A stretch of 64,000 nt of DNA from Lachnospiraceae bacterium. GTDB taxonomy: Bacteria > Bacillota > Clostridia > Lachnospirales > Lachnospiraceae. The notes beneath the pieces are model-generated. The model did no database searches. It saw only the letters and a list, made by a program, of their open reading frames with translations, and had not been told where the DNA came from. Each line of letters starts with the position of its first letter. The first letter of the stretch is position 1. The translations under genes were made by a program, and so were the position numbers. Of this stretch, positions 1 through 64,000 are shown one piece after another. The stretch lies in NCBI GenBank assembly GCA_031280955.1, contig JAITGA010000015.1, positions 9,334 through 73,333 on the forward strand. The letters are read 5' to 3'.

Positions 1-53
1 AAACCACGCCCCTGATACCAGTCAGCGTTACTTACATAAGAAGCAGGAGCGAG

Positions 54-497
54 ATGAGAACCAATACTTTTATGGGCGAATTTAACCACACCGTTGATGT
101 CAAAGGCAGGCTGATTATACCTGTCAAATTTCGTGAGAGTTTGGGTGATGAATTCGTCATCTCCAAAGGACTTGACGGTTGCCTTTTTGTTCATGGCGAA
201 TCAGAATGGCAGATGTTTGTAGACAAGTTAATGGAATTGCCGTCATTAAAAGGTGATGCACGTCAGTTTAGGCGTTATTTTCTTGCGGGAGCGGAAACAG
301 TCACCATTGATAAGCAAGGGCGGATTTTGATTCCTGAGGCACTTCGTCATTTTGCCGGAATTGACAAGGAAGTAGTGGTGATTGGAGTAGGGACACGGCT
401 TGAAGTATGGAGCACAAGCAGCTGGGAGAGTGTCACTGAAAACATTGATGCCGAAGGTATTGCCGAACAGATGGCACTGTTGGGAATGGGACTTTGA
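54..497 (+). CDS. mraZ: Transcriptional regulator MraZ
   Basis: 147-aa ORF with two SpoVT/AbrB-like repeats (DVKGRLIIPVKFRE and DKQGRILIPEALR). It is the first gene of a dcw-type cluster. The true start may be the internal Met at 72 (MGEFNHT). Confidence 0.9.
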   Translation: MRTNTFMGEFNHTVDVKGRLIIPVKFRESLGDEFVISKGLDGCLFVHGESEWQMFVDKLMELPSLKGDARQFRRYFLAGAETVTIDKQGRILIPEALRHFAGIDKEVVVIGVGTRLEVWSTSSWESVTENIDAEGIAEQMALLGMGL

Positions 498-500
498 TAA

Positions 501-1445
501 ATGAGTTTTGTGCATATGCCGGTAATGCTCAATGAAGCAATAGTCGGACTTTCGATTAAGCCACAGGGCATATATATAGATGGGACAGTAGGCGGCGGCG
601 GTCATGCGCTTTTGATAGCAGAAAAGTTAGGAGAAAAAGGATTACTTATCGGTATAGACCGTGATCAGGAAGCGGTGGCAGTAGCCAAAGAGCGACTTAT
701 GCCATCCGAAGCCCAAACCCATGTATTACACGGTAATTACCGGGAAATGAAGCTTTTGCTCGCCGAAAACAGTATTAAAAGCTGTGATGGAATTTTACTG
801 GACCTCGGTGTTTCCTCACATCAGCTTGACCAAGCAAACCGTGGTTTTTCATATATTAGTGATGCCTCGCTCGATATGCGGATGGATCAACAACAAAAAA
901 AGAATGCCTGCGATATAGTCAATAACTATGGTGAAGCTGATTTACACCGTATTATCCGTGAATACGGAGAAGAGAGATTTGCCAAGCGGATAGCAAGGTT
1001 TATCGTAAGTGAGAGGAGTGCTGCGGCGATTACGACTACGGGTCGGCTGAGTGATATCGTAGCTAGTGCCATTCCCGCAAAGTTCCGTGCCGACGGCGGG
1101 CATCCCGCCAAACGTACCTTTCAGGCACTTAGGATAGAATGTAATGATGAGTTAAGGATTTTGGAGGAAACACTGGATGAGATGATTGACATCCTAAATC
1201 CCGGCGGACGTTTGGTTATCATCACTTTTCACTCGCTTGAAGACCGGATAGTAAAAGTGGCGTTTCGCAGGAATGAATATCCATGTATTTGCCCAGCTGA
1301 TTTTCCTGTATGCGGATGCGGCAAAACAAGCCGCGGTAAGGTCATCACTCGCAAACCGCTTACCCCGTCTCAAGCAGAGATGGAAAGCAACAAGCGAGCA
1401 AAAAGTGCAAAGCTAAGGGTTTTTGAACGCCATAATAATATCTAG
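501..1445 (+). CDS. rsmH: 16S rRNA (cytosine1402-N4)-methyltransferase RsmH/MraW
   Basis: HMPVMLNE start, SAM-binding GTVGGGGHA, DLGVSSHQLD motif, and conserved position after mraZ. Confidence 0.92.
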   Translation: MSFVHMPVMLNEAIVGLSIKPQGIYIDGTVGGGGHALLIAEKLGEKGLLIGIDRDQEAVAVAKERLMPSEAQTHVLHGNYREMKLLLAENSIKSCDGILLDLGVSSHQLDQANRGFSYISDASLDMRMDQQQKKNACDIVNNYGEADLHRIIREYGEERFAKRIARFIVSERSAAAITTTGRLSDIVASAIPAKFRADGGHPAKRTFQALRIECNDELRILEETLDEMIDILNPGGRLVIITFHSLEDRIVKVAFRRNEYPCICPADFPVCGCGKTSRGKVITRKPLTPSQAEMESNKRAKSAKLRVFERHNNI

Positions 1446-1458
1446 AAAAGGAGTTCGC

Positions 1459-1923
1459 ATGAACAGTCAAGGAAGACGAAATCCTTACCATGATGAAGTC
1501 ATCAGGGGTAATACGGTACGAAAACTGGAGCCGGCACCGCTCCCTATCAGAGAACGCCCAAACCCGAATGTTGATGCCTTAAGGCGCAAAAATCGGCGGC
1601 GTTCCCGGAGCATGAATTTTATCAATGTGTTGTTTCTGGTCAGTGCCCTAGTCGTGTCGAGTTTTGTCTTGACAATGTATATCGGCTTACAATCTGATAT
1701 TACCAATACCGTCAGAAATGTTGCCCGACTGGAGCGTGAACTCAACAACCTCCGCCTCATCAATGAGGAAAACCTAAGCAGAATTGTAAATGATGTGGAT
1801 TTGGAATATATCCGCCGCGTTGCCATTCAAGAGCTGGGGATGATATATGCAGTTGAAGGGCAAATCATCATGTTTGATGACAGTCACCGCGATTATGTAA
1901 GGCAAATCAACACGCTTCATTAA
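1459..1923 (+). CDS. ftsL: Cell division protein FtsL-like (single TM plus coiled coil)
   Basis: ATG at 1459 is preceded by AAAGGAG. Basic N-terminus, one hydrophobic helix (INVLFLVSALVVSSFVLTMYI), then a coiled-coil segment. Canonical position between rsmH and the class B PBP. Confidence 0.6.
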   Translation: MNSQGRRNPYHDEVIRGNTVRKLEPAPLPIRERPNPNVDALRRKNRRRSRSMNFINVLFLVSALVVSSFVLTMYIGLQSDITNTVRNVARLERELNNLRLINEENLSRIVNDVDLEYIRRVAIQELGMIYAVEGQIIMFDDSHRDYVRQINTLH

Positions 1924-1946
1924 AACGAGACATACCTCAGAGGGAG

Positions 1947-4178
1947 ATGACCACCACCTCTAAAAATGGGAGTTCTGACACTTTGAAAAAAGCCAATAGA
2001 CAAAAGCGAAGAAAAGACAAATATCAATTAAACATGAAACTGTCAATTTTGGTAGGCGTGGTTTTTGTGGCTTTTTTGGTACTGGCGATTCAACTTTACC
2101 TAATCACCCGTGACAGCGGCGACCAGTATCGCAGACAGGTACTTGCTCAGCAAAGGTATGACAGTACGATTATTCCGTATCGGCGCGGGGCAATTCTTGA
2201 TTCCCGGGGAACGACTCTGGCTGTCAGTGAAAAAGTCTACAATGTAATTCTTGATACCCGTGCCTTGCTTGACCGCAGGGACAATCTCGAACCTACCCTG
2301 GCGGCTCTTGATGCTCATTTCAACCTCGACATCGAGATGATAAGGACTTTCATCAGTAACAACCCCTCATCACAATACCATGTGCTTTTGCGACGACTCA
2401 CCTATGATGAAATTGCCGGATTTCGTGCTTTGCAAACCGACAGGGAAAATAATCCCAACATTCGTGGGATTTGGTTTGAAGAGGAATATCGCCGTTATTA
2501 CCCGAACGGTTCACTTGCCAGTCATATCATCGGCTTTACCACCAGCGATAATCAAGGTCTTTATGGGCTTGAACGTTCTTATAATGAAGTGCTTAGTGGT
2601 ACGTCGGGACGTGAGTATGGCTTTCTCAATAATGAATCGGAACTGGAACGGACGACGATCGCCGCTATTGACGGTAATAGTATCGTCACTACGATTGACT
2701 CTAATATCCAAGCGATTGCTGAGAAGTATCTGCGCAACTTCGATGAGGAATACCGTGACAATCACCGCGAGGGCAGTGGTGCACAAAATATAGGCGTGAT
2801 TATCATGGAGGTGAACACCGGTAATGTTCTGGCGATGGCAAACTATCCTCATTTTGACCTCAATGATATCAGAAACACGGATGCACTGATCGGAATGCAA
2901 ATGCTTGATGCTGACGGGACGAGAACATTGCCATCGACTGCCATCAATGCCGAGAACTTATTGACGATGCAAACAGACCAAATCAATATGAACCTCAATG
3001 CCTTATGGCGTAATTTTGCTATTAGTGATACTTTCGAGCCGGGTTCGGTCATCAAGCCCTTTACCGTAGCCGCAGGTATCGAAAGCGGCAGTATTACCGG
3101 TAATGAGCATTATCGCTGTGAGGGAAAACTGGATGTCGGCGATTTCACCATTCATTGCAACAATATTTACGGACACGGCGATGTGTCAGTAGGGCGGGGA
3201 GTGGAAATTTCCTGCAACGTGGCAATGATGCGGGTAGCGATGAACATCGGCAGGAATACCTATGTCGATTTTCAGCATATTTTCAACTTCGGTCTCCGTA
3301 CCAATATTGACCTCGAGGGGGAAGCGAGAACGGCGGCACTAGTATATAATCGCAGCAATATGCGGATTACGGAGCTGGCGACTTGTTCGTTCGGGCAGGG
3401 TTTTAACACCACGATGATTCAGGTAATTACCGCTTTTTGTTCGTTGATAAACGGCGGTAATTATTATGAACCCCGTTTGGTGAGGCAAATAGTCAGTCCG
3501 ACAGGGGCAACGGTGGCGAATATAGAACCCCGTCTGTTAAAGCAAACGATATCGCCGCTGACCTCTGATATAGTAAGGGCATACTGTGTCAGTGCTGTTG
3601 TCGGTGAAGAGGGAACGGGTCACAGCGCCCGCCCCTATGGATATATCATCGGCGGCAAGACAGGCACGGCAGAAATGATACCCCGTGACAAGACCAACTA
3701 TGTCCTTTCATTTATCGGCTTCGCTCCTGCTGATGATCCGCAGATAGCGATTTATGTTGTCGTTGACCGCCCCAATGTGAGACAACAGCATAGTGCCAGA
3801 TACGCTACGCAAATTGTGAAGAATATTTTGACTGAGGTACTGCCATATCTCAATATATATATGACTGAGGAACTGACAGAAGCACAGATGGCGGCTTTGG
3901 CGGAGTTGCAAAGAGAGATACTGTCACCGATTTTGAAACTAAATGATGATGAAGAGCCTGACGACGAAAATGGAGATATTGATGATACTCCCGCTCTGCC
4001 GCCGCACATTGAGGTCTGGCGTGACTTTCCCATTGATGCGGCGACAGGTTATGCCATCGACCCCAATACCGGGGAATATGTTGACCCTGTCACGGGAGCA
4101 ACGATCGGCGGTAGCTTCCAAAGTGTCGGCTTCGATGTTTTGCCACCGGTAGGCGGGATTGACGATGAACCGCCTTGA
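1947..4178 (+). CDS. Class B penicillin-binding protein (FtsI/PBP2B/SpoVD-type transpeptidase)
   Basis: N-terminal TM anchor and transpeptidase motifs SxxK (GSVIKPF), SxN (ISCN) and KTG (GKTGTA). Acidic, Pro-rich C-terminal tail. Confidence 0.9.
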   Translation: MTTTSKNGSSDTLKKANRQKRRKDKYQLNMKLSILVGVVFVAFLVLAIQLYLITRDSGDQYRRQVLAQQRYDSTIIPYRRGAILDSRGTTLAVSEKVYNVILDTRALLDRRDNLEPTLAALDAHFNLDIEMIRTFISNNPSSQYHVLLRRLTYDEIAGFRALQTDRENNPNIRGIWFEEEYRRYYPNGSLASHIIGFTTSDNQGLYGLERSYNEVLSGTSGREYGFLNNESELERTTIAAIDGNSIVTTIDSNIQAIAEKYLRNFDEEYRDNHREGSGAQNIGVIIMEVNTGNVLAMANYPHFDLNDIRNTDALIGMQMLDADGTRTLPSTAINAENLLTMQTDQINMNLNALWRNFAISDTFEPGSVIKPFTVAAGIESGSITGNEHYRCEGKLDVGDFTIHCNNIYGHGDVSVGRGVEISCNVAMMRVAMNIGRNTYVDFQHIFNFGLRTNIDLEGEARTAALVYNRSNMRITELATCSFGQGFNTTMIQVITAFCSLINGGNYYEPRLVRQIVSPTGATVANIEPRLLKQTISPLTSDIVRAYCVSAVVGEEGTGHSARPYGYIIGGKTGTAEMIPRDKTNYVLSFIGFAPADDPQIAIYVVVDRPNVRQQHSARYATQIVKNILTEVLPYLNIYMTEELTEAQMAALAELQREILSPILKLNDDEEPDDENGDIDDTPALPPHIEVWRDFPIDAATGYAIDPNTGEYVDPVTGATIGGSFQSVGFDVLPPVGGIDDEPP

Positions 4179-4213
4179 TACTTACAAAAATTAGATTACG
4201 ATAGGAGTTTTTG

Positions 4214-5194
4214 ATGCTCGAAACATTCATAAAACATGATATTGTCATACCCCTTTTTATCGCTTTTGCGATCGTGGCTATCAGCGGTGTGCCGATTATC
4301 CGTCTTTTGCAGCGGCTAAAAGCTCGGCAGACGGTACGTGAGGACGGTCCTGACAGTCACAAGGTGAAGACGGGAACACCGACAATGGGGGGGATTTTGA
4401 TACTCGCCGGGATAGTCGGGGCAGCTGTTTTCTTTATAAACGACTATCCACGGGTGATACCGATTATATTGACGATGTTGGGTTTTGGTATCATCGGGTT
4501 TTTGGATGATTATATCAAGGTCTCGAAGAAGCGTTCACTAGGACTGAGGGCATGGCACAAGATTACCGCTCAACTGTTGGTTACGGCGGTTTTTGCATTT
4601 TATTTAACCTATATACTTGAAGTATCGTTGGCAATGCGGCTGCCATTTACCGATGGTAAGGTTTTGGATTTCGGGGTTATGAATATTCCCATTTTGTTCT
4701 TGGTGACGATAGCCGTAATCAATGCCGCCAACCTAACAGACGGACTGGATGGGTTGCTCGGGAGCGTGACCTTGATGGTGGCAGTATTCTTCGTTGTTGC
4801 CGCACTTTTGCTGGAGGCGGGAATCGCACCGCTTGCCGCGGCTACGGTAGGAGCTCTTCTAGGATATTTGCTCTACAATTCATACCCGGCAAGGGTGATG
4901 ATGGGTGACACAGGTTCATTTGCTCTAGGTGGTTTCATCGTCGCCAGTGCTTATTTGACCCAGTTACAACTGTTCATCCCCATCATTGGGCTAGTCTATG
5001 TCCTCGAGGCTTTGTCAGTCGTCATTCAGGTAGGATACTTCAAAATGAGTGGCGGCAAAAGAGTTTTTAAGATGGCTCCGCTTCATCATCACTTTGAGCT
5101 TTGCGGATGGAAAGAAACCAAGATAGTAGCCGTGTTTTTGATTGCTACGGCACTTCTTTGTATTTTGGGTTTGACAGGACTGAGTAAATGGTAA
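4214..5194 (+). CDS. mraY: Phospho-N-acetylmuramoyl-pentapeptide transferase MraY
   Basis: Polytopic membrane protein with NLTDGLDGL, MGDTGS and APLHHHFE motifs. The track ORF starts at TTG 4211; ATG at 4214 is more likely. Confidence 0.94.
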   Translation: MLETFIKHDIVIPLFIAFAIVAISGVPIIRLLQRLKARQTVREDGPDSHKVKTGTPTMGGILILAGIVGAAVFFINDYPRVIPIILTMLGFGIIGFLDDYIKVSKKRSLGLRAWHKITAQLLVTAVFAFYLTYILEVSLAMRLPFTDGKVLDFGVMNIPILFLVTIAVINAANLTDGLDGLLGSVTLMVAVFFVVAALLLEAGIAPLAAATVGALLGYLLYNSYPARVMMGDTGSFALGGFIVASAYLTQLQLFIPIIGLVYVLEALSVVIQVGYFKMSGGKRVFKMAPLHHHFELCGWKETKIVAVFLIATALLCILGLTGLSKW

Positions 5195-5215
5195 AAAACT
5201 AAAGCAAGGAGAAAC

Positions 5216-6385
5216 ATGAGCAACCAGACTAAGCGAAAAGAAGTGAATATGTTTGACTTTAGCTTGTTGTTTATCGTCCTCTTTCTGCTTTGCTTTGGTT
5301 TGGTAATGATTTATTCAGTCAGCTCTTATGAAGCTTCGATGCGCTTCGGTGATGCGGCGTATTTCCTCAAAAGTCAGCTGCTGGCAACAGGGCTTGGACT
5401 GGTGCTAATGATTGTCATTGCCAATATAAAGTATCCGTTTTGGGAGAAATTTGCAACGTTGGCATTTGTTATTTCTCATGTTTTGGTGTTGCTGGTGCTT
5501 TCACCACTAGGGATTGAGCGTAATAATGCCAGACGTTGGCTTGACATCTTCGGCACATCCTTACAACCGGCAGAAGTCGCCAAGCTCGGTATTATTCTTT
5601 TCATGGCGAGTTTTATATGCAAAATCGGCACCAAAAATATTGGAACATTAAAAGGTTTTTTGACTGTACTGATTATGCCGCTACCGCTTTGTTTTATTGT
5701 CTGGCAAATTACTACTAACCTGAGTTCGGCAATAATCATCTTCGGTATCGTTTTGCTGATGCTCTTCGTTGCCAGTCCGAAATACAAGCATTTCATCGTT
5801 GCCGGGGTGGTGGGCATGGTAGTGGTCATGATAATTGTTTTCGTGATTATCAATGTGGCAGCTTCGGATAACTTAGGTTTTCGCAGTGAGCGGGTGTTGG
5901 CTTGGCTAGACCCGGAAGCCTATGCTCAGGGACGGGGCTTCCAAACCCTGCAAGCTCTTTATGCGATTGGTTCAGGCGGCTTCTTCGGAAAAGGCTTGGG
6001 ACAAAGTATGCAAAAGTTGGGATTTTTGCCCGAGGCACAAAATGACATGATTTTCTCGATTATTAGTGAAGAGTTGGGTTTGTTCGGGGCTATTGCCATT
6101 ATTTTGATGTTTATGTTGTTGGTATGGCGTTTCATGTATGTGGCAAGGGAGGCAGACCTCTTTGGGACATTGTTGGTAGTAGGGGTCATGGGTCATATCG
6201 TCATTCAGGTTATTATCAATATCGGCGTGGTAACTAATCTGATACCCAATACGGGGATAACCTTGCCTTTCATCAGTTATGGCGGTTCATCGGTCACGTT
6301 CCTTTTGATTGAGATTGGGCTGGTACTTAGTGTGGCGAAGTTTGGTAAGCAAATAGCAGTAGAAAAGGAGCAAAATGCGGTCTGA
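5216..6385 (+). CDS. ftsW: SEDS-family peptidoglycan glycosyltransferase FtsW/SpoVE
   Basis: Protein with about 10 TM helices, conserved PEAQNDMIFSIISEELGLFG and ITLPFISYGGSS motifs, in dcw context. Confidence 0.88.
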   Translation: MSNQTKRKEVNMFDFSLLFIVLFLLCFGLVMIYSVSSYEASMRFGDAAYFLKSQLLATGLGLVLMIVIANIKYPFWEKFATLAFVISHVLVLLVLSPLGIERNNARRWLDIFGTSLQPAEVAKLGIILFMASFICKIGTKNIGTLKGFLTVLIMPLPLCFIVWQITTNLSSAIIIFGIVLLMLFVASPKYKHFIVAGVVGMVVVMIIVFVIINVAASDNLGFRSERVLAWLDPEAYAQGRGFQTLQALYAIGSGGFFGKGLGQSMQKLGFLPEAQNDMIFSIISEELGLFGAIAIILMFMLLVWRFMYVAREADLFGTLLVVGVMGHIVIQVIINIGVVTNLIPNTGITLPFISYGGSSVTFLLIEIGLVLSVAKFGKQIAVEKEQNAV

Positions 6386-7166
6386 ACATGCGGCATGGGA
6401 TGCCGAGAGCGGGAATGAAAGGGATACAATAAGAAACTTTTTCCGGCAACGAAAGAGTCTGTTTGTGATTGCTCTTTCAATTATGATGTTTGGGTTCATC
6501 GCCTGGTCGGGATACCGTTATCTAATCGATAACTTTACCGTTACCAAAATCCATGTCCACGGCAATGTCCAATACGGCAACGATGAAATCATCGAAATGG
6601 TGATGCGGGGTCGATACGGCAACAACTCCCTTTTCCTTTCTTGGTGGTACAAGGATCGGAGCATAGATGACGTTCCTTTTATTGAAAAAATGGATGTCAC
6701 TATCTTGGAACGTGACACAATCAGAATCAATGTTTACGAAAAAGCGGTCGCCGGTTATGTGGAGTTCCTCGGTCACTACCTTTATTTTGACAAAGATGGG
6801 ATAATCGTGGAGACGGCTACTGAGCGGCGGGCGGAGATTCCCGAGGTGATTGGGCTGAGGTTTGATTATGCGGTCAAACACGCCCGGCTTCCGATAAGGG
6901 ACAACTCGATTTTTCAAACCATCCTTACGATAAGGCATTTGTCCGAGCAGTTCAACATTCCTGCCGACAGAATCTTCTTTGGTGACAGCAATGAAGTGAC
7001 CTTGCTGTTCGATGATATTCGTGTTGCCTTGGGTAATGAGGGGCGGATTGATGACAAAATCATGGCTTTGGAAAACATTCTCCCCAGTCTTATTGGCAGG
7101 AGGGGAATTTTGCGAATGGAGCATTATGATGAGTTTGCCTCGGAGGTAATTTTTGAATCTAGCTGA
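6375..7166 (+). CDS. ftsQ: Cell division protein FtsQ/DivIB (POTRA domain)
   Basis: Single TM helix followed by a POTRA-like segment (FTVTKIHVHGNVQYGNDEI). Lies between ftsW and ftsZ. Confidence 0.65.
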   Translation: MRSEHAAWDAESGNERDTIRNFFRQRKSLFVIALSIMMFGFIAWSGYRYLIDNFTVTKIHVHGNVQYGNDEIIEMVMRGRYGNNSLFLSWWYKDRSIDDVPFIEKMDVTILERDTIRINVYEKAVAGYVEFLGHYLYFDKDGIIVETATERRAEIPEVIGLRFDYAVKHARLPIRDNSIFQTILTIRHLSEQFNIPADRIFFGDSNEVTLLFDDIRVALGNEGRIDDKIMALENILPSLIGRRGILRMEHYDEFASEVIFESS

Positions 7167-7466
7167 ATAAAGTGAAAATTTTACTTTTTTCGTTAATTTT
7201 ATCAATTTAGATATTGCTATCTTTGCAAAATAATTATATGATGTATTAGTATTGCATGAACAGATAGAAAAGAGCAATATAAAGGTATCGAAAATACCTG
7301 ACAAACGATACTGTGACGGATAACGTTGCAGATGTTTGGATTAAGTAATTTTTGCAAAAAAAGTGGGTAAAATGTGATGAAATCCCCATTTAACCGACTG
7401 ATATGCAGAGAATAATAGAACAGGGTATTGCTGCAAAAAGATATCCATGACAGGGAGGGAAGTCTT

Positions 7467-8669
7467 TTGTTAGAGATAAGGTCAAATGATGTAGATGCCG
7501 CCGCCAAGATAATAGTCATTGGCATCGGTGGTGCAGGGAACAATGCCGTCAATAGAATGATAGATGAAAATATCAGCGGGGTGGAGTTTTTCGGGGTCAA
7601 CTCGGACAAACAGGCATTGCAGTTATGTAAGGCGGCACGGCTTTTGCAAATAGGGGAAAAGCTGACCAAGGGTCTCGGCTGTGGCGGACAACCTGAGGTA
7701 GGGCAACGAGCCGCCGAGGAGAGTCTGGAGGAAGTGACCCAGGCGATAAAAGGTGCAGACATGGTCTTCATCACCTGTGGAATGGGCGGAGGTACAGGTA
7801 CCGGCGCCGCTCCCGTGGTTGCCAAAATCGCCAAAGACATGGGTATCCTCACCGTCGGGGTTGTAACTAAGCCTTTCCGCTTTGAAGCCCGGACACGGAT
7901 GGTCAATGCCTTGACCGGAATTGACAAAATCAAGGATCATGTCGATACCCTGATTGTCATACCCAACGACAAGCTCCTCGAAATCGTAGACCGCCGCACG
8001 ACGATGCCTGATGCCCTAAAAAAAGCCGATGAAGTGTTGCAACAGTCGGTACAGGGAATCACCGACCTTATCAATGTCCCCGGTCTAATCAACCTTGACT
8101 TTGCCGATGTCCAGACAGTAATGAAAGACAAGGGCATCGCCCATATCGGCATCGGGGTCAGCAAGGGTGATGACAAAGCCAGCGAAGCGGTCAAAACCGC
8201 TGTTGAAAGTCCTCTACTGGAAACCACCATCACCGGCGCATCCAATGTCCTCATCAATATATCCGGTGATATTACTTTGTCAGAGGTATATGATGCCGCT
8301 GATTATGTGAAAGAACTGGCAGGAGACGATGTAAATGTCATCTTTGGTGCGACCTATAATGATGATATGACTGATACTTGTATGATTACCGTAATCGCCA
8401 CGGGGCTGGAAGACAAGGATGCCCCGCTGAGTAGAACGGTAGGTACGGGAGCATTTAAGCCCAGCGGTCCGGCGCGTTCGATTGTACCCGGTAACACCCA
8501 GCTACCCAAGAGTGTTGTTCCCGGTTTGACAGGACAACCACGTCCGGTAGGTACCCCTCGTCCCGTTGCTAGTATTAACCGCCCCGGCGATATCAAGAGC
8601 AATGTCGAGGAACGGACGATTAAAATACCTGAATTTTTGCAAAAGAATAACAAAGATGGAAGTAGTTAA
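7467..8669 (+). CDS. ftsZ: Cell division GTPase FtsZ
   Basis: [14 protein letters not shown], tubulin signature [11 protein letters not shown], and C-terminal IKIPEFLQ peptide. The likely start is TTG 7467, about 7 nt after GGGAGGGA; the track ORF opens at TTG 7428. Confidence 0.95.
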
Positions 8670-8759
8670 TGGAAGTTGTCCTGTGTTGACTTACATTAAC
8701 TCGTAGAATCTGTAAGTTCTTGATAGTCTTTTTGTGCCATTAACCTTTTCAAAGGATAA

Positions 8760-9236
8760 ATGCTTATGAACAAGGTAATGTATGTCATAATGGTGTTTCT
8801 GGCAGCAATGATGGTGATGCTGATTTTCATGCGTGCCAATAAACCGCCTGTCGAGCAGATAAACCATGAGGTAGTGGAAACGCTGAAGCGGACAGAGCGG
8901 GAAGTGATGTTCAATATCAATCCCGGTCCGATTGAAGAAGAGTATGATTACACTATCGTCATTCCTGAGGAGGAAGTGTTTGATTTAGGACCCGATATCA
9001 TCCCCCTTGACCTTATCATGTATGCGACCTCAGCTGTCAATGTCCGTGCCGGTGCCGGTACGGATTACGACCGGATAGGCAGTTTGGCGGCAGCACAGGA
9101 GGTAAAGGTAGTAGGACGAAATAGTGAAGTCAATTGGTATATGATAGAGTTTCGTGATGACTATGGTTTCGTCAGCGGTAGTTTTTTGAGTGAAGATGAC
9201 GGCAGAAGCCCCGACATTACCGATACGCCTGAATAA
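8760..9236 (+). CDS. Membrane-anchored SH3b-domain protein
   Basis: N-terminal hydrophobic helix and a C-terminal bacterial SH3-like segment (VNVRAGAGTDYDRIGSLAAAQEVKVVG...WYMIEF..YGFVSGSFL). Confidence 0.55.
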   Translation: MLMNKVMYVIMVFLAAMMVMLIFMRANKPPVEQINHEVVETLKRTEREVMFNINPGPIEEEYDYTIVIPEEEVFDLGPDIIPLDLIMYATSAVNVRAGAGTDYDRIGSLAAAQEVKVVGRNSEVNWYMIEFRDDYGFVSGSFLSEDDGRSPDITDTPE

Positions 9237-9264
9237 TCAAGTTCTTGTATGAAAATGGAGAAAA

Positions 9265-10104
9265 ATGCCTGAACTACCCGAAGTGGAAACTGTCCGCAGG
9301 ATGCTTGCCGCCAATATCAGCGGTTCACGTATTTTGCGGGTAGATGTTTTTTATGACAAAATCATCAGTACGGGGCAGGAGGCATTTGTCAATGCGGTAT
9401 CGGGACAAACTATCCATGCCATCAACCGGGTAGGGAAGTATTTGGTCTTTGTCCTTGATGATGTCGCTTTCATTTCCCACCTACGCATGGAGGGCAAATA
9501 TAACCTCATCGCCGCCGAGGTTGATGTGCCACTTACAAAGCATGAACATCTGGTTTTTCATTTGGCAGATGGACGTGAGCTTCGTTATCATGACACCCGC
9601 AAGTTTGGGCGGATGATGCTGACAGGGAAAGATGATTACCGTGATAGGAAGCCGCTTTCCACCCTCGCTCCAGAGCCAAGCGAAGCTACAGCGGAATATC
9701 TTTGGCTACGGGTGAGTAACAGTCGCCGTCCGTTAAAGTCGCTACTGTTGGATCAGACAGTACTGGCGGGTATCGGCAATATTTATGCCAATGAAATATG
9801 CTTGCGGGCTCGGGTTGATCCCCGCCAGATAGGAAATATGCTCACGGAGGAGATATGCGCTCGACTACTAACGGCGGCAACGACGGTATTGGCAGAAGCA
9901 GTCGCTGCCGGGGGGACGACGATTTCCAGTTTCAACAGCGGGGGAATAGATGGGCTTTTTCAAGCTCAGTTGTTGATATATGGGCAAAAGACATGTCAGG
10001 TATGTGGTGGTGAGGTGACAAGACTCACTATTGGTGGCAGAGGTACATATTTTTGCCATCATTGCCAAGCGGGGGAGGAAGAAGATGAGCAAAAATGTCA
10101 GTAA
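9265..10104 (+). CDS. mutM: Formamidopyrimidine-DNA glycosylase (Fpg/MutM)
   Basis: N-terminal MPELPEVETVRR, H2TH region, and C-terminal zinc finger CQVCGG...FCHHCQ. Confidence 0.9.
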   Translation: MPELPEVETVRRMLAANISGSRILRVDVFYDKIISTGQEAFVNAVSGQTIHAINRVGKYLVFVLDDVAFISHLRMEGKYNLIAAEVDVPLTKHEHLVFHLADGRELRYHDTRKFGRMMLTGKDDYRDRKPLSTLAPEPSEATAEYLWLRVSNSRRPLKSLLLDQTVLAGIGNIYANEICLRARVDPRQIGNMLTEEICARLLTAATTVLAEAVAAGGTTISSFNSGGIDGLFQAQLLIYGQKTCQVCGGEVTRLTIGGRGTYFCHHCQAGEEEDEQKCQ

Positions 10105-11074
10105 CAAGCTGAGGCTTCTATATTTACAAAAAATCCTCGAACAAGAAAGCGATGACAACCACCGCCTCACGAGATCACAGATCGAGACGAAGCTGGCACG
10201 TTACGGTGTCGATGCCGAACGCAAGACACTTTATAATGATATTGAAATGCTGCGGCTTTTCGGCGTGGAGGTGATAGGTGAGCCGTTAGGGAAAAGCTAT
10301 GTTTATTATATTGGCGGTCGCTTGTTTGAGTTGCCGGAGCTAAAGCTCTTGGTCGATGCCGTCCAAGCCTCCAAGTTCATTACGACCTCCAAATCCCGTA
10401 AACTCATCAAGAAGCTCACGGCTCTTACCAGTAAACATGAGGCCAAGCAGCTGGAACGTCAGGTTTTTGTTGTCAATCGTGCCAAGGTGGAGAATGAGAA
10501 AATTTACTATAGTGTCGATGCCCTTCACAATGCGATATCATCTGATGTCCGTGTGCGTTTTCAATATACCCAGTGGACGGTGGACAAGGAAATGAAAGTC
10601 AAAAAGGGTGGTGAATACTACGAGGTAAGTCCTTTTGCCTTGTTGTGGGATCATGAAAACTATTATTTGATCGCATATGAGGGTGGCGATGACAAAATCA
10701 AGCACTATCGAGTTGACAAAATCAAGGATATCAAACTGACTGCAACCGCCCGTAGTGGGTATGAAATCTTCAAAAAGCATGATATGCCGTCATATACCCG
10801 CAAGACCTTTGGGATGTTCCACGGTAACGAAGAAAATGTCGGGATATGTTTTCACGAAAGTCTGGCAGGGGTGGTCATCGACCGCTTCGGCAAGGATGTC
10901 AGACTGTCGAGAGCCGAGGAGGGTTATTATACTATTACTGTACCCATTGTCGTCAGTATGCAGTTCTTCGCTTGGGTAATCGGTATCGGTGCGGAAATGA
11001 AAATCGTCTCCCCCCCGCATGTTGTCACGATGATGAGGGATGCGCTGGCGGAGTTGACGAAGGTGTATGAGTAG
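10085..11074 (+). CDS. WYL-domain transcriptional regulator (wHTH-WYL-WCX type)
   Basis: ATG 10085 follows GGGGAGGAA. N-terminal HTH-like region and WYL core (YYLIAYEGGDDKIKHYRVDKIKDIKL). The 5' end overlaps the fpg stop by 20 nt. Confidence 0.8.
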   Translation: MSKNVSNKLRLLYLQKILEQESDDNHRLTRSQIETKLARYGVDAERKTLYNDIEMLRLFGVEVIGEPLGKSYVYYIGGRLFELPELKLLVDAVQASKFITTSKSRKLIKKLTALTSKHEAKQLERQVFVVNRAKVENEKIYYSVDALHNAISSDVRVRFQYTQWTVDKEMKVKKGGEYYEVSPFALLWDHENYYLIAYEGGDDKIKHYRVDKIKDIKLTATARSGYEIFKKHDMPSYTRKTFGMFHGNEENVGICFHESLAGVVIDRFGKDVRLSRAEEGYYTITVPIVVSMQFFAWVIGIGAEMKIVSPPHVVTMMRDALAELTKVYE

Positions 11075-11087
11075 TGAAGAGTGTCAA

Positions 11088-11129
11088 GGTTGAGTTGGCT
11101 AGGTTGAGTTCGGTTGAGTTGGCTGAGTT
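11088..11129 (+). repeat. Four closely spaced direct 9-mers GG(T/C)TGAGTT
   Basis: GGTTGAGTT at 11088, 11102 and 11112, and GGCTGAGTT at 11121. They sit immediately upstream of the -35 box of the SPFH operon promoter. Confidence 0.6.
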
Positions 11130-11140
11130 AAAAAAAGGGA

Positions 11141-11192
11141 TTGACACGGCAGCGGTTATCTGATATATTATTGATATCAATATGATATCAGA
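11141..11192 (+). promoter_or_regulatory. Sigma-A-type promoter (TTGACA-N17-TATATT) overlapped by a 34-bp near-perfect palindrome
   Basis: TTGACA at 11141-11146, a 17-nt spacer, TATATT at 11164-11169. The palindrome TCTGATATATTATTGATATCAATATGATATCAGA spans 11159-11192, with 2 mismatched pairs out of 17. Confidence 0.55.
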
Positions 11193-11257
11193 GAACAGTT
11201 AAGCAGCAAAGCTGCTAAGCAAATGCGGGACTCCCGCAACCTAAAAGGAGGAAGAGA

Positions 11258-12310
11258 ATGGAAAAGAAAGAAGCAACACCAGAAGCGAAAATAGTCACCG
11301 AGGAAGTGCAGGCTAAATATCTGTCGGGAATGCCATGTCTGCTCCTCAATCTTACTGTCATGTTGGGCTGTCTTGCCGTGTTCATTCTGGCGATCATGGC
11401 AACCGACGATGGCGCCAATCCGATGGCAATTACCCTCATTTGTGTTTCGGCACTTTATGCGTTTGTCATCGGGCCGATACTACTGGGCGGGCTAAAGATT
11501 CTCGCTCCCAATGAGGCATATGTGCTGACCATTTTTGGTAAATACTATGGCACGTTAAGGGGACCGGGCTTTTTCCAGGTCAACCCTTTTGCTACTCCTG
11601 TTGTTCCCGCATGTGATACGTCAGTATCAGGGGCTTCAGTTGGCGCATCAGGGGACAAAGTTAGTCTAAACTCAGCTGATATAGCTCTCAGTATCGCAGG
11701 TGGCAAAAAGAAAATATCCCTGAAAGCGATGACCCTCAGCAATGATATGCAAAAAATCAATGACCAACGGGGAAATCCGATTATCATCGGTATCGTTGTC
11801 ATATGGAAAGTCACCAATACTGCCCAAGCCATCTTCAATGTCGATAATTACAAAGAGTTTCTCTCCATTCAATGTGATGCGGCACTTAGGAATATTGTCC
11901 GTCTTTATCCATATGACAATGTCGGCAGTGAGAAGACTGAAGATTGCAACGAAGTGTCACTTCGCGGCAGCAGTGATGAAATAGCCTTGCGGTTACAGGA
12001 AGAGATACAGGCAAAGGTAGCCATAGCCGGTTTGGTAATCACCGAAGCCCGCATCACCAATCTCTCATACGCTCCCGAAATTGCGGCAGCGATGTTGCAA
12101 AGACAACAGGCTTCGGCAGTTGTTGATGCCCGCCACATGATAGTAGATGGTGCGGTCGGGATGGTGGAAATGGCACTTGCCCGCCTCAGCAAAGCGAACA
12201 TAGTCACTCTTGATGAGGAACGGAAAGCGGCGATGGTCTCCAACTTGTTGGTAGTCCTTTGTGGTAATCGCGATGCTCAGCCGGTGGTGAATAGCGGATC
12301 GCTTTACTAA
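11258..12310 (+). CDS. SPFH/Band-7 (stomatin/prohibitin-like) membrane protein
   Basis: Strong RBS AAAGGAGG. Two N-terminal hydrophobic helices, then an SPFH-like core (PNEAYVLTIFGKYYGTLRGPGFFQVNPF ... AAAMLQRQQASAVVDAR). Confidence 0.75.
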   Translation: MEKKEATPEAKIVTEEVQAKYLSGMPCLLLNLTVMLGCLAVFILAIMATDDGANPMAITLICVSALYAFVIGPILLGGLKILAPNEAYVLTIFGKYYGTLRGPGFFQVNPFATPVVPACDTSVSGASVGASGDKVSLNSADIALSIAGGKKKISLKAMTLSNDMQKINDQRGNPIIIGIVVIWKVTNTAQAIFNVDNYKEFLSIQCDAALRNIVRLYPYDNVGSEKTEDCNEVSLRGSSDEIALRLQEEIQAKVAIAGLVITEARITNLSYAPEIAAAMLQRQQASAVVDARHMIVDGAVGMVEMALARLSKANIVTLDEERKAAMVSNLLVVLCGNRDAQPVVNSGSLY

Positions 12311-12329
12311 GTAACAATTAGGAAATGCT

Positions 12330-12497
12330 ATGGATAAAGGTGAAGCAGAAAAAAAGCAAGTTCCGTTACGTTTGTCAAAGACGCTGTGGCAGGAGTTAAA
12401 TGCTTGGGCAGAGGATGATTTCCGCTCGCTAAATGGACAGATAGAGTTTTTACTTAGTGAAAGTGTAAAGAAACGAAAAAAAGGCGGGGAGAAATGA
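12330..12497 (+). CDS. Arc/MetJ-type ribbon-helix-helix small DNA-binding protein (55 aa; below the track cutoff)
   Basis: My translation is MDKGEAEKKQVPLRLSKTLWQELNAWAEDDFRSLNGQIEFLLSESVKKRKKGGEK. It shows the beta-strand/helix/helix pattern typical of Arc-like repressors (xPLRLxxxLxxxLxxxA...S.N..I..LL). Confidence 0.6.
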   Translation: MDKGEAEKKQVPLRLSKTLWQELNAWAEDDFRSLNGQIEFLLSESVKKRKKGGEK

Positions 12498-12500
12498 ACC

Positions 12501-13715
12501 ATGCCTGTCCCCGATGAAGTAATGAGCGAAAAGAACATCCTGCCCGGCAAACCCAACGCTTGGATTGCCATGAGTGGCGGCGTGGATAGCTCGGTAGCGG
12601 CGTATCTGACGAAGAAAGAGGGCTTTGACTGTACCGGGGTCATGATGAAGCTCTTTCGGACCAAAACAAATGAGGGTGGCAGGGAAACCGGCGGCTCTTG
12701 TTTGCATATCGCTTCGGACGGAACACAGGTTGCGGCAACTACGGAAGCAGTTTCAGCAGCAACTGATGTTGCTGCAGCTACTGCGACTGCAGTTTCCGTA
12801 GCTACTGCTACGGCAGTTGCTACACTTCTCGGAATTTCCTTTCGAGTTCTCGATTTAGTTACGGAATTTGATGAAGAGGTAATCACCCCATTTGTCACTG
12901 CCTACCAAAATGGCGAAACTCCCAATCCTTGTGTAGAATGTAATCGTGCTATCAAGTTTGGGAAGCTACTGGAACAAGCGACTCGGGAAAATGTGGATTA
13001 CTTGGTGACAGGACATTATGCCCGCATCGAATATGACAATCACAGAGGACGTTTTTTGTTAAAAAAGGCAGTGGATATTTCCAAAGACCAAAGCTACTTT
13101 CTTTATTCACTCACCCAGACCCAGCTAAAGAAGTTACGTTTCCCCCTTGGGGGATTGGAAAAAGACAAGGTAAGAGAAATCGCCGCTGCCGCAGGACTTG
13201 GCAATGCCTACAAGCGTGACAGTCAAGATATATGTTTTATTGCCGATGGTGATTATGGGAGCTTCATCAAAGAACGGACGAAAGAGGGGGAACAGGAAGC
13301 CGGACATGGTAATTTCATCGACATCGAGGGAAATATCCTCGGGCAGCATAAGGGGATATGTCATTATACCATCGGACAACGGCGTGGTCTGGGGCTGTCG
13401 CTTAAAAAACCACTCTATGTCCATTCCAAGAATATCGTTGATAACACCGTGACTCTTTGCGAAGAGGGTCTGCTTTATGAAAGGACTCTGATTGCCGATG
13501 ATTTCATCTGGAGCAGTATCGAAAAGCCAATCTCCCCGATTAGGGTAATGGCAAAAATCCGCCATACGAAAGCAGAACAGGCGGCAATCGTTACCGTGAC
13601 AGGAGCTGACACGGTCAAGGTCGTCTTTGATTTACCACAGCGGGCAATCGCCAAGGGACAGGCAGTTGTCCTATATGATGGCGATGTGGTGTTGGGAGGC
13701 GGGCGAATCAGGTAG
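12501..13715 (+). CDS. mnmA: tRNA-specific 2-thiouridylase MnmA (with a low-complexity insertion)
   Basis: PP-loop MSGGVDSSVAA, TPNPCVECNRAIKF and DQSYFLY motifs. An extra Ala/Thr/Val-rich segment is encoded at 12729-12824. Confidence 0.9.
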   Translation: MPVPDEVMSEKNILPGKPNAWIAMSGGVDSSVAAYLTKKEGFDCTGVMMKLFRTKTNEGGRETGGSCLHIASDGTQVAATTEAVSAATDVAAATATAVSVATATAVATLLGISFRVLDLVTEFDEEVITPFVTAYQNGETPNPCVECNRAIKFGKLLEQATRENVDYLVTGHYARIEYDNHRGRFLLKKAVDISKDQSYFLYSLTQTQLKKLRFPLGGLEKDKVREIAAAAGLGNAYKRDSQDICFIADGDYGSFIKERTKEGEQEAGHGNFIDIEGNILGQHKGICHYTIGQRRGLGLSLKKPLYVHSKNIVDNTVTLCEEGLLYERTLIADDFIWSSIEKPISPIRVMAKIRHTKAEQAAIVTVTGADTVKVVFDLPQRAIAKGQAVVLYDGDVVLGGGRIR

Positions 13716-13771
13716 GGGGAAATGATGTAAGGTGCTTGATTTTGACCATGATATCATAATATGATATGATG

Positions 13772-13803
13772 CCATTGAAGAAGACTTTTCAATGGTATTT
13801 TTT
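13772..13803 (+). terminator. Rho-independent terminator after mnmA
   Basis: Stem CCATTGAA/TTCAATGG, 8-nt loop, followed by TATTTTTT. Confidence 0.65.
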
Positions 13804-13831
13804 GTGGCGTGTATAATTTGAAGGAGAAAAT

Positions 13832-14536
13832 ATGGGTTATCAAGTCGCCATCGACGGGCCGGCGGGAGCAGGGAAAAGCACTATCGCTCGCTTGGTTGCC
13901 CGCCAAAAAGGTTTCGTCTACGTTGATACGGGAGCGATGTACAGGGCAGTTGCCCTTCATTTGTTGCGAAGCGGGATTACATCGGAAGAAGTGATTATGG
14001 AAGCGGAAGAGTCGGTGACAAACAAGGTTGCGGAAAAAGTAGCCGGATTTGCCGCCGCAACCGAGATTACCATCCGCTATCAAGAGGGTGAACAGATAGT
14101 CCTCCTCAATGGGGAAGAGGTAAATACCCTTATTCGTACCGAGGAAGTGGGACAGATGGCATCAGTTAGCAGCGCCAATCCGCAAGTCCGCGCCCACTTG
14201 CTTAATTTACAGCGACAGTTGGCTATGGAAAGCGATGTCGTCATGGATGGACGTGATATCGGTACTTGTATCTTACCCGATGCTGATGTCAAGATATTTT
14301 TGACAGCATCGGTCAATGTCCGTGCCAAACGCCGTCATTTGGAGCTTACCCAAAAAGGTGTCGCTTGTGATTTGGCAGAAATAGAGCATGATATTGAAAA
14401 ACGTGACCATCAGGATATTAATCGTGAACACTCACCGCTTCGCCGTGCTGATGATGCGGTGTTGGTCGATACTTCGGACATGAGCATCGAGGAAGCTGTA
14501 GCGGCAGTTATTGCTTGGATTCCAAAGCAGAGATGA
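13832..14536 (+). CDS. cmk: Cytidylate kinase
   Basis: P-loop IAIDGPAGAGKSTIAR and DTGAMYR. RBS GAAGGAG. Confidence 0.92.
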   Translation: MGYQVAIDGPAGAGKSTIARLVARQKGFVYVDTGAMYRAVALHLLRSGITSEEVIMEAEESVTNKVAEKVAGFAAATEITIRYQEGEQIVLLNGEEVNTLIRTEEVGQMASVSSANPQVRAHLLNLQRQLAMESDVVMDGRDIGTCILPDADVKIFLTASVNVRAKRRHLELTQKGVACDLAEIEHDIEKRDHQDINREHSPLRRADDAVLVDTSDMSIEEAVAAVIAWIPKQR

Positions 14537-14607
14537 CCTTGCTTTTTGATGGTAGGATTATTGGTCGGGGAAACTGAACTTCATGGGAGTTAGTAAATGA
14601 AAGGTTG

Positions 14608-15477
14608 ATGATGGGTGAAGTCCGGGAAGTGATTTTGGCTAAGAGTGCCGGTTTTTGTTTTGGGGTGAAGCGGGCGGTGGAGACAGTTTACCAACAAGTC
14701 GCTGCGGATACTTTTTTGCCGATTTATACATATGGACTCATTATTCACAACGCTGAAGTGACGAGAGACTTGGAAGAAAAAGGGGTGACGGTCATCAACA
14801 GCGAGGAGGAAATCAAGAAGCTGACGACAGGGACGGTCATTATTCGTGCCCATGGTGTTGCCCGCCATATTCATAGGCTGATAGAGCAGCAGGGACTGCG
14901 ATTGATCGATGCCACTTGTCCTTTTGTCCGCCGCATTCATCAAATTGCCGAAAAAGAAAGTCGAGCGGGGAAGACGATTATAATCATTGGCAGCAACGGT
15001 CATCCCGAGGTGGAGGGTATCATTGGTTGGTCGGATGGCGAAGCCGTGGTCGTGGAAACAGAGGCAGATGCAAGGGTTTTGGCAGAAAAAATAGATGAAA
15101 ACAGTTGTATAGTTTCACAGACTACTTGTAATTTTCGTAAATTTGAAGATATAGTTGATATTTTTTGCAAAAGGGATTACAATGGTTCTATTGTAAATAC
15201 AATCTGTAACGCGACTGTGGAAAGACAGATAGAAGCGGCACGGATTTCCGCCTTGGCAGATGCGATGATAGTAATAGGAGATACCAAGAGTTCAAACACG
15301 GCAAAGCTACATGAGATTTGCTTAAATGAGTGCGGGAACACCTATTTCGTCCAGACGAAGGCAGATTTACCGTCGGTATTGCCCACAGGCACTCTACGGA
15401 TAGGTATTACAGCGGGGGCTTCCACCCCGGACTATATTATTGAGGAGGTTCAAAACCATGTCAGACTTAACTTTTGA
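14608..15477 (+). CDS. ispH: 4-hydroxy-3-methylbut-2-enyl diphosphate reductase IspH/LytB
   Basis: SAGFCFGVKRAV, IIHNAEV, DATCPFV and TKSSNTAKL motifs. The track ORF opens at TTG 14605; ATG codons follow at 14608 and 14611. Confidence 0.92.
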   Translation: MMGEVREVILAKSAGFCFGVKRAVETVYQQVAADTFLPIYTYGLIIHNAEVTRDLEEKGVTVINSEEEIKKLTTGTVIIRAHGVARHIHRLIEQQGLRLIDATCPFVRRIHQIAEKESRAGKTIIIIGSNGHPEVEGIIGWSDGEAVVVETEADARVLAEKIDENSCIVSQTTCNFRKFEDIVDIFCKRDYNGSIVNTICNATVERQIEAARISALADAMIVIGDTKSSNTAKLHEICLNECGNTYFVQTKADLPSVLPTGTLRIGITAGASTPDYIIEEVQNHVRLNF

Positions 15478-16729
15478 ACAAATGCTGGAAGATAATTTCA
15501 AAACACTACAAACAGGAGAGGTGGTTGAAGGCACGATCATTGATGTCAAGCCGGATGAGGCTATTTTGAATATTGGCTACAAATCAGACGGTATCTTGAC
15601 AAAACATGAATATACAAATGAACACGGCGTAGATTTAACCAAGGTTCTCAATCTGGGTGACACGATGGAGGTAAAAGTCCTGAAGGTCAATGACAGCGAG
15701 GGACAGGTCATCCTGACATACAAGCGGTTGGCGGCAGATCGCGGCAACAAGCGGATAGAAGAAGCATACAACAACAAGGAGGTCATCACGGCAACTGTCA
15801 GTCAGGTGCTTGATGGCGGTCTTTGTGTTATTGTTGAAGATGTGAAGATATTCATCCCTGCGAGTCTGGTATCCAATACTTATGAAAAGAATCTGGGCAA
15901 ATATGCGGGAGAGGAAATCCAGTTCCTCATCACCGAGTACAATCCGAGACGGCGTAGGTATATCGGCGATCGCCGCCAGATACTGAATGCCGAACGTGCC
16001 AAATTGCAACAGGAACTCTTTGCCCGTATCGCAGTTGATGATGTCATAGAAGACGGAATAGTGAAAAATGTGACTGATTTCGGGGCATTTGTAGACATTG
16101 GCGGTGCTGATGGCCTGCTTCATATCTCAGAAATGTCTTGGGGTCGTGTCGAAAACCCACGTAAGCATGTGAAGTCCGGTGATGTGGTACGGGTCTTCAT
16201 CAAGGATATCAATGGACAAAAAATTGCCCTCAGCAGTAAGTTTCCCGATGCCAATCCTTGGAAAGATGCCACGGATATGTTTTCAATTGGCACGATTGTG
16301 ACCGGCAGGGTTGCCCGAATGACTGATTTCGGGGCTTTTGTTGAGCTAAAGCCGGGTGTGGATGCCTTACTCCATGTTTCCCAAATTGCCAGAGAGCATA
16401 TTGAAAAGCCATCTGATATTCTCAGGCTCAATGAGATAGTGACGGCAAAGGTAGTTGATTTCAACGAAAATGACCACAAAATCAGTTTGAGCATCAAAGC
16501 GCTCTTGCCGGCAGAGTCGCCGGATACCGATATAGTAGCCTCAACCGATGATGAAGTGACGGCTGATGTAGTTTCCGCAAACGATGATTCCGTTGTGACT
16601 GATGAAGTCATATCCGAAGAAGCAGCTACGGAAGAAGTCGCAGAAGAGGTCGCAGAAGCAGAATCAGCTGATGAGGTTGAGGGAGCGGATGAAGCTGTTG
16701 GTGATGATGAAGCTGTTGAAGGTGAATAG
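15458..16729 (+). CDS. rpsA: 30S ribosomal protein S1-like (four S1 domains, acidic tail)
   Basis: Repeated S1 OB-fold signatures (GIVKNVTDFGAFVDIG, GRVARMTDFGAFVEL). ATG 15458 follows GAGGAGG. It overlaps the ispH 3' end by 20 nt in another frame. Confidence 0.85.
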   Translation: MSDLTFEQMLEDNFKTLQTGEVVEGTIIDVKPDEAILNIGYKSDGILTKHEYTNEHGVDLTKVLNLGDTMEVKVLKVNDSEGQVILTYKRLAADRGNKRIEEAYNNKEVITATVSQVLDGGLCVIVEDVKIFIPASLVSNTYEKNLGKYAGEEIQFLITEYNPRRRRYIGDRRQILNAERAKLQQELFARIAVDDVIEDGIVKNVTDFGAFVDIGGADGLLHISEMSWGRVENPRKHVKSGDVVRVFIKDINGQKIALSSKFPDANPWKDATDMFSIGTIVTGRVARMTDFGAFVELKPGVDALLHVSQIAREHIEKPSDILRLNEIVTAKVVDFNENDHKISLSIKALLPAESPDTDIVASTDDEVTADVVSANDDSVVTDEVISEEAATEEVAEEVAEAESADEVEGADEAVGDDEAVEGE

Positions 16730-16739
16730 GTGACTAACT

Positions 16740-17513
16740 ATGACGTATGATTATGTATGGTTCAAAAAGGCTGTTTTCGATTTAACCAAGATTGATTTGA
16801 CTGCTTATAAAGAAAAGCAAATGAAGCGGCGGATTGATACTTTGATTGGCAAAAATCAGATTACCGGCTATGACAAGTATATCATTGAACTCAAGACCAA
16901 TAAGGATAAGTTCGAGGAATTTGTCAACTACCTGACCATCAATGTCTCGGAGTTTTATCGTAATCCGGGGCAGTGGGATATTCTGGACAAAGAGGTTTTC
17001 CCCCAGACTATTGAGAAATTCGGAAAAAACCTAAAGATATGGAGTGCCGCATGTTCCACGGGTGATGAACCGTACTCATTGGTTATGGCTCTTACTAAGC
17101 ATCTACCGCTCAATCAAATCCGGATTCATGCTACCGATATTGACAAACAGGTACTTGCCAAAGCCAAGGTTGGACTATATTCGGAAAAGAGTATCGCCGC
17201 CGTTCCGGCAGAGTTTAAGCGCAAATACTTTACCCAGATTGGTCCCTCGTACCAAATCTCCGAGGAAATCAAACGGCAGGTTGACTTCAAGCAACACAAT
17301 CTCTTGAAAGACGTATACCCGTCAGGCTGTCATTTGATAGTTTGTCGTAATGTATTGATTTACTTTACCGAGGAAGCGAAGGTGGAGATTTACAAAAAGT
17401 TCTATTCTGCTTTGGCATCAAGTGGAAATCTTTTCATTGGCAGTACCGAGCAGATAATTAACCACGCCGAAATCGGTTATAATCGGAAGAACTCGTTCTT
17501 CTACCAGAAATAA
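16740..17513 (+). CDS. cheR: CheR-type protein-glutamate O-methyltransferase
   Basis: CheR N-terminal helical region, then a SAM-MTase core (IWSAACSTGDEPYSL, IVCRNVLIYF). Confidence 0.8.
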   Translation: MTYDYVWFKKAVFDLTKIDLTAYKEKQMKRRIDTLIGKNQITGYDKYIIELKTNKDKFEEFVNYLTINVSEFYRNPGQWDILDKEVFPQTIEKFGKNLKIWSAACSTGDEPYSLVMALTKHLPLNQIRIHATDIDKQVLAKAKVGLYSEKSIAAVPAEFKRKYFTQIGPSYQISEEIKRQVDFKQHNLLKDVYPSGCHLIVCRNVLIYFTEEAKVEIYKKFYSALASSGNLFIGSTEQIINHAEIGYNRKNSFFYQK

Positions 17514-17564
17514 GTGGGTTAGCACTATTTTGACATAAAAACCCGTTATGAAAGGGTAACAAAG

Positions 17565-18899
17565 ATGACTTTGCGAACCTTTGTGGGGGGTGTTTTACCT
17601 CGCGATGGCAAGGATTTAACGAGTGAAAAACCGATAAAGTTCGTCTTACCGGGCAAGGAGTTGGTCTACCCCTTGTTGCAGCATGACGGTTCTCAAGCTG
17701 TACCTTATGTGGCAGTCGGCGACAAGGTCTTAACAGGCCAGTTGATTGCCGGTGGGGACGGCTTTTTTTCTTCTTGTATCTATGCAAGTGTATCGGGACA
17801 GGTGAGTGTTATAGGCGAACGCCGGATGGCAGACGGAGAGATGATTGCCGCTATTGTTGTTGAAAATGACGGTCTTTATGATGAAATCACCTATCAGACG
17901 ATGCCGCCGCCGGAGGAAATGACGGAAGCGGAGATTCATGAACGTATCCGTGATGCCGGGATAGTCGGTCTCGGCGGGAGCAAAATCCCTACTCATGTCA
18001 AGTTATCACTGGAAAACCCTGAACAGATAGCCTTTCTGATTATCAATGGCATCGAGTGTGAACCATATTTGACGGCAGATTTGCGGATACTTCTCGAGGA
18101 AAGCGAGCGGATAATCAGCGGAATCAATGTTTTACTCCGCCTTTTTCCTTATGCACATGGGATTATTTCCATCACTGATGACAAAGAGGAAGCAATCACG
18201 AAACTGATGGGACTGGTAGAACGGGAAGCGAAAATCAATGTCCGAGTGCTGAAAACGAAGTATCCGCAAGGCTCAGAGCGGCAGTTGGTTTTCTCCGTGA
18301 CGGGGCGTAAGCTGACAGGGATGATGTCGCCGCCCGATGTCGGCTGTCTGGTACTAAATGTTGAGACGATACTAAATATCAGTCGTGCCGTTATTGAGGG
18401 CAGGAACTTGATGTCACGGATAATAACAGTTTCCGGCGATGCGCTTTGTGAACCGCAAAATCTCTCCGTGCGTCTGGGGACTAGCTATCAAACCTTGATT
18501 GATGAAGCCGGAGGTTTAATTGATGAAAAAGACGGTAGCGATGGCAAAAAAGGAAAAAACAGGGAAGTAAAAATGATAGCGGGCGGGCCGATGCGCGGGG
18601 AAATCATCGTTGCTGTTGATACCCCTGTGACCAAGGAGACTGCGGGCTTTTTGTGCTTATATAAAGATGAAGAAGCAGATGTGGAGGCAGCTTGCATCAA
18701 GTGCCGTAAGTGTATATCTGTTTGCCCTGAACGGTTGCAACCGCTTAGATTGGCCACTTTAGCCGAAAAAGGCGACAGGAAATCTTTTTTGGCATATGAT
18801 GGCATGTGTTGTAATGGCTGTGGCTGTTGCAGTTATATTTGTCCTGCCAAGCGGCACATTACTCAAAGAATCAAGGCTTTTATGAAAGGAATCACATGA
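17565..18899 (+). CDS. rnfC: Rnf electron-transport complex subunit C
   Basis: FVGGVLP N-terminus, GIECEPYLTAD, and two CxxCxxCxxxCP ferredoxin motifs (CIKCRKCISVCP, CNGCGCCSYICP). Confidence 0.85.
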   Translation: MTLRTFVGGVLPRDGKDLTSEKPIKFVLPGKELVYPLLQHDGSQAVPYVAVGDKVLTGQLIAGGDGFFSSCIYASVSGQVSVIGERRMADGEMIAAIVVENDGLYDEITYQTMPPPEEMTEAEIHERIRDAGIVGLGGSKIPTHVKLSLENPEQIAFLIINGIECEPYLTADLRILLEESERIISGINVLLRLFPYAHGIISITDDKEEAITKLMGLVEREAKINVRVLKTKYPQGSERQLVFSVTGRKLTGMMSPPDVGCLVLNVETILNISRAVIEGRNLMSRIITVSGDALCEPQNLSVRLGTSYQTLIDEAGGLIDEKDGSDGKKGKNREVKMIAGGPMRGEIIVAVDTPVTKETAGFLCLYKDEEADVEAACIKCRKCISVCPERLQPLRLATLAEKGDRKSFLAYDGMCCNGCGCCSYICPAKRHITQRIKAFMKGIT

Positions 18900-19828
18900 A
18901 GCTTCCAATGACGGCTTCACAAGCACCACACATACGAGCACCCAAAAGTACTGCCGGTATCATGACAGCGGTAATAATCGCTTTGCTTCCGGCTGCCGGT
19001 TTTGGGATTTATTATTTCGGGCTTAACGCACTTTATTTGATACTTGCGACAGTAGCCACGGCGGTAATAGCAGAGTATCTGGCGTGTTTGATTGGCAAAA
19101 AAAAGGTGACAACCGGAGATTATTCGGCAGTTGTAACCGGGTTGATACTGGCACTATGTCTGCCACCGGATATGCCGATATGGATAGGGGTGGCGGGAGC
19201 GGCATTTGCTATTCTCGTAGTCAAAATCCCTTTTGGCGGCTTAGGACGAAATATCGTGAATCCGGCGGCGGCGGCGCGGTGCTTTTTGCTACTTTCGTTT
19301 GCGCCGATGATGATTGCCCGCCAAAATACTGTATTGGCAACTTCAATTTTGACGGCGGGTGAAGAAGGTGATATTGCTGTCAGTTTACTTGACCTGATTT
19401 TCGGTCATCTGGGAGGAATGATAGGGGAAACGTCAATGTTGGCACTGGCGGCAGGAGTGGTATTCCTAGTGCTGCTGGGAGTGGTGGATTTGCGGATACC
19501 CGGTGTTTATATCCTTTCTTTTCTGGGCTTTATCGTTTTGTTTACCAAAAATACCGATCCTGTCTATCTGGTTGCCCATCTGATAGGTGGGGGTTTGCTT
19601 TTGGGTGCATTTTTCATGGCAACAGATTTTGTAACGAGACCGTTAAGTGTAGCAGGTCAATTGATATATGGCTTGTTACTGGGCTTTTTGACAGCAGTAT
19701 TTAGGTTTTACGGGTCGGGAATGGAAGGGGTCGTCTTTGCGATTATCATTGTCAATTTCCTGACACCGCTTATTGACAAGTGCATTAGTGGATATCGGCC
19801 ACAAAAGGTAAAAAATGATGAAACGTGA
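18896..19828 (+). CDS. rnfD: Rnf complex subunit D
   Basis: Polytopic membrane protein with FGGLGRNIVNPAAAAR and GETSMLALAAG. ATG 18896 overlaps the rnfC stop (ATGA). Confidence 0.85.
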   Translation: MKLPMTASQAPHIRAPKSTAGIMTAVIIALLPAAGFGIYYFGLNALYLILATVATAVIAEYLACLIGKKKVTTGDYSAVVTGLILALCLPPDMPIWIGVAGAAFAILVVKIPFGGLGRNIVNPAAAARCFLLLSFAPMMIARQNTVLATSILTAGEEGDIAVSLLDLIFGHLGGMIGETSMLALAAGVVFLVLLGVVDLRIPGVYILSFLGFIVLFTKNTDPVYLVAHLIGGGLLLGAFFMATDFVTRPLSVAGQLIYGLLLGFLTAVFRFYGSGMEGVVFAIIIVNFLTPLIDKCISGYRPQKVKNDET

Positions 19829-21458
19829 GAATGCGGACAATAGAGCAACTCTTTCATTGTTGAAAGAAACGCTGATAAAGGGTGTCTGGCGGGAGAATCC
19901 GGTCTGGGTGTTGTTACTGGGTCTTTGTCCGGCATTGGCGGTGACGACTACAGTAGCAGGCGGGGCAATAATGGGGGTGCTGACATTATTGATTTTGACA
20001 TTGTCGAATCTCTTTTGGTCACTCCTTAACGAGAAAATCCCGCTTCGTTTTCGTTTTGTCAGCAGGGTGGCTCTGGTCGCTTTGTTGGTAACTGTTGCCG
20101 AATTTTTGGTAACTAGCTTTTTGCCATTTTGGGACAAAGCCCTTGGCATTTACCTACCTTTGATTGCGGTCAATTGCCTGATTAGCATCAGAAGCGAGCA
20201 AGTAGCGGAAAGAAAGCTTTTGCCATCAGTCTTTGACGGACTGGGGATGGGACTGGGTTTTTTGGTAGCATTGGTAGTGATGGGGGTTATTAGGGAACTG
20301 CTGGGAGCGGGAGAGTTACTGGGGTTGAGGATTATTCCCGGCGGATACGAGGTGGCTCTTTTTGCTTTGCCCCCCGGAGCTTTCTTCGTGTTGGCGTTTT
20401 TGATAGTTTTGATGAAAAAGTTGGAAAAAGTCGTAGCTTTGTTACCACGTAAGCAGGTGACGAATCGTGATAAAGTAAGGAAGAAAGTGGAGAAGGAAAG
20501 GGCAGAAATTTCTGCAAAAACAGCAGAAATGTCTGCAGAAATTTCTGCAAAAACAGCAGAAGTATCTGTAGATACATCTGCTGAAATGTCTGCTGAAGTA
20601 TCTGCTGAAACGGCATTTGAAATATCTGTTGAAACATCTGCAGATGTATCTGCAGAATCAGTAGAAGTAGTAACTGTCAAGAAACTAGCGAAGAAGAAAA
20701 AGGAAAAAGCAAAGAGGAAGACGAAAAAAGCGAAAGTTTCAGAGACGAAAACCCCTGATGTTTTGGTGGAAAGTGAAGAAACAGAGGTTGAGGAAGAGAC
20801 TTTTGATGATATAGATATTGAGGATTTGATTAGCGATGATAAGGATGTTGCCAAGACCGCAAAGGGTGAAATGATTACCGAAAGTGACGGAAAAGATGAT
20901 GTAATTGAGGTGGTAGAAGCAAAAGAAGCTGCCAAGCTTGAAATAGGAAAAGCAAAAAAGAAGAAGGCAAAAAAAGAAGTGGAAGTAAAGGAAGTGAGTG
21001 AAGAGATTACAGAAGAGGTAACTATTGAAGAAGCAGGTGGAGCTGAGCTAAAAAAAGTTAAGGCGAAAACAGGTAAGGGAAAAGCAGTAAAAGATGAAGC
21101 AAAAGATGAAGCAAAAGAAGAAGCAAAAGAAGAGACAAAAGAAGAGACAAAAGAAGAGACAAAAGAAGAAACAAAAGAAGAAACAAAAGAAGAAACAAAA
21201 GAAGAAATAAAAGAAGAGGTTGTTGAGATAAAAGAAAGCAAAAAGCCTGCGAGGAATGAAAAAGCGGATGAAGCAGAGACTCTGACTGCGGATAAAACAG
21301 CGACCGCCAATGAAGCGGAAACAACGGCTACACCTAAAAAGAGGGGACGGCCTAAGGGGTCAGGGAAGAAAACAAGTGAGATAAAAGATGTGACAAATAT
21401 AGAAGAAAAAGTGAGCAATAACAAAAATAACGATGAGGGAGGTGGGGTAATTGAATGA
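19815..21458 (+). CDS. rnfE: Rnf complex subunit E fused to a low-complexity Lys/Glu-rich C-terminal extension of about 330 aa
   Basis: The N-terminal roughly 215 aa are a typical RnfE/NqrD core (NPVWVLLLGLCPALAVT, YLPLIAVNC). The rest is repeats, (AE[IMV]S)n and (KEETK)n, plus a TPKKRGRPKGSGKK motif. Confidence 0.8.
   Translation: MMKRENADNRATLSLLKETLIKGVWRENPVWVLLLGLCPALAVTTTVAGGAIMGVLTLLILTLSNLFWSLLNEKIPLRFRFVSRVALVALLVTVAEFLVTSFLPFWDKALGIYLPLIAVNCLISIRSEQVAERKLLPSVFDGLGMGLGFLVALVVMGVIRELLGAGELLGLRIIPGGYEVALFALPPGAFFVLAFLIVLMKKLEKVVALLPRKQVTNRDKVRKKVEKERAEISAKTAEMSAEISAKTAEVSVDTSAEMSAEVSAETAFEISVETSADVSAESVEVVTVKKLAKKKKEKAKRKTKKAKVSETKTPDVLVESEETEVEEETFDDIDIEDLISDDKDVAKTAKGEMITESDGKDDVIEVVEAKEAAKLEIGKAKKKKAKKEVEVKEVSEEITEEVTIEEAGGAELKKVKAKTGKGKAVKDEAKDEAKEEAKEETKEETKEETKEETKEETKEETKEEIKEEVVEIKESKKPARNEKADEAETLTADKTATANEAETTATPKKRGRPKGSGKKTSEIKDVTNIEEKVSNNKNNDEGGGVIE
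20502..20660 (+). repeat. Imperfect 12-nt-periodic coding repeat (GCWGAARTDTCT)n
   Basis: Read directly from the sequence. It encodes AEISAKTAEMSAEISAKTAEVSVDTSAEMSAEVSAE... inside the rnfE tail. Confidence 0.8.
21089..21217 (+). repeat. 15-nt tandem coding repeat (about 8-9 units)
   Basis: AAAGAAGARACAAAA-type units encode KDEAKDEAKEEAKEETKEETKEETKEETKEETKEETKEEIKEE. Confidence 0.85.
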
Positions 21459-22032
21459 AAATATACTCTTAATTATTTTGACAACAGCCCTAATCAACAA
21501 CATCGTTTTGGGACAGTTCCTGGGTATATCCACTTTCATGGGAGCGTCAACATCAATCAAAACCGCAGGAATAATGGGAGGAACGATGATAGTCATCATC
21601 ACCCTTACGGCGGCGGTGACGGGTGCGATTTTTGAGTTTGTTCTGCAACCATTGGGGATAGTGTTCCTTTCGACCTTTATTTTCATAGCTATTATAGTCG
21701 GAATCGTGAAAGCTCTTTCTTTACTGGTAAAGCAATATGCAAAGAAACATGTTCATATCGTCGAGATGTATTGGCCGATACTGGCTCTTAATTGTGCGAT
21801 ACTGGGTGTGACAGTTATCAATGCCCGCATGGGAAACGGCGTATTGACCAGTACGGTCAATGGATTGGCGGCGGCGGTGGGATTTTCAGTTGTTATCATC
21901 ATTTTTGCCGCCGTTCGTGAACGGATTACCCACGATGATATTCCCCTTTCGTTCCGGGGGATGCCGATTCTCTTGCTAACCGCCGGATTGATGGCGATGG
22001 CGTTTTATGGTTTTTCCGTATTGCTTTTTTAA
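21451..22032 (+). CDS. rnfA: Rnf complex subunit A
   Basis: Six-TM protein with NNIVLGQFLGIS, typical of RnfA/NqrE. It overlaps the rnfE stop by 8 nt. Confidence 0.85.
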   Translation: MNENILLIILTTALINNIVLGQFLGISTFMGASTSIKTAGIMGGTMIVIITLTAAVTGAIFEFVLQPLGIVFLSTFIFIAIIVGIVKALSLLVKQYAKKHVHIVEMYWPILALNCAILGVTVINARMGNGVLTSTVNGLAAAVGFSVVIIIFAAVRERITHDDIPLSFRGMPILLLTAGLMAMAFYGFSVLLF

Positions 22033-22070
22033 TCCAATATGAATCATGACAGTAGCGAAGTATTCTTGTT

Positions 22071-23210
22071 TTGACAGGGGAAGGCAGGTTATTAGTGAAA
22101 CTACCTGATGAATCAGGATATGGCGGTGAATATGGGAAAAGACCCGTGATTATTTATTCGTTGGCAGGGGTTTCATTTGTAGTACTATTGATTTTGATAA
22201 TAGTGGTTACACAAAATACGAATACAAGCAGCCGTGCCAATGAGCAAAATGAGCGTAATCCAGGAACAATAGATAGTAATACCGATGTCAATATTGACAT
22301 AAATGACCCGGCAAATGACAGCGGCGTACGAGTCGATGACCTTGATTTTTGGGATATGTATCCGGAAAAAGATGATTCGGCTTTGGGACTTGATGATGTC
22401 GTACCACAAGTACCTGATGATGACCCGCGTCCTCCGCTTGGTCCGTCCGAGGATGGTCGGCACACCTTGATTGAGCGCAGGAACGGCACTTCGGAGTGGG
22501 TGATGATCAATCCCTATATCACTCGCAATACCTATGACCCGCTCGGTTTTGTCCTGCGGCGGGAGCGGATGGGTTATTATGAAAATGACAGGCAGGTATC
22601 ATTTATGGGGGTGGACTTGTCTCGTCATGATGGTAATGCTGATTTTGCTCGCATGAAAAGTGATGGGGTTTATTTTGTCCTGTTGCGGTTGGGGGCGAGA
22701 GGTTATGAAACAGGACAGCTCACCGTAGATGATAACTTCCTAAGCAACCTAAATAGTGCCCTTGAAAGTGGATTACATGTCGGGATTAGCTTCTTTTCTC
22801 AAGCTGTAACCAGAGAGGAAGCAATTGAGGAAGCAACGCTTATCATTGAAACGGTTGCCGACAAAAAAATCACTTATCCGGTCGTTTTTCATATGGACTA
22901 TATTGCCTACGGCGCATCACGCATTGACCGGCTCACTCGTGCCGAAAAGACGGAAATAACCGACGCTTTCTGTAATTTCGTCAGCGGTGCAGGGTATGTG
23001 CCAATGATATATGGTACGAAGGAATGGTTGATTGAGCAGATTGATTTGGCACGGCTTTTGAGCTATGACATTTGGTTATCGCAATCAAGGGATTTGCCGG
23101 ATTATCCTTACAAATTTCAGATTTGGCAGTACTCACATAATGGTACGGTTTCGGGGGTAAATGGCAATGTCAACATGAATATCAGCTTCGTTGATTATAG
23201 TGCTCGCTGA
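22071..23210 (+). CDS. Membrane-anchored GH25 muramidase (lysozyme)
   Basis: TM helix IIYSLAGVSFVVLLILIIVV, then a GH25 core (GVDLSRHDGNADF..DGVYFVLLRLGARG...VGISFFSQA...IWQYSHNGTVSGVNGNVNMNI). The start is uncertain: TTG 22071 or GTG 22095. Confidence 0.78.
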   Translation: MTGEGRLLVKLPDESGYGGEYGKRPVIIYSLAGVSFVVLLILIIVVTQNTNTSSRANEQNERNPGTIDSNTDVNIDINDPANDSGVRVDDLDFWDMYPEKDDSALGLDDVVPQVPDDDPRPPLGPSEDGRHTLIERRNGTSEWVMINPYITRNTYDPLGFVLRRERMGYYENDRQVSFMGVDLSRHDGNADFARMKSDGVYFVLLRLGARGYETGQLTVDDNFLSNLNSALESGLHVGISFFSQAVTREEAIEEATLIIETVADKKITYPVVFHMDYIAYGASRIDRLTRAEKTEITDAFCNFVSGAGYVPMIYGTKEWLIEQIDLARLLSYDIWLSQSRDLPDYPYKFQIWQYSHNGTVSGVNGNVNMNISFVDYSAR

Positions 23211-23277
23211 GGTATTGTTCGCCTAATTAAACTTTGTCAAAAGATTTGCGAGGAAGTGTACAGGGAGCGTTTGATTT

Positions 23278-24087
23278 CTATGGGGTGACTTTTGGCGGTA
23301 CATATGCAGTAATTTTCGGTGAAACGGCTATTTTGGAGTAAATCTCGGCATAGGTCTTGCCGGAGATATTCTCGATATAATTTGGAACAAATTGCTTGGT
23401 GACTCCGGCTTTTTTGACGATATCAACAGCTTTGTTGTAAGCGATGGCGGCCTCAACTTCACTTTCATAAGTTCCGACGGTGTAATTGCCGACAATATGA
23501 AGCTTGACCCGAAAGCGATGCTTCCCCCGCTTGGTAACTCGCAATACCCCGTTGAAACGATTGATTATTTCGATATTTTCATAGCGAAAATCATATTCAT
23601 CCCCATTCATGAAACGATAATCACGGTCTTTTACGGCATAGTTTTTGATGCCATAACGATTGAGGATATTGATTTGCATACCAAAATCACAGATGAAATA
23701 ATGACCACCCCGCTTCATTATCGCCCGTGAAGAGTAAAAAAACAAATCTTCGGCATCAAATTTGAGGATAATCCCTGGAGCGAGATGGTACTCAAAGAAT
23801 TTTTGCTTTATCATAATGGGCGTGTTGAAATATAACCCGCTTTCACGGAAGTTGAGCAAGACCACCCATTTACTATAAGGTAGAACACGATGTGATGTAT
23901 AATCATGCAACGTGATTTCCTTATCCCTGACTATCATTTTGGCTTCCAGATATGCGGCATGAGCCATGAGCATTGTCGCAAAACTGCCCAAGCTGATGTG
24001 CTTGCGCTTGACAGTAATAGAAGAGCGGTAGTGCAGCTCCTTGTTCTTTTTTCGTTGCGGATAAACGCCCGGTAATCTTGTTTCCAT
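23278..24087 (-). CDS. Protein with two AP2/ERF-like DNA-binding domains
   Basis: N-terminal LPGVYPQRKKNKELHYRSSITVKRKHISLGSFATMLMAHAAYLEA and C-terminal FRVKLHIVGNYTVGTYESEVEAAIAYNKAVD resemble bacterial AP2 domains. The start is taken at METRLPG (24087); the track ORF extends to 24123. Confidence 0.5.
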   Translation of the reverse strand: METRLPGVYPQRKKNKELHYRSSITVKRKHISLGSFATMLMAHAAYLEAKMIVRDKEITLHDYTSHRVLPYSKWVVLLNFRESGLYFNTPIMIKQKFFEYHLAPGIILKFDAEDLFFYSSRAIMKRGGHYFICDFGMQINILNRYGIKNYAVKDRDYRFMNGDEYDFRYENIEIINRFNGVLRVTKRGKHRFRVKLHIVGNYTVGTYESEVEAAIAYNKAVDIVKKAGVTKQFVPNYIENISGKTYAEIYSKIAVSPKITAYVPPKVTP

Positions 24088-24135
24088 AATGTAATTATAC
24101 ATCAGGCAAAGGGGTGATGGCAACAGCGAGCATAA

Positions 24136-24253
24136 CCTTTACTGAGGTCGGAAGAATGACACGCTTTTTTGTCATTCTTCGCACTAAGAACCTTGCAAAG
24201 CAAGGTTCGTGTGCTCTCATTGCGAGGCGGCTTTACACGCCGAAGCAATCCAT
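24136..24253 (+). repeat. Structured interspersed repeat, copy A (about 115 bp)
   Basis: Near-identical to 61248-61360 in the same orientation. Internal hairpins GAAGAATGAC/GTCATTCTTC and AACCTTGC/GCAAGGTT. It ends with the TCATTGCGAGG...CGAAGCAATCCAT module. Confidence 0.85.
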
Positions 24254-24335
24254 AGCAAAATTTATTACGCAATTTTTTTGCGCAAATTACAACTGTGCTT
24301 GCCAAAATAATTGAATCATGGTAAAGTGAAATTCG

Positions 24336-24419
24336 GCCGGCGTGTCGGAATGGCAGACGAGGCAGACTCAAAATCTGTTGTGGTTCACCCACGTGCGGGT
24401 TCAAGTCCCGCTGCCGGCA
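24336..24419 (+). tRNA. tRNA-Leu (anticodon CAA)
   Basis: Folded by hand. Acceptor GCCGGCG/TGCCGGC, D arm, anticodon stem GCAGA/TCTGT with loop CTCAAAA, long variable arm (GTGG-TTCA-CCAC), T arm GCGGG-TTCAAGT-CCCGC, discriminator A. No encoded CCA. Confidence 0.9.
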
Positions 24420-24424
24420 GAAGG

Positions 24425-24450
24425 AAAAGTCCGATTTCGGACTTTTTTCT
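24425..24450 (+). terminator. Rho-independent terminator after tRNA-Leu
   Basis: Stem AAAAGTCCG/CGGACTTTT with loop ATTT, followed by a T-run. Confidence 0.7.
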
Positions 24451-24525
24451 TTGGAAAGCTAGTTCCAAGCTTTTCCAAATTTTTGTAGAGTTTTTGTGAT
24501 TGGTAATGGATAGGTTTTCTCAATT

Positions 24526-24554
24526 TTGACAGAATAAGCTCTATAATGTATAAT
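24526..24554 (+). promoter_or_regulatory. Consensus sigma-A promoter TTGACA-N17-TATAAT for the TA pair
   Basis: TTGACA at 24526-24531 and TATAAT at 24549-24554, with a 17-nt spacer, about 40 nt upstream of the antitoxin ATG. Confidence 0.6.
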
Positions 24555-24593
24555 TTACATTAATCAGGTTTATTTTGAATCGAGGTGTAAATT

Positions 24594-24761
24594 ATGAGTA
24601 CAGTAGTAAAAAACGATCATTTTAAAATGTTAGAAAAGAATCAAGCAGAGGTCAGACAACTTGTCTTAGAAGGCATAAAGCAGGTTCAAGAAGGGAAAAT
24701 ATATGACTTCAATGAAGCTTGTGATAGATTAGTGGAAAAATACGAAAATGCAAAAGAATAA
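24594..24761 (+). CDS. Putative type II antitoxin (55 aa; below the track cutoff)
   Basis: My translation is MSTVVKNDHFKMLEKNQAEVRQLVLEGIKQVQEGKIYDFNEACDRLVEKYENAKE. RBS GAGGTG. It overlaps the downstream RelE/ParE toxin start by 14 nt. Confidence 0.55.
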   Translation: MSTVVKNDHFKMLEKNQAEVRQLVLEGIKQVQEGKIYDFNEACDRLVEKYENAKE

Positions 24762-25050
24762 TGTATATATCTCTGATATTGCAAAACAAGATTTAGCTGA
24801 TGCTAGTGACTATATTGCCTATAAATTAAAGAATCCCATCGCCGCTATTAATACAGTAGAAGGGATTCGTAAACATACCAACACCTTAAGTGCTTTCCCC
24901 GAACGAAATGAATTGGACGATGATCCAGTCCTTGCAAACATTGGGATTCGCGCTGATTACTATAAAAACTATAAAATCTATTATATGATTGAAGAAAATA
25001 TTGTATTCGTTGTGCGAATTTTACATATGCTTGTTGATAGCCGCTTTTAG
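24748..25050 (+). CDS. RelE/ParE-family type II toxin
   Basis: 100 aa. ISDIAKQDLADASDYIAYKL ... YKIYYMIEENIVFVVRILHMLVD is the typical ParE/RelE fold signature. Confidence 0.78.
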   Translation: MQKNNVYISDIAKQDLADASDYIAYKLKNPIAAINTVEGIRKHTNTLSAFPERNELDDDPVLANIGIRADYYKNYKIYYMIEENIVFVVRILHMLVDSRF

Positions 25051-25106
25051 CTGTTTGAAACTTTTGGCTTAAATAAATGATAGTTTTGTTCAAAGAGGAG
25101 GATATC

Positions 25107-25655
25107 ATGTTTGGATTCAACAAGAAAAAGAAAATCAAAGAAGAAACTCCAGAAGAAAAGTTCTTTCGTGAAAATTACGATGATTTGTTCCTGCCACCGT
25201 CAGCGTTTGATGGTTATGAGATAGCTGATGATAGTAAAGAAAAGTTAACCGCTATTTTCGATATACTAACAAATGGTTTGGCAGATAAAGAAGAGATTAG
25301 TTTTGAAAGTAGATATGAGTTTGTTGATAGCTTAGTATCAATAAACTTTTTAACAAGTGACTTTGAGCAGCAGTATACTTTAACGGAGATAGTGAGTGAA
25401 CTGAATGGAGTTGCCAGAAATTTAAACTACAAAATCGAATTGTCAGAAGAAGATGTCATGCAAATAGATGATGATATCAAGAAGCAGGCAAGAGAGTATT
25501 TTACTTATATAACTCATCACGACTTAAATGTATGTTCAAAATTGTTAGAACAGCAAGGTTATGAGTTGTTTCAGGTATTCCTGGACTGTGGTGGTCTGAC
25601 GATGTCAATATTACCAAAAGAGAGAATTGAGGATTTGAAGAAATATACGAAGTAG
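25107..25655 (+). CDS. Acidic hypothetical protein
   Basis: ATG 25107 follows AAAGAGGAGGA. 182 aa with no recognisable motif; coding-like composition. Confidence 0.45.
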   Translation: MFGFNKKKKIKEETPEEKFFRENYDDLFLPPSAFDGYEIADDSKEKLTAIFDILTNGLADKEEISFESRYEFVDSLVSINFLTSDFEQQYTLTEIVSELNGVARNLNYKIELSEEDVMQIDDDIKKQAREYFTYITHHDLNVCSKLLEQQGYELFQVFLDCGGLTMSILPKERIEDLKKYTK

Positions 25656-25714
25656 TTGTTTGAGGACAGGAGACAGATGAACCGTCTCCTTGTCTTCCTG
25701 AGTAAGGTATTGGA

Positions 25715-26147
25715 TTTCACATTGGGGACGTAGTTTCGGTTTTATCAGAAGAGGACTTCTTCAAATGCTGCTCCATGCCACGCAACCGTGAACTTATGCG
25801 TGTATTCCGGGATATAGAGCTTGCGGAGCAAATCGGTTCAGGCATGAGCCGGATACTCAAGCTTATGACCGTTCAATCTTTGAACTTTCGCCAAGTTTTA
25901 CAGTTGTTACGTTTCTTTTTGAGGAAGCTTTATTTCGCAGAATAGCTTGATAATTGGCAAGATAATTGACAAGATAAATTCTGTACTTGATACATTAAAA
26001 TACAATCCGAAAGCGACTATCCCCGATTTGATTGAAGTTACTGGTAAAGGTCAGCGCACAATATCACGTGAATTGAAAGAACACCAAGATGCGGAACTGC
26101 TACGGTGCGAGGGTTCACGAAAAACCGGATATTGGGTAGTGGAGTAA
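25715..26147 (+). pseudogene. Decayed 3' remnant of an AlbA_2/HATPase_c_4-type putative regulator with a C-terminal wHTH
   Basis: ...PRNRELMRVFRDIELAEQIGSGMSRIL continues only after a frameshift (AYDRSIFELSPSFTVVTFLFEE). It then hits a stop, followed by an HTH tail ORF (25947-26147, ...TGKGQRTISRELKEHQDAELLRCEGSRKTGYWVVE). No N-terminal part is present. Confidence 0.45.
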
Positions 26148-26403
26148 AAAATTATGAATATGACTGCGCCGTAATGAAATGGTATAGATTTCCAGTAAAG
26201 GATTTTTCCGAAGCAGATTGTGTGGCGACGTTGATGGCGATGTATCAAGAACTAACGATGTAATTCTAAAGGCTCTCTGCAAGCAAAGAAAAATGGAAAG
26301 AATAGAACTGGAAAACTATTACCACACACCCTCTCCCCCCCATTTATTCTTATAGCGTTTCCGTGTCTATGAGGTGATCGTCAGCAAGGTACAGGAATAA
26401 GCT

Positions 26404-26607
26404 ATCGGTACGGGTTACAACATGATGAAAGACGAGTATATCGACATGATTACCGCCGGAATTCTCGACCCTGCCAAAGTTATCCGCTGCGCACTGTAAG
26501 ATACTACCAGCGTCACCTCAACTTTCCTCACTACCGAATCTGTGGTTGCCAACATCAAGGAAGAAGTACCGCCTATGCCGGGCGGAGGCATGGGAGGAAT
26601 GATGTAA
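26404..26607 (+). pseudogene. groEL: Orphan 3' fragment of groEL (chaperonin C-terminus) with an internal stop
   Basis: It translates to [65 protein letters not shown]. The GGM tail and DP.KV.R.AL motif are diagnostic. About 90% of the gene is missing. Confidence 0.8.
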
Positions 26608-26632
26608 CATCACTCCAAAAGTTGTAAAAGTG

Positions 26633-26664
26633 AAACCCCCATGGGAAATCCTGAGGGGGTTTTT
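26633..26664. terminator. Bidirectional hairpin terminator
   Basis: Stem AAACCCCC/GGGGGTTT with a 14-nt loop and a T-run on the + strand. It lies between the groEL fragment and the 3' end of dinD. Confidence 0.55.
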
Positions 26665-26685
26665 GAGTGAAGGTATAAGAGTTTA

Positions 26686-27549
26686 TTATTCGTCCAGCAT
26701 CAGGGGCTTTTTCTTCGCTTTTCGTTTCAAAGCTGCGATTTGTTCACGCTCCACCTGTGATATACCCTTTTCCGGTACAGGTAAATTTTCTGGCATAGTC
26801 CCACCCAAATCCTTGATGGTCTGGCGGACCCTTTTGCCGACAGTATAGTGCGTAGTGACTGCTGCTTGCGCTCCTTGTATGTTTTCGCGTTTTAGTTTGC
26901 TCTCGGTTTGTGTAATTCGGAATAAATTTGCCGCAAGCTCTTCGCTTCCCATAAAATCAAGAATTTTCTCTTTTGGCTTCAACCCTTTTTTCGTATGTAT
27001 GTCATCAACATCAAGACCACCGTATAATCCTTTGTATCCGGCGTTTTGAAAAATTGCATATTCTGCATTCGTTATCAGTCCGGCATTGCGGGCAGCTTCG
27101 GCAAGCATCTGATTCCATTGCTTGATATTGCCGCGCACAACGAGCCGTTTGTTATCTTCATCAAGTTGATTAAAGTAATCTGCGACTTCTTGGCGTCGCG
27201 TTTGTATAGCAAAATAAGTTTGACCGAATGCGATGACTTCTTTACGCGGATCACCGTTTTGAACAACAAGGTAACAAGCATAACGGGAAAGTTCATAATC
27301 TATGACGCACCTGTTAGTTCCGCTTCCTATCTCGACCATTTTGTTGACCTCAACAAAATGGTCTTCCATGTCGAAACCACTGTTTTTACAGGAAAGCCTC
27401 GCCTTATCAAGAACCTTTGAAAAATTACGCCATTCGGTATAATCTAATTCAACGGATAGTTCACGAGCCAGCCAGTATTCACCGCCGTCATCGCGAATGT
27501 GCTTAATGTCTTCGAATCGCTTGTATTCTTTAGCTCTTAGTTCACTCAT
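26686..27549 (-). CDS. dinD: DNA damage-inducible protein D (DinD)-like
   Basis: FEDIKHIRDDGGEYWLARELSVELDYTEWRNF..VLDKARLSCKNSG ... DYELSRYACYLVVQNGDPRKEVIAFGQTYFAIQTRRQE matches the DinD family pattern as I recall it. Confidence 0.75.
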   Translation of the reverse strand: MSELRAKEYKRFEDIKHIRDDGGEYWLARELSVELDYTEWRNFSKVLDKARLSCKNSGFDMEDHFVEVNKMVEIGSGTNRCVIDYELSRYACYLVVQNGDPRKEVIAFGQTYFAIQTRRQEVADYFNQLDEDNKRLVVRGNIKQWNQMLAEAARNAGLITNAEYAIFQNAGYKGLYGGLDVDDIHTKKGLKPKEKILDFMGSEELAANLFRITQTESKLKRENIQGAQAAVTTHYTVGKRVRQTIKDLGGTMPENLPVPEKGISQVEREQIAALKRKAKKKPLMLDE

Positions 27550-27758
27550 AGCAGTCCCTCCGATAACTTATCCATTGGTTTACGACCGGGCTTATATTTG
27601 CCCGTGCGTGTTGGTTTCGGTGTATTTTCAGGTATTGCCCACGCATTGCCAAATTTCGACGAACCCTCTATTTTGCCATTCTGACAAAGCAACTGCACCT
27701 GACGCACCGATACATTCCAACGTTCCGCCATTTCCTCGGCTTTCACATATCCATTCAT
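27546..27758 (-). CDS. Excisionase/MerR-like helix-turn-helix protein
   Basis: 70 aa. AEEMAERWNVSVRQVQLLCQNGKIEG..KFGNAWAIP is a typical HTH_17-like motif. It overlaps the dinD start by 4 nt (operon). Confidence 0.65.
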   Translation of the reverse strand: MNGYVKAEEMAERWNVSVRQVQLLCQNGKIEGSSKFGNAWAIPENTPKPTRTGKYKPGRKPMDKLSEGLL

Positions 27759-27796
27759 CGCAGACCTCCATCGTAAGATATACGGCTTCTATATAC

Positions 27797-27825
27797 ATTA
27801 TATTCGTTTTCTCGCAGAATTGCAA
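27797..27825 (-). promoter_or_regulatory. Sigma-A promoter TTGCAA-N17-TATAAT (minus strand) for the HTH-dinD operon
   Basis: On the minus strand, TTGCAA lies at 27825-27820 and TATAAT at 27802-27797, with a 17-nt spacer. Confidence 0.5.
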
Positions 27826-27910
27826 GCGAAAAATCGAAAATCTGTAAAATTTGTAAATTAATAAGCATAGCAGATTGCACACTCTATTCATTATAATGTT
27901 AGTTATTGGT

Positions 27911-28546
27911 TTATTTTTCTTGTAAACCTCTCTTTTCAAAATAATCTTTATGGTTTTCAAAATGATAAATATATCGTGAAATAAATGCTTTATCAGTTGA
28001 AAGAATCGGCATCCTATTAGTTCCTTGCTTGTTATATGCCACACTATTTTCCAATAGAAAATCCGTCAATAAAGCTCTATCATCGCAAATAATGTACCAA
28101 AAATCAGAAATTCTATCATATTCTACAATCGTTAGTTTTTTTATGTTCGGTGATTTTGACCATTCTTTTTTTAACGTTTCTCTTTCTGTATCAAAAAAAT
28201 CATCATGTAACTCATGATTTTTTGGTAATTTTCTCAGCATAATTATACACTCATCAATAGACAAATTCATATTATTGATAAAGTGTTGTGCCTTAGTGCT
28301 TGAGTTGGTAGCATAAATCCTTAACAAATTAATATGTCTCTTCCCATTAATAGATTCAATTTTCTCAAATAGGTTTGAATAGGCATCATTTACTTCATTA
28401 ATGATTTCAACTGCAGTTGTTATGCTTGATTTGTTTTTGTGTGTATTCATAATTTTGTTGATAATCCAATGAACAAATTGGATTGCTAGAAATAATCCCA
28501 CTCCGCTAAAAAGCCATTCTTTGTTATCTGATAACCATGTAACCAT
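27911..28546 (-). CDS. Hypothetical N-terminally membrane-anchored protein
   Basis: 211 aa. One TM helix (WLFSGVGLFLAIQFVHWII). The remainder has no motif I can name. AT-rich, and co-oriented downstream of the kinase gene. Confidence 0.45.
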   Translation of the reverse strand: MVTWLSDNKEWLFSGVGLFLAIQFVHWIINKIMNTHKNKSSITTAVEIINEVNDAYSNLFEKIESINGKRHINLLRIYATNSSTKAQHFINNMNLSIDECIIMLRKLPKNHELHDDFFDTERETLKKEWSKSPNIKKLTIVEYDRISDFWYIICDDRALLTDFLLENSVAYNKQGTNRMPILSTDKAFISRYIYHFENHKDYFEKRGLQEK

Positions 28547-28792
28547 AAACTAGCCTCCTCTGATACGTGTTTTACTATCGTGATTGTCATCTATATTTTT
28601 CTTGTTCCATAATTCCCATTTGTATAATTGCTCTGTTACTAAATAGTGCGTAACTCCGGCTTGTCTTCTTCAGAGATTTTTTTCTACGCTGGTCGCAATA
28701 ACTGTTATTCTTGTAAAATATTCGCACCAATAATCTTTACATTTTTCCATATTCATTTTCCCTCGCTATAAAATGTCGTTTATTTAGTAATA

Positions 28793-31393
28793 TTAAAGCT
28801 GCTCAATAGTAATATTGAAGTTCCTAATAAAAAATCCATCAGATTCAATACCGCTATAAAAGACAACAGCAGATTGATTAGCGCTTAGTTCTTGCGACAC
28901 CATATACACATTATTGATATACACATCTGCAATTTTATCTTTTACATATATTTTTACAGTTGTGAAATCTTCCAGTTCTGTATTAAATATTGAAATCGGA
29001 GCTTTTGAAATAGTCGTTCCATTTCTATATAACTCAAATTGTAAATCTCTTGAACCAAAGGCTTTGGCATATTTAATATGCGGGTCGAAACGAAGGCCCA
29101 AATGGTCTGTACTGGCAATTCCAAAAGCATCTCCAAATTCATTGTCCGCATTGGTACCTAAGCATATTGTTACTAACTTCGAACGATAATTTCCTCTTTG
29201 TTTTACTTCAAACTCGACTATAAAATCGGAATAACCCTTCGGCATTATATTGAGAGCTAAATATCCTTTTTCAACTAACAAACCGTTACTACCATCAAAT
29301 TCTAGTTTACCCGACGATGACCAATTTCTTAATGGCGTCCCGCTCGTAAAACTCTCATTTAATCCTAAATATGCACTCACATCACAAACAGCCATTTCTG
29401 TTCCATCCTCAAGAGATAGAATGATCGTAGTTTTACCAGCAACTTTTGCTTCTACTTTCCCATTATTATCTACTGTAGCTATTGATGTATTATTTGACCT
29501 CCATACCAAGCTAACATTCTTAACTCCTTCAATGTTTGTGTTATATTTCAATTGCTCTGACTCCCCAATTGCAAGGTTTAGAGAATTTACATCAAGAGTA
29601 ACTTCAAATATGCTTAACAGCACACTCATAAACTTTGCAATTTCAAGATTGATTTCTTGTTCAAAAACAGGATAACCTTTTAACAAGTCTTTTAGCTCAG
29701 TTATTCCATTATCATAATCGTTTGATTCTTCTGTGTTTGTATTAATTTCAGAAATACGTGTCATTACATATTCTTTGTCCTTTGTATACATTATCTCGGT
29801 ATATTGTGTAAGAAGCGAAAGAAATTCATTGTCTACTGGTATTAGACTAAGAGCTAAGTTTAATCGGTTGATTATTTCCCCATATGCCTCTTTTGCTTCC
29901 AGTTCAGAAATAGAAGTGAGTATGTCATTTCTGTATAGCTCAATTGACTCATCTAGCTTCGACTGGGCGTTTAGATAATCATCATCCCTGTTAATAACTT
30001 TTCTTAGTTCATCTATCGCTAACATATAGTTCCTATTTGCCATAGCCTGTAAACCATTTTGATATGCCTTGTTAGAGCTTTCTAAATCGACATCTACAGA
30101 AGGTGTAGTAATTGCATCAGATAATATGTTTGCAATTGGATCATTATGATTTCCACCCGGCATAATCGATCTTAGAGCAAAAAACCCAGCCACTATAACT
30201 ATTATCGCAATAGCTACAGCTATTATAGGTTTATTTGATCTATTAGTTGATTTTAGTAGCAAAGCAGATTTTTGATTACTTACTGGAGTCATCACACTCG
30301 GCCTTGGGGTAGAACCTGGTGGCTTGATAGTCGTTTGTGTCAAAGAGGATTTTGGCCTAAATAATTGCGAAAACCTGTTATCCACTTCACACCACGGACA
30401 AGCCGATAACATCTTATAGTATTGGTGGTAAGAAACATTTTTACAGTTCTTTAGTTCATTACGTAAATTTCTTAATGCGTGATGCCAATCTACTGGAGTG
30501 GGGCGACTACTTGGGCTGAAATGACCGTCAATAAATGCCTGCTCAAATAAGTCCTGTATCTCTTTTGGCAAGATTGAAATCTCCGGTGCGTATGCCGGTA
30601 TTTTTATGTTCGGAAAACTCTGCATGAACGGAAATTCGCCTTTAATAATGTTGTCAGACGGCTGCGGAGCTACTACAGATGATTGGCTTGGAATTATTGC
30701 ACAAGCAAATGGATGGACACCATTTATAAGTAGTTGAAAAATATGAATTGATAAAGCAAAACCATCCGTATCTTGCGAAAAGGTTGGCAGCTTTGCTGTA
30801 GCTAAAGTACTGCCTCCACGCATTTTCACTTGGATTTCTCCCGGTAGATATTCAGGGATACCAACATCGCAGCGATAAGTATCATTGCCATCTTTGATAT
30901 GATAAGAATCGGTATCTAAAAAGCAAATATGCCCGGTATTTGGATTTACACTTATGTTTTTCGGATTAAAGTCACCGCATATATGTCCTGCATTATGAAC
31001 AGAATCTAACACTGCACAAAGATTTTCTGCGATAATAATGCGATTTTCCCATGTCATGTGAGGATATTTTGCAGACGAGCCATATTCATAAATGACATTC
31101 AAATCCTCACTAATATCCATCTTAGGCATAATAAAGCCAACAAACTGCCCGCTTTCATAAAGGACATCTTGTGGCCAAGCAATCTGTGACAAAACACTTT
31201 TGTCTGGTGGAAAATCAACCATCCTCACAAGTTTTTTTTCTTTCTCGAGGCTTGTCTTTCCGGGCAGATAAATTTTTGCTATCAACTTCGATTGCCCAAT
31301 AACATCAAAAATTTCGCCTTCACCACCTGTTGCAATTGGTTTTGTTGCTAGTTCGTATAATAATCCACCTTTACCTTTACACTTCATTGTCAT
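28793..31393 (-). CDS. Membrane Ser/Thr protein kinase (YegI/TerY-P-type) with Zn-ribbon-like element, TM helix, extracytoplasmic helical repeats, Big_2 and lectin/DUF1080-like jelly-roll
   Basis: Numbering follows the 866-aa ORF. Gly-loop ATGGEGEIF, Lys in LIAKIY (K40), catalytic loop HICGDFNPKN (D141/N146), LDTDS in the DFG position, and IPEYLPGE. CKNVSYHQYYKMLSACPWCE, then TM helix at aa 388-407. Big_2-like region at aa ~598-672 (LAIGESEQLKY...WRSNNTSIATVDNNGKVEAKVAGKTTII). C-terminal beta-rich region at aa ~680-866. M3 (31387) has better RBS spacing. Confidence 0.85.
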   Translation of the reverse strand: MTMKCKGKGGLLYELATKPIATGGEGEIFDVIGQSKLIAKIYLPGKTSLEKEKKLVRMVDFPPDKSVLSQIAWPQDVLYESGQFVGFIMPKMDISEDLNVIYEYGSSAKYPHMTWENRIIIAENLCAVLDSVHNAGHICGDFNPKNISVNPNTGHICFLDTDSYHIKDGNDTYRCDVGIPEYLPGEIQVKMRGGSTLATAKLPTFSQDTDGFALSIHIFQLLINGVHPFACAIIPSQSSVVAPQPSDNIIKGEFPFMQSFPNIKIPAYAPEISILPKEIQDLFEQAFIDGHFSPSSRPTPVDWHHALRNLRNELKNCKNVSYHQYYKMLSACPWCEVDNRFSQLFRPKSSLTQTTIKPPGSTPRPSVMTPVSNQKSALLLKSTNRSNKPIIAVAIAIIVIVAGFFALRSIMPGGNHNDPIANILSDAITTPSVDVDLESSNKAYQNGLQAMANRNYMLAIDELRKVINRDDDYLNAQSKLDESIELYRNDILTSISELEAKEAYGEIINRLNLALSLIPVDNEFLSLLTQYTEIMYTKDKEYVMTRISEINTNTEESNDYDNGITELKDLLKGYPVFEQEINLEIAKFMSVLLSIFEVTLDVNSLNLAIGESEQLKYNTNIEGVKNVSLVWRSNNTSIATVDNNGKVEAKVAGKTTIILSLEDGTEMAVCDVSAYLGLNESFTSGTPLRNWSSSGKLEFDGSNGLLVEKGYLALNIMPKGYSDFIVEFEVKQRGNYRSKLVTICLGTNADNEFGDAFGIASTDHLGLRFDPHIKYAKAFGSRDLQFELYRNGTTISKAPISIFNTELEDFTTVKIYVKDKIADVYINNVYMVSQELSANQSAVVFYSGIESDGFFIRNFNITIEQL

Positions 31394-31487
31394 ACCTCCA
31401 TATTTGCTTGAATTAAACTTCTAGTTTGGTTATTTATGAATAATGATTTCACCTCTTGTTACCTCGATATTAACTACCTTGCTCCCA

Positions 31488-32510
31488 TCATATAAAGTTT
31501 ATCTCAAAAACCAATTGGCTTTGATTGCAACTTATATCAAATACTGGATTACATCTATATAAAAACCAGTATTGTTCTTTCGCAATAGTGGCTACCTTAT
31601 CTATTATCCCTTCCAAATCATTTACATTTTTCACTTTTGCAATGATATTTTTCTTTCCATGCATTAAGCAGTTTTCTATTATTTTGCCGAGCTGTGTTGA
31701 GTTGTATGCCACCAATGAATTAATTGACATGAAATCATTGCCGACAGTCGTACAAACAGGGATATCATTAATAATCAAATGATCTTTTTTAATATCTTCG
31801 TCTGTAAGGTTAAAATAATCATACCGATTTGTCTTGTTCGTTAAAGTCATGTCAAAAGTAACATCCAAATGATACGCATTTCCATCAACAAAAACAATAT
31901 TCCATGCGTGTCTGTCGTTCTCTGTATTACCAAGCGGATCGGTTGCTTTTCCAAATACAACGATGCTCTTCATCCCAAGATAGTCAAGCGATAGTTTTAC
32001 AAATTTCGCAATGCCCTCACAAACGGCAGTTTTATTAAGAACCAATCCGAGTACGGAGCTTGAATAATTTCCAAACGAATAATCATATTTAAAGTTGTTC
32101 AAGCAATAATCGTGTACATATATCTCCTTATCTATATCGCTTCTTGATTTAATACCATCAAATGCAGTCAAATACTTAAGTATTTCAACTTCTATTTGCT
32201 TAACATCTTTCCGTTTATACTTGTATTCAGGCTGTATTATGATTTTGCTTTTGTATAGGTCATTTACATAGCTGAAAGATGACACATAAAATAGCAAGGG
32301 GCTATCAAGCAAAACACTTTCAAAGACCATGAAAATCTCATTCACCGGCCGCATGGGTAATTCAATTTCAATATTAAAGCTTTTAATACCCGATGCTAAT
32401 CTTTTATATACTGTTTTTTGAATATCATCTAAACAGTCATAATAGTACTGGCCTGTGTATAGGGGAGTTCTTAGTAAATTATGTAATCCTTGTTTTAATA
32501 ACATCATCAA
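31488..32510 (-). CDS. Transglutaminase-like (papain-fold Cys-His-Asp) protein, cytoplasmic
   Basis: Putative triad in the canonical order and context: TAVCEGIAKF (C164), DRHAWNIVFV (H201), YHLDVTFD (D216). No signal peptide is evident. Confidence 0.78.
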   Translation of the reverse strand: MMMLLKQGLHNLLRTPLYTGQYYYDCLDDIQKTVYKRLASGIKSFNIEIELPMRPVNEIFMVFESVLLDSPLLFYVSSFSYVNDLYKSKIIIQPEYKYKRKDVKQIEVEILKYLTAFDGIKSRSDIDKEIYVHDYCLNNFKYDYSFGNYSSSVLGLVLNKTAVCEGIAKFVKLSLDYLGMKSIVVFGKATDPLGNTENDRHAWNIVFVDGNAYHLDVTFDMTLTNKTNRYDYFNLTDEDIKKDHLIINDIPVCTTVGNDFMSINSLVAYNSTQLGKIIENCLMHGKKNIIAKVKNVNDLEGIIDKVATIAKEQYWFLYRCNPVFDISCNQSQLVFEINFI

Positions 32511-32527
32511 GCATCACTAGCCTCCGA

Positions 32528-33442
32528 CTAAGGTTTGGTATCATGTGAGAGTTCCGAATCTGCATCAGCCGTAGTGAAATTTCCTTCATCTTTATACAAG
32601 TGGGGATATGCCTTTTTGTTCCATTCCATTTGCAAGGTATCCCAATCTGGTTCTATGTAGTAGCTATCTTCTTTTAACTCAGGTAAAACTTTATCATTAA
32701 TTAGAACGATTATAGATTTATCATCGGTTATCGAAGCACATCCTTCACCATTAAGGAACTTTTCTCTTTCTTTACCTACTAACTCAATTGTTTCGGGTGA
32801 TGCACCCATGACATTATTATCCATAAAATACCTTATCAATGGAACGTATATTTCAACTGGTTGCCCTTTCAAAAGATATGGAAAAAATACATCATAAACT
32901 CCGTCAGTAGCAAGTAAAACGCTGGTAAAGTTACCTTCTGCCTTATTAATTATCCAGGTATCTTTTCCAGCCCTCAAAGGGATAACATATACATTTTCTT
33001 TTTTTTGTGGTTCCGTGATTTTCATGTAATCACCATCACTAGAAAGACCAACAATCCCACCATCACCGCTATGCCCGTAAGCAACATTTTTGCCATCATA
33101 AATTACAAGCGATAATGTGGTGTCATATTCAATTATTAAGTTACCGTCTGAAAGGGAACGTTTGTCAATTTCTTGCTCCGCATAACTAAAAGCTTTTTGA
33201 ATTATATGTAACAAGTCAGGAGCATCACTTACGGACATTATTTCTTCGCTGCAAACGCGGACAGAAGTTTCGACAGCAATGGACGAAGCAATATCAGAAT
33301 ACTTACAGCTTCCTACACCATCAGCCACAGCAGCTATTACAGTTCCATTTTCTAACCGCTCTGTTTTAATTGAATCTTGATTGCCAACTACTTTTTCCAT
33401 ATGCGAAGAGCCAATTGATGTATAATCATAAAAAAGAACCAT
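32528..33442 (-). CDS. PP2C-family Ser/Thr phosphatase
   Basis: GNQDS, AAVADGVGS, GHSGDGGI, LLATDGVYDVF and TDDKSIIVL motifs. The start is taken at MVLFYDY (RBS GGGAAGGGAGG); the track ORF extends to 33472. Confidence 0.85.
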   Translation of the reverse strand: MVLFYDYTSIGSSHMEKVVGNQDSIKTERLENGTVIAAVADGVGSCKYSDIASSIAVETSVRVCSEEIMSVSDAPDLLHIIQKAFSYAEQEIDKRSLSDGNLIIEYDTTLSLVIYDGKNVAYGHSGDGGIVGLSSDGDYMKITEPQKKENVYVIPLRAGKDTWIINKAEGNFTSVLLATDGVYDVFFPYLLKGQPVEIYVPLIRYFMDNNVMGASPETIELVGKEREKFLNGEGCASITDDKSIIVLINDKVLPELKEDSYYIEPDWDTLQMEWNKKAYPHLYKDEGNFTTADADSELSHDTKP

Positions 33443-33478
33443 GTAACCTGACCTCCCTTCCCAAACATACATAGATTC

Positions 33479-34198
33479 CTACCAATCACTTGTATCCTGC
33501 GGGTCAATTTTCTTAACTTCTTCCGGCAAGCGTGGCAATGCAGGCTTCTCGCCGACACGGCTTACAGAAATAACCTTCATACTTTCAGCAATCCACCGAA
33601 GAACTGGCGCAAAGTCAAAATCGCCAAGCTCCATGATGCGCGGATTTTCGCCTTGATGCATTGTAAGCTTTACTAATGTATTTTTATCGTAGCCAGGAAC
33701 TCCTAATGCCAAAAATCTTAGTTTACCTTGTGATCCTTTGGATTCTTCTAACTCAATCCGCTCTCTGGCACTCTCTATATCATCATTTCCATCAGGCAAG
33801 CCATCGGTAATCATGAATAACCAAGGTATGTAAACAGGCGTTCCCAATTCATTATAGAATCTGTTACGTTCTTTAAGCTGGTCAATAGCTAAGTGGATGC
33901 CTTTACTCATGGCGGTTGTGCCATCAACAGTAAGCGTTATTGGTTCCATTTGCGATATTGGTGTAAACGGAACAACTACTTTTGCCTCGCTGTTAAATGA
34001 AACAATGCAAATATCAAGACATTTTTGCACCATTTCATCGGAAGCAAGATGCTTGCGAAAATCCTTGATAGCTTGATTAAGGTTGTCAATCGCTTCGCCT
34101 TCCATTGAATATGATGTGTCTACTAAAAGAACGCAAGCCATGTGTGCACCTCCAGGATTTGCAATTTTTGGTGTACCAAAAGTTTCTTGTGATATCAT
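33479..34198 (-). CDS. von Willebrand factor A (TerY-like) domain protein
   Basis: Intact MIDAS: DTSYS (D27-x-S-x-S), GTTAMSKG and MITDGLPDG. Strong RBS GGGAGG. No signal peptide. Confidence 0.85.
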   Translation of the reverse strand: MISQETFGTPKIANPGGAHMACVLLVDTSYSMEGEAIDNLNQAIKDFRKHLASDEMVQKCLDICIVSFNSEAKVVVPFTPISQMEPITLTVDGTTAMSKGIHLAIDQLKERNRFYNELGTPVYIPWLFMITDGLPDGNDDIESARERIELEESKGSQGKLRFLALGVPGYDKNTLVKLTMHQGENPRIMELGDFDFAPVLRWIAESMKVISVSRVGEKPALPRLPEEVKKIDPQDTSDW

Positions 34199-34263
34199 TG
34201 TTTTCCTCCCTTTTTTTGTTAGTATGATATATTAGACATGTTTAAAATCATATTACTCATAGT

Positions 34264-34434
34264 TTAGCGTTCAATATTGTAGTCGCCGCGTTCATATGCT
34301 TCATAATTACCGCAATTCTTATAGTTATAATGATCTTTGCAGTAGTAATCCCTATCTCTACCATCTTTATATGTGTTATGATGCTCTGGTGTTACCCTGC
34401 AATATGAGTTAGTATAATCATAAACTGGACACAT
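34264..34434 (-). CDS. Cys/Tyr-rich micro-protein (56 aa; below the track cutoff)
   Basis: My translation is MCPVYDYTNSYCRVTPEHHNTYKDGRDRDYYCKDHYNYKNCGNYEAYERGDYNIER. AAGGAGG lies 9 nt upstream of the ATG. It is the first ORF of the co-oriented string. Confidence 0.45.
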   Translation of the reverse strand: MCPVYDYTNSYCRVTPEHHNTYKDGRDRDYYCKDHYNYKNCGNYEAYERGDYNIER

Positions 34435-34480
34435 GATGACTCGCCTCCTTTCTCATAAAGATCTTAGCTTTAGTCAAGCA

Positions 34481-34504
34481 TATCAAAAGGTATACCTTTT
34501 GATA
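34481..34504. promoter_or_regulatory. Perfect 24-bp palindrome TATCAAAAGGTATACCTTTTGATA (hix/res-like site 1)
   Basis: Read directly from the sequence. The half-site TATCAAAAGG resembles the TTATCAAAAACC half-site of Hin/Gin-family sites (from memory). Confidence 0.7.
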
Positions 34505-34584
34505 ATAATTCTCTGGGATGTTAAAATTTCGATTTAAGGTTGCTTTCACTCCCAAAATAGTTTAAAATAGGAAATAGTTTGAGG

Positions 34585-34610
34585 CTATCAAAAGGTATAC
34601 CTTTTGGTAG
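34585..34610. promoter_or_regulatory. 26-bp palindrome CTATCAAAAGGTATACCTTTTGGTAG (site 2, one mismatched pair)
   Basis: It has the same 20-bp core as site 1, about 105 bp away, and abuts the recombinase stop codon (34612-34614). Confidence 0.7.
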
Positions 34611-34611
34611 C

Positions 34612-35193
34612 CTACTTTTTGCCTTTCAATAGCCGCCATTCTCGTAAACGCCTGTAAAACGTGGCTTCTTTCAATCCTGTTTGCGTTAAAATATCCGAAA
34701 TTGATATATTTCCATGCTCCCATTGATTAACCAAAGAATCAAAATTTTCGGGGAGCTTTTTGGTGGGGCGGCCAAGATGCACACCCCGTGCTCGTGCCGC
34801 CGCAATACCTTCTCGCTGACGTTGTAAGAGATATTCTCTTTCCAATTCTGATACCGCTCCAAATACCGTCAACATAAACTTGCCAGTAGGTGTAGACGTG
34901 TTGATATTCTCTTTTTGACTTATAAATTTCACATTTTTTGCAGTTAGTTTATCTATCAAAACCAATAAATCCCGCGTGTTTCTGGCAAAACGACTTACCG
35001 ATTCAACTATAATAGTATCGCCGCTTTTTGCAGTAGTCATGAGTTTTTGAAGTTCTGGACGTGCCATATTTTTTCCGCTTAACTTGTCGGTAAAAATATT
35101 TTCCAACGGGATTTTCAGCTCGGCCATTGCTATGATTTGTCTATCTGTGCATTGTTCGGTACAGCTAACGCGAATATACGCAAATATTGCCAT
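34612..35193 (-). CDS. Small serine recombinase (resolvase/invertase family)
   Basis: 193 aa. Catalytic YIRVSCTEQ (Ser10), VESVSRFARN, E-helix, GRPTK hinge and a C-terminal HTH (ISISDILTQTGLKEATFYRRL). Confidence 0.9.
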   Translation of the reverse strand: MAIFAYIRVSCTEQCTDRQIIAMAELKIPLENIFTDKLSGKNMARPELQKLMTTAKSGDTIIVESVSRFARNTRDLLVLIDKLTAKNVKFISQKENINTSTPTGKFMLTVFGAVSELEREYLLQRQREGIAAARARGVHLGRPTKKLPENFDSLVNQWEHGNISISDILTQTGLKEATFYRRLREWRLLKGKK

Positions 35194-35491
35194 ATTTCAC
35201 CATTCTTTCTACACGAACTTCGTGTTTTTGGTTATAAGTCAGTATCTTCAAACTACCATTCAAACTAAATCATGGCATACTTTATATTTCTATACCATTG
35301 GTTTAATGTTAGCAAGGATAAAAAATCGTATTTCAAACTATTACCCCCCACCCCCTCCAAAGAAATATTTTGCATTTTCCCCTTTTACCAGTTATAATCA
35401 ATGAGAAAGTTGGAGAAGCGATATTTGGTTGTCACTATGGACTTTTACTTATTGTGGATAATTAGTTACTAAACGAAAGTGGAGGAAATCT

Positions 35492-35851
35492 ATGAAAGCT
35501 TCTGCGGTAAACACACATATGGGTAGTATCCAAATTGATACTGAGGTAATTGCCCAGTATGCCGGTGCGGTCGCCAATGAGTGTTTTGGCATCGTCGGTA
35601 TGGCGGGCATCAATATGCGTGATGGTTTTGTGAAACTACTCAAACGCGAAAGTATGACGCGGGGGATTCATGTTGGTGTAGTCAACAACAAGTTAATCCT
35701 CGACTTTCACGTGATTGTTTCATATGGTGTCAGTATTCTCACCGTCTCCGAGAACTTGGTCAGTAATGTGAAATATCGGGTTGAGGAATTTACCGGTCTT
35801 AGCGTTGCGAAAATCAATATTTTCGTCGAGGGCGTAAGGGTGATTGATTAG
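35492..35851 (+). CDS. Asp23/Gls24-family (alkaline shock) protein, YloU-like
   Basis: 119 aa. IAQYAGAVANECFGIVGM... has the typical Asp23 fold pattern. It precedes the DAK2 gene, as with yloU-yloV. Confidence 0.85.
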   Translation: MKASAVNTHMGSIQIDTEVIAQYAGAVANECFGIVGMAGINMRDGFVKLLKRESMTRGIHVGVVNNKLILDFHVIVSYGVSILTVSENLVSNVKYRVEEFTGLSVAKINIFVEGVRVID

Positions 35852-35864
35852 GAAGGAGTTGTCA

Positions 35865-37532
35865 GTGTCATTATCAACGGAAATCAAAACAATAGACCAC
35901 GCCCTGCTTGCCAAAATGTTGATAGGTGGGGCAAAGAGATTGGAAGCAAATAAAGAATGGATAAATGAGTTAAATGTGTTCCCTGTTCCTGATGGCGATA
36001 CGGGTACTAACATGACGCTAACGATTATGGCGGCGGCACGTGAACTTGCCTCACTTGATGATAGCGACATGGCTTCGGTCTGCAAGGTGATATCATCGGG
36101 TTCACTACGGGGAGCAAGAGGCAATTCGGGGGTAATCCTTTCCCAACTATTACGGGGGGTGACGCATATCTTGCGCCACTACGATGAAGTAGATGCTGCC
36201 ATCCTTGCCACGGCAATGGAAAAAGGGGTAGAAACTGCCTACAAAGCGGTCATGAAGCCCAAAGAGGGGACGATGCTGACGGTAGCCAGGGGTGCGGCGG
36301 AAAAAGCCCGTCTTTTGGTTGATGATGGTGTTACCGACCTGGCTTTCTTCTTTGATGAAGTCATCAAATATAGTGATGAGGTGTTGGAAAAAACTCCCGA
36401 TCTTTTGCCGGTGTTAAAAGAAGCGGGAGTCGTTGACTCAGGTGGTCAAGGAGTGGTTGAGATTATGAAAGGCGCATATGATATCCTCTTGGGCAAAGAA
36501 GTAGATTTGAGCATTACTTCCAAATCTGCGGGGGGCAAGAAGAAACAGGATGCGGTGATGGATATGAACATCAAGTTTGGTTATTGCACGGAATTTATTA
36601 TCATGCTGACGAGGCATTTTAACATCAAACAGGAGCTGGACTTCAAGAAGTTCCTTGAGACAGTAGGAGATTCTATCGTCGTCGTAACTGATGATGATGT
36701 GGTCAAAATCCATGTCCATACCAATGACCCCGGGATAGTGATTCAATATTCACTCAAATACGGAGCTCTTGCCAATATCAAGATTGATAATATGCGCTTG
36801 GAGCATCAAGAAACTTTGGTGAGTGAAAAAGAGGTAAGAGAAGCCGCTGCCATTACCGCCGATCAACCCCGCAAGGATGTGGGTTTCGTGGCAGTATCAT
36901 CAGGGGTGGGAATCAACGAAATCTTCACGGGATTGGGTGTGGATTACTTGATAATCGGCGGACAAACGATGAATCCCAGTACCGAAGACATCTTGAATGC
37001 CATCAGCCGTGTCAATGCCGACCATATCTTCATTCTTCCCAACAACAAGAATATCATCTTGGCAGCTAATCAAGCAGCAACCCTTACCGAGGACAAAAAT
37101 ATCATCGTCCTGCCGACGAAAACCATCCCTCAGGGAATCACAGCAGTCATCAACTTTGTTCCCAACATGGAAATCACAGAAAATACAGCCTGTATGATTG
37201 AAGAGTTGGGGCGGGTGAAGACCGGACAGGTAACATATGCGGTGCGTGACAGCGTTATCGACGGGTTGGAGATTAATGAAGGCGATTATATGGGAATCGG
37301 TGACGAGGGGATTAACGCTACCGGTCGTGATGTTGCCGAAGTCGCTTTTGCGATGATTGTGGCGATGGCTGATGAAAATAATGAGTTAATTAGTATATAT
37401 TATGGTGAGGAGATAAGCGATGAAGCGGCGAAAGAGCTAAAGAAGCGGGTTCAGGACGAATACCAAAACCATGATGTGGAACTGCAATATGGCGGTCAAC
37501 CGATATATTACTATATCGTTTCTGTTGAGTAA
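35865..37532 (+). CDS. DAK2-domain fusion protein YloV-like
   Basis: LNVFPVPDGDTGTNM Dak2 motif, plus a C-terminal DegV/DhaL-associated region. GTG 35865 follows AGGAAGGAG; the track ORF opens at 35844. Confidence 0.85.
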   Translation: MSLSTEIKTIDHALLAKMLIGGAKRLEANKEWINELNVFPVPDGDTGTNMTLTIMAAARELASLDDSDMASVCKVISSGSLRGARGNSGVILSQLLRGVTHILRHYDEVDAAILATAMEKGVETAYKAVMKPKEGTMLTVARGAAEKARLLVDDGVTDLAFFFDEVIKYSDEVLEKTPDLLPVLKEAGVVDSGGQGVVEIMKGAYDILLGKEVDLSITSKSAGGKKKQDAVMDMNIKFGYCTEFIIMLTRHFNIKQELDFKKFLETVGDSIVVVTDDDVVKIHVHTNDPGIVIQYSLKYGALANIKIDNMRLEHQETLVSEKEVREAAAITADQPRKDVGFVAVSSGVGINEIFTGLGVDYLIIGGQTMNPSTEDILNAISRVNADHIFILPNNKNIILAANQAATLTEDKNIIVLPTKTIPQGITAVINFVPNMEITENTACMIEELGRVKTGQVTYAVRDSVIDGLEINEGDYMGIGDEGINATGRDVAEVAFAMIVAMADENNELISIYYGEEISDEAAKELKKRVQDEYQNHDVELQYGGQPIYYYIVSVE

Positions 37533-37590
37533 GGGGAAAACCGTCCCCTGTCCTCCATGAATCTTAAAGAACGACCAATCACTACATCCA

Positions 37591-37618
37591 AAAAGAAGCG
37601 GCATCGCCGCTTCTTTTA
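37591..37618. terminator. Bidirectional rho-independent terminator
   Basis: AAAA-GAAGCGGC-ATC-GCCGCTTC-TTTT, between the convergent yloV-like and hydA genes. Confidence 0.75.
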
Positions 37619-37658
37619 TCGTTTAATCCATTCACACAAATTGATGACGTAACCCGCC

Positions 37659-39428
37659 TCAAATCTCCGGTTTCCGTACACATTTGCTCCGTGCTTGATA
37701 ATGCGTGTGCAAAACTTCATGTGCCTTTTGGCTGCCGGGAGAGCCGAGGTACTCACTATAAAGCTCTTTGATCAGCGGATTCTCATGACTCTTGCGGACG
37801 GGTTTATCCTTGTCGTTGGCGTAAAGTCCGGCGGCACGTTTACTCCACAAATCGGTAAAATTACGGGTCGCTGCCGCATGGGTCGGCTGACCGCCGCCAC
37901 AGACACAACCACCGGGACATGCCATAACTTCTACGAACTGTACATCCATCTCGCCGTTTTTGATGGCAGTGAGGAGTTTGTGAGCATTGGCAGTACCGCT
38001 GGCAACAGCAACGCAGACATCCATCGCCCCGATCTTGTAAGTAGCTGTTTTTATTCCTTTTGAACCGCGGACTTCCTCGTAATCGACTTTTTCTAGCGGT
38101 TCACCCAATATGGTTTCAGCGGCAGTCCGTAGTGCTGCCTCCATTACCCCGCCCGATGTGCCAAAGATTACCCCGGCACCGCTGCCGGTTGCGGCAAGAC
38201 TGTCAAACTCTTCATCAGGAAGTTCATTAAACAAAATTCCTGCCTTGGCAATCATCCGTGCCAGCTCACGAGTGGTAATAGCAGCATCAACATCTCTGAT
38301 ACCCTCACCGGCTGCTGATTGTCCCTCACGGGTTATCTCAAACTTCTTCGCCGTACAGGGGATGACAGAGACGAAGAAGATGTCCTTGGGGTCAAGTCCC
38401 AGCTTGGCGGCATAATGGGTCTTGTAAATAGCACCAAACATCTGCTGTGGTGATTTGCATGATGACAGATTTTCGATGAATTCGGGGAAGAAATGTTCGC
38501 AGTATTTCACCCATCCCGGTGAACAGGAGGTGATAAGCGGCAACTTCCCGCCGTTTTGGATGCGTTCGACCAACTCAGCGGCTTCTTCCATAATCGTCAT
38601 GTCGGCAGAAAAATCCATATCATACACACCGTCAAAACCGAGTCTTCTTAGTGAAGCCGCCAGTTTGCCCTCCACAAATGTTCCCGGCTCATTGCCAAAA
38701 CATTCACCGAGAGTGACCCGAATCGAGGGTGCGGCGCATACGGCAACGTGTTTCGTGGGATCGGCTATCGCTTGCCAGACAGCCTCGGTATCGTCTTTTT
38801 CATAAAGTGCGCCAACGGGACACACAACGATACATTGCCCGCAAGCGATACAAGGAACATCACCGAGTTTGACACCAAAGGAACAACCGATACTGATGTC
38901 AAAACCACGGTTGTTGGGACCGATGACTGAGATCCCCTGCATATCATTACAAGCGGCGACACAGCGACGGCAAGCGATACACTTGTTGTTGTCACGGACG
39001 ATGGCTGCGTCTTCGTTTTCAACGGGAACACCGGCAGAAAGCCGTCCGGTGAAATGGTGTTCATCCTCAACCCCATAATCAGCGGAGAGTATCCGCAGTT
39101 CGCAATCAAGATTGCGGATGCAGGAAAGGCAATCCTTTTGGTGGTCGGAGAGGATAAGCTCCAGATTTGCCTTGCGGGCGGCGCGGACAGCAGGGGTATT
39201 AGTGAAGATTTCCATCCCCTCATGTATCGGTTGCACACAGGCGGCAGGCATCGCCCGCGCCCCTTTCACATCAACCAGACAAACCCGGCAAGCACCAATG
39301 GCATTGATTTCCTTTAGATAACAAAGGGTAGGTATTTCTATCGCCGCTGTCCGGCAGGCTTCGAGGATGGTCGCATCCCGATCTGCTTCGTACTCACGGT
39401 TATTGATTTTGATTTTTACTTTGTCCAT
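37659..39428 (-). CDS. hydA: [FeFe]-hydrogenase catalytic subunit (HydA/HndD type)
   Basis: N-terminal 2Fe-2S and ferredoxin-like Cys clusters. H-cluster motifs TSCSPGW, IPCTAKKFE and VEVMACPGGCVCGGG. Confidence 0.92.
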   Translation of the reverse strand: MDKVKIKINNREYEADRDATILEACRTAAIEIPTLCYLKEINAIGACRVCLVDVKGARAMPAACVQPIHEGMEIFTNTPAVRAARKANLELILSDHQKDCLSCIRNLDCELRILSADYGVEDEHHFTGRLSAGVPVENEDAAIVRDNNKCIACRRCVAACNDMQGISVIGPNNRGFDISIGCSFGVKLGDVPCIACGQCIVVCPVGALYEKDDTEAVWQAIADPTKHVAVCAAPSIRVTLGECFGNEPGTFVEGKLAASLRRLGFDGVYDMDFSADMTIMEEAAELVERIQNGGKLPLITSCSPGWVKYCEHFFPEFIENLSSCKSPQQMFGAIYKTHYAAKLGLDPKDIFFVSVIPCTAKKFEITREGQSAAGEGIRDVDAAITTRELARMIAKAGILFNELPDEEFDSLAATGSGAGVIFGTSGGVMEAALRTAAETILGEPLEKVDYEEVRGSKGIKTATYKIGAMDVCVAVASGTANAHKLLTAIKNGEMDVQFVEVMACPGGCVCGGGQPTHAAATRNFTDLWSKRAAGLYANDKDKPVRKSHENPLIKELYSEYLGSPGSQKAHEVLHTHYQARSKCVRKPEI

Positions 39429-39500
39429 GTTTTTCTCCTGTATATTGTAAATGCTCCTTTAGTCAAAAGCCTTGCTGATAGAAACTAAGCAAAACCGGGT

Positions 39501-41369
39501 CTATACCTTGTCAATGGCAGCGAATTTGCATATATCGTAACAAATCCCGCACTTCACACATTTCTCCTGATGGATGACGTGAAGCTCTTTCACCTCGCCG
39601 GTAATGGCATCGGTCGGGCATTTGCGCTTACATAAGGTACAACCCTTACATTTGTCATTGATGACAAACTCGAGGAGTGCTTTACAAACCCCGGCGGCAC
39701 ATTTTTTGTCATTGATATGCTCTTCATACTCATGACGGAAATAGCGTATCGTCGAAAGGATGGGATTGGGGGCAGTATTGCCTAGTCCGCAAAGAGCGGT
39801 GGCTTTGATGTGATTGCCCAAATCAACCAATTCTTCGATATCGCTGGGGACACCTTGACCGTTGGTGATGCGTTCGAGGATTTCCAGCATCCGCATTGTT
39901 CCGATACGGCAAGGGGAACACTTTCCGCATGATTCCTCGACAGTGAAGTCAAGGAAGTATTTGGCAATATCAATCATGCAGGAATCTTCGTCCATGATAA
40001 TCATTCCCCCTGAACCCATCATTGAGCCGATGGCGAGGAGATTGTCAAAGTCGATGGGGGTATCAATCAGGCTGGCAGGAATACAACCGCCGGAAGGGCC
40101 TCCGGTTTGTGCCGCCTTGAATGTCTTGCCGTTGGGGATACCGCCGCCAACTTTCTCGACAACATCACGCAGGGTAGCACCCATCGGTACTTCCACCAAG
40201 CCGACATTCTTTATCTTGCCGCCGAGGGCAAAGACCTTCGTACCCTTGGATTTTTCCGTACCCATAGTACCGTACCAAGCGGCTCCGTGGAGGATAATCT
40301 GGGGGATGGTGGCAAAAGTTTCCACATTGTTGAGAACAGTCGGTTGCCCGAAGAGTCCTTTGACAGCAGGGAATGGCGGGCGGGGGCGCGGTTCACCCCT
40401 TTTGCCCTCGATGGAAGCGAGGAGGGCAGTTTCTTCACCACAGACAAATGCGCCTGCGCCAAGGCGGACATGGATATCGAAGTTGAAACCGGTGCCAAAG
40501 ATATCAGCACCCAGAAGTCCATGTTGCCTTGCTTCGTTTAGAGCAATTTCAAAACGATTGACGGCAATGGGGTACTCGGCACGGACATATACATAACCTT
40601 CATCTGCGCCAATCGCATATCCGGCAATCGCCATTGCTTCGATGACAGCATGGGGGTCGCCCTCAAGAATCGAGCGATCCATGAAAGCACCGGGATCACC
40701 TTCGTCAGCATTACAGCAAACATACTTTTTGTCACTTTCGACGGCTGCCGCAAATGACCATTTCATGCCGGTACTGAAACCGCCGCCACCCCTGCCGCGA
40801 AGACCTGAGGCTTTGAGTTCCTCGATTACATCGGCGGGCTTCATTTCCGTAAGGGATTTTGCCAATGCCATGTAACCGTCACGACCGATATACTCCTCGA
40901 TACACTCAGGGTCGATTACGCCGCAGTTACGAAGCGATATCTTGTGTTGATATTTGAAAAAATCAGTTTCCCGATAAGGAACCATCTTTCCGTCAATGAT
41001 GGCTTCGTGATAAACCTTTCTCAGTACCGGTTCATCATTCATCAGATGGGAAGTGACGATTTCTTCAATGTCATCTACCTCTACCAACTCATAAAAAACA
41101 GCATCGGGGTAAACGATGATGAGCGGGCCTAAGGCGCAAAGTCCGTGACAACCGCTGACGATGACGGTGGTTTTTTCGTCCAGTCCATGAGCGGTGATTG
41201 AAGCACGTAGTGCTTTCAGGATGGCATCACATCCGGACGAATGGCAACCGGTCCCGCCACAGACGAGAACATGGCGATATCCCGGTTCGGCTTTACCTTC
41301 CGGTGTCCGTAAAGCGATGAAATCCTTCATTTTTTCGTGAATGGCTTTTAGTTCGTTTACGTTTTTCAT
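39501..41369 (-). CDS. hydB: NuoF-like NAD(P)H-binding flavoprotein subunit of a bifurcating hydrogenase (HydB/HndC)
   Basis: GRGGGGFSTGMKW, FMN/NADH site, ESCGKCSPCRIG, and C-terminal 2x[4Fe-4S] CxxCxxCxxxCP motifs. Confidence 0.9.
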   Translation of the reverse strand: MKNVNELKAIHEKMKDFIALRTPEGKAEPGYRHVLVCGGTGCHSSGCDAILKALRASITAHGLDEKTTVIVSGCHGLCALGPLIIVYPDAVFYELVEVDDIEEIVTSHLMNDEPVLRKVYHEAIIDGKMVPYRETDFFKYQHKISLRNCGVIDPECIEEYIGRDGYMALAKSLTEMKPADVIEELKASGLRGRGGGGFSTGMKWSFAAAVESDKKYVCCNADEGDPGAFMDRSILEGDPHAVIEAMAIAGYAIGADEGYVYVRAEYPIAVNRFEIALNEARQHGLLGADIFGTGFNFDIHVRLGAGAFVCGEETALLASIEGKRGEPRPRPPFPAVKGLFGQPTVLNNVETFATIPQIILHGAAWYGTMGTEKSKGTKVFALGGKIKNVGLVEVPMGATLRDVVEKVGGGIPNGKTFKAAQTGGPSGGCIPASLIDTPIDFDNLLAIGSMMGSGGMIIMDEDSCMIDIAKYFLDFTVEESCGKCSPCRIGTMRMLEILERITNGQGVPSDIEELVDLGNHIKATALCGLGNTAPNPILSTIRYFRHEYEEHINDKKCAAGVCKALLEFVINDKCKGCTLCKRKCPTDAITGEVKELHVIHQEKCVKCGICYDICKFAAIDKV

Positions 41370-41380
41370 ATGCTTTTCCT

Positions 41381-41881
41381 TTACTCCATGTATTTTTTCA
41401 TCATACCATCAACAGCTTCCGGTTTTTCCACTCGTCCGTAGACATCTTCATTGACCAAAAAGACGGGAGCGAGTCCGCAAGCACCGATACAGCGGGTGGC
41501 ATCGAGGGAAAACTTGCCGTCATCGCCGACTTCGCCGGGGTCAACCTTGATAATAGCGGCAAGACGGTCAAGAATCGCTCCTGCCCCCTTGACATAACAA
41601 GCAGTCCCCATACAGACAGAAACGGCATACTCACCCTTGGGATTGAGGACAAACTGGGAATAAAATGAGACTATCCCATAAATCTCTGACATCGAGATTC
41701 CCGTACCGTCGCTGATTATCTGCTGAACTTCAATCGGCAGATAGCCATAAATAGCTTGCGCTTTTTGCAGTATCGGCATAATCGCGCCGGGAGTGCCGCA
41801 ATGCTCGGCAATCAAAGCATGTAGCTGTTTTTCTTGCTCAGCCGTTCCTTGGAAAGGTACGGTGGTCATTTTCTTTTTCAT
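41381..41881 (-). CDS. hydC: NuoE-like [2Fe-2S] subunit (HydC/HndA)
   Basis: Thioredoxin-like 2Fe-2S pattern: VCMGTACYVKG ... RCIGACGLAPV. Confidence 0.9.
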   Translation of the reverse strand: MKKKMTTVPFQGTAEQEKQLHALIAEHCGTPGAIMPILQKAQAIYGYLPIEVQQIISDGTGISMSEIYGIVSFYSQFVLNPKGEYAVSVCMGTACYVKGAGAILDRLAAIIKVDPGEVGDDGKFSLDATRCIGACGLAPVFLVNEDVYGRVEKPEAVDGMMKKYME

Positions 41882-41965
41882 CTGACTAATCCTTTCTATT
41901 TTTGTTACTTTAAAACTTATGTCTGCTGCTTGGTGAATATTACTCAGGTCAATAGGTGGGGTTTG

Positions 41966-43402
41966 TCAAAAAACCGGTCTTTCCTCGCCTATTTCCTGTA
42001 CTTTCAACATATTAGTCGTTCCCGATTGCCCCACAGGAACACCGGCAGTGATGACAACCAAATCGCCGTTTCTGATATAACCGCCATTTTTGGCAGCCCC
42101 GATTGCCCCCATGAAGATGTCGATACCTTTTGACTCTTCCCTGGTGAGCAAAGGGAACACTCCCCATTCGAGTTTCATCTGATGGACGACCACGGGATCG
42201 GGTGAACCGACGATGAGCGGACATGCAGGACGGAACTTAGAAACATTACAGGCAGTGTCGCCGGATTTGGAAACGATGAGGATCGCTTTCACATCCAAAT
42301 CATGTGCCGTGGTCACGGTGGCATGGGAGATGGCATTGGTGATCGAGGTGGCAGGTTTATAAAGGGTGGTCTGGAAACGTTCTACATAGTCGATGTCATT
42401 TTCCGCCCGTTGGGCAATCTTTGCCATCGTTCGCACCGCATCAACAGGGAACTTGCCTACAGAGGTTTCTGCGGAAAGCATGATGGCACTCGTGCCGTCA
42501 TAAATGGCATTGGCGACATCGGAGGTCTCGGCTCTGGTGGGACGGGGATTATTTACCATTGATTCCAGCATTTGTGTGGCAGTAATGACGTTTTTGCCCG
42601 CCTGGTAAGCTTTTTTGATCAGCTCCTTTTGGATACCGGGGAGGTCTTCGAACTCCAGTTCGACACCCAAATCACCCCTTGCCACCATCAGCCCCGCCGA
42701 TACTTTGAGGATGGCATCGGTATTCCTCACCCCTTCGGCGTTCTCGATTTTGGCAATAATCCGCAGATGATCGCCGTTCATGCGATGGAGTTCTTCACGC
42801 AAAAGACGAATATCATCCTCACAGCGGACGAATGAAGCGGCGAGAAAGTGAAAGCCGTTTTCGGAGATGAAGCGTAAATCAGCACGGTCTTGAGCACTGA
42901 TATAAGGCATATTGAGACTGACCCCGGGGACATTGACACTCTTGCGGTCACGGATAATCCCTCCATTGACTACTCTGGTCAATATGTCAGTTTTGGAGCA
43001 ATTCTCCACGGTTAGTTCAATCAGCCCGTCATCGAGGAGTATTCGGTTGCCGGGGCGAATATCTTTAATCATGCCCGCATATGTGATACTTGCTCTTTCG
43101 GCAGTCCCGACGATATCATCGGAAGTAAGGGTAAAGGAGCTGCCGTCAGTAAGCTGTGCTTTCCCACCCGCGAAAAGACCAAGTCGCACTTCCGGTCCCC
43201 TAGTATCAGCCAACAGGGCAACTGTAACCCCCATTTCTTCGCTAATAGCCTTGATATCAGCGATTTTTTCCTTTTTTTCCTCATGGTTTCCATGGGAAAA
43301 ATTGAATCTGGCAACATCCATGCCTGCTGCAATCATTGCCCGTAGTACATTGGGGTCATCGTTCGCAGGGCCAAGAGTACAGACAATTTTAGTTTTTCTC
43401 AT
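41966..43402 (-). CDS. pyk: Pyruvate kinase
   Basis: MRKTKIVCTLGPA, ARFNFSHG, IIAKIENAEG and MVARGDLGVE. Confidence 0.94.
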   Translation of the reverse strand: MRKTKIVCTLGPANDDPNVLRAMIAAGMDVARFNFSHGNHEEKKEKIADIKAISEEMGVTVALLADTRGPEVRLGLFAGGKAQLTDGSSFTLTSDDIVGTAERASITYAGMIKDIRPGNRILLDDGLIELTVENCSKTDILTRVVNGGIIRDRKSVNVPGVSLNMPYISAQDRADLRFISENGFHFLAASFVRCEDDIRLLREELHRMNGDHLRIIAKIENAEGVRNTDAILKVSAGLMVARGDLGVELEFEDLPGIQKELIKKAYQAGKNVITATQMLESMVNNPRPTRAETSDVANAIYDGTSAIMLSAETSVGKFPVDAVRTMAKIAQRAENDIDYVERFQTTLYKPATSITNAISHATVTTAHDLDVKAILIVSKSGDTACNVSKFRPACPLIVGSPDPVVVHQMKLEWGVFPLLTREESKGIDIFMGAIGAAKNGGYIRNGDLVVITAGVPVGQSGTTNMLKVQEIGEERPVF

Positions 43403-43535
43403 TATGCATCCTCTTTTGTTTGTGATGGGTAAGCTCGTTCACATTGTAACACGGGAAAGAGGAAAAGTGCAAGGTGAAAACGTTAAAAAAAGCCCTCGAC
43501 TTTCACCCTGTCTGCAACCATGCTATACTATCCCT

Positions 43536-45662
43536 ATGAAGATAGACACAGACATCAGGCAAGTAAAGGGTATCGGGGACAAAACAGCAGCTTTGCTGGC
43601 GAAAGTGGGGATAGTGACCGCAGGGGACGCGCTTAGCTATTTTCCCCGTTATTATGAGCGTTTCACAGGAGCGGAGTCGCTGGAATCACTTCTTTTTCGT
43701 TTGCCTGCGGGTAGTAGTGAGTTGGCAGTATTTGCGGGAACGGTGGTGGGACTTCCACAGCAAAAAAAGGTGCGCAAGCTCACAATCACGAAGGTGACGG
43801 TTACAGATGGAAGCGGTAGTGCTCATCTTACCTTTTTTAACATGCCATATTTGAAGCAAATGTTAAAGCCGGAAAAAGACTTCATTTTTCGGGGAAATGT
43901 AACCGTAAAGGGGGGGAGTATCTACTGTGACCAACCCAAGATATATAAGGAAGCTGATTTTGCCCCGCTTATAGATAGCTTGCAGCCTCGCTATCCTCTT
44001 ACTGCCGGGCTTACTAGCAATACCGTTACCAAGTTGGTCAAAAATATTCTCTCGCAGTATCATTTTCCGCCTGACTTTTTGCCGTCTGCTATCAAGCGTG
44101 AATATAGTCTCAGCGACCGTGAGACAGCAATCAGAGATATCCATTTCCCTGCCGACATGGCACAAATGCTGGCAGCAAGACGGCGGTTGGTGTTTGATGA
44201 GTTTCTCCTCTTTATCATTACCGTTCGCCGTTTGCGAGCGGCGAGCCAAAATGTCGTAAGCAAAAAGGTGATGTTGGAGGTAGGCGACACCAAACATTTG
44301 CTGGAATCGTTGCCTTACTCGCTGACAGCGGCGCAGGAGCGGGTATGGGAGGAAATCAAAATTGACTTGTCCGGTCAATGGGTGATGCACCGCCTCATTC
44401 AGGGAGATGTCGGCTCAGGGAAGACGATTATTGCCGTCCTCGCACTTTTGATGTGTGTTGCCAATGGTTATCAGGGGGCAATGATGGCTCCGACAGAGGT
44501 ACTGGCTGCCCAACACTATCAATATATCAAGGAACTAATCGAAAAATATAAGCTTCCTTTCAAGCCTTTACTTTTGACCGGTTCACTCACCCAAGCAGAG
44601 AAGCGTGAGCGATGGCGGCAAATCGCCACCGCCGAAGTGAACCTCATCATCGGAACTCATGCCTTGATTACTGAAAAAGTAGAATATGCCAACCTCGCTC
44701 TCGTCATTACTGATGAACAACACCGCTTCGGGGTGCGAGAACGTGCCGCTTTCATGAAAAAAGGTACAGATACCCATGTCCTCGTGATGAGTGCGACTCC
44801 CATCCCGCGAACATTGGCAATCATTATCTACGGTGATTTGAGTCTTTCTGTCCTTGATGAGCTACCCGCTAACCGTCTGCCGATCAAGAACTGTGTGGTT
44901 GACCCTTCTTATCAAAAAACAGCATACAAGTTTATCGAAAGGGAGATAGCTACAGGACATCAGGCATTTGTCGTCTGCCCGCTGGCGATGGAGGGGGAAC
45001 TGGATGGGGTCGAAAATGTCATCGACTATACACAGAAACTAAAGTCCGAACTGGCGGAGCATATTCGGATAGCGGCTCTTCACGGGCAAATGAAAGCGGC
45101 GGAAAAAGATCGCATTATGACTGATTTTGCCGCCGGAAATATTGATTTACTAGTGGCAACAACAGTAATCGAGGTCGGAATCAATGTTCCCAATGCGACG
45201 GTGATGATGGTGGAAAATGCTGAGCGGTTTGGATTGGCACAGCTGCATCAGTTGCGGGGCAGAATCGGTCGTGGTAATGCACAATCATACACTATTTTTG
45301 TCAGCAAGGAAATGGGTGAAAATGCCAACGAAAGATTGAAAGTATTGGCAGAGTCAAATGACGGCTTCCATATCGCAGCCGAGGATATGCGGTTGCGAGG
45401 CCCGGGGGATATGTTTGGTACTCATCAAAGCGGGGCGCTTAGCTTTCTGCTTGCCGATATCTATACTGATGCCCGTGTGCTTGAAGAGGCGGCTCTTTGT
45501 GCGGAGAGGATTCTTTCCGACACGGCAGGAATATCTGCTGAGGAAATAGAAAAGCTCTTCTGTTATATAGAAGAAACACCAGCAGACCAAAGCAGTTCAG
45601 CAACAGAAAATCGGTCGCATAATTCACAGGTAATGAAAGCGGTTGACTTTCACAGCATCTGA
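43536..45662 (+). CDS. recG: ATP-dependent DNA helicase RecG
   Basis: IRQVKGIGDKTAALLAKVGI N-terminus, wedge domain, and helicase motifs GDVGSGKT, DEQHRFGV, SATPIPRT and QLRGRIGRG. The track ORF (from 42912) has a spurious 208-codon 5' extension antisense to pyk. Confidence 0.9.
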   Translation: MKIDTDIRQVKGIGDKTAALLAKVGIVTAGDALSYFPRYYERFTGAESLESLLFRLPAGSSELAVFAGTVVGLPQQKKVRKLTITKVTVTDGSGSAHLTFFNMPYLKQMLKPEKDFIFRGNVTVKGGSIYCDQPKIYKEADFAPLIDSLQPRYPLTAGLTSNTVTKLVKNILSQYHFPPDFLPSAIKREYSLSDRETAIRDIHFPADMAQMLAARRRLVFDEFLLFIITVRRLRAASQNVVSKKVMLEVGDTKHLLESLPYSLTAAQERVWEEIKIDLSGQWVMHRLIQGDVGSGKTIIAVLALLMCVANGYQGAMMAPTEVLAAQHYQYIKELIEKYKLPFKPLLLTGSLTQAEKRERWRQIATAEVNLIIGTHALITEKVEYANLALVITDEQHRFGVRERAAFMKKGTDTHVLVMSATPIPRTLAIIIYGDLSLSVLDELPANRLPIKNCVVDPSYQKTAYKFIEREIATGHQAFVVCPLAMEGELDGVENVIDYTQKLKSELAEHIRIAALHGQMKAAEKDRIMTDFAAGNIDLLVATTVIEVGINVPNATVMMVENAERFGLAQLHQLRGRIGRGNAQSYTIFVSKEMGENANERLKVLAESNDGFHIAAEDMRLRGPGDMFGTHQSGALSFLLADIYTDARVLEEAALCAERILSDTAGISAEEIEKLFCYIEETPADQSSSATENRSHNSQVMKAVDFHSI

Positions 45663-45826
45663 AAGTAAAATGTCTGATAGGAATGAGCAAACATCAAGTT
45701 ATACTAAGTTCGTGTAGTACCTCACTAAGTATAACTTATGATGTTAGGTTTCCACAAAGTAATCCAATTTGTTAAGCAAAGACACCAAAGCGGCTTTGTC
45801 CGCAATCAAACTAAAGGAGAGCCCAA

Positions 45827-46696
45827 ATGAAAAAAGTAGCGGTAGTTACTGATTCCAACAGCGGTATTACCCAATCACAGGGTAAGGAGTTGGGGATTTA
45901 TGTTGTGCCAATGCCCTTCATGGTCGATGGCGAGACCTATTATGAAGATATTTCCATGAGTCAGGAAGAGTTTTACACGAAGCTATTGTCAGGTACAGAT
46001 GTCATCACCAGTCAGCCGTCACTTGACCATCTTTCCCAGTTGTGGGAAGAGATTCTTTGTAATTATGATGAAATAATCCATATTCCTATGAGTTCCGGGT
46101 TATCCAGTTCCTGCGAGAGTGCGACGGTTTTGGCAAGAGGCTACAGCGGCAGGGTAGAGGTTGCCAACAATCTGCGTATTTCCGTGGTACAGCGACAATC
46201 GACCCTCGATGCAATTAAGTTGGCAGCAGCCGGCAAGAGTGCGCTGGAGATTAAGACGATACTCGAAGAAGACTGCTTCAATTGCAGTATCTATATCATG
46301 CTCGATACCCTTTATTATCTAAAAAAAGGCGGGCGGATTACCCCGGCGGCGGCGATGCTTGGTTCAGTCCTTAAAATCAAGCCGGTTTTGCAAATCCAAG
46401 GTGATAAGCTAGACGCTTTTGCCAAGGCGAGATCAATTAGCCAAGGCAAGACCCTGATGTTAAATGCCATCAAAAGTGACCTCCAAAACCGCTTCGGTGG
46501 AGCGACAGTCGAGAATGTCCGCCTGCATATCGCCCATACAATGAATCTGGAAGCAGCACTTTCATTAAAGCAGGAAATGGAAGTCATTTATCCCGGGATT
46601 CCTATTTATGTAGATTGTCTCTCGCTAAGCGTTGCCTGTCATATCGGACCGGGTGCGCTGGCTATTGCTTGCAGCCGCAACTTGAAGGTATCATAA
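45827..46696 (+). CDS. DegV-family fatty-acid-binding protein
   Basis: VAVVTDSNSGI start and a typical DegV length and pattern (SSGLSSSCESA, YLKKGGRI). Confidence 0.88.
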   Translation: MKKVAVVTDSNSGITQSQGKELGIYVVPMPFMVDGETYYEDISMSQEEFYTKLLSGTDVITSQPSLDHLSQLWEEILCNYDEIIHIPMSSGLSSSCESATVLARGYSGRVEVANNLRISVVQRQSTLDAIKLAAAGKSALEIKTILEEDCFNCSIYIMLDTLYYLKKGGRITPAAAMLGSVLKIKPVLQIQGDKLDAFAKARSISQGKTLMLNAIKSDLQNRFGGATVENVRLHIAHTMNLEAALSLKQEMEVIYPGIPIYVDCLSLSVACHIGPGALAIACSRNLKVS

Positions 46697-48639
46697 TGCC
46701 GACACCGCCCAATACCTATGATGCTTCCAGTATCACCGTACTGGAGGGACTCGAAGCGGTACGCAAGTTGCCGGGGATGTACATCGGCAGTGTCTCCGCC
46801 AAGGGACTCAACCATTTAATCTATGAAATCGTCGATAATGCTGTTGATGAGCATATCGCCGGTTTCTGTACCTTGATAAAAGTCACCCTTGAAGCCGATG
46901 GTTCGGCGACGATAGAAGACAATGGCCGCGGGATTCCGGTAGGGATGCACGAAAAAGGAGTCAGTGCCGAGCGACTTGTCTTTACTACCCTTCATTCAGG
47001 CGGCAAGTTTGACGATAGTGTCTACAAAACCAGCGGCGGCTTACATGGGGTGGGTTCAGCAGTGGTCAACGCCTTGTCAGCGTACCTGAGCGTCAATGTC
47101 CACTACGGCGGACAAGTTTATCAGGATCGCTATGAGCGGGGAAATCCTACCATTACGCTCACGGACGGATTATTGCCTGTGATCGGCAAAACCAAGAAAA
47201 CAGGGACTATCATCAACTTTTTGCCTGATCCGGAAATCTTTGAAAAAACTCGTTTTCGTGAAGATGACATCAAGAGCCGCATCCATGAAACCGCATATCT
47301 CAATCCCAACTTGACCCTAGTGTTTACTGATATGCGTGGTGAGACAATTGAAAGCCACACTTATCATGAACCGGAGGGCATCACCGGTTTCATCAAAGAC
47401 CTCAACAAAGCCAAAGAAACGGTATCTGACATCATCGCTTTTCGGGGCGAAAATGAGGGTATCATCGTCGAAGCGGCGTTCCAGTTCGTCAATGAGTTTC
47501 ATGAAAATGTCCTCGGTTTTTGTAATAATATCTATAATTCTGAGGGTGGAACCCATTTGACCGGGTTCAAGACCACCTTTACCAATATCATCAATAATTA
47601 TGCGCGTGAGTTGGGTATCTTGAAGGAAAAAGATACCAATTTCACCGGAACTGATATCAGAAGCGGGATGACAGCGGTGATTTCCCTCAAACACCCCGAC
47701 CCCCGCTTCGAGGGACAGACGAAGACGAAGCTCGACAATCAAGATGCCGCCAAGGCAGTTGGCAAAATCACTAGTGAGGAGCTGGGCAGGTATTTTGACC
47801 GTAATGTTGAGACGCTGCGGAAAGTAATCGAATGTGCGGAAAGAGCTGCCAAAATCCGCAAAAATGAGCAAAAATCAAAAGCAAATCTACTGACGAAACA
47901 GAGGTTTTCCTTTGATTCCAACGGCAAATTGGCTAATTGTGAATCCCGTGACCCCGGCAAATGTGAACTCTTCATCGTCGAGGGTGATTCCGCAGGTGGC
48001 AGCGCAAAAACGGCGAGGGATCGGAACTTTCAAGCTATATTGCCGATACGGGGCAAAATTCTTAATGTCGAAAAAGCCAGTATCGACAAGGTACTCGATA
48101 ACGCCGAAATCAAAACGATGATCAATGTCTTCGGTTGTGGTTTTTCCGAGGGTTATGGAAATGACTTCGATATCAGCAAGCTAAGGTACGGTAAAATAAT
48201 CATCATGACCGATGCCGATGTGGACGGTCTGCATATTTCTACCTTGCTCCTGACGCTATTTTACCGTTTTATGTCACAACTCATCTTCGAGGGGCATATT
48301 TATTTGGCGATGCCGCCGCTTTATAAGGCTATCCCCAACAAGCAAGGAGCAGAGGGGATGGGCAAAGAGGAATACCTGCTTGATGATGCGGCTCTGGCAA
48401 GGTATCGCAAACAGCAAAAAGGCGGTTTCACGTTACAGCGTTTTAAGGGCTTGGGGGAAATGGATGCTGAGCAGCTCTGGGAGACAACCCTAGACCCCTC
48501 CACCCGGCAGCTCAAATTGGTAGAAATAGAGGATGCGAGGATGGCATCCGAGGTCACGCAAATGCTGATGGGAACTGACGTTCCCCCACGCAAGGAATTT
48601 ATTTACAAGCACGCAAGCGAAGCCAAACTGGATGTATAA
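46696..48639 (+). CDS. Type IIA topoisomerase subunit B (ParE/GyrB family; context suggests topo IV)
   Basis: GHKL ATPase (LEGLEAVRKLPGMYIGS, GGLHGVG), Toprim EGDSAGGSAK, and PIRGKILNVEKA. ATG 46696 overlaps the degV stop (TAATG). Confidence 0.88.
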   Translation: MPTPPNTYDASSITVLEGLEAVRKLPGMYIGSVSAKGLNHLIYEIVDNAVDEHIAGFCTLIKVTLEADGSATIEDNGRGIPVGMHEKGVSAERLVFTTLHSGGKFDDSVYKTSGGLHGVGSAVVNALSAYLSVNVHYGGQVYQDRYERGNPTITLTDGLLPVIGKTKKTGTIINFLPDPEIFEKTRFREDDIKSRIHETAYLNPNLTLVFTDMRGETIESHTYHEPEGITGFIKDLNKAKETVSDIIAFRGENEGIIVEAAFQFVNEFHENVLGFCNNIYNSEGGTHLTGFKTTFTNIINNYARELGILKEKDTNFTGTDIRSGMTAVISLKHPDPRFEGQTKTKLDNQDAAKAVGKITSEELGRYFDRNVETLRKVIECAERAAKIRKNEQKSKANLLTKQRFSFDSNGKLANCESRDPGKCELFIVEGDSAGGSAKTARDRNFQAILPIRGKILNVEKASIDKVLDNAEIKTMINVFGCGFSEGYGNDFDISKLRYGKIIIMTDADVDGLHISTLLLTLFYRFMSQLIFEGHIYLAMPPLYKAIPNKQGAEGMGKEEYLLDDAALARYRKQQKGGFTLQRFKGLGEMDAEQLWETTLDPSTRQLKLVEIEDARMASEVTQMLMGTDVPPRKEFIYKHASEAKLDV

Positions 48640-48648
48640 GGAAAGCGG

Positions 48649-50886
48649 ATGAACGAACGGGTAATCAAAACCGAGTATTCGGAAATAATGCAAAAGTCGT
48701 TTCTCGATTATGCGATGAGCGTAATTGTGGCACGGGCTTTGCCCGATGTGCGTGATGGGCTGAAGCCGGTTCAGCGGCGGGTACTTTACGATATGTACGA
48801 GCTAGGCATCAGATATGACCGCCCTTACCGTAAATGCGCCCGCATCGTCGGCGATACGATGGGTAAATATCACCCCCACGGTGATTCTTCGATATATGAG
48901 GCTTTGGTCTTGCTGACCCAGGATTTCAAGAAAGGTCTGCCTTTGATAGACGGACACGGCAACTTCGGCAATATCGAGGGTGACGGGGCGGCGGCGATGC
49001 GCTATACGGAAGCACGTCTGGAAAAAGTGACCCAGGAATATTTTCTCGCTGATTTGGACAAAGACATCGTCGATTTTGCCGCCAACTTCGATGAAACGGA
49101 GCGAGAACCTACGGTTTTGCCGGTGCGTTTCCCCAATCTCTTAGTAGGCGGGAGCGAGGGAATCGCCGTCGGAATGGCTACCAGCATCCCCCCTCACAAT
49201 CTCGCTGAGGTGTGCGATGCGACCAAAGCCTATATGCGAAACAACGATATTACCACTGCTGAACTGATGCAATATGTAAAAGGCCCTGATTTTCCCACAG
49301 GCGGGGTCATTACCAATCAGGATGATTTGTTGGAGATATACGAAAGCGGACACGGGCGCATCAGAGTCCGTGGTACGAGTGAGGTCAAAAAAGGAAAAGC
49401 CGGCAAGATAAATCTCGTCGTCAATGAGATACCTTACCCGATGATAGGGATGGGAATCGGACGTTTCCTGTCTGAGGTGGCGGCTCTTTATGAAGCGAAG
49501 CTGGCAACGGATATCGTTGATATTTCCAATCAGTCAGGTAGAGATGGTATACGGATAGTTATTGAACTGAAAAAGGAAGCCGATATCGAGGCTCTTCTTA
49601 ATTTGCTCTACAAGAAAACCCGCCTCGCTGATACTTTTGCCGTCAATATGCTGGCAATCAATGATGGGCGTCCCGAGACGATGGGGTTAAAAAACATCAT
49701 TGCTCAAAATGTAGAGTTCCAGTTTGAAATCACCAAGCGAAAATACACCACCTTACTGGAAAAGGAACGGGAAAAGAAAGAAATCCAAGAGGGGCTTATC
49801 AAGGCATGTAATGTCATCGACCTGATAATAGAGATACTACGTGGTTCAAAAGACCGGGCGATGGCAAAGGCATGTCTGACAGCAGGCAAAATCGAGGGTA
49901 TCAAGTTTCGTTCCAAGGAGTCCAAGGTAATGGCGGCAGAGCTTATGTTTACGGAGCGGCAGGCAAACGCCATCCTCGAAATGCGGCTATATCGCTTGAT
50001 TGGACTGGAAATCGAAGCCTTGATTGATGAACACGAAAATACGATTGCCAATATCTTCCGCTATGAAGATATTCTCGAACGCAAGGAATCAATGTCACAG
50101 GTGATCATCAATGATTTGGACGAAATCAAGGCTAAGTTCGGTCGCCCGCGGCGGACACGGATTGAGAACATCATCGAAACCGCATACAAAAAGCCCGAGG
50201 TAGCGGAGATGGATTTGGTTTTCTTGATTGACCGCTTCGGATATGTCCGTACTATTGACGAAAGCACATATGAGCGGAACAAGGAAGCGGCAGATCAAGA
50301 ACATGTCTTTGTCGGTACATGCAAGAACACCGGCAGACTTTGTCTTTTTGGCAGTACGGGACTGCTCCATACCGTCAAGGTAAGCGATATTCCCTTGGGA
50401 AAACTACGGGATAAAGGGATACCGCTTGATAATATCAGCAATTATGACTCGCAAAACGAAACCCTGCTCCTTGCCGCCAGTCAAAACCAAGTAGCCCTTT
50501 GTCAGCTGATTTTCGTGTCGCAGATGTCACTTATGAAACTCGTAGACGGTAGTGAGTTTGATGTCAGCAAGCGACTGGTGACAGCGACTAAGTTACTGGC
50601 AGGAGACCAAGTTCTTTCGGTTTCACTACTCGAAAGACAGCGTGACATAGTCTTGCAAACGAAAAACGGCTTCTTCCTGCGCTTTTCGATTGAGGAAATC
50701 GCCGAAAAGAAAAAAGGAGCGGCAGGAGTAAGAGGGATGAAACTAGCTGCGGGTGACTCGCTCCATGCGGTGCATTTCCTTACTGCGGGGGTTGAGTCGA
50801 TGGCGGCGAGTAATGACAAAAAAGTAGATTTGGGGAAACTACGCTTGGGCAGACGTGATACCAAGGGAACGAAGGTCAGGACATGA
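48649..50886 (+). CDS. Type IIA topoisomerase subunit A (ParC/GyrA family; no obvious GyrA-box)
   Basis: RALPDVRDGLKPVQRR, AAMRYTE (catalytic Tyr). At 745 aa it is shorter than a typical GyrA, and no QRRGGKG-like GyrA box was seen. Confidence 0.88.
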   Translation: MNERVIKTEYSEIMQKSFLDYAMSVIVARALPDVRDGLKPVQRRVLYDMYELGIRYDRPYRKCARIVGDTMGKYHPHGDSSIYEALVLLTQDFKKGLPLIDGHGNFGNIEGDGAAAMRYTEARLEKVTQEYFLADLDKDIVDFAANFDETEREPTVLPVRFPNLLVGGSEGIAVGMATSIPPHNLAEVCDATKAYMRNNDITTAELMQYVKGPDFPTGGVITNQDDLLEIYESGHGRIRVRGTSEVKKGKAGKINLVVNEIPYPMIGMGIGRFLSEVAALYEAKLATDIVDISNQSGRDGIRIVIELKKEADIEALLNLLYKKTRLADTFAVNMLAINDGRPETMGLKNIIAQNVEFQFEITKRKYTTLLEKEREKKEIQEGLIKACNVIDLIIEILRGSKDRAMAKACLTAGKIEGIKFRSKESKVMAAELMFTERQANAILEMRLYRLIGLEIEALIDEHENTIANIFRYEDILERKESMSQVIINDLDEIKAKFGRPRRTRIENIIETAYKKPEVAEMDLVFLIDRFGYVRTIDESTYERNKEAADQEHVFVGTCKNTGRLCLFGSTGLLHTVKVSDIPLGKLRDKGIPLDNISNYDSQNETLLLAASQNQVALCQLIFVSQMSLMKLVDGSEFDVSKRLVTATKLLAGDQVLSVSLLERQRDIVLQTKNGFFLRFSIEEIAEKKKGAAGVRGMKLAAGDSLHAVHFLTAGVESMAASNDKKVDLGKLRLGRRDTKGTKVRT

Positions 50887-51452
50887 GGGTTATCGCCGGA
50901 AGCTGTGGCAGTTTGCCGCTAAAGACACCGCCCGGATATAAAACCCGTCCAACCAGCGACCGGGTGAAAGAAACTCTTTTTAACATTATCAATCCCTTGA
51001 TTGCCGATAGTGTCGTCCTTGATTTGTTTGCCGGGAGCGGCAGTTTGGGAATCGAGGCACTAAGCCGTGGAGCAAGATTTGCATATTTCGTGGAAAAAAG
51101 CGGTGAAGCTTGCCGAACTATCAATGAAAACCTCGAGTTTACCGGACTTTTCCCTTATGCAAAAGTAATCCGCCGTGACGTAGCCGCCGCCATTCCTTTA
51201 CTGGCTAAGCCTGAACAAGCAGAAAGTACGGTGAAATTCGATATAGTTTTCATCGATCCGCCGTATCAAGGCGGTTATGAGAAAAAGGTACTTTCTCTCC
51301 TTATCGGGCAAACATATATCAGCAATGAAAGCCTGATTATTCTGGAAGTAAAAAACGATAACGTAAGCCGTAAGTTTTTGCCCCATGGTTTCGTGGTGGA
51401 GCGGGAAATGAATTACGGCAGCAGCCAACACTTATTTATTAGAAAAGGATAA
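50883..51452 (+). CDS. rsmD: 16S rRNA (guanine966-N2)-methyltransferase RsmD
   Basis: [32 protein letters not shown] and DPPY. Confidence 0.87.
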
Positions 51453-51457
51453 GACGA

Positions 51458-51946
51458 ATGGAAAAAATAAATGTCGCCATCTACCCCGGCAGCTTTGACC
51501 CTTTGACCCTCGGACACATGGATGTGATTAAGCGGGCAGCCAGTATGTGTAGCACCTTACTGGTGGGGGTTCTCAATAATAAAGAAAAATCTCCGTTGTT
51601 TTCTATTGATGAACGTGTTAAAATATTGGAAGAAGCAACAAAGGATATGGCAGGAGTCCGTGTCAGTTCTTTTGATGGGTTGTTGGTGCATTTTGCCAAA
51701 GCAAGCGGTGCCCATGTGATTATCAGGGGTCTGCGAGCGATTACCGATTTTGACTATGAGTTACAAATCGCCCAGACCAACCGAATTTTGTCAAACGGCG
51801 AAATAGACACGGTTTTTTTGGCTACCAGTTTGGAATTTGCCTACCTAAGCTCATCAAGTGTTCGGGAGATTGCAAGTTTTGGCGGCGATATCAGCAAATG
51901 TGTTCTTCCTTTTGTCGCCGAACAGATTTATGCGAAGTACGAGTAG
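51458..51946 (+). CDS. coaD: Phosphopantetheine adenylyltransferase
   Basis: [16 protein letters not shown], and a size of 162 aa. Confidence 0.94.
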
Positions 51947-51998
51947 CAGCAGAAGGCTTCACTAAGGTGTGGTAATATTCATTGGCAGGAGGGAGTTC

Positions 51999-52616
51999 AT
52001 GAGCAGTAGGATTGAACAGATAATTGACGAAATCGAGACTTATATCGAAAGATGCAAGTATCAGCCGCTTTCGAGTACGAAGATAATCGTCGTCAAGGAA
52101 GAAATAGATGAACTTATTCGTGAGCTACGGATGAAAACGCCGGATGAGATCAAGCGTTATCAGAAAATCATCACCAACAAAGAAGCGATTTTGAACGAAG
52201 CAAAGCGCAAAGCTCAGGAATTGGTCGAGGCGGCAACGATTCAGACCAATGAACTAATCAATGAACATGAAATCATGCAACAGGCTTACGCACAGGCAAA
52301 TGAAGTCGTCGATTTGGCAACTCGTCAGGCACAGGAAATCCTCGATACCGCAACCATCGAAGCCAATGACTACCGTGGAGCAGCGATGCAGTATACCGAT
52401 GAGATATTGGCGAATATGGAGATTTTGGTTGGCAGGATTACCCAGACGGCACAAACCCATTGCGAGAGCTTCATGAATCAAATGAATATGTATGGTGACG
52501 AAATCGCCGGCAATCGGATGCAGCTATTCCCGCCCGAAGCGGAGCTTGTCGAAGAGAGTATCGAAGTGGTGAATATTGAAGCAAATGACAAAGACGTAGG
52601 GATATCGGTTATGTAA
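51999..52616 (+). CDS. Coiled-coil protein of unknown function
   Basis: ATG 51999 follows AGGAGGGA. Heptad-rich, Gln/Glu/Ala-rich sequence with no catalytic motif. Confidence 0.45.
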   Translation: MSSRIEQIIDEIETYIERCKYQPLSSTKIIVVKEEIDELIRELRMKTPDEIKRYQKIITNKEAILNEAKRKAQELVEAATIQTNELINEHEIMQQAYAQANEVVDLATRQAQEILDTATIEANDYRGAAMQYTDEILANMEILVGRITQTAQTHCESFMNQMNMYGDEIAGNRMQLFPPEAELVEESIEVVNIEANDKDVGISVM

Positions 52617-52632
52617 TATCTTCGGAGTTGGT

Positions 52633-54021
52633 ATGGAAAGCAAGGGATTTTTCGTAAAGAAACCTGATTTACTCCATTTGAAGACGCAAAAGTTGCCAGG
52701 AGGATTCCTGGCTGCTTTTTTGCTACTGCTGGTTTTCCTCTTCATGGTAGTGGTTATCGCAGGAAAAACTGCGGCAGTAGCGACATCGCTTCCTGCTGCT
52801 CCTTTTGTAGTCGTCATTGATCCCGGTCACGGCGGTGAAAATCTGGGAGCAAGATACGGTGATTTGGTCGAAAAAGAAATGAATTTGATCGTGGCACAGG
52901 CGATGAGAGAGGAGCTGGAAAAATACGAGGGCGTGATCGTTTATCTCACCCGTGAGGACTCCGATACTGATATCAGTCTAAGCGAGCGGGCGGAGTTTGC
53001 CGCCTCCGTGGGAGCGGATTACCTTTTTTCCCTCCACTTCAATATGTCAGAGGGGCAAATTCTCTTCGGTGCTGAGGTTTGGGTGTCGGCATTTGATGAA
53101 TACTATGCACGTGGTCATGCTTTTGGACAAATCCAGATGGCTCTACTAAGTGAAATGGGACTCTTTGACCGTGGTATCAAAACCCGGCTAAGTGACCGTG
53201 ATGATGATTTTTATGGAATCATCCGCCAAAGCCGCTTGCAGGGTGTGGTCGGGATTTTGATTGAGTATTGTCATCTTGACCATGTGAATGACTATCCTTT
53301 TTATCATTATGGAGCTTTTCAATGGCGGGGATTTGGCCGCCTTAGTGCAACGGCGGTAGCTCAGTATTTACAACTTAGTTCAGTAGCATTGGGTGTGGAT
53401 TATTCGGATTTTGCCGTTCCTTTAGTGGAAGTACCCGGCGAGATCGTGAGACCGATACTCACCCCCCCCGATGTCTGCCGCTTGGAGCTTTTGGAAATTG
53501 ATGAAAAATCACGGACGGCAGTATTTCGTTTGACGGCTGCCGATGCTCATGCCCCGCTGTTTTATTACGGTTTCAGCTTTGATGGCGGTGAAGACCTGGC
53601 TACATATGAGGTATTGGAGGTCTTCCCCCCCGGAGAAAGTGAGCTAATCGTCGCAGTGATACTTCCTGAGGGGCGGGACTTAAAGGTAGCGGCGATGGTC
53701 ATCAACTCCTTTGACCGCAAGACGGTGAGTAATATCATCGAAGTTGCCGCTTTGGAAGTAATGGAAGAAGAACTCTTGACGATGGCGGACGATGAGGCGG
53801 ATATCGTGGCAGAAGAAGCAGATAACGGGGAGATAATAGAGATATCTCTGGCGGAGCAGACACAGACATTGATGGAAAACCATACCAATCTCATTAACAC
53901 CGACACTTTCGATGCGTATAGTTGGCTTATCGCCGGGATTTTGAGCCTCAAACTACTGGTACTCATTATCTTGATATCACGGGTACTCATCATGATGAGA
54001 CGGCGAGGTAAACGGCAATAA
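52633..54021 (+). CDS. N-acetylmuramoyl-L-alanine amidase (Amidase_3) with N- and C-terminal hydrophobic helices
   Basis: VVIDPGHGGEN.GA, EKEMNL..A and ADYLFSLHFN motifs. TM helix near each end. Confidence 0.8.
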   Translation: MESKGFFVKKPDLLHLKTQKLPGGFLAAFLLLLVFLFMVVVIAGKTAAVATSLPAAPFVVVIDPGHGGENLGARYGDLVEKEMNLIVAQAMREELEKYEGVIVYLTREDSDTDISLSERAEFAASVGADYLFSLHFNMSEGQILFGAEVWVSAFDEYYARGHAFGQIQMALLSEMGLFDRGIKTRLSDRDDDFYGIIRQSRLQGVVGILIEYCHLDHVNDYPFYHYGAFQWRGFGRLSATAVAQYLQLSSVALGVDYSDFAVPLVEVPGEIVRPILTPPDVCRLELLEIDEKSRTAVFRLTAADAHAPLFYYGFSFDGGEDLATYEVLEVFPPGESELIVAVILPEGRDLKVAAMVINSFDRKTVSNIIEVAALEVMEEELLTMADDEADIVAEEADNGEIIEISLAEQTQTLMENHTNLINTDTFDAYSWLIAGILSLKLLVLIILISRVLIMMRRRGKRQ

Positions 54022-54055
54022 TTGGCAAATGATGTGGGGGTAATAAGGAGCAAAA

Positions 54056-54727
54056 ATGAAAGAACTAGATAAGAAAAACATCATAAACGATATCGATGCC
54101 CTGCTCTTTGATTTGGATGGGACATTGGTTGATTCGATGTGGGTATGGAAAGAGATAGACTTCGAGTATTTGAAGCAATATGGGGCAACACCACCGGAAA
54201 ATATCGAGCAAATAATCGAGGGAATGAGTTTCACGGAAACGGCGACTTACTTCAAGGAGGTGTTTGCCCTCCCTGAGGATGTAGAGACGATCAAGGATGA
54301 ATGGAATCGACTGGCATGGGAGAAGTATACCACTCAGGTGCCAATGAAGCCGGGGGTGATGGAACTTTTACATTATGCTCGTGACAAAGGACTCAAAATG
54401 GGAATAGCCACCAGTAACTCGATCGAACTGGTAGAGCAGATTGTCACCGTCCATGATTTGAAGCAGTTTTTCCCCGTCATCATGACTTCATGCGAGGTTG
54501 AGAGAGGAAAACCGGCTCCCGATATTTATTTGGCGGTGGCAGCGGCTTTGAAGGTTGCCCCGGCACGGTGTCTTGTCTTTGAAGATATCGTTCCCGGGAT
54601 AGAGGCGGGCAAAAGTGCGGGGATGCGTGTCTGTGCTGTCGAGGATGCCTATTCAGCGGCAACTCGTGAGGAAAAACAACGACTGGCAGATTACTATATC
54701 ATGCACTATAATGAAATAGCCCTTTGA
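54056..54727 (+). CDS. HAD-superfamily hydrolase (beta-phosphoglucomutase-like subfamily)
   Basis: LLFDLDGTLVDS, TSNS, and KPAPDIY...FEDIVPGIEAGKSAGM. Confidence 0.8.
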   Translation: MKELDKKNIINDIDALLFDLDGTLVDSMWVWKEIDFEYLKQYGATPPENIEQIIEGMSFTETATYFKEVFALPEDVETIKDEWNRLAWEKYTTQVPMKPGVMELLHYARDKGLKMGIATSNSIELVEQIVTVHDLKQFFPVIMTSCEVERGKPAPDIYLAVAAALKVAPARCLVFEDIVPGIEAGKSAGMRVCAVEDAYSAATREEKQRLADYYIMHYNEIAL

Positions 54728-54740
54728 TGAAGATTTATAG

Positions 54741-55796
54741 ATGATGGAGAGGATCGCGGTGCATCGACACACCATCACCGACTATGAAGCCGGACAGCGG
54801 CTCGACAAGTTCCTGCGTAAGCTTTTACCGATGGCGGGAGATGGCTTCATATACAAGATGCTGCGGAAGAAGAACATTACCCTCAATGGAAAAAGGGTGA
54901 CGGGCAGGGAAATTATCAGAACCGATGATGAAGTGGTTTTTTTCATTGCCATCTCGACCCTTGACAGCTTCCAAAAATCGGTTTCAACTACTAGCTATGT
55001 TGAAGCATATGAAAAGCTTGAATCACCAAGGCTGTTATATGAAGACAAAGATATCCTCATTGTTGACAAGCCATCAGGGGTGTTGAGTCAAAAGGCAAAA
55101 GCGGACGATATCTCCCTCGGTGAATGGTTGATTGGATATTTGCTTAATAGCGGCGGGATAGACGAAACTTCGTTGTCAACATTTCGTCCCGCAGTACTGC
55201 ATCGTCTCGACCGCAATACCGGCGGGGTGGTCATCTGCGGGAAAACACTTTTTGGCAGTCAGGAGGTCAGCCGTCTTTTGCGGGAGCGATTGCTGAGGAG
55301 GTTTTATCTGCTGATCGTGAATGGGGCTTTATCTGAACCGGGAGAGCTTCGGGGTTACTGGGAAAAGGACTCCAAAAGAAACAAGTCAGCGATAAAACTA
55401 CTGACTAAGGATGACTCGCAAGCGAAAGCAGATGGCGGAGGAAACGATGAAGCCAACCTCGTCCTGACCAGATATCGGCCGCTCAAGGTAAGCAAAGGAG
55501 CGGGACGCGGCAGGCAATTGACACTGGTGGAAGCAGAATTGGTAAGCGGCAAATGTCATCAGATTCGTGCCCAGTTCGCCGCCTTTGGTTATCCCTTAAT
55601 CGGCGATTACAAATATGGCGATTTTGCCATCAATGACATATACAAACATACGTTCGGCATTGAGAGTCAGCTGATGTATGCCGCTCGTGTCGCTTTTCCC
55701 CCGCCGGCGGCTTGTCAGCTAGAAGACTTGGCAGGAAAAGAAATAAAGGCAGAGTGGCAGCCGCAGTTTGAGCTATTTTTCCGAGAGATATCTTGA
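54741..55796 (+). CDS. RluA/RluC-family pseudouridine synthase with an S4-like N-terminus
   Basis: RLDKFLRKL (S4) and the catalytic HRLDRNTGGVV motif. Confidence 0.85.
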   Translation: MMERIAVHRHTITDYEAGQRLDKFLRKLLPMAGDGFIYKMLRKKNITLNGKRVTGREIIRTDDEVVFFIAISTLDSFQKSVSTTSYVEAYEKLESPRLLYEDKDILIVDKPSGVLSQKAKADDISLGEWLIGYLLNSGGIDETSLSTFRPAVLHRLDRNTGGVVICGKTLFGSQEVSRLLRERLLRRFYLLIVNGALSEPGELRGYWEKDSKRNKSAIKLLTKDDSQAKADGGGNDEANLVLTRYRPLKVSKGAGRGRQLTLVEAELVSGKCHQIRAQFAAFGYPLIGDYKYGDFAINDIYKHTFGIESQLMYAARVAFPPPAACQLEDLAGKEIKAEWQPQFELFFREIS

Positions 55797-55834
55797 TTAA
55801 CAGAAGCAATTCGTTTCTATTTAGAAAGGGAGAT

Positions 55835-56383
55835 ATGGCGACTTGGAAGTCAAGGGGGCTACGCGGCTCTACCCTTGAGGAAATGATTAACCGCAGTAAT
55901 GAAAAGTACATGCAAAACGGACTGGCTTTGATACAAAAGATACCGACCTCGATTACCCCGATCGAAATTGACAAAGACAGCCGTTATATCACCAAGGCTT
56001 ACTTTGAAAAGAAGAGTACGGTTGATTATATCGGAGCGGTACAGGGGATACCGGTTTGCTTTGAGGCCAAGGAATGTACTCGTGATAGTTTTAGGCTAAG
56101 CAACATCCATGCTCACCAGATGGATTTCATGAGGAAGTTTGAGGAGCAAGGCGGCGTTTCTTTTGTCCTGATCCTGTTCGTCACCCGCAACACGGTGATG
56201 TACCTGCCATTTGCGAAGCTGAGTGGATTTTGGGAGCGAATGCAGACAGGGGGACGCAAGAGCTTTGACTTCGGCGAGTTGGATAGTGATTATGTTTTAC
56301 CATCCAAGCAAGGGATTATCGTCCCCTATTTAGATATGCTCAACAAAGATTTGCAGGAGCGAGGCCAAGAAAAGGAAAGGTGA
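55835..56383 (+). CDS. recU: Holliday junction resolvase RecU
   Basis: GSTLEEMINRSNEKYMQNGLALIQKIPT ... DYIGAVQGIPVCFEAKE ... HQMDFM. ATG 55835 follows AAAGGGAG. Confidence 0.85.
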   Translation: MATWKSRGLRGSTLEEMINRSNEKYMQNGLALIQKIPTSITPIEIDKDSRYITKAYFEKKSTVDYIGAVQGIPVCFEAKECTRDSFRLSNIHAHQMDFMRKFEEQGGVSFVLILFVTRNTVMYLPFAKLSGFWERMQTGGRKSFDFGELDSDYVLPSKQGIIVPYLDMLNKDLQERGQEKER

Positions 56384-57505
56384 ATGATGAAACTACTGCA
56401 CACTCCCGAGGGGGTAAGGGATATATACGGAAATGAATATGCACGGAAGCTGTGGGTTGAGGGAGTTATCAAAAAGCAACTAAACAGCTACGGTTACATG
56501 GATATAATGACACCGACATTTGAGTATTTTGACGTTTTTGCCCGCGAAATAGGGACAACACCGTCGAAAGACCTCTTCAAGATGATCGATGGTGACGGTA
56601 ATACCCTCGTACTTCGTCCCGACTTCACCCCCGGGGTGGCAAGATGTGCGGCAAAATATTTTGGCGATACGGATACCCCGCTTCGTTTTTGCTATCATGG
56701 TAATACTTACACCAATACTTCGAGCCTGCAAGGAAAGCTAAAGGAAGTAACGCAAATGGGCGTAGAACTTATTGGTGACGACAGCATCCATGCCGAGGCG
56801 GAAACGATAGCCCTCGCTATTGAGGCTTTGTTGGCAGCAGGGCTTTTGGAGTTTCAAATCAGTATCGGCGAAGTCGAATATTTCAAAGGTATTTGCGAAG
56901 CCGCCGGAATAGATGCACAGATGGAAGCGAAACTCAGAGACCTTATTTCGGAAAAGAACATCTTCGGTGTCGAGGAGGTACTGTTGGAAGCGGGTGCAGA
57001 TGACAAAAGCCGTGAACAATTGCTCCGTATTACCGATCTGTTGGGAACGCAGGAGATACTGGCGCAAGCTAGTGAGGAGGCGGGTAATCAGCGTTCACAA
57101 GCGGCGGTTTTGCGGCTATGCGAGCTTTATAAGGTACTGGGTGAGTATGGGGTGGACAAATATGTGGCGTTTGACCTGGGAATGTTAAGCCACTATAATT
57201 ACTATACAGGGATTATCTTTAAGTGCTATGCCTACGGTGTCGGTGATGTGATTGCCAAGGGGGGGCGTTATGATAATCTGTTGGAGCAATTCGGAGAAAA
57301 AAAGGCGGCAGTTGGCTTCGCTTTCACGATTGATGCCTTGATGGCGGCTCTATATCGGCAGCGGGTATTGATCAAAGAAACAGCGACAGACACGGTGGAA
57401 TACAGTCATGATTTCGCTGACCAACTAAATGCCGTGAAAGAACGCCGCCGGGCAGGGGAGCAAGTGGCACTCAATCCTGGCAAGGCTACGGAAGACCAAA
57501 GGTGA
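56384..57505 (+). CDS. hisZ: ATP phosphoribosyltransferase regulatory subunit HisZ
   Basis: HisRS-like class II fold (LRPDFTPGVAR, GGRYDNL) without an anticodon domain, directly upstream of a short-form hisG. Confidence 0.85.
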   Translation: MMKLLHTPEGVRDIYGNEYARKLWVEGVIKKQLNSYGYMDIMTPTFEYFDVFAREIGTTPSKDLFKMIDGDGNTLVLRPDFTPGVARCAAKYFGDTDTPLRFCYHGNTYTNTSSLQGKLKEVTQMGVELIGDDSIHAEAETIALAIEALLAAGLLEFQISIGEVEYFKGICEAAGIDAQMEAKLRDLISEKNIFGVEEVLLEAGADDKSREQLLRITDLLGTQEILAQASEEAGNQRSQAAVLRLCELYKVLGEYGVDKYVAFDLGMLSHYNYYTGIIFKCYAYGVGDVIAKGGRYDNLLEQFGEKKAAVGFAFTIDALMAALYRQRVLIKETATDTVEYSHDFADQLNAVKERRRAGEQVALNPGKATEDQR

Positions 57506-57509
57506 TGGT

Positions 57510-58151
57510 ATGAATAAGCGATTTTTGACATTTGCCCTTGCCAAAGGTAGGATGGCGTATACGGCAATGGATTTGCTCGAAAAAGCGGGGATTCATTGTG
57601 AGGAAATGCGAGACCGCAATTCACGCAAGCTGGTCTTCGTAAATGAAGAGCTGGGGCTTAGATTTTTCCTTGCCAAAAGTCCTGACGTGCCGACTTATGT
57701 AGAATATGGGGCAGCTGATTTCGGTATCGTCGGTAAGGATATCCTGATGGAGGAAGGGCGGCGTGTTTATGAGGTTTTAGACCTTGATTTTGGCAAATGC
57801 GCAATGTGTGTTTGCGGATTACCGAGTGCCAAGGAGCTACTTTGCCATCATGAGTTCATCCGTGTTGGTACGAAGTACCCCCATATCGCCAAGGATTATT
57901 TCTTTAACAAAAAGCACCAAACCGTCGATATCATCAAGCTCAATGGTTCGGTGGAGCTGGGGCCCTTGGTGGAGTTGGCGGATGTCATCGTTGATCTCGT
58001 TGAGACCGGTTCAACCCTTAGGGACAATGGCTTGGTGATTTTGGAAGAGATATGTCAGGTATCGGCACGACTCATCGTCAATCAAGTCAGTATGCAGATG
58101 AATTCGGAGCGAATCAAGCAGATTATTAGTGCCATGAAGGAGGCATTATGA
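57510..58151 (+). CDS. hisG: ATP phosphoribosyltransferase (short form)
   Basis: LTFALAKGR, DVPTYVEYGAADFGIVGKD and LVETGSTLRDNGL. Confidence 0.9.
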   Translation: MNKRFLTFALAKGRMAYTAMDLLEKAGIHCEEMRDRNSRKLVFVNEELGLRFFLAKSPDVPTYVEYGAADFGIVGKDILMEEGRRVYEVLDLDFGKCAMCVCGLPSAKELLCHHEFIRVGTKYPHIAKDYFFNKKHQTVDIIKLNGSVELGPLVELADVIVDLVETGSTLRDNGLVILEEICQVSARLIVNQVSMQMNSERIKQIISAMKEAL

Positions 58152-59449
58152 GAATAGTGGTTTTGGATAAGGTGAACCAAGAAAATATTTTGACCAACTT
58201 GTTGGAACGTGGGGTTATGCAGTTTTCCGAACACGAAAAGACAGTCGCAGAAATCGTCACCGCAGTAAAAAATGACGGCGATACGGCTTTGTTCCATTTT
58301 TCACAGAAATTCGACCGCTTCAGTTTGGAGGCGGATAATATCCGTGTGACCGCAATCGAAATAGCCGCTGCTTATGAGTGGGTGGATGATGGTTTCGTCA
58401 AAGCAATGAAACGTGCCGCCGCTAATATCGGGGATTTTCACCAAAAACAAAAGCAAAACAGTTGGTTTGACATCAAAGATGATGGCTCTGTCCTCGGTCA
58501 GCGGGTGACAGCACTTGATAGTGTCGGTGTATACGCTCCCGGGGGAACGGCGGCTTATATGTCGAGTGTCCTGATGAATGTAATTCCGGCGAAGGTGGCA
58601 GGGGTGAAGAGGATAGTCCTGGCGACTCCCCCTGACCAAGAGGGTAATATCGCTGCGGGGATATTAGTTGCCGCTGATATCGCCGGAGTCGATGAGATAT
58701 ATAAGGTCGGCGGGGCGCAAGCGATAGCGGCATTGGCATATGGGACACAAAGTATTCCCAAGGTTGACAAAATCACAGGACCGGGCAATATTTTCGTCAC
58801 CCTTGCCAAAAAAGCAGTATATGGTGTAGTCGGTATCGATTCTTTGGCAGGACCGAGTGAGATTTTGATCATCGCTGATGAAACTGCCAATCCGGTCTAC
58901 ATTGCCGCCGATTTGCTCTCACAAGCAGAACATGATGAGCTTGCGAGTGCGGTTTTGGTCACTGTCAGTCGGCGGTTGGCAGAGGCGGTATCCCTTGAAG
59001 TGGCAAAGCAGATGGAAGAACTGCCGCGAAAAGCGATCGCTGCGGCATCACTTGCCCGCTATGGTTATATTTTATTGGTAAGTGACCTTGATGAAGCGGC
59101 GGTTATTGCCAATGATATTGCCGCTGAACACGTAGAAATATTGACTGCTGACCCATTTATGTTGATGGCAAAGATACGTCATGCCGGAGCTATTTTTCTC
59201 GGTGAACATTCACCGGAACCGCTCGGGGATTATTTTGCCGGAACCAATCATGTCCTGCCAACCAATGGCACGGCACGTTTCAGTTCGGGACTTGGAGTTG
59301 ATGATTTTTGTAAAAAGACGAGTATCATCAGTTACACGGCGGCTGCCTTGCGCCGTGATAGTGATGAGATAATGGCAATTGCCGGCGAAGAGGGTCTTCA
59401 TGCCCATGCCAATGCGATTAAGGTACGTGAAGAAGTAAATCAAGGTTAG
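58148..59449 (+). CDS. hisD: Histidinol dehydrogenase
   Basis: GVYAPGGTAAY.SSVLM, QAEHDE, and position in the his operon. Confidence 0.93.
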   Translation: MRIVVLDKVNQENILTNLLERGVMQFSEHEKTVAEIVTAVKNDGDTALFHFSQKFDRFSLEADNIRVTAIEIAAAYEWVDDGFVKAMKRAAANIGDFHQKQKQNSWFDIKDDGSVLGQRVTALDSVGVYAPGGTAAYMSSVLMNVIPAKVAGVKRIVLATPPDQEGNIAAGILVAADIAGVDEIYKVGGAQAIAALAYGTQSIPKVDKITGPGNIFVTLAKKAVYGVVGIDSLAGPSEILIIADETANPVYIAADLLSQAEHDELASAVLVTVSRRLAEAVSLEVAKQMEELPRKAIAAASLARYGYILLVSDLDEAAVIANDIAAEHVEILTADPFMLMAKIRHAGAIFLGEHSPEPLGDYFAGTNHVLPTNGTARFSSGLGVDDFCKKTSIISYTAAALRRDSDEIMAIAGEEGLHAHANAIKVREEVNQG

Positions 59450-59480
59450 GCAATCCAAGATTAAAGAAAAGGAGAATTAC

Positions 59481-60068
59481 ATGGAAAGAATAGCAAGAAT
59501 TGAAAGAAAAACTAAGGAGACGGATATAGTCATCACCGTGAATCTCGATGGCAGCGGCAAGGCGAACGTGAGTTCGGGGATTGGCTTTTTTGACCATATG
59601 CTGGAGGGACTGGCAAAGCATGGATTCTTGGATATAGAATTAACCGTGAAAGGCGACCTCTCGGTTGACGGACATCACAGCGTCGAAGATACAGGGATAG
59701 TCCTCGGTGAGGCGATACGAACGGCTTTGGGAGCAAAGAAAGGCATCAAGCGTTATGGGCAGTTCATCCTGCCGATGGATGAGGCACTTGCCCTTTGTGC
59801 TGTGGATTTGGGTGGTCGTCCGTATCTGGGCTTTGACGTGACTTTTGGCGGCGATAGTGTCGGCGAGATGAAAACAGAACTGGTGCGTGAGTTTTTTTAT
59901 GCTGTTTCCTATGCCGCAGGCATGAATCTCCACATCAAATTACTGTCAGGACAAAACGACCATCATATCATCGAAGCAGTTTTCAAGGCTTTTGCCAAAG
60001 CACTATCTGAAGCTTCTGCATATGACCTGCGAGTGGATGGAGTGCTTAGCACCAAGGGGGTTATTTGA
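59481..60068 (+). CDS. hisB: Imidazoleglycerol-phosphate dehydratase
   Basis: RKTKETDI, GIGFFDHML and DGHHSVEDTGIVLG. Confidence 0.93.
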   Translation: MERIARIERKTKETDIVITVNLDGSGKANVSSGIGFFDHMLEGLAKHGFLDIELTVKGDLSVDGHHSVEDTGIVLGEAIRTALGAKKGIKRYGQFILPMDEALALCAVDLGGRPYLGFDVTFGGDSVGEMKTELVREFFYAVSYAAGMNLHIKLLSGQNDHHIIEAVFKAFAKALSEASAYDLRVDGVLSTKGVI

Positions 60069-60727
60069 TGACCAATAATGATAATATGAGTACCAAGGCG
60101 ATCAGCTTTGCCGAACTTGCAAAAAACGCTGACGGTCTCGTTCCTGTCATCGTCCAGGATGCTATCCACGACACGGTTTTGATGCTTGCGTATATGAATG
60201 AAGCGGCATATGAACAGACGCTGGCGAGCGGGCAGATGACGTATTTTAGCCGTAGCCGGGGGACGATATGGACTAAGGGTGAGACCAGTGGTCATTTCCA
60301 GACCCTTATTTCCCTTGCCGTGGATTGTGACGGCGATACCCTATTGGCACGAGTGAGCCAAACCGGGGTTGCTTGCCATACCGGGGAAATGAGTTGTTTT
60401 TTCAAGGAAATAGTCGCTGAGAAGGGGGAGGGTAACAAAAACCCTGCCGCTATTTTTGCGATGGTCATGGAAATCATCGCCGAACGCAGACGAAACCCCA
60501 AGGAGGGTTCTTATACCAATTATCTGTTTGATAAAGGTATCGACAAAATTCTCAAAAAGTTGGGCGAGGAAGCTACCGAAATCGTTATCGCTGCTAAGAA
60601 TGATGTTAAGAATGATACGGTTGCCGAGATTGGCGATTATCTATATCACTTGATGGTACTGATGACGGAAGCAGGGATTGGTTGGGATGATGTCACGGCA
60701 GAACTAAAGAAGCGGTACGAGAACTAG
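60065..60727 (+). CDS. hisI: Bifunctional phosphoribosyl-AMP cyclohydrolase / phosphoribosyl-ATP pyrophosphatase
   Basis: The HisI part has LVPVIVQD...WTKGETSGH...DCDGDTLL..V.Q.G.ACHTG. The HisE part has SYTNYLFDKGIDKILKKLGEEATE. Confidence 0.9.
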   Translation: MMTNNDNMSTKAISFAELAKNADGLVPVIVQDAIHDTVLMLAYMNEAAYEQTLASGQMTYFSRSRGTIWTKGETSGHFQTLISLAVDCDGDTLLARVSQTGVACHTGEMSCFFKEIVAEKGEGNKNPAAIFAMVMEIIAERRRNPKEGSYTNYLFDKGIDKILKKLGEEATEIVIAAKNDVKNDTVAEIGDYLYHLMVLMTEAGIGWDDVTAELKKRYEN

Positions 60728-61224
60728 AAATCAACATCTTCTCCTTGCAAGATGGCGGCGATATAGCGGAGGCGCAGATTGACCCGCTGATAATAATCGT
60801 TTGCAGTTTCGCCTAGCTCATCATCATAAAATTCTCCGGCGAAAGCTTCACCGAAGAGTCTTAGCACATCTTCCATGAACTCACTTGCCTCTAATGCCAG
60901 TTCATGTATGCCTTGATATTCTGACGGCACGTCAATCACTGCCAGTTGGGAAATCAAGGTGGCAATTCCATTCAAATAGTTAAGCAAATCATCGACGGCA
61001 GTATCAGACTGAGGGTCAATGGCATTGATGGCTTCATCGTAGAAGTGTATCTGCTTTAGATACTCATCCATGTTTTGTTGGAACAACGTGAGAGCATTGT
61101 TACGTGAACAACCACTCAGACAGAAGATGAAGAGTAGCGACAAAAGAATAGTCTTCCCTAAGATCTTTACCCGGGGGTTTGCTCCTGTTTGCGGGGATAT
61201 ATGTAAATGCTGGTTTGTGTTCAT
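60724..61224 (-). CDS. Putative lipoprotein of unknown function
   Basis: Signal peptide with lipobox LSGC (LLFIFCLSGCSRNN). It is convergent with hisIE and overlaps its end by 4 nt. Confidence 0.55.
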   Translation of the reverse strand: MNTNQHLHISPQTGANPRVKILGKTILLSLLFIFCLSGCSRNNALTLFQQNMDEYLKQIHFYDEAINAIDPQSDTAVDDLLNYLNGIATLISQLAVIDVPSEYQGIHELALEASEFMEDVLRLFGEAFAGEFYDDELGETANDYYQRVNLRLRYIAAILQGEDVDF

Positions 61225-61247
61225 TCGTGTGTATTCTCCATGTTAAA

Positions 61248-61360
61248 CCTTTACCGAAACCGGAAGAATGACACGCTCTTTTGTCATTCTTCGCACTAAG
61301 ACTTTGCAAAGCAAAGTCGTGTGCTGTCGTTGCGAGGCGGTTTACGCCGAAGCAATCCAT
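61248..61360 (+). repeat. Structured interspersed repeat, copy B
   Basis: It aligns by eye with 24136-24253, with a few substitutions and indels, the same hairpins and the same orientation. It lies between the lipoprotein gene start and metH. Confidence 0.85.
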
Positions 61361-61419
61361 CTGACTGATGGTAACATATTTATTCGCTTTTGACAAGTAA
61401 CCTATGCTATAATCAGCTT

Positions 61420-64000
61420 ATGACTAAGCAGGAATTTCAGAAACTGGCAAGTGAAAAAATACTAATACTCGATGGCGCAACCGGAGTACATCTCTCACGA
61501 GCAGGGATGCCAAAGGGGGCTTGTCCTGAGCGGTGGGTGATGGACAACAGCGAAGTCATCCTCGCTTTGCAAAATGCCTATGTCGAGGCAGGAAGCATGA
61601 TTCTTTATGCTCCCACTTTTTCTGCCAATCGTATCAAACTGGCAGAATATGGGTATGAATCGCAGATAAAGGAACTCAATCACGGATTGGTAAAACTGGC
61701 GAAGGAAGCTGCCGCCGGAAGAGCTTTGGTTGCCGGTGACTTGACGATGACGGGACAGATTCTTTACCCAAGCGGGGATTTGGATTTTGATGAACTAGTC
61801 GATGTATACAAAGAGCAAATCTCGTTGTTGGCGGCTGCCGGAGCAGATTTACTGGTGGTGGAAACGATGACGAGTTTGCAGGAAACCCGTGCCGCCTTGA
61901 TAGCCGCTGCGGAGGTATGTGATTTGCCGATGATGGCAACGCTTACTTTTGAGGCAAATGGGAGGACATTATTTGGTTCTGATGCGACCACAGCTGCGGT
62001 GGTGCTTTCGAGTCTGGGAGCGGCGGCAATCGGTGTCAATTGCTCAACCGGTCCGGAAGCGATGGCAACAATCGTTCGTGATATGGCAGCGGTGACACAT
62101 TTACCCCTGATAGCCAAACCCAATGCGGGACTACCATCGTTAAATGAAAAAGGGGAAACTGTCTACAACCTACCTGCGGATAGTTTTGCTGTTGATTTCC
62201 AACCGCTCATTACTGCAGGGGCGAGTATTATCGGCGGTTGTTGTGGTACTGACCCTACATATATTGCGAACTTGAAGCAAAAATACGGCAAGATGAAGCC
62301 GGAAATCAGGGAAATGACACAAATCCGTCATTTATCAACGGAACGGAAGACATTCTCGTTTGCAGCGGAGAACTTTGTTTCCGCAGAAACTCCTGCTTTG
62401 GTTGGTGTAACTGCTGCTGCCAACACTTCTACTTATAATGATATTCCCCTTATAATCGTCGGTGAAAGAATCAATCCTACCGGAAAGGCAAAACTGCGAG
62501 AAAAGCTGAAAGCAGGAGATTTGGATATTATCTATGATATCGCTGCCGTTCAAGAAGAAGCGGGAGCGCAGATACTCGATGTCAATCTGGGGATGGAGGG
62601 AATTGATGAAGTGGCTTTAATGAAAGAAGCAGTCAGCTTTTTGCCGCTTTACACGAGTTTGCCGTTGGCAATAGATTCAAGCCGTCCCGAAGTAATCGAG
62701 ACTGCACTACGCCATTATCCGGGACGGGCACTGATCAACTCAATCACCTTGGAAAAAGCCAAATACGACCATATTCTACCCTTGGCAAAGAAGTATGGAG
62801 CGATGTTTATCCTTTTACCCCTATCAGATCAAGGTCTGCCTGCCGACATCAGCGAAAAAATAGCAATTATCGAGAAAATTACTGCTAATGCCAGCGAAAT
62901 AGGGATACCCAAACGGGATATCATCGTTGATGCCTTGGTAACGACCATTGCCACTAATGCGAACGCTGCAAAGGAAGCTCTGGCAACGATAAAATATTGC
63001 AAAGAGCATGGGTATCTCACGATATGCGGGCTGTCGAATATCTCCTTTGGACTGCCGGAGCGGGCGAAGATAAACAGTACTTTCCTACAGATGGCAAGTG
63101 AAGCGGGACTGACGATGGCAATAGCCAATCCCGAACAAGAGCTTAGGGAATATGATGAATTGGCAGCAGAACTGCTTTGCGGGGTAGCAGGTGCGGATTT
63201 ACGCTTCATTGACCGAGCGAGTCAATCAGCTGATGTGTCCACAGTAACAACGACAGCCGACACCTCGTCATCAGCCGACACCTCGTCATCAGCCGACGCC
63301 TCGTCATCAGCCGACGCCTCGTCATCAGCCGACACCTCGTCATCAGCCGACACCTCGTCATCAGCCGACGCCTCGTCATCAGCTGACACCTCGTCATTGC
63401 GAGCAAAGCGAAGCAATCCAACTGATAAAGATAACAACACTACCCCCAACAACACCCAACACCTGGACAATGTCAAACTGGGGGTGCTGCGGGGACAGCG
63501 TGAGCAGATAACCCAGTTGGTAATGACAGCACTAGATAATGGTACACACGCTGCCGCTTTACTCAATGATTACTTGATGCCGGCGATTATCGATGTTGGC
63601 GAACTCTATGACAACGGTACATATTTCCTGCCGCAATTGATAGCAGGGGCGGAGACAATGAAGACGGCACTTTTATACTTGAAGCCATTTCTGCAAGATG
63701 AAGCTGAGAGCGATGACAAACACCCCATGAAACCCAAAGAGACGATAGTTATCGCTACCGTTGCCGGAGATATTCATGACATCGGCAAGAACTTGGTCGC
63801 CTTGATGCTTGCCAATCATGGTTACAATGTCATTGATTTGGGCAAAGATGTTGCCACCGAGGAAATTATCGCCGTTGCCAAAAAGGAAGAGGCGGCATTT
63901 ATCGCCCTTTCGGCTTTGATGACAACAACAATGCCGGAAATGAAAAACGTTGTCGCCGCCGTCAAAGCCGAATCAATGAACACCAGAGTACTCATCGGCG
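61420..64000 (+). CDS. metH: Cobalamin-dependent methionine synthase (MetH-type; 5' part, runs off the window)
   Basis: I checked the frame by hand as open at the start (61420 onward) and continuously from 62281 to the window end. Hcy-binding domain (KILILDGATGVHL...), pterin-binding domain (GERINPTGKA, DVNLG, GLSNISFGLPER), B12 cap, and the DxHxxG motif (GDIHDIGKN). It is absent from the ORF track because no stop lies inside the window. Confidence 0.88.
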   Translation, partial: MTKQEFQKLASEKILILDGATGVHLSRAGMPKGACPERWVMDNSEVILALQNAYVEAGSMILYAPTFSANRIKLAEYGYESQIKELNHGLVKLAKEAAAGRALVAGDLTMTGQILYPSGDLDFDELVDVYKEQISLLAAAGADLLVVETMTSLQETRAALIAAAEVCDLPMMATLTFEANGRTLFGSDATTAAVVLSSLGAAAIGVNCSTGPEAMATIVRDMAAVTHLPLIAKPNAGLPSLNEKGETVYNLPADSFAVDFQPLITAGASIIGGCCGTDPTYIANLKQKYGKMKPEIREMTQIRHLSTERKTFSFAAENFVSAETPALVGVTAAANTSTYNDIPLIIVGERINPTGKAKLREKLKAGDLDIIYDIAAVQEEAGAQILDVNLGMEGIDEVALMKEAVSFLPLYTSLPLAIDSSRPEVIETALRHYPGRALINSITLEKAKYDHILPLAKKYGAMFILLPLSDQGLPADISEKIAIIEKITANASEIGIPKRDIIVDALVTTIATNANAAKEALATIKYCKEHGYLTICGLSNISFGLPERAKINSTFLQMASEAGLTMAIANPEQELREYDELAAELLCGVAGADLRFIDRASQSADVSTVTTTADTSSSADTSSSADASSSADASSSADTSSSADTSSSADASSSADTSSLRAKRSNPTDKDNNTTPNNTQHLDNVKLGVLRGQREQITQLVMTALDNGTHAAALLNDYLMPAIIDVGELYDNGTYFLPQLIAGAETMKTALLYLKPFLQDEAESDDKHPMKPKETIVIATVAGDIHDIGKNLVALMLANHGYNVIDLGKDVATEEIIAVAKKEEAAFIALSALMTTTMPEMKNVVAAVKAESMNTRVLIG
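63256..63393 (+). repeat. 18-bp tandem repeat array (about 7.7 units, TCATCAGCCGACRCCTCG) in frame within metH
   Basis: Read directly from the sequence. It encodes (SSSAD[TA])n in the linker between the pterin-binding and B12-cap domains. Confidence 0.9.
63394..63420 (+). repeat. Short copy of the TCATTGCGAG...GAAGCAATCCA repeat module, inside the metH reading frame
   Basis: TCATTGCGAGCAAAGCGAAGCAATCCA matches the 3' module of repeat copies A and B in the same orientation. It is translated as SLRAKRSNP. Confidence 0.75.

Follow-up and report, generated by a model that had tools for sequence, protein, structure and literature searches.

Two palindromes that resemble the hix and res sites of serine recombinases are found about 105 bp apart in a Lachnospiraceae genome fragment, between the gene of a small serine recombinase and an operon that encodes, among other proteins, a kinase-like one. 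Their arrangement raises the question of what they do. The preliminary description of this locus, made from the sequence alone, offered three readings: (a) the ends of a small invertible promoter switch for the operon, (b) subsites of a resolvase res site, or (c) operators. The window referred to below is the whole stretch of DNA that was analyzed (64,000 nucleotides), and its central features are as follows.

34612 to 35193, minus strand: small serine recombinase of the invertase/resolvase type, 193 aa (PF00239, E = 3e-39)
34585 to 34610, no strand: IRL, the predicted recombinase-proximal crossover site, CTATCAAAAGGT AT ACCTTTTGGTAG, core AT at 34597-98
34480 to 34505, no strand: IRR, the predicted operon-proximal crossover site, ATATCAAAAGGT AT ACCTTTTGATAA, core AT at 34492-93
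34493 to 34597, no strand: predicted invertible segment, core to core, 105 bp or 10.0 helical turns, as judged from the family spacings and their 10.5-bp periodicity

The recombinase belongs to the small serine recombinases. It contains the PF00239 domain with the catalytic serine and the conserved arginines (R8, S10, R68, and R71), followed by a C-terminal DNA-binding domain that is preceded by a Gly-Arg minor-groove arm. It retains all residues that are invariant in its clade, which also include E118, R119, and the G141-R142-P143 arm. Alignment with gamma-delta resolvase covers the full length, through residue 185, and alignment with Gin covers the catalytic domain; in sequence the protein is no closer to Gin than to the resolvase (1e-28 for gamma-delta versus 5e-26 for Gin). 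An NCBIfam search of the protein returned no model at its cut-off, and its score against the Mpi family model NF009949 is 68 bits, compared to the cut-off of 272.

As the preliminary description stated, TATCAAAAGGTATACCTTTTGATA at 34481-34504 is a perfect palindrome, with 24 of 24 positions matching, and a second copy with one mismatch is found at 34586-34609. The latter had been described as a palindrome with one mismatched pair that abuts the recombinase stop codon. This recombinase-proximal palindrome actually extends to 32 bp (34582-34613) and overlaps by 2 nt the TAG stop codon at 34612-34614 on the minus strand. Both sites have the 12-2-12 architecture with a central AT that had been noted, and their centers are 105 bp apart. 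No further copies of the TATCAAAAGGTATACCTTTTGATA palindrome are present in the 64-kb window at up to 3 mismatches, with none expected from shuffled sequences, so the full sites are unique. The shorter core GGTATACC occurs in the window just twice, as had been counted; at least two copies of it are found in 9 of 100 shuffles, which makes this count weak evidence when taken alone. A half-site scan for a distant partner site in the window recovered as real only the four half-sites of these two palindromes, the other matches having 2 mismatches and no dyad.

The Hin half-site quoted in the preliminary description is correct. HixL consists of TTCTTGAAAACC AA GGTTTTTGATAA, and hixR has the same right half (PMC3241671, Table 3). 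The window half-site ACCTTTTGATAA is identical to GGTTTTTGATAA in 9 of 12 positions and shares the 12-2-12 layout with it. A pair of 26-bp 12-2-12 palindromes in inverted orientation around predicted invertible DNA is found here, as in the Din (Hin, Gin, Cin, and Pin) systems, but the asymmetric 2-bp core of those systems, which is identical in their two sites, is replaced by a symmetric AT in both sites. The preliminary description had cautioned that a palindromic central dinucleotide gives no directionality, and the caution holds: the sites have no polarity, so that deletion is chemically allowed. In the Hin system, the symmetric hixC site is bound better by the recombinase but inverts 16-fold more slowly (PMC2427008).

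Relatives of this locus (designated here by L numbers) were drawn from metagenomes, reference genomes, viral contigs, and look-ups of exact proteins. In about 35 of them, with recombinases that show 59 to 77% amino acid identity to that of the window, a site pair is found directly after the recombinase stop codon, and 34 switch pairs were analyzed. Within this closer clade, the pair is present in nearly every locus that has enough downstream sequence, and in most loci the center of the proximal site lies 13 to 19 nt past the stop codon. The hosts are Clostridia, mostly from termite gut, with the addition of a Pelotomaculum MAG and a Family XIII MAG. More distant homologs (52 to 58% identity), found in Agathobaculum, Oscillibacter, and many viral contigs, lack such a pair behind the stop codon, which makes the architecture specific to the closer clade.

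In the sites of the relatives, the central dinucleotide varies from locus to locus and is flanked by palindromic arms, which are TnTCAAAAGG-like. In about 29 relatives the cores are asymmetric, namely TC/GA, AC/GT, GT/AC, CT/AG, AG/CT, and TT/AA or AA/TT, and in every such pair the two cores are reverse complements of each other. Asymmetries of the arms are mirrored between the paired sites as well. Symmetric cores, as in the window, are also found in L020, L081, L084, and L085. Such covariation is what would be expected of serine recombinase crossover sites and not of operators, res subsites, or RNA hairpins, and the adjacent recombinase very probably uses the two palindromes in the window as its crossover sites. 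Operator function, reading (c), might still be a side effect, given that the sites overlap −35 boxes, but it would explain neither the covariation of the cores nor the inversions described below.

Two loci, L023 (1314-1710) and L025 (2532-2964), have tandem switches behind one recombinase gene, with the cores TT/AA followed by AC/GT and with a separate promoter in each switch. This arrangement suggests that different core dinucleotides might keep neighboring switches from recombining with each other.

The covariation also bears on reading (b), in which the palindromes would be resolvase subsites that serve for dimer or cointegrate resolution of a mobile element. The equally good score of the protein against gamma-delta resolvase and Gin, the low-GC island in which the locus is found, and the mobile-element or prophage-like contexts of the closest relatives would all suit a res site. 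Nevertheless, the gene is followed and not preceded by the sites, which share the same 12-2-12 geometry, are inverted, and have cores that covary within each locus; the relatives show inversion and not deletion, and neither a transposase nor a second res copy is found in the window. Reading (b) is accordingly hardly credible for this locus.

Comparison of closely related modules provides two cases in which the segment between the sites has flipped relative to the recombinase gene; in both, the modules compared are related ones in different contexts and not one locus sampled twice. L161 and L163 come from the same sample (3300038395), and each encodes a recombinase with 77% identity to that of the window. 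Between the two, the recombinase genes match in plus/plus alignment (87% over 608 nt), whereas the regions from IR to IR align plus/minus (93% over 163 nt, E = 2e-67), and the break falls inside the sites. In L025 and L085, the genes are 70% identical in plus/plus alignment, whereas the IR-to-IR regions are 73% identical in plus/minus alignment over 179 nt (E = 3e-23). The segment of L085 is thus inverted relative to its L025 homolog, even though the L085 core is symmetric. An all-versus-all comparison of the first 80 metagenome loci had revealed no inverted segments, only a convergent recombinase end in L001 and short palindromes; the inverted segments emerged once closer relatives were added to the comparison.

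Several peculiarities of the assembled loci can be mentioned here. The L167 scaffold has a run of Ns exactly between the two sites (4265-4290), and contigs L010, L031, L033, and L162 end at or just past the proximal site. Such gaps and contig ends would result if mixed orientations confused the assembler, but they prove nothing. In L001 (1533-1634) and L164 (5740-5790), the sequence past the distal site is the 3' end of another recombinase gene, which has diverged and is oriented convergently; this is either a real convergent pair acting on one switch or a chimeric assembly. L001 was considered as a fold-back artefact that would prove mixed orientations and was rejected, as its right flank is identical to the left one in just 94 of 102 positions.

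The distances between paired sites, center to center, form a ladder:

105 bp: 1 pair (the window)
117 bp: 1 pair
125 to 126 bp: 2 pairs
135 to 138 bp: 13 pairs
146 to 148 bp: 7 pairs
158 bp: 2 pairs
165 to 167 bp: 3 pairs
178 to 179 bp: 5 pairs

The spacings show a periodicity that peaks at 10.5 bp, with R = 0.83 and a phase of about 0 (n = 30, after removal of related duplicates). The Rayleigh p value is about 1e-9, and none of 20,000 random sets reaches this R when periods from 9.5 to 11.5 bp are scanned. Between the 28 clusters into which the inner segments can be grouped, no similarity is detectable, and within related clusters the lengths differ by about 10 or 33 bp. An additional relative in a viral contig also has a spacing of 117 bp. 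These data point to a family that works with very short loops, provided that both sites lie on the same face of the helix. In the preliminary description, 105 bp had been flagged as very short for serine invertase synapsis. It is indeed the shortest spacing in the family, the next being 117 bp; as an objection, however, this is eased by the relatives at 117 to 179 bp, which are in helical register, and by the window spacing of exactly 10 turns. No description of a clostridial serine invertase promoter switch, or of such phasing, was found in the limited literature searched, and the motif is absent from the available part of the inverton supplement text of PMC11892184.

The cassette and the two sites contain the following elements, in which promoters and terminator are assigned by consensus matches only.

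34499 to 34527, plus strand: switch promoter TTGATA-N17-TGtTAAAAT, with 10 of 12 consensus positions plus the TG
34564 to 34591, minus strand: weak operon-facing element TTGATA-N16-TATTTT, 9 of 12, with its −35 box in the inner half of IRL
34582 to 34623, plus strand: terminator-like hairpin formed by IRL, with a 14-bp stem, plus ACTTTTTGCC (consensus match)

The −35 box of the switch promoter lies inside the inner half of IRR. This promoter fits the element TTGnnn-N17-TGnTAnAAT, which is conserved between the sites of the family at 20 to 60 nt from one of them, and it is the only good promoter in the cassette. Inverted repeats around a promoter, adjoining a recombinase gene, are the arrangement seen in invertons. 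The preliminary description had listed two promoter-like elements, TTGCTT-N17-TAAAAT (34540-34568, plus strand) and TTGATA-N16-TATTTT on the minus strand. Both are present, but the former is weaker than the promoter at 34499-34527 and is not the relevant one; the direction that had been given, away from the operon, was correct.

As assembled, the switch promoter faces the recombinase gene. Its transcript would reach IRL about 55 nt past the promoter and form the 14-bp hairpin followed by ACUUUUUGCC, a terminator-like structure; a 91-nt transcript that includes this stem folds with −25.4 kcal/mol. The hairpin plus ACTTTTTGCC would halt such transcripts short of antisense reading of the recombinase gene. 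With the promoter aimed at the recombinase and its terminator-like hairpin, and with no strong promoter between IRR and the first operon ORF, the assembled state appears to be OFF for the operon. The weak minus-strand element could provide basal operon expression in the present orientation.

Among the relatives, the conserved promoter is aimed at the recombinase in about 23 to 25 loci and at the target gene in about 5 to 6 (L001, L083, L085, L161, L165/L166, and probably L009). This bias of the assembled loci, about 4:1, could reflect selection for the OFF state, a recombination equilibrium that favors one orientation, or feedback on the recombinase by antisense transcription. Across the family, IRL and IRR have different flanks. 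A-runs of at least 4, which read as U-runs on the other strand, precede IRL in 21 of 32 loci, and T-runs follow it in 14 of 32, whereas T-runs of at least 4 follow IRR in only 2 of 32. By this asymmetry, IRL resembles a terminator that works in both directions, and IRR a hairpin that lets transcription through.

Could the palindromes act only in RNA, with the proximal one as the recombinase terminator and the distal one as a 5'-UTR hairpin, and with no DNA recombination? The terminator-like call on the plus strand, the stability of the hairpin, and the T-runs after IRL are what such an explanation would predict. It accounts neither for two near-identical copies nor for their hix-like half-sites, nor for cores that are reverse complements although they fall in the hairpin loop, where there is no RNA pairing constraint. 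The helical phasing and the inverted segments of the relatives are likewise left unexplained, and there is no Rfam match, only subthreshold noise from microRNA hairpins. An RNA-only role is thus highly improbable, and of the three original readings it is the invertible promoter, reading (a), that is supported by the site pairs of some 35 relatives, by the covariation of their cores, and by the presence of both orientations in related loci.

In the mechanism proposed for this promoter switch, the locus would be a self-contained phase-variation module, a recombinase gene followed by a mini-inverton. Recombinase dimers would bind the two hix-like 26-bp sites and pair them in a synapse that closes a tight loop of 10 helical turns. 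Cleavage of all four strands at the central AT, followed by exchange of the half-sites through subunit rotation, would flip the 105-bp cassette. In the OFF state, the promoter would point towards the recombinase and its transcript would meet the proximal hairpin and U-tract. In the ON state, transcription from the inverted, still intact promoter would pass the distal site, where a U-tract is missing, and enter the operon. We infer the flipping of the window copy, its ON/OFF outcome for transcription, and the looping geometry from the features described above. The corresponding junction sequences at the window locus are listed below.

Reference junctions: GCATATCAAAAGGTATACCTTTTGATAATAATTCTC and AGTTTGAGGCTATCAAAAGGTATACCTTTTGGTAGCC
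Predicted flipped junctions: GCATATCAAAAGGTATACCTTTTGATAGCCTCAAAC and CCCAGAGAATTATTATCAAAAGGTATACCTTTTGGTAGCCTAC, or GCATATCAAAAGGTATACCTTTTGATAGCCTCAAAC and CCAGAGAATTATTATCAAAAGGTATACCTTTTGGTAGCC
Predicted deletion product: GCATATCAAAAGGTATACCTTTTGGTAGCCTAC

The main alternative is a locked or decaying switch with no meaningful flipping, whose sites would act mainly as operators over two −35 boxes and as RNA hairpins. Other assemblies of the locus were sought using the exact small ORF and vWA proteins of the operon. One Logan contig was found, SRR14710903_101306, which is 100% identical to the window locus over 430 nt, so the orientation is the same in both assemblies, the MAG contig and this one. 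Besides the single orientation, a locked switch would fit the symmetric AT cores, the shortest spacing in the family, and the TTGATA −35 boxes in both sites, and a distance of 10 turns suits repressor looping, too. Decay of the module is exemplified by L161 (5583-5860), where the promoter faces the target side, IRR is degenerate in its outer half, and no target gene follows on that strand, just a convergent gene with its terminator; this module is probably a decaying, locked copy. On the other hand, a fossil would be expected to drift, and the window sites are near perfect (24 of 24, and one mismatched pair), the recombinase has all its invariant residues, and the helical register is kept. Symmetric cores recur in four other loci, including L085 with its inverted segment. 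A locked state is therefore unlikely, and the window locus is probably an active invertible promoter switch.

This switch combines features of several known systems. With the Din invertases it shares a small serine recombinase (about 190 aa) that combines a GRP arm with a C-terminal HTH, inverted 26-bp 12-2-12 sites of the hix/gix/cix/pix type (with the half-site ...TTTTGATAA matching hix in 9 of 12 positions), and, as in Hin, a promoter carried on the inverted segment. The core dinucleotide sets polarity in Din systems; the asymmetric, reverse-complementary cores of the relatives agree with this, while those of the window are symmetric. The segment measures 105 to 179 bp here, compared to about 1 to 4 kb in Din systems, and is 10 to 40 times shorter. 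The site pair immediately follows the 3' end of the recombinase gene, its spacing is quantized in helical turns, and the protein is no more similar to Gin than to gamma-delta resolvase. The hosts are Clostridia, which to our knowledge have no Fis, and an enhancer bound by Fis is therefore unlikely. Hin requires such an enhancer in cis, acting in an invertasome (PMC3798978); none was identified at the window locus.

Mpi is a Bacteroides serine recombinase that flips short capsule promoter cassettes in the phase variation of the cell surface (PMC10403206). It resembles the present system in flipping short promoter cassettes but acts in trans on 7 to 13 dispersed promoters, whereas here every recombinase gene is accompanied by an adjacent switch of its own, or by a tandem pair. 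The inverted-repeat sequences also differ, and the window protein falls far below the Mpi model cut-off (see above). Invertons of tyrosine recombinases, such as fimS (FimB/FimE) and those of RecV in Clostridioides difficile, likewise have a short invertible promoter that turns an adjacent operon ON or OFF, but they rely on another enzyme class and chemistry and have no hix-like layout with a 2-bp core. Inverton group 139 of Clostridia (PMC11892184) also belongs to these tyrosine recombinase invertons, a type that is common in gut Clostridia. The res sites of Tn3/gamma-delta and Sin are served by proteins of the same fold, with dimers on several sites within about 100 to 130 bp. Resolvase binding at res represses promoters as well. 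However, res lies upstream of the gene, its subsites are differently spaced, only site I recombines, and the second res copy is in direct repeat, so that the product is a deletion.

Judged by these comparisons, the window locus is assignable neither to the Mpi family nor to the Din invertases and is not a res site. Assignment to Din is opposed by a similarity to Gin that is no higher than to resolvase, the short segment, the 3' position of the sites, the unlikely Fis enhancer, and the symmetric cores. The serine invertase inverton as a kind is known; the features likely to be new to specialists are the helical quantization and the built-in terminator logic.

The control of serine invertases is understood through the Fis/enhancer invertasome on kilobase segments. 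A compact family with cassettes of 105 to 179 bp poses the question of whether a minimal DNA loop takes the place of the enhancer. We tentatively suggest that this clade might need no Fis-type enhancer, that a phased mini-loop of 10 to 17 turns might serve as the topological filter for synapsis and inversion, and that recombinase, bidirectional terminator, and promoter cassette might together make up a portable phase-variation unit for any downstream gene. For synthetic biology, such a very small unit of recombinase, terminator, and flipping promoter is attractive for engineered switches, and the cores of the relatives point to a possible set of dinucleotides by which cross-reaction between switches would be avoided. 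In genome annotation, these genes are labeled as "Pin-like invertase" with no target assigned, and a search rule for a pair of 26-bp inverted repeats right after the stop codon would give targets to the whole clade.

The genes downstream of the switch differ from locus to locus. In the relatives they mostly encode secreted or surface proteins, including a phage-tail lysozyme with M23 peptidase; NlpC/P60 with Big_2 and fn3; Cu_amine_oxidN1 (the copper amine oxidase N-terminal domain) and proteins with SLH and Flg_new repeats; an RHS protein; SPFH with zinc-ribbon and Prok-RING proteins; an amidase; and a FakA-like protein with acyltransferases. The closest relatives adjoin Bro-N/KilA-N, helicase, and integrase genes, and some of them are found in predicted viral contigs. 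Given these mobile-element-like contexts and the lack of conservation of the downstream genes, the module looks portable. In the window, the operon consists of the following genes.

34264 to 34434, minus strand: 56-aa Cys/Tyr-rich ORF, the first gene, with a strong AGGAGG ribosome-binding site
33479 to 34198, minus strand: vWA protein
32528 to 33472, minus strand: PP2C phosphatase
31488 to 32510, minus strand: transglutaminase-like protein
28793 to 31393, minus strand: protein of 866 aa with a kinase-like N terminus, a membrane span, and a Big_2 domain

The earlier label of a kinase operon thus captures one of its products, the kinase-like protein, and leaves out the 56-aa ORF and three of the four genes that follow it (28793-34198, minus strand). 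Phase variation of this operon is probable, with the assembled population in the OFF state. The GC content is 31 to 41% in the 28- to 35-kb block (28000-35200), compared to 47 to 51% in the fakA-side flank (36 to 40 kb), and the recombinase with the operon looks like an acquired island. The description of the operon as defence-like finds no backing in PADLOC, which returned no match for the small ORF and the vWA, PP2C, and transglutaminase-like proteins and only a marginal partial match for the 866-aa protein (MkoA, E = 5e-4).

The N-terminal region of the 866-aa protein, about 330 aa, contains the kinase-like motifs GGEGEIF, HICGDFNPKN, and DTDSY. It is missed by the Pfam kinase models, and its sole match is a weak one to the kinase part of LanL (E = 2e-5). 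The 56-aa ORF is the only downstream gene that recurs among the relatives, and it does so once. It might encode a RiPP-like precursor peptide, although the window operon has no radical-SAM gene. Its one homolog, in L008 (7138-7245, 54% identity over 37 aa), is likewise located downstream of a switch, just before a radical-SAM gene (L008, 8155-9588).
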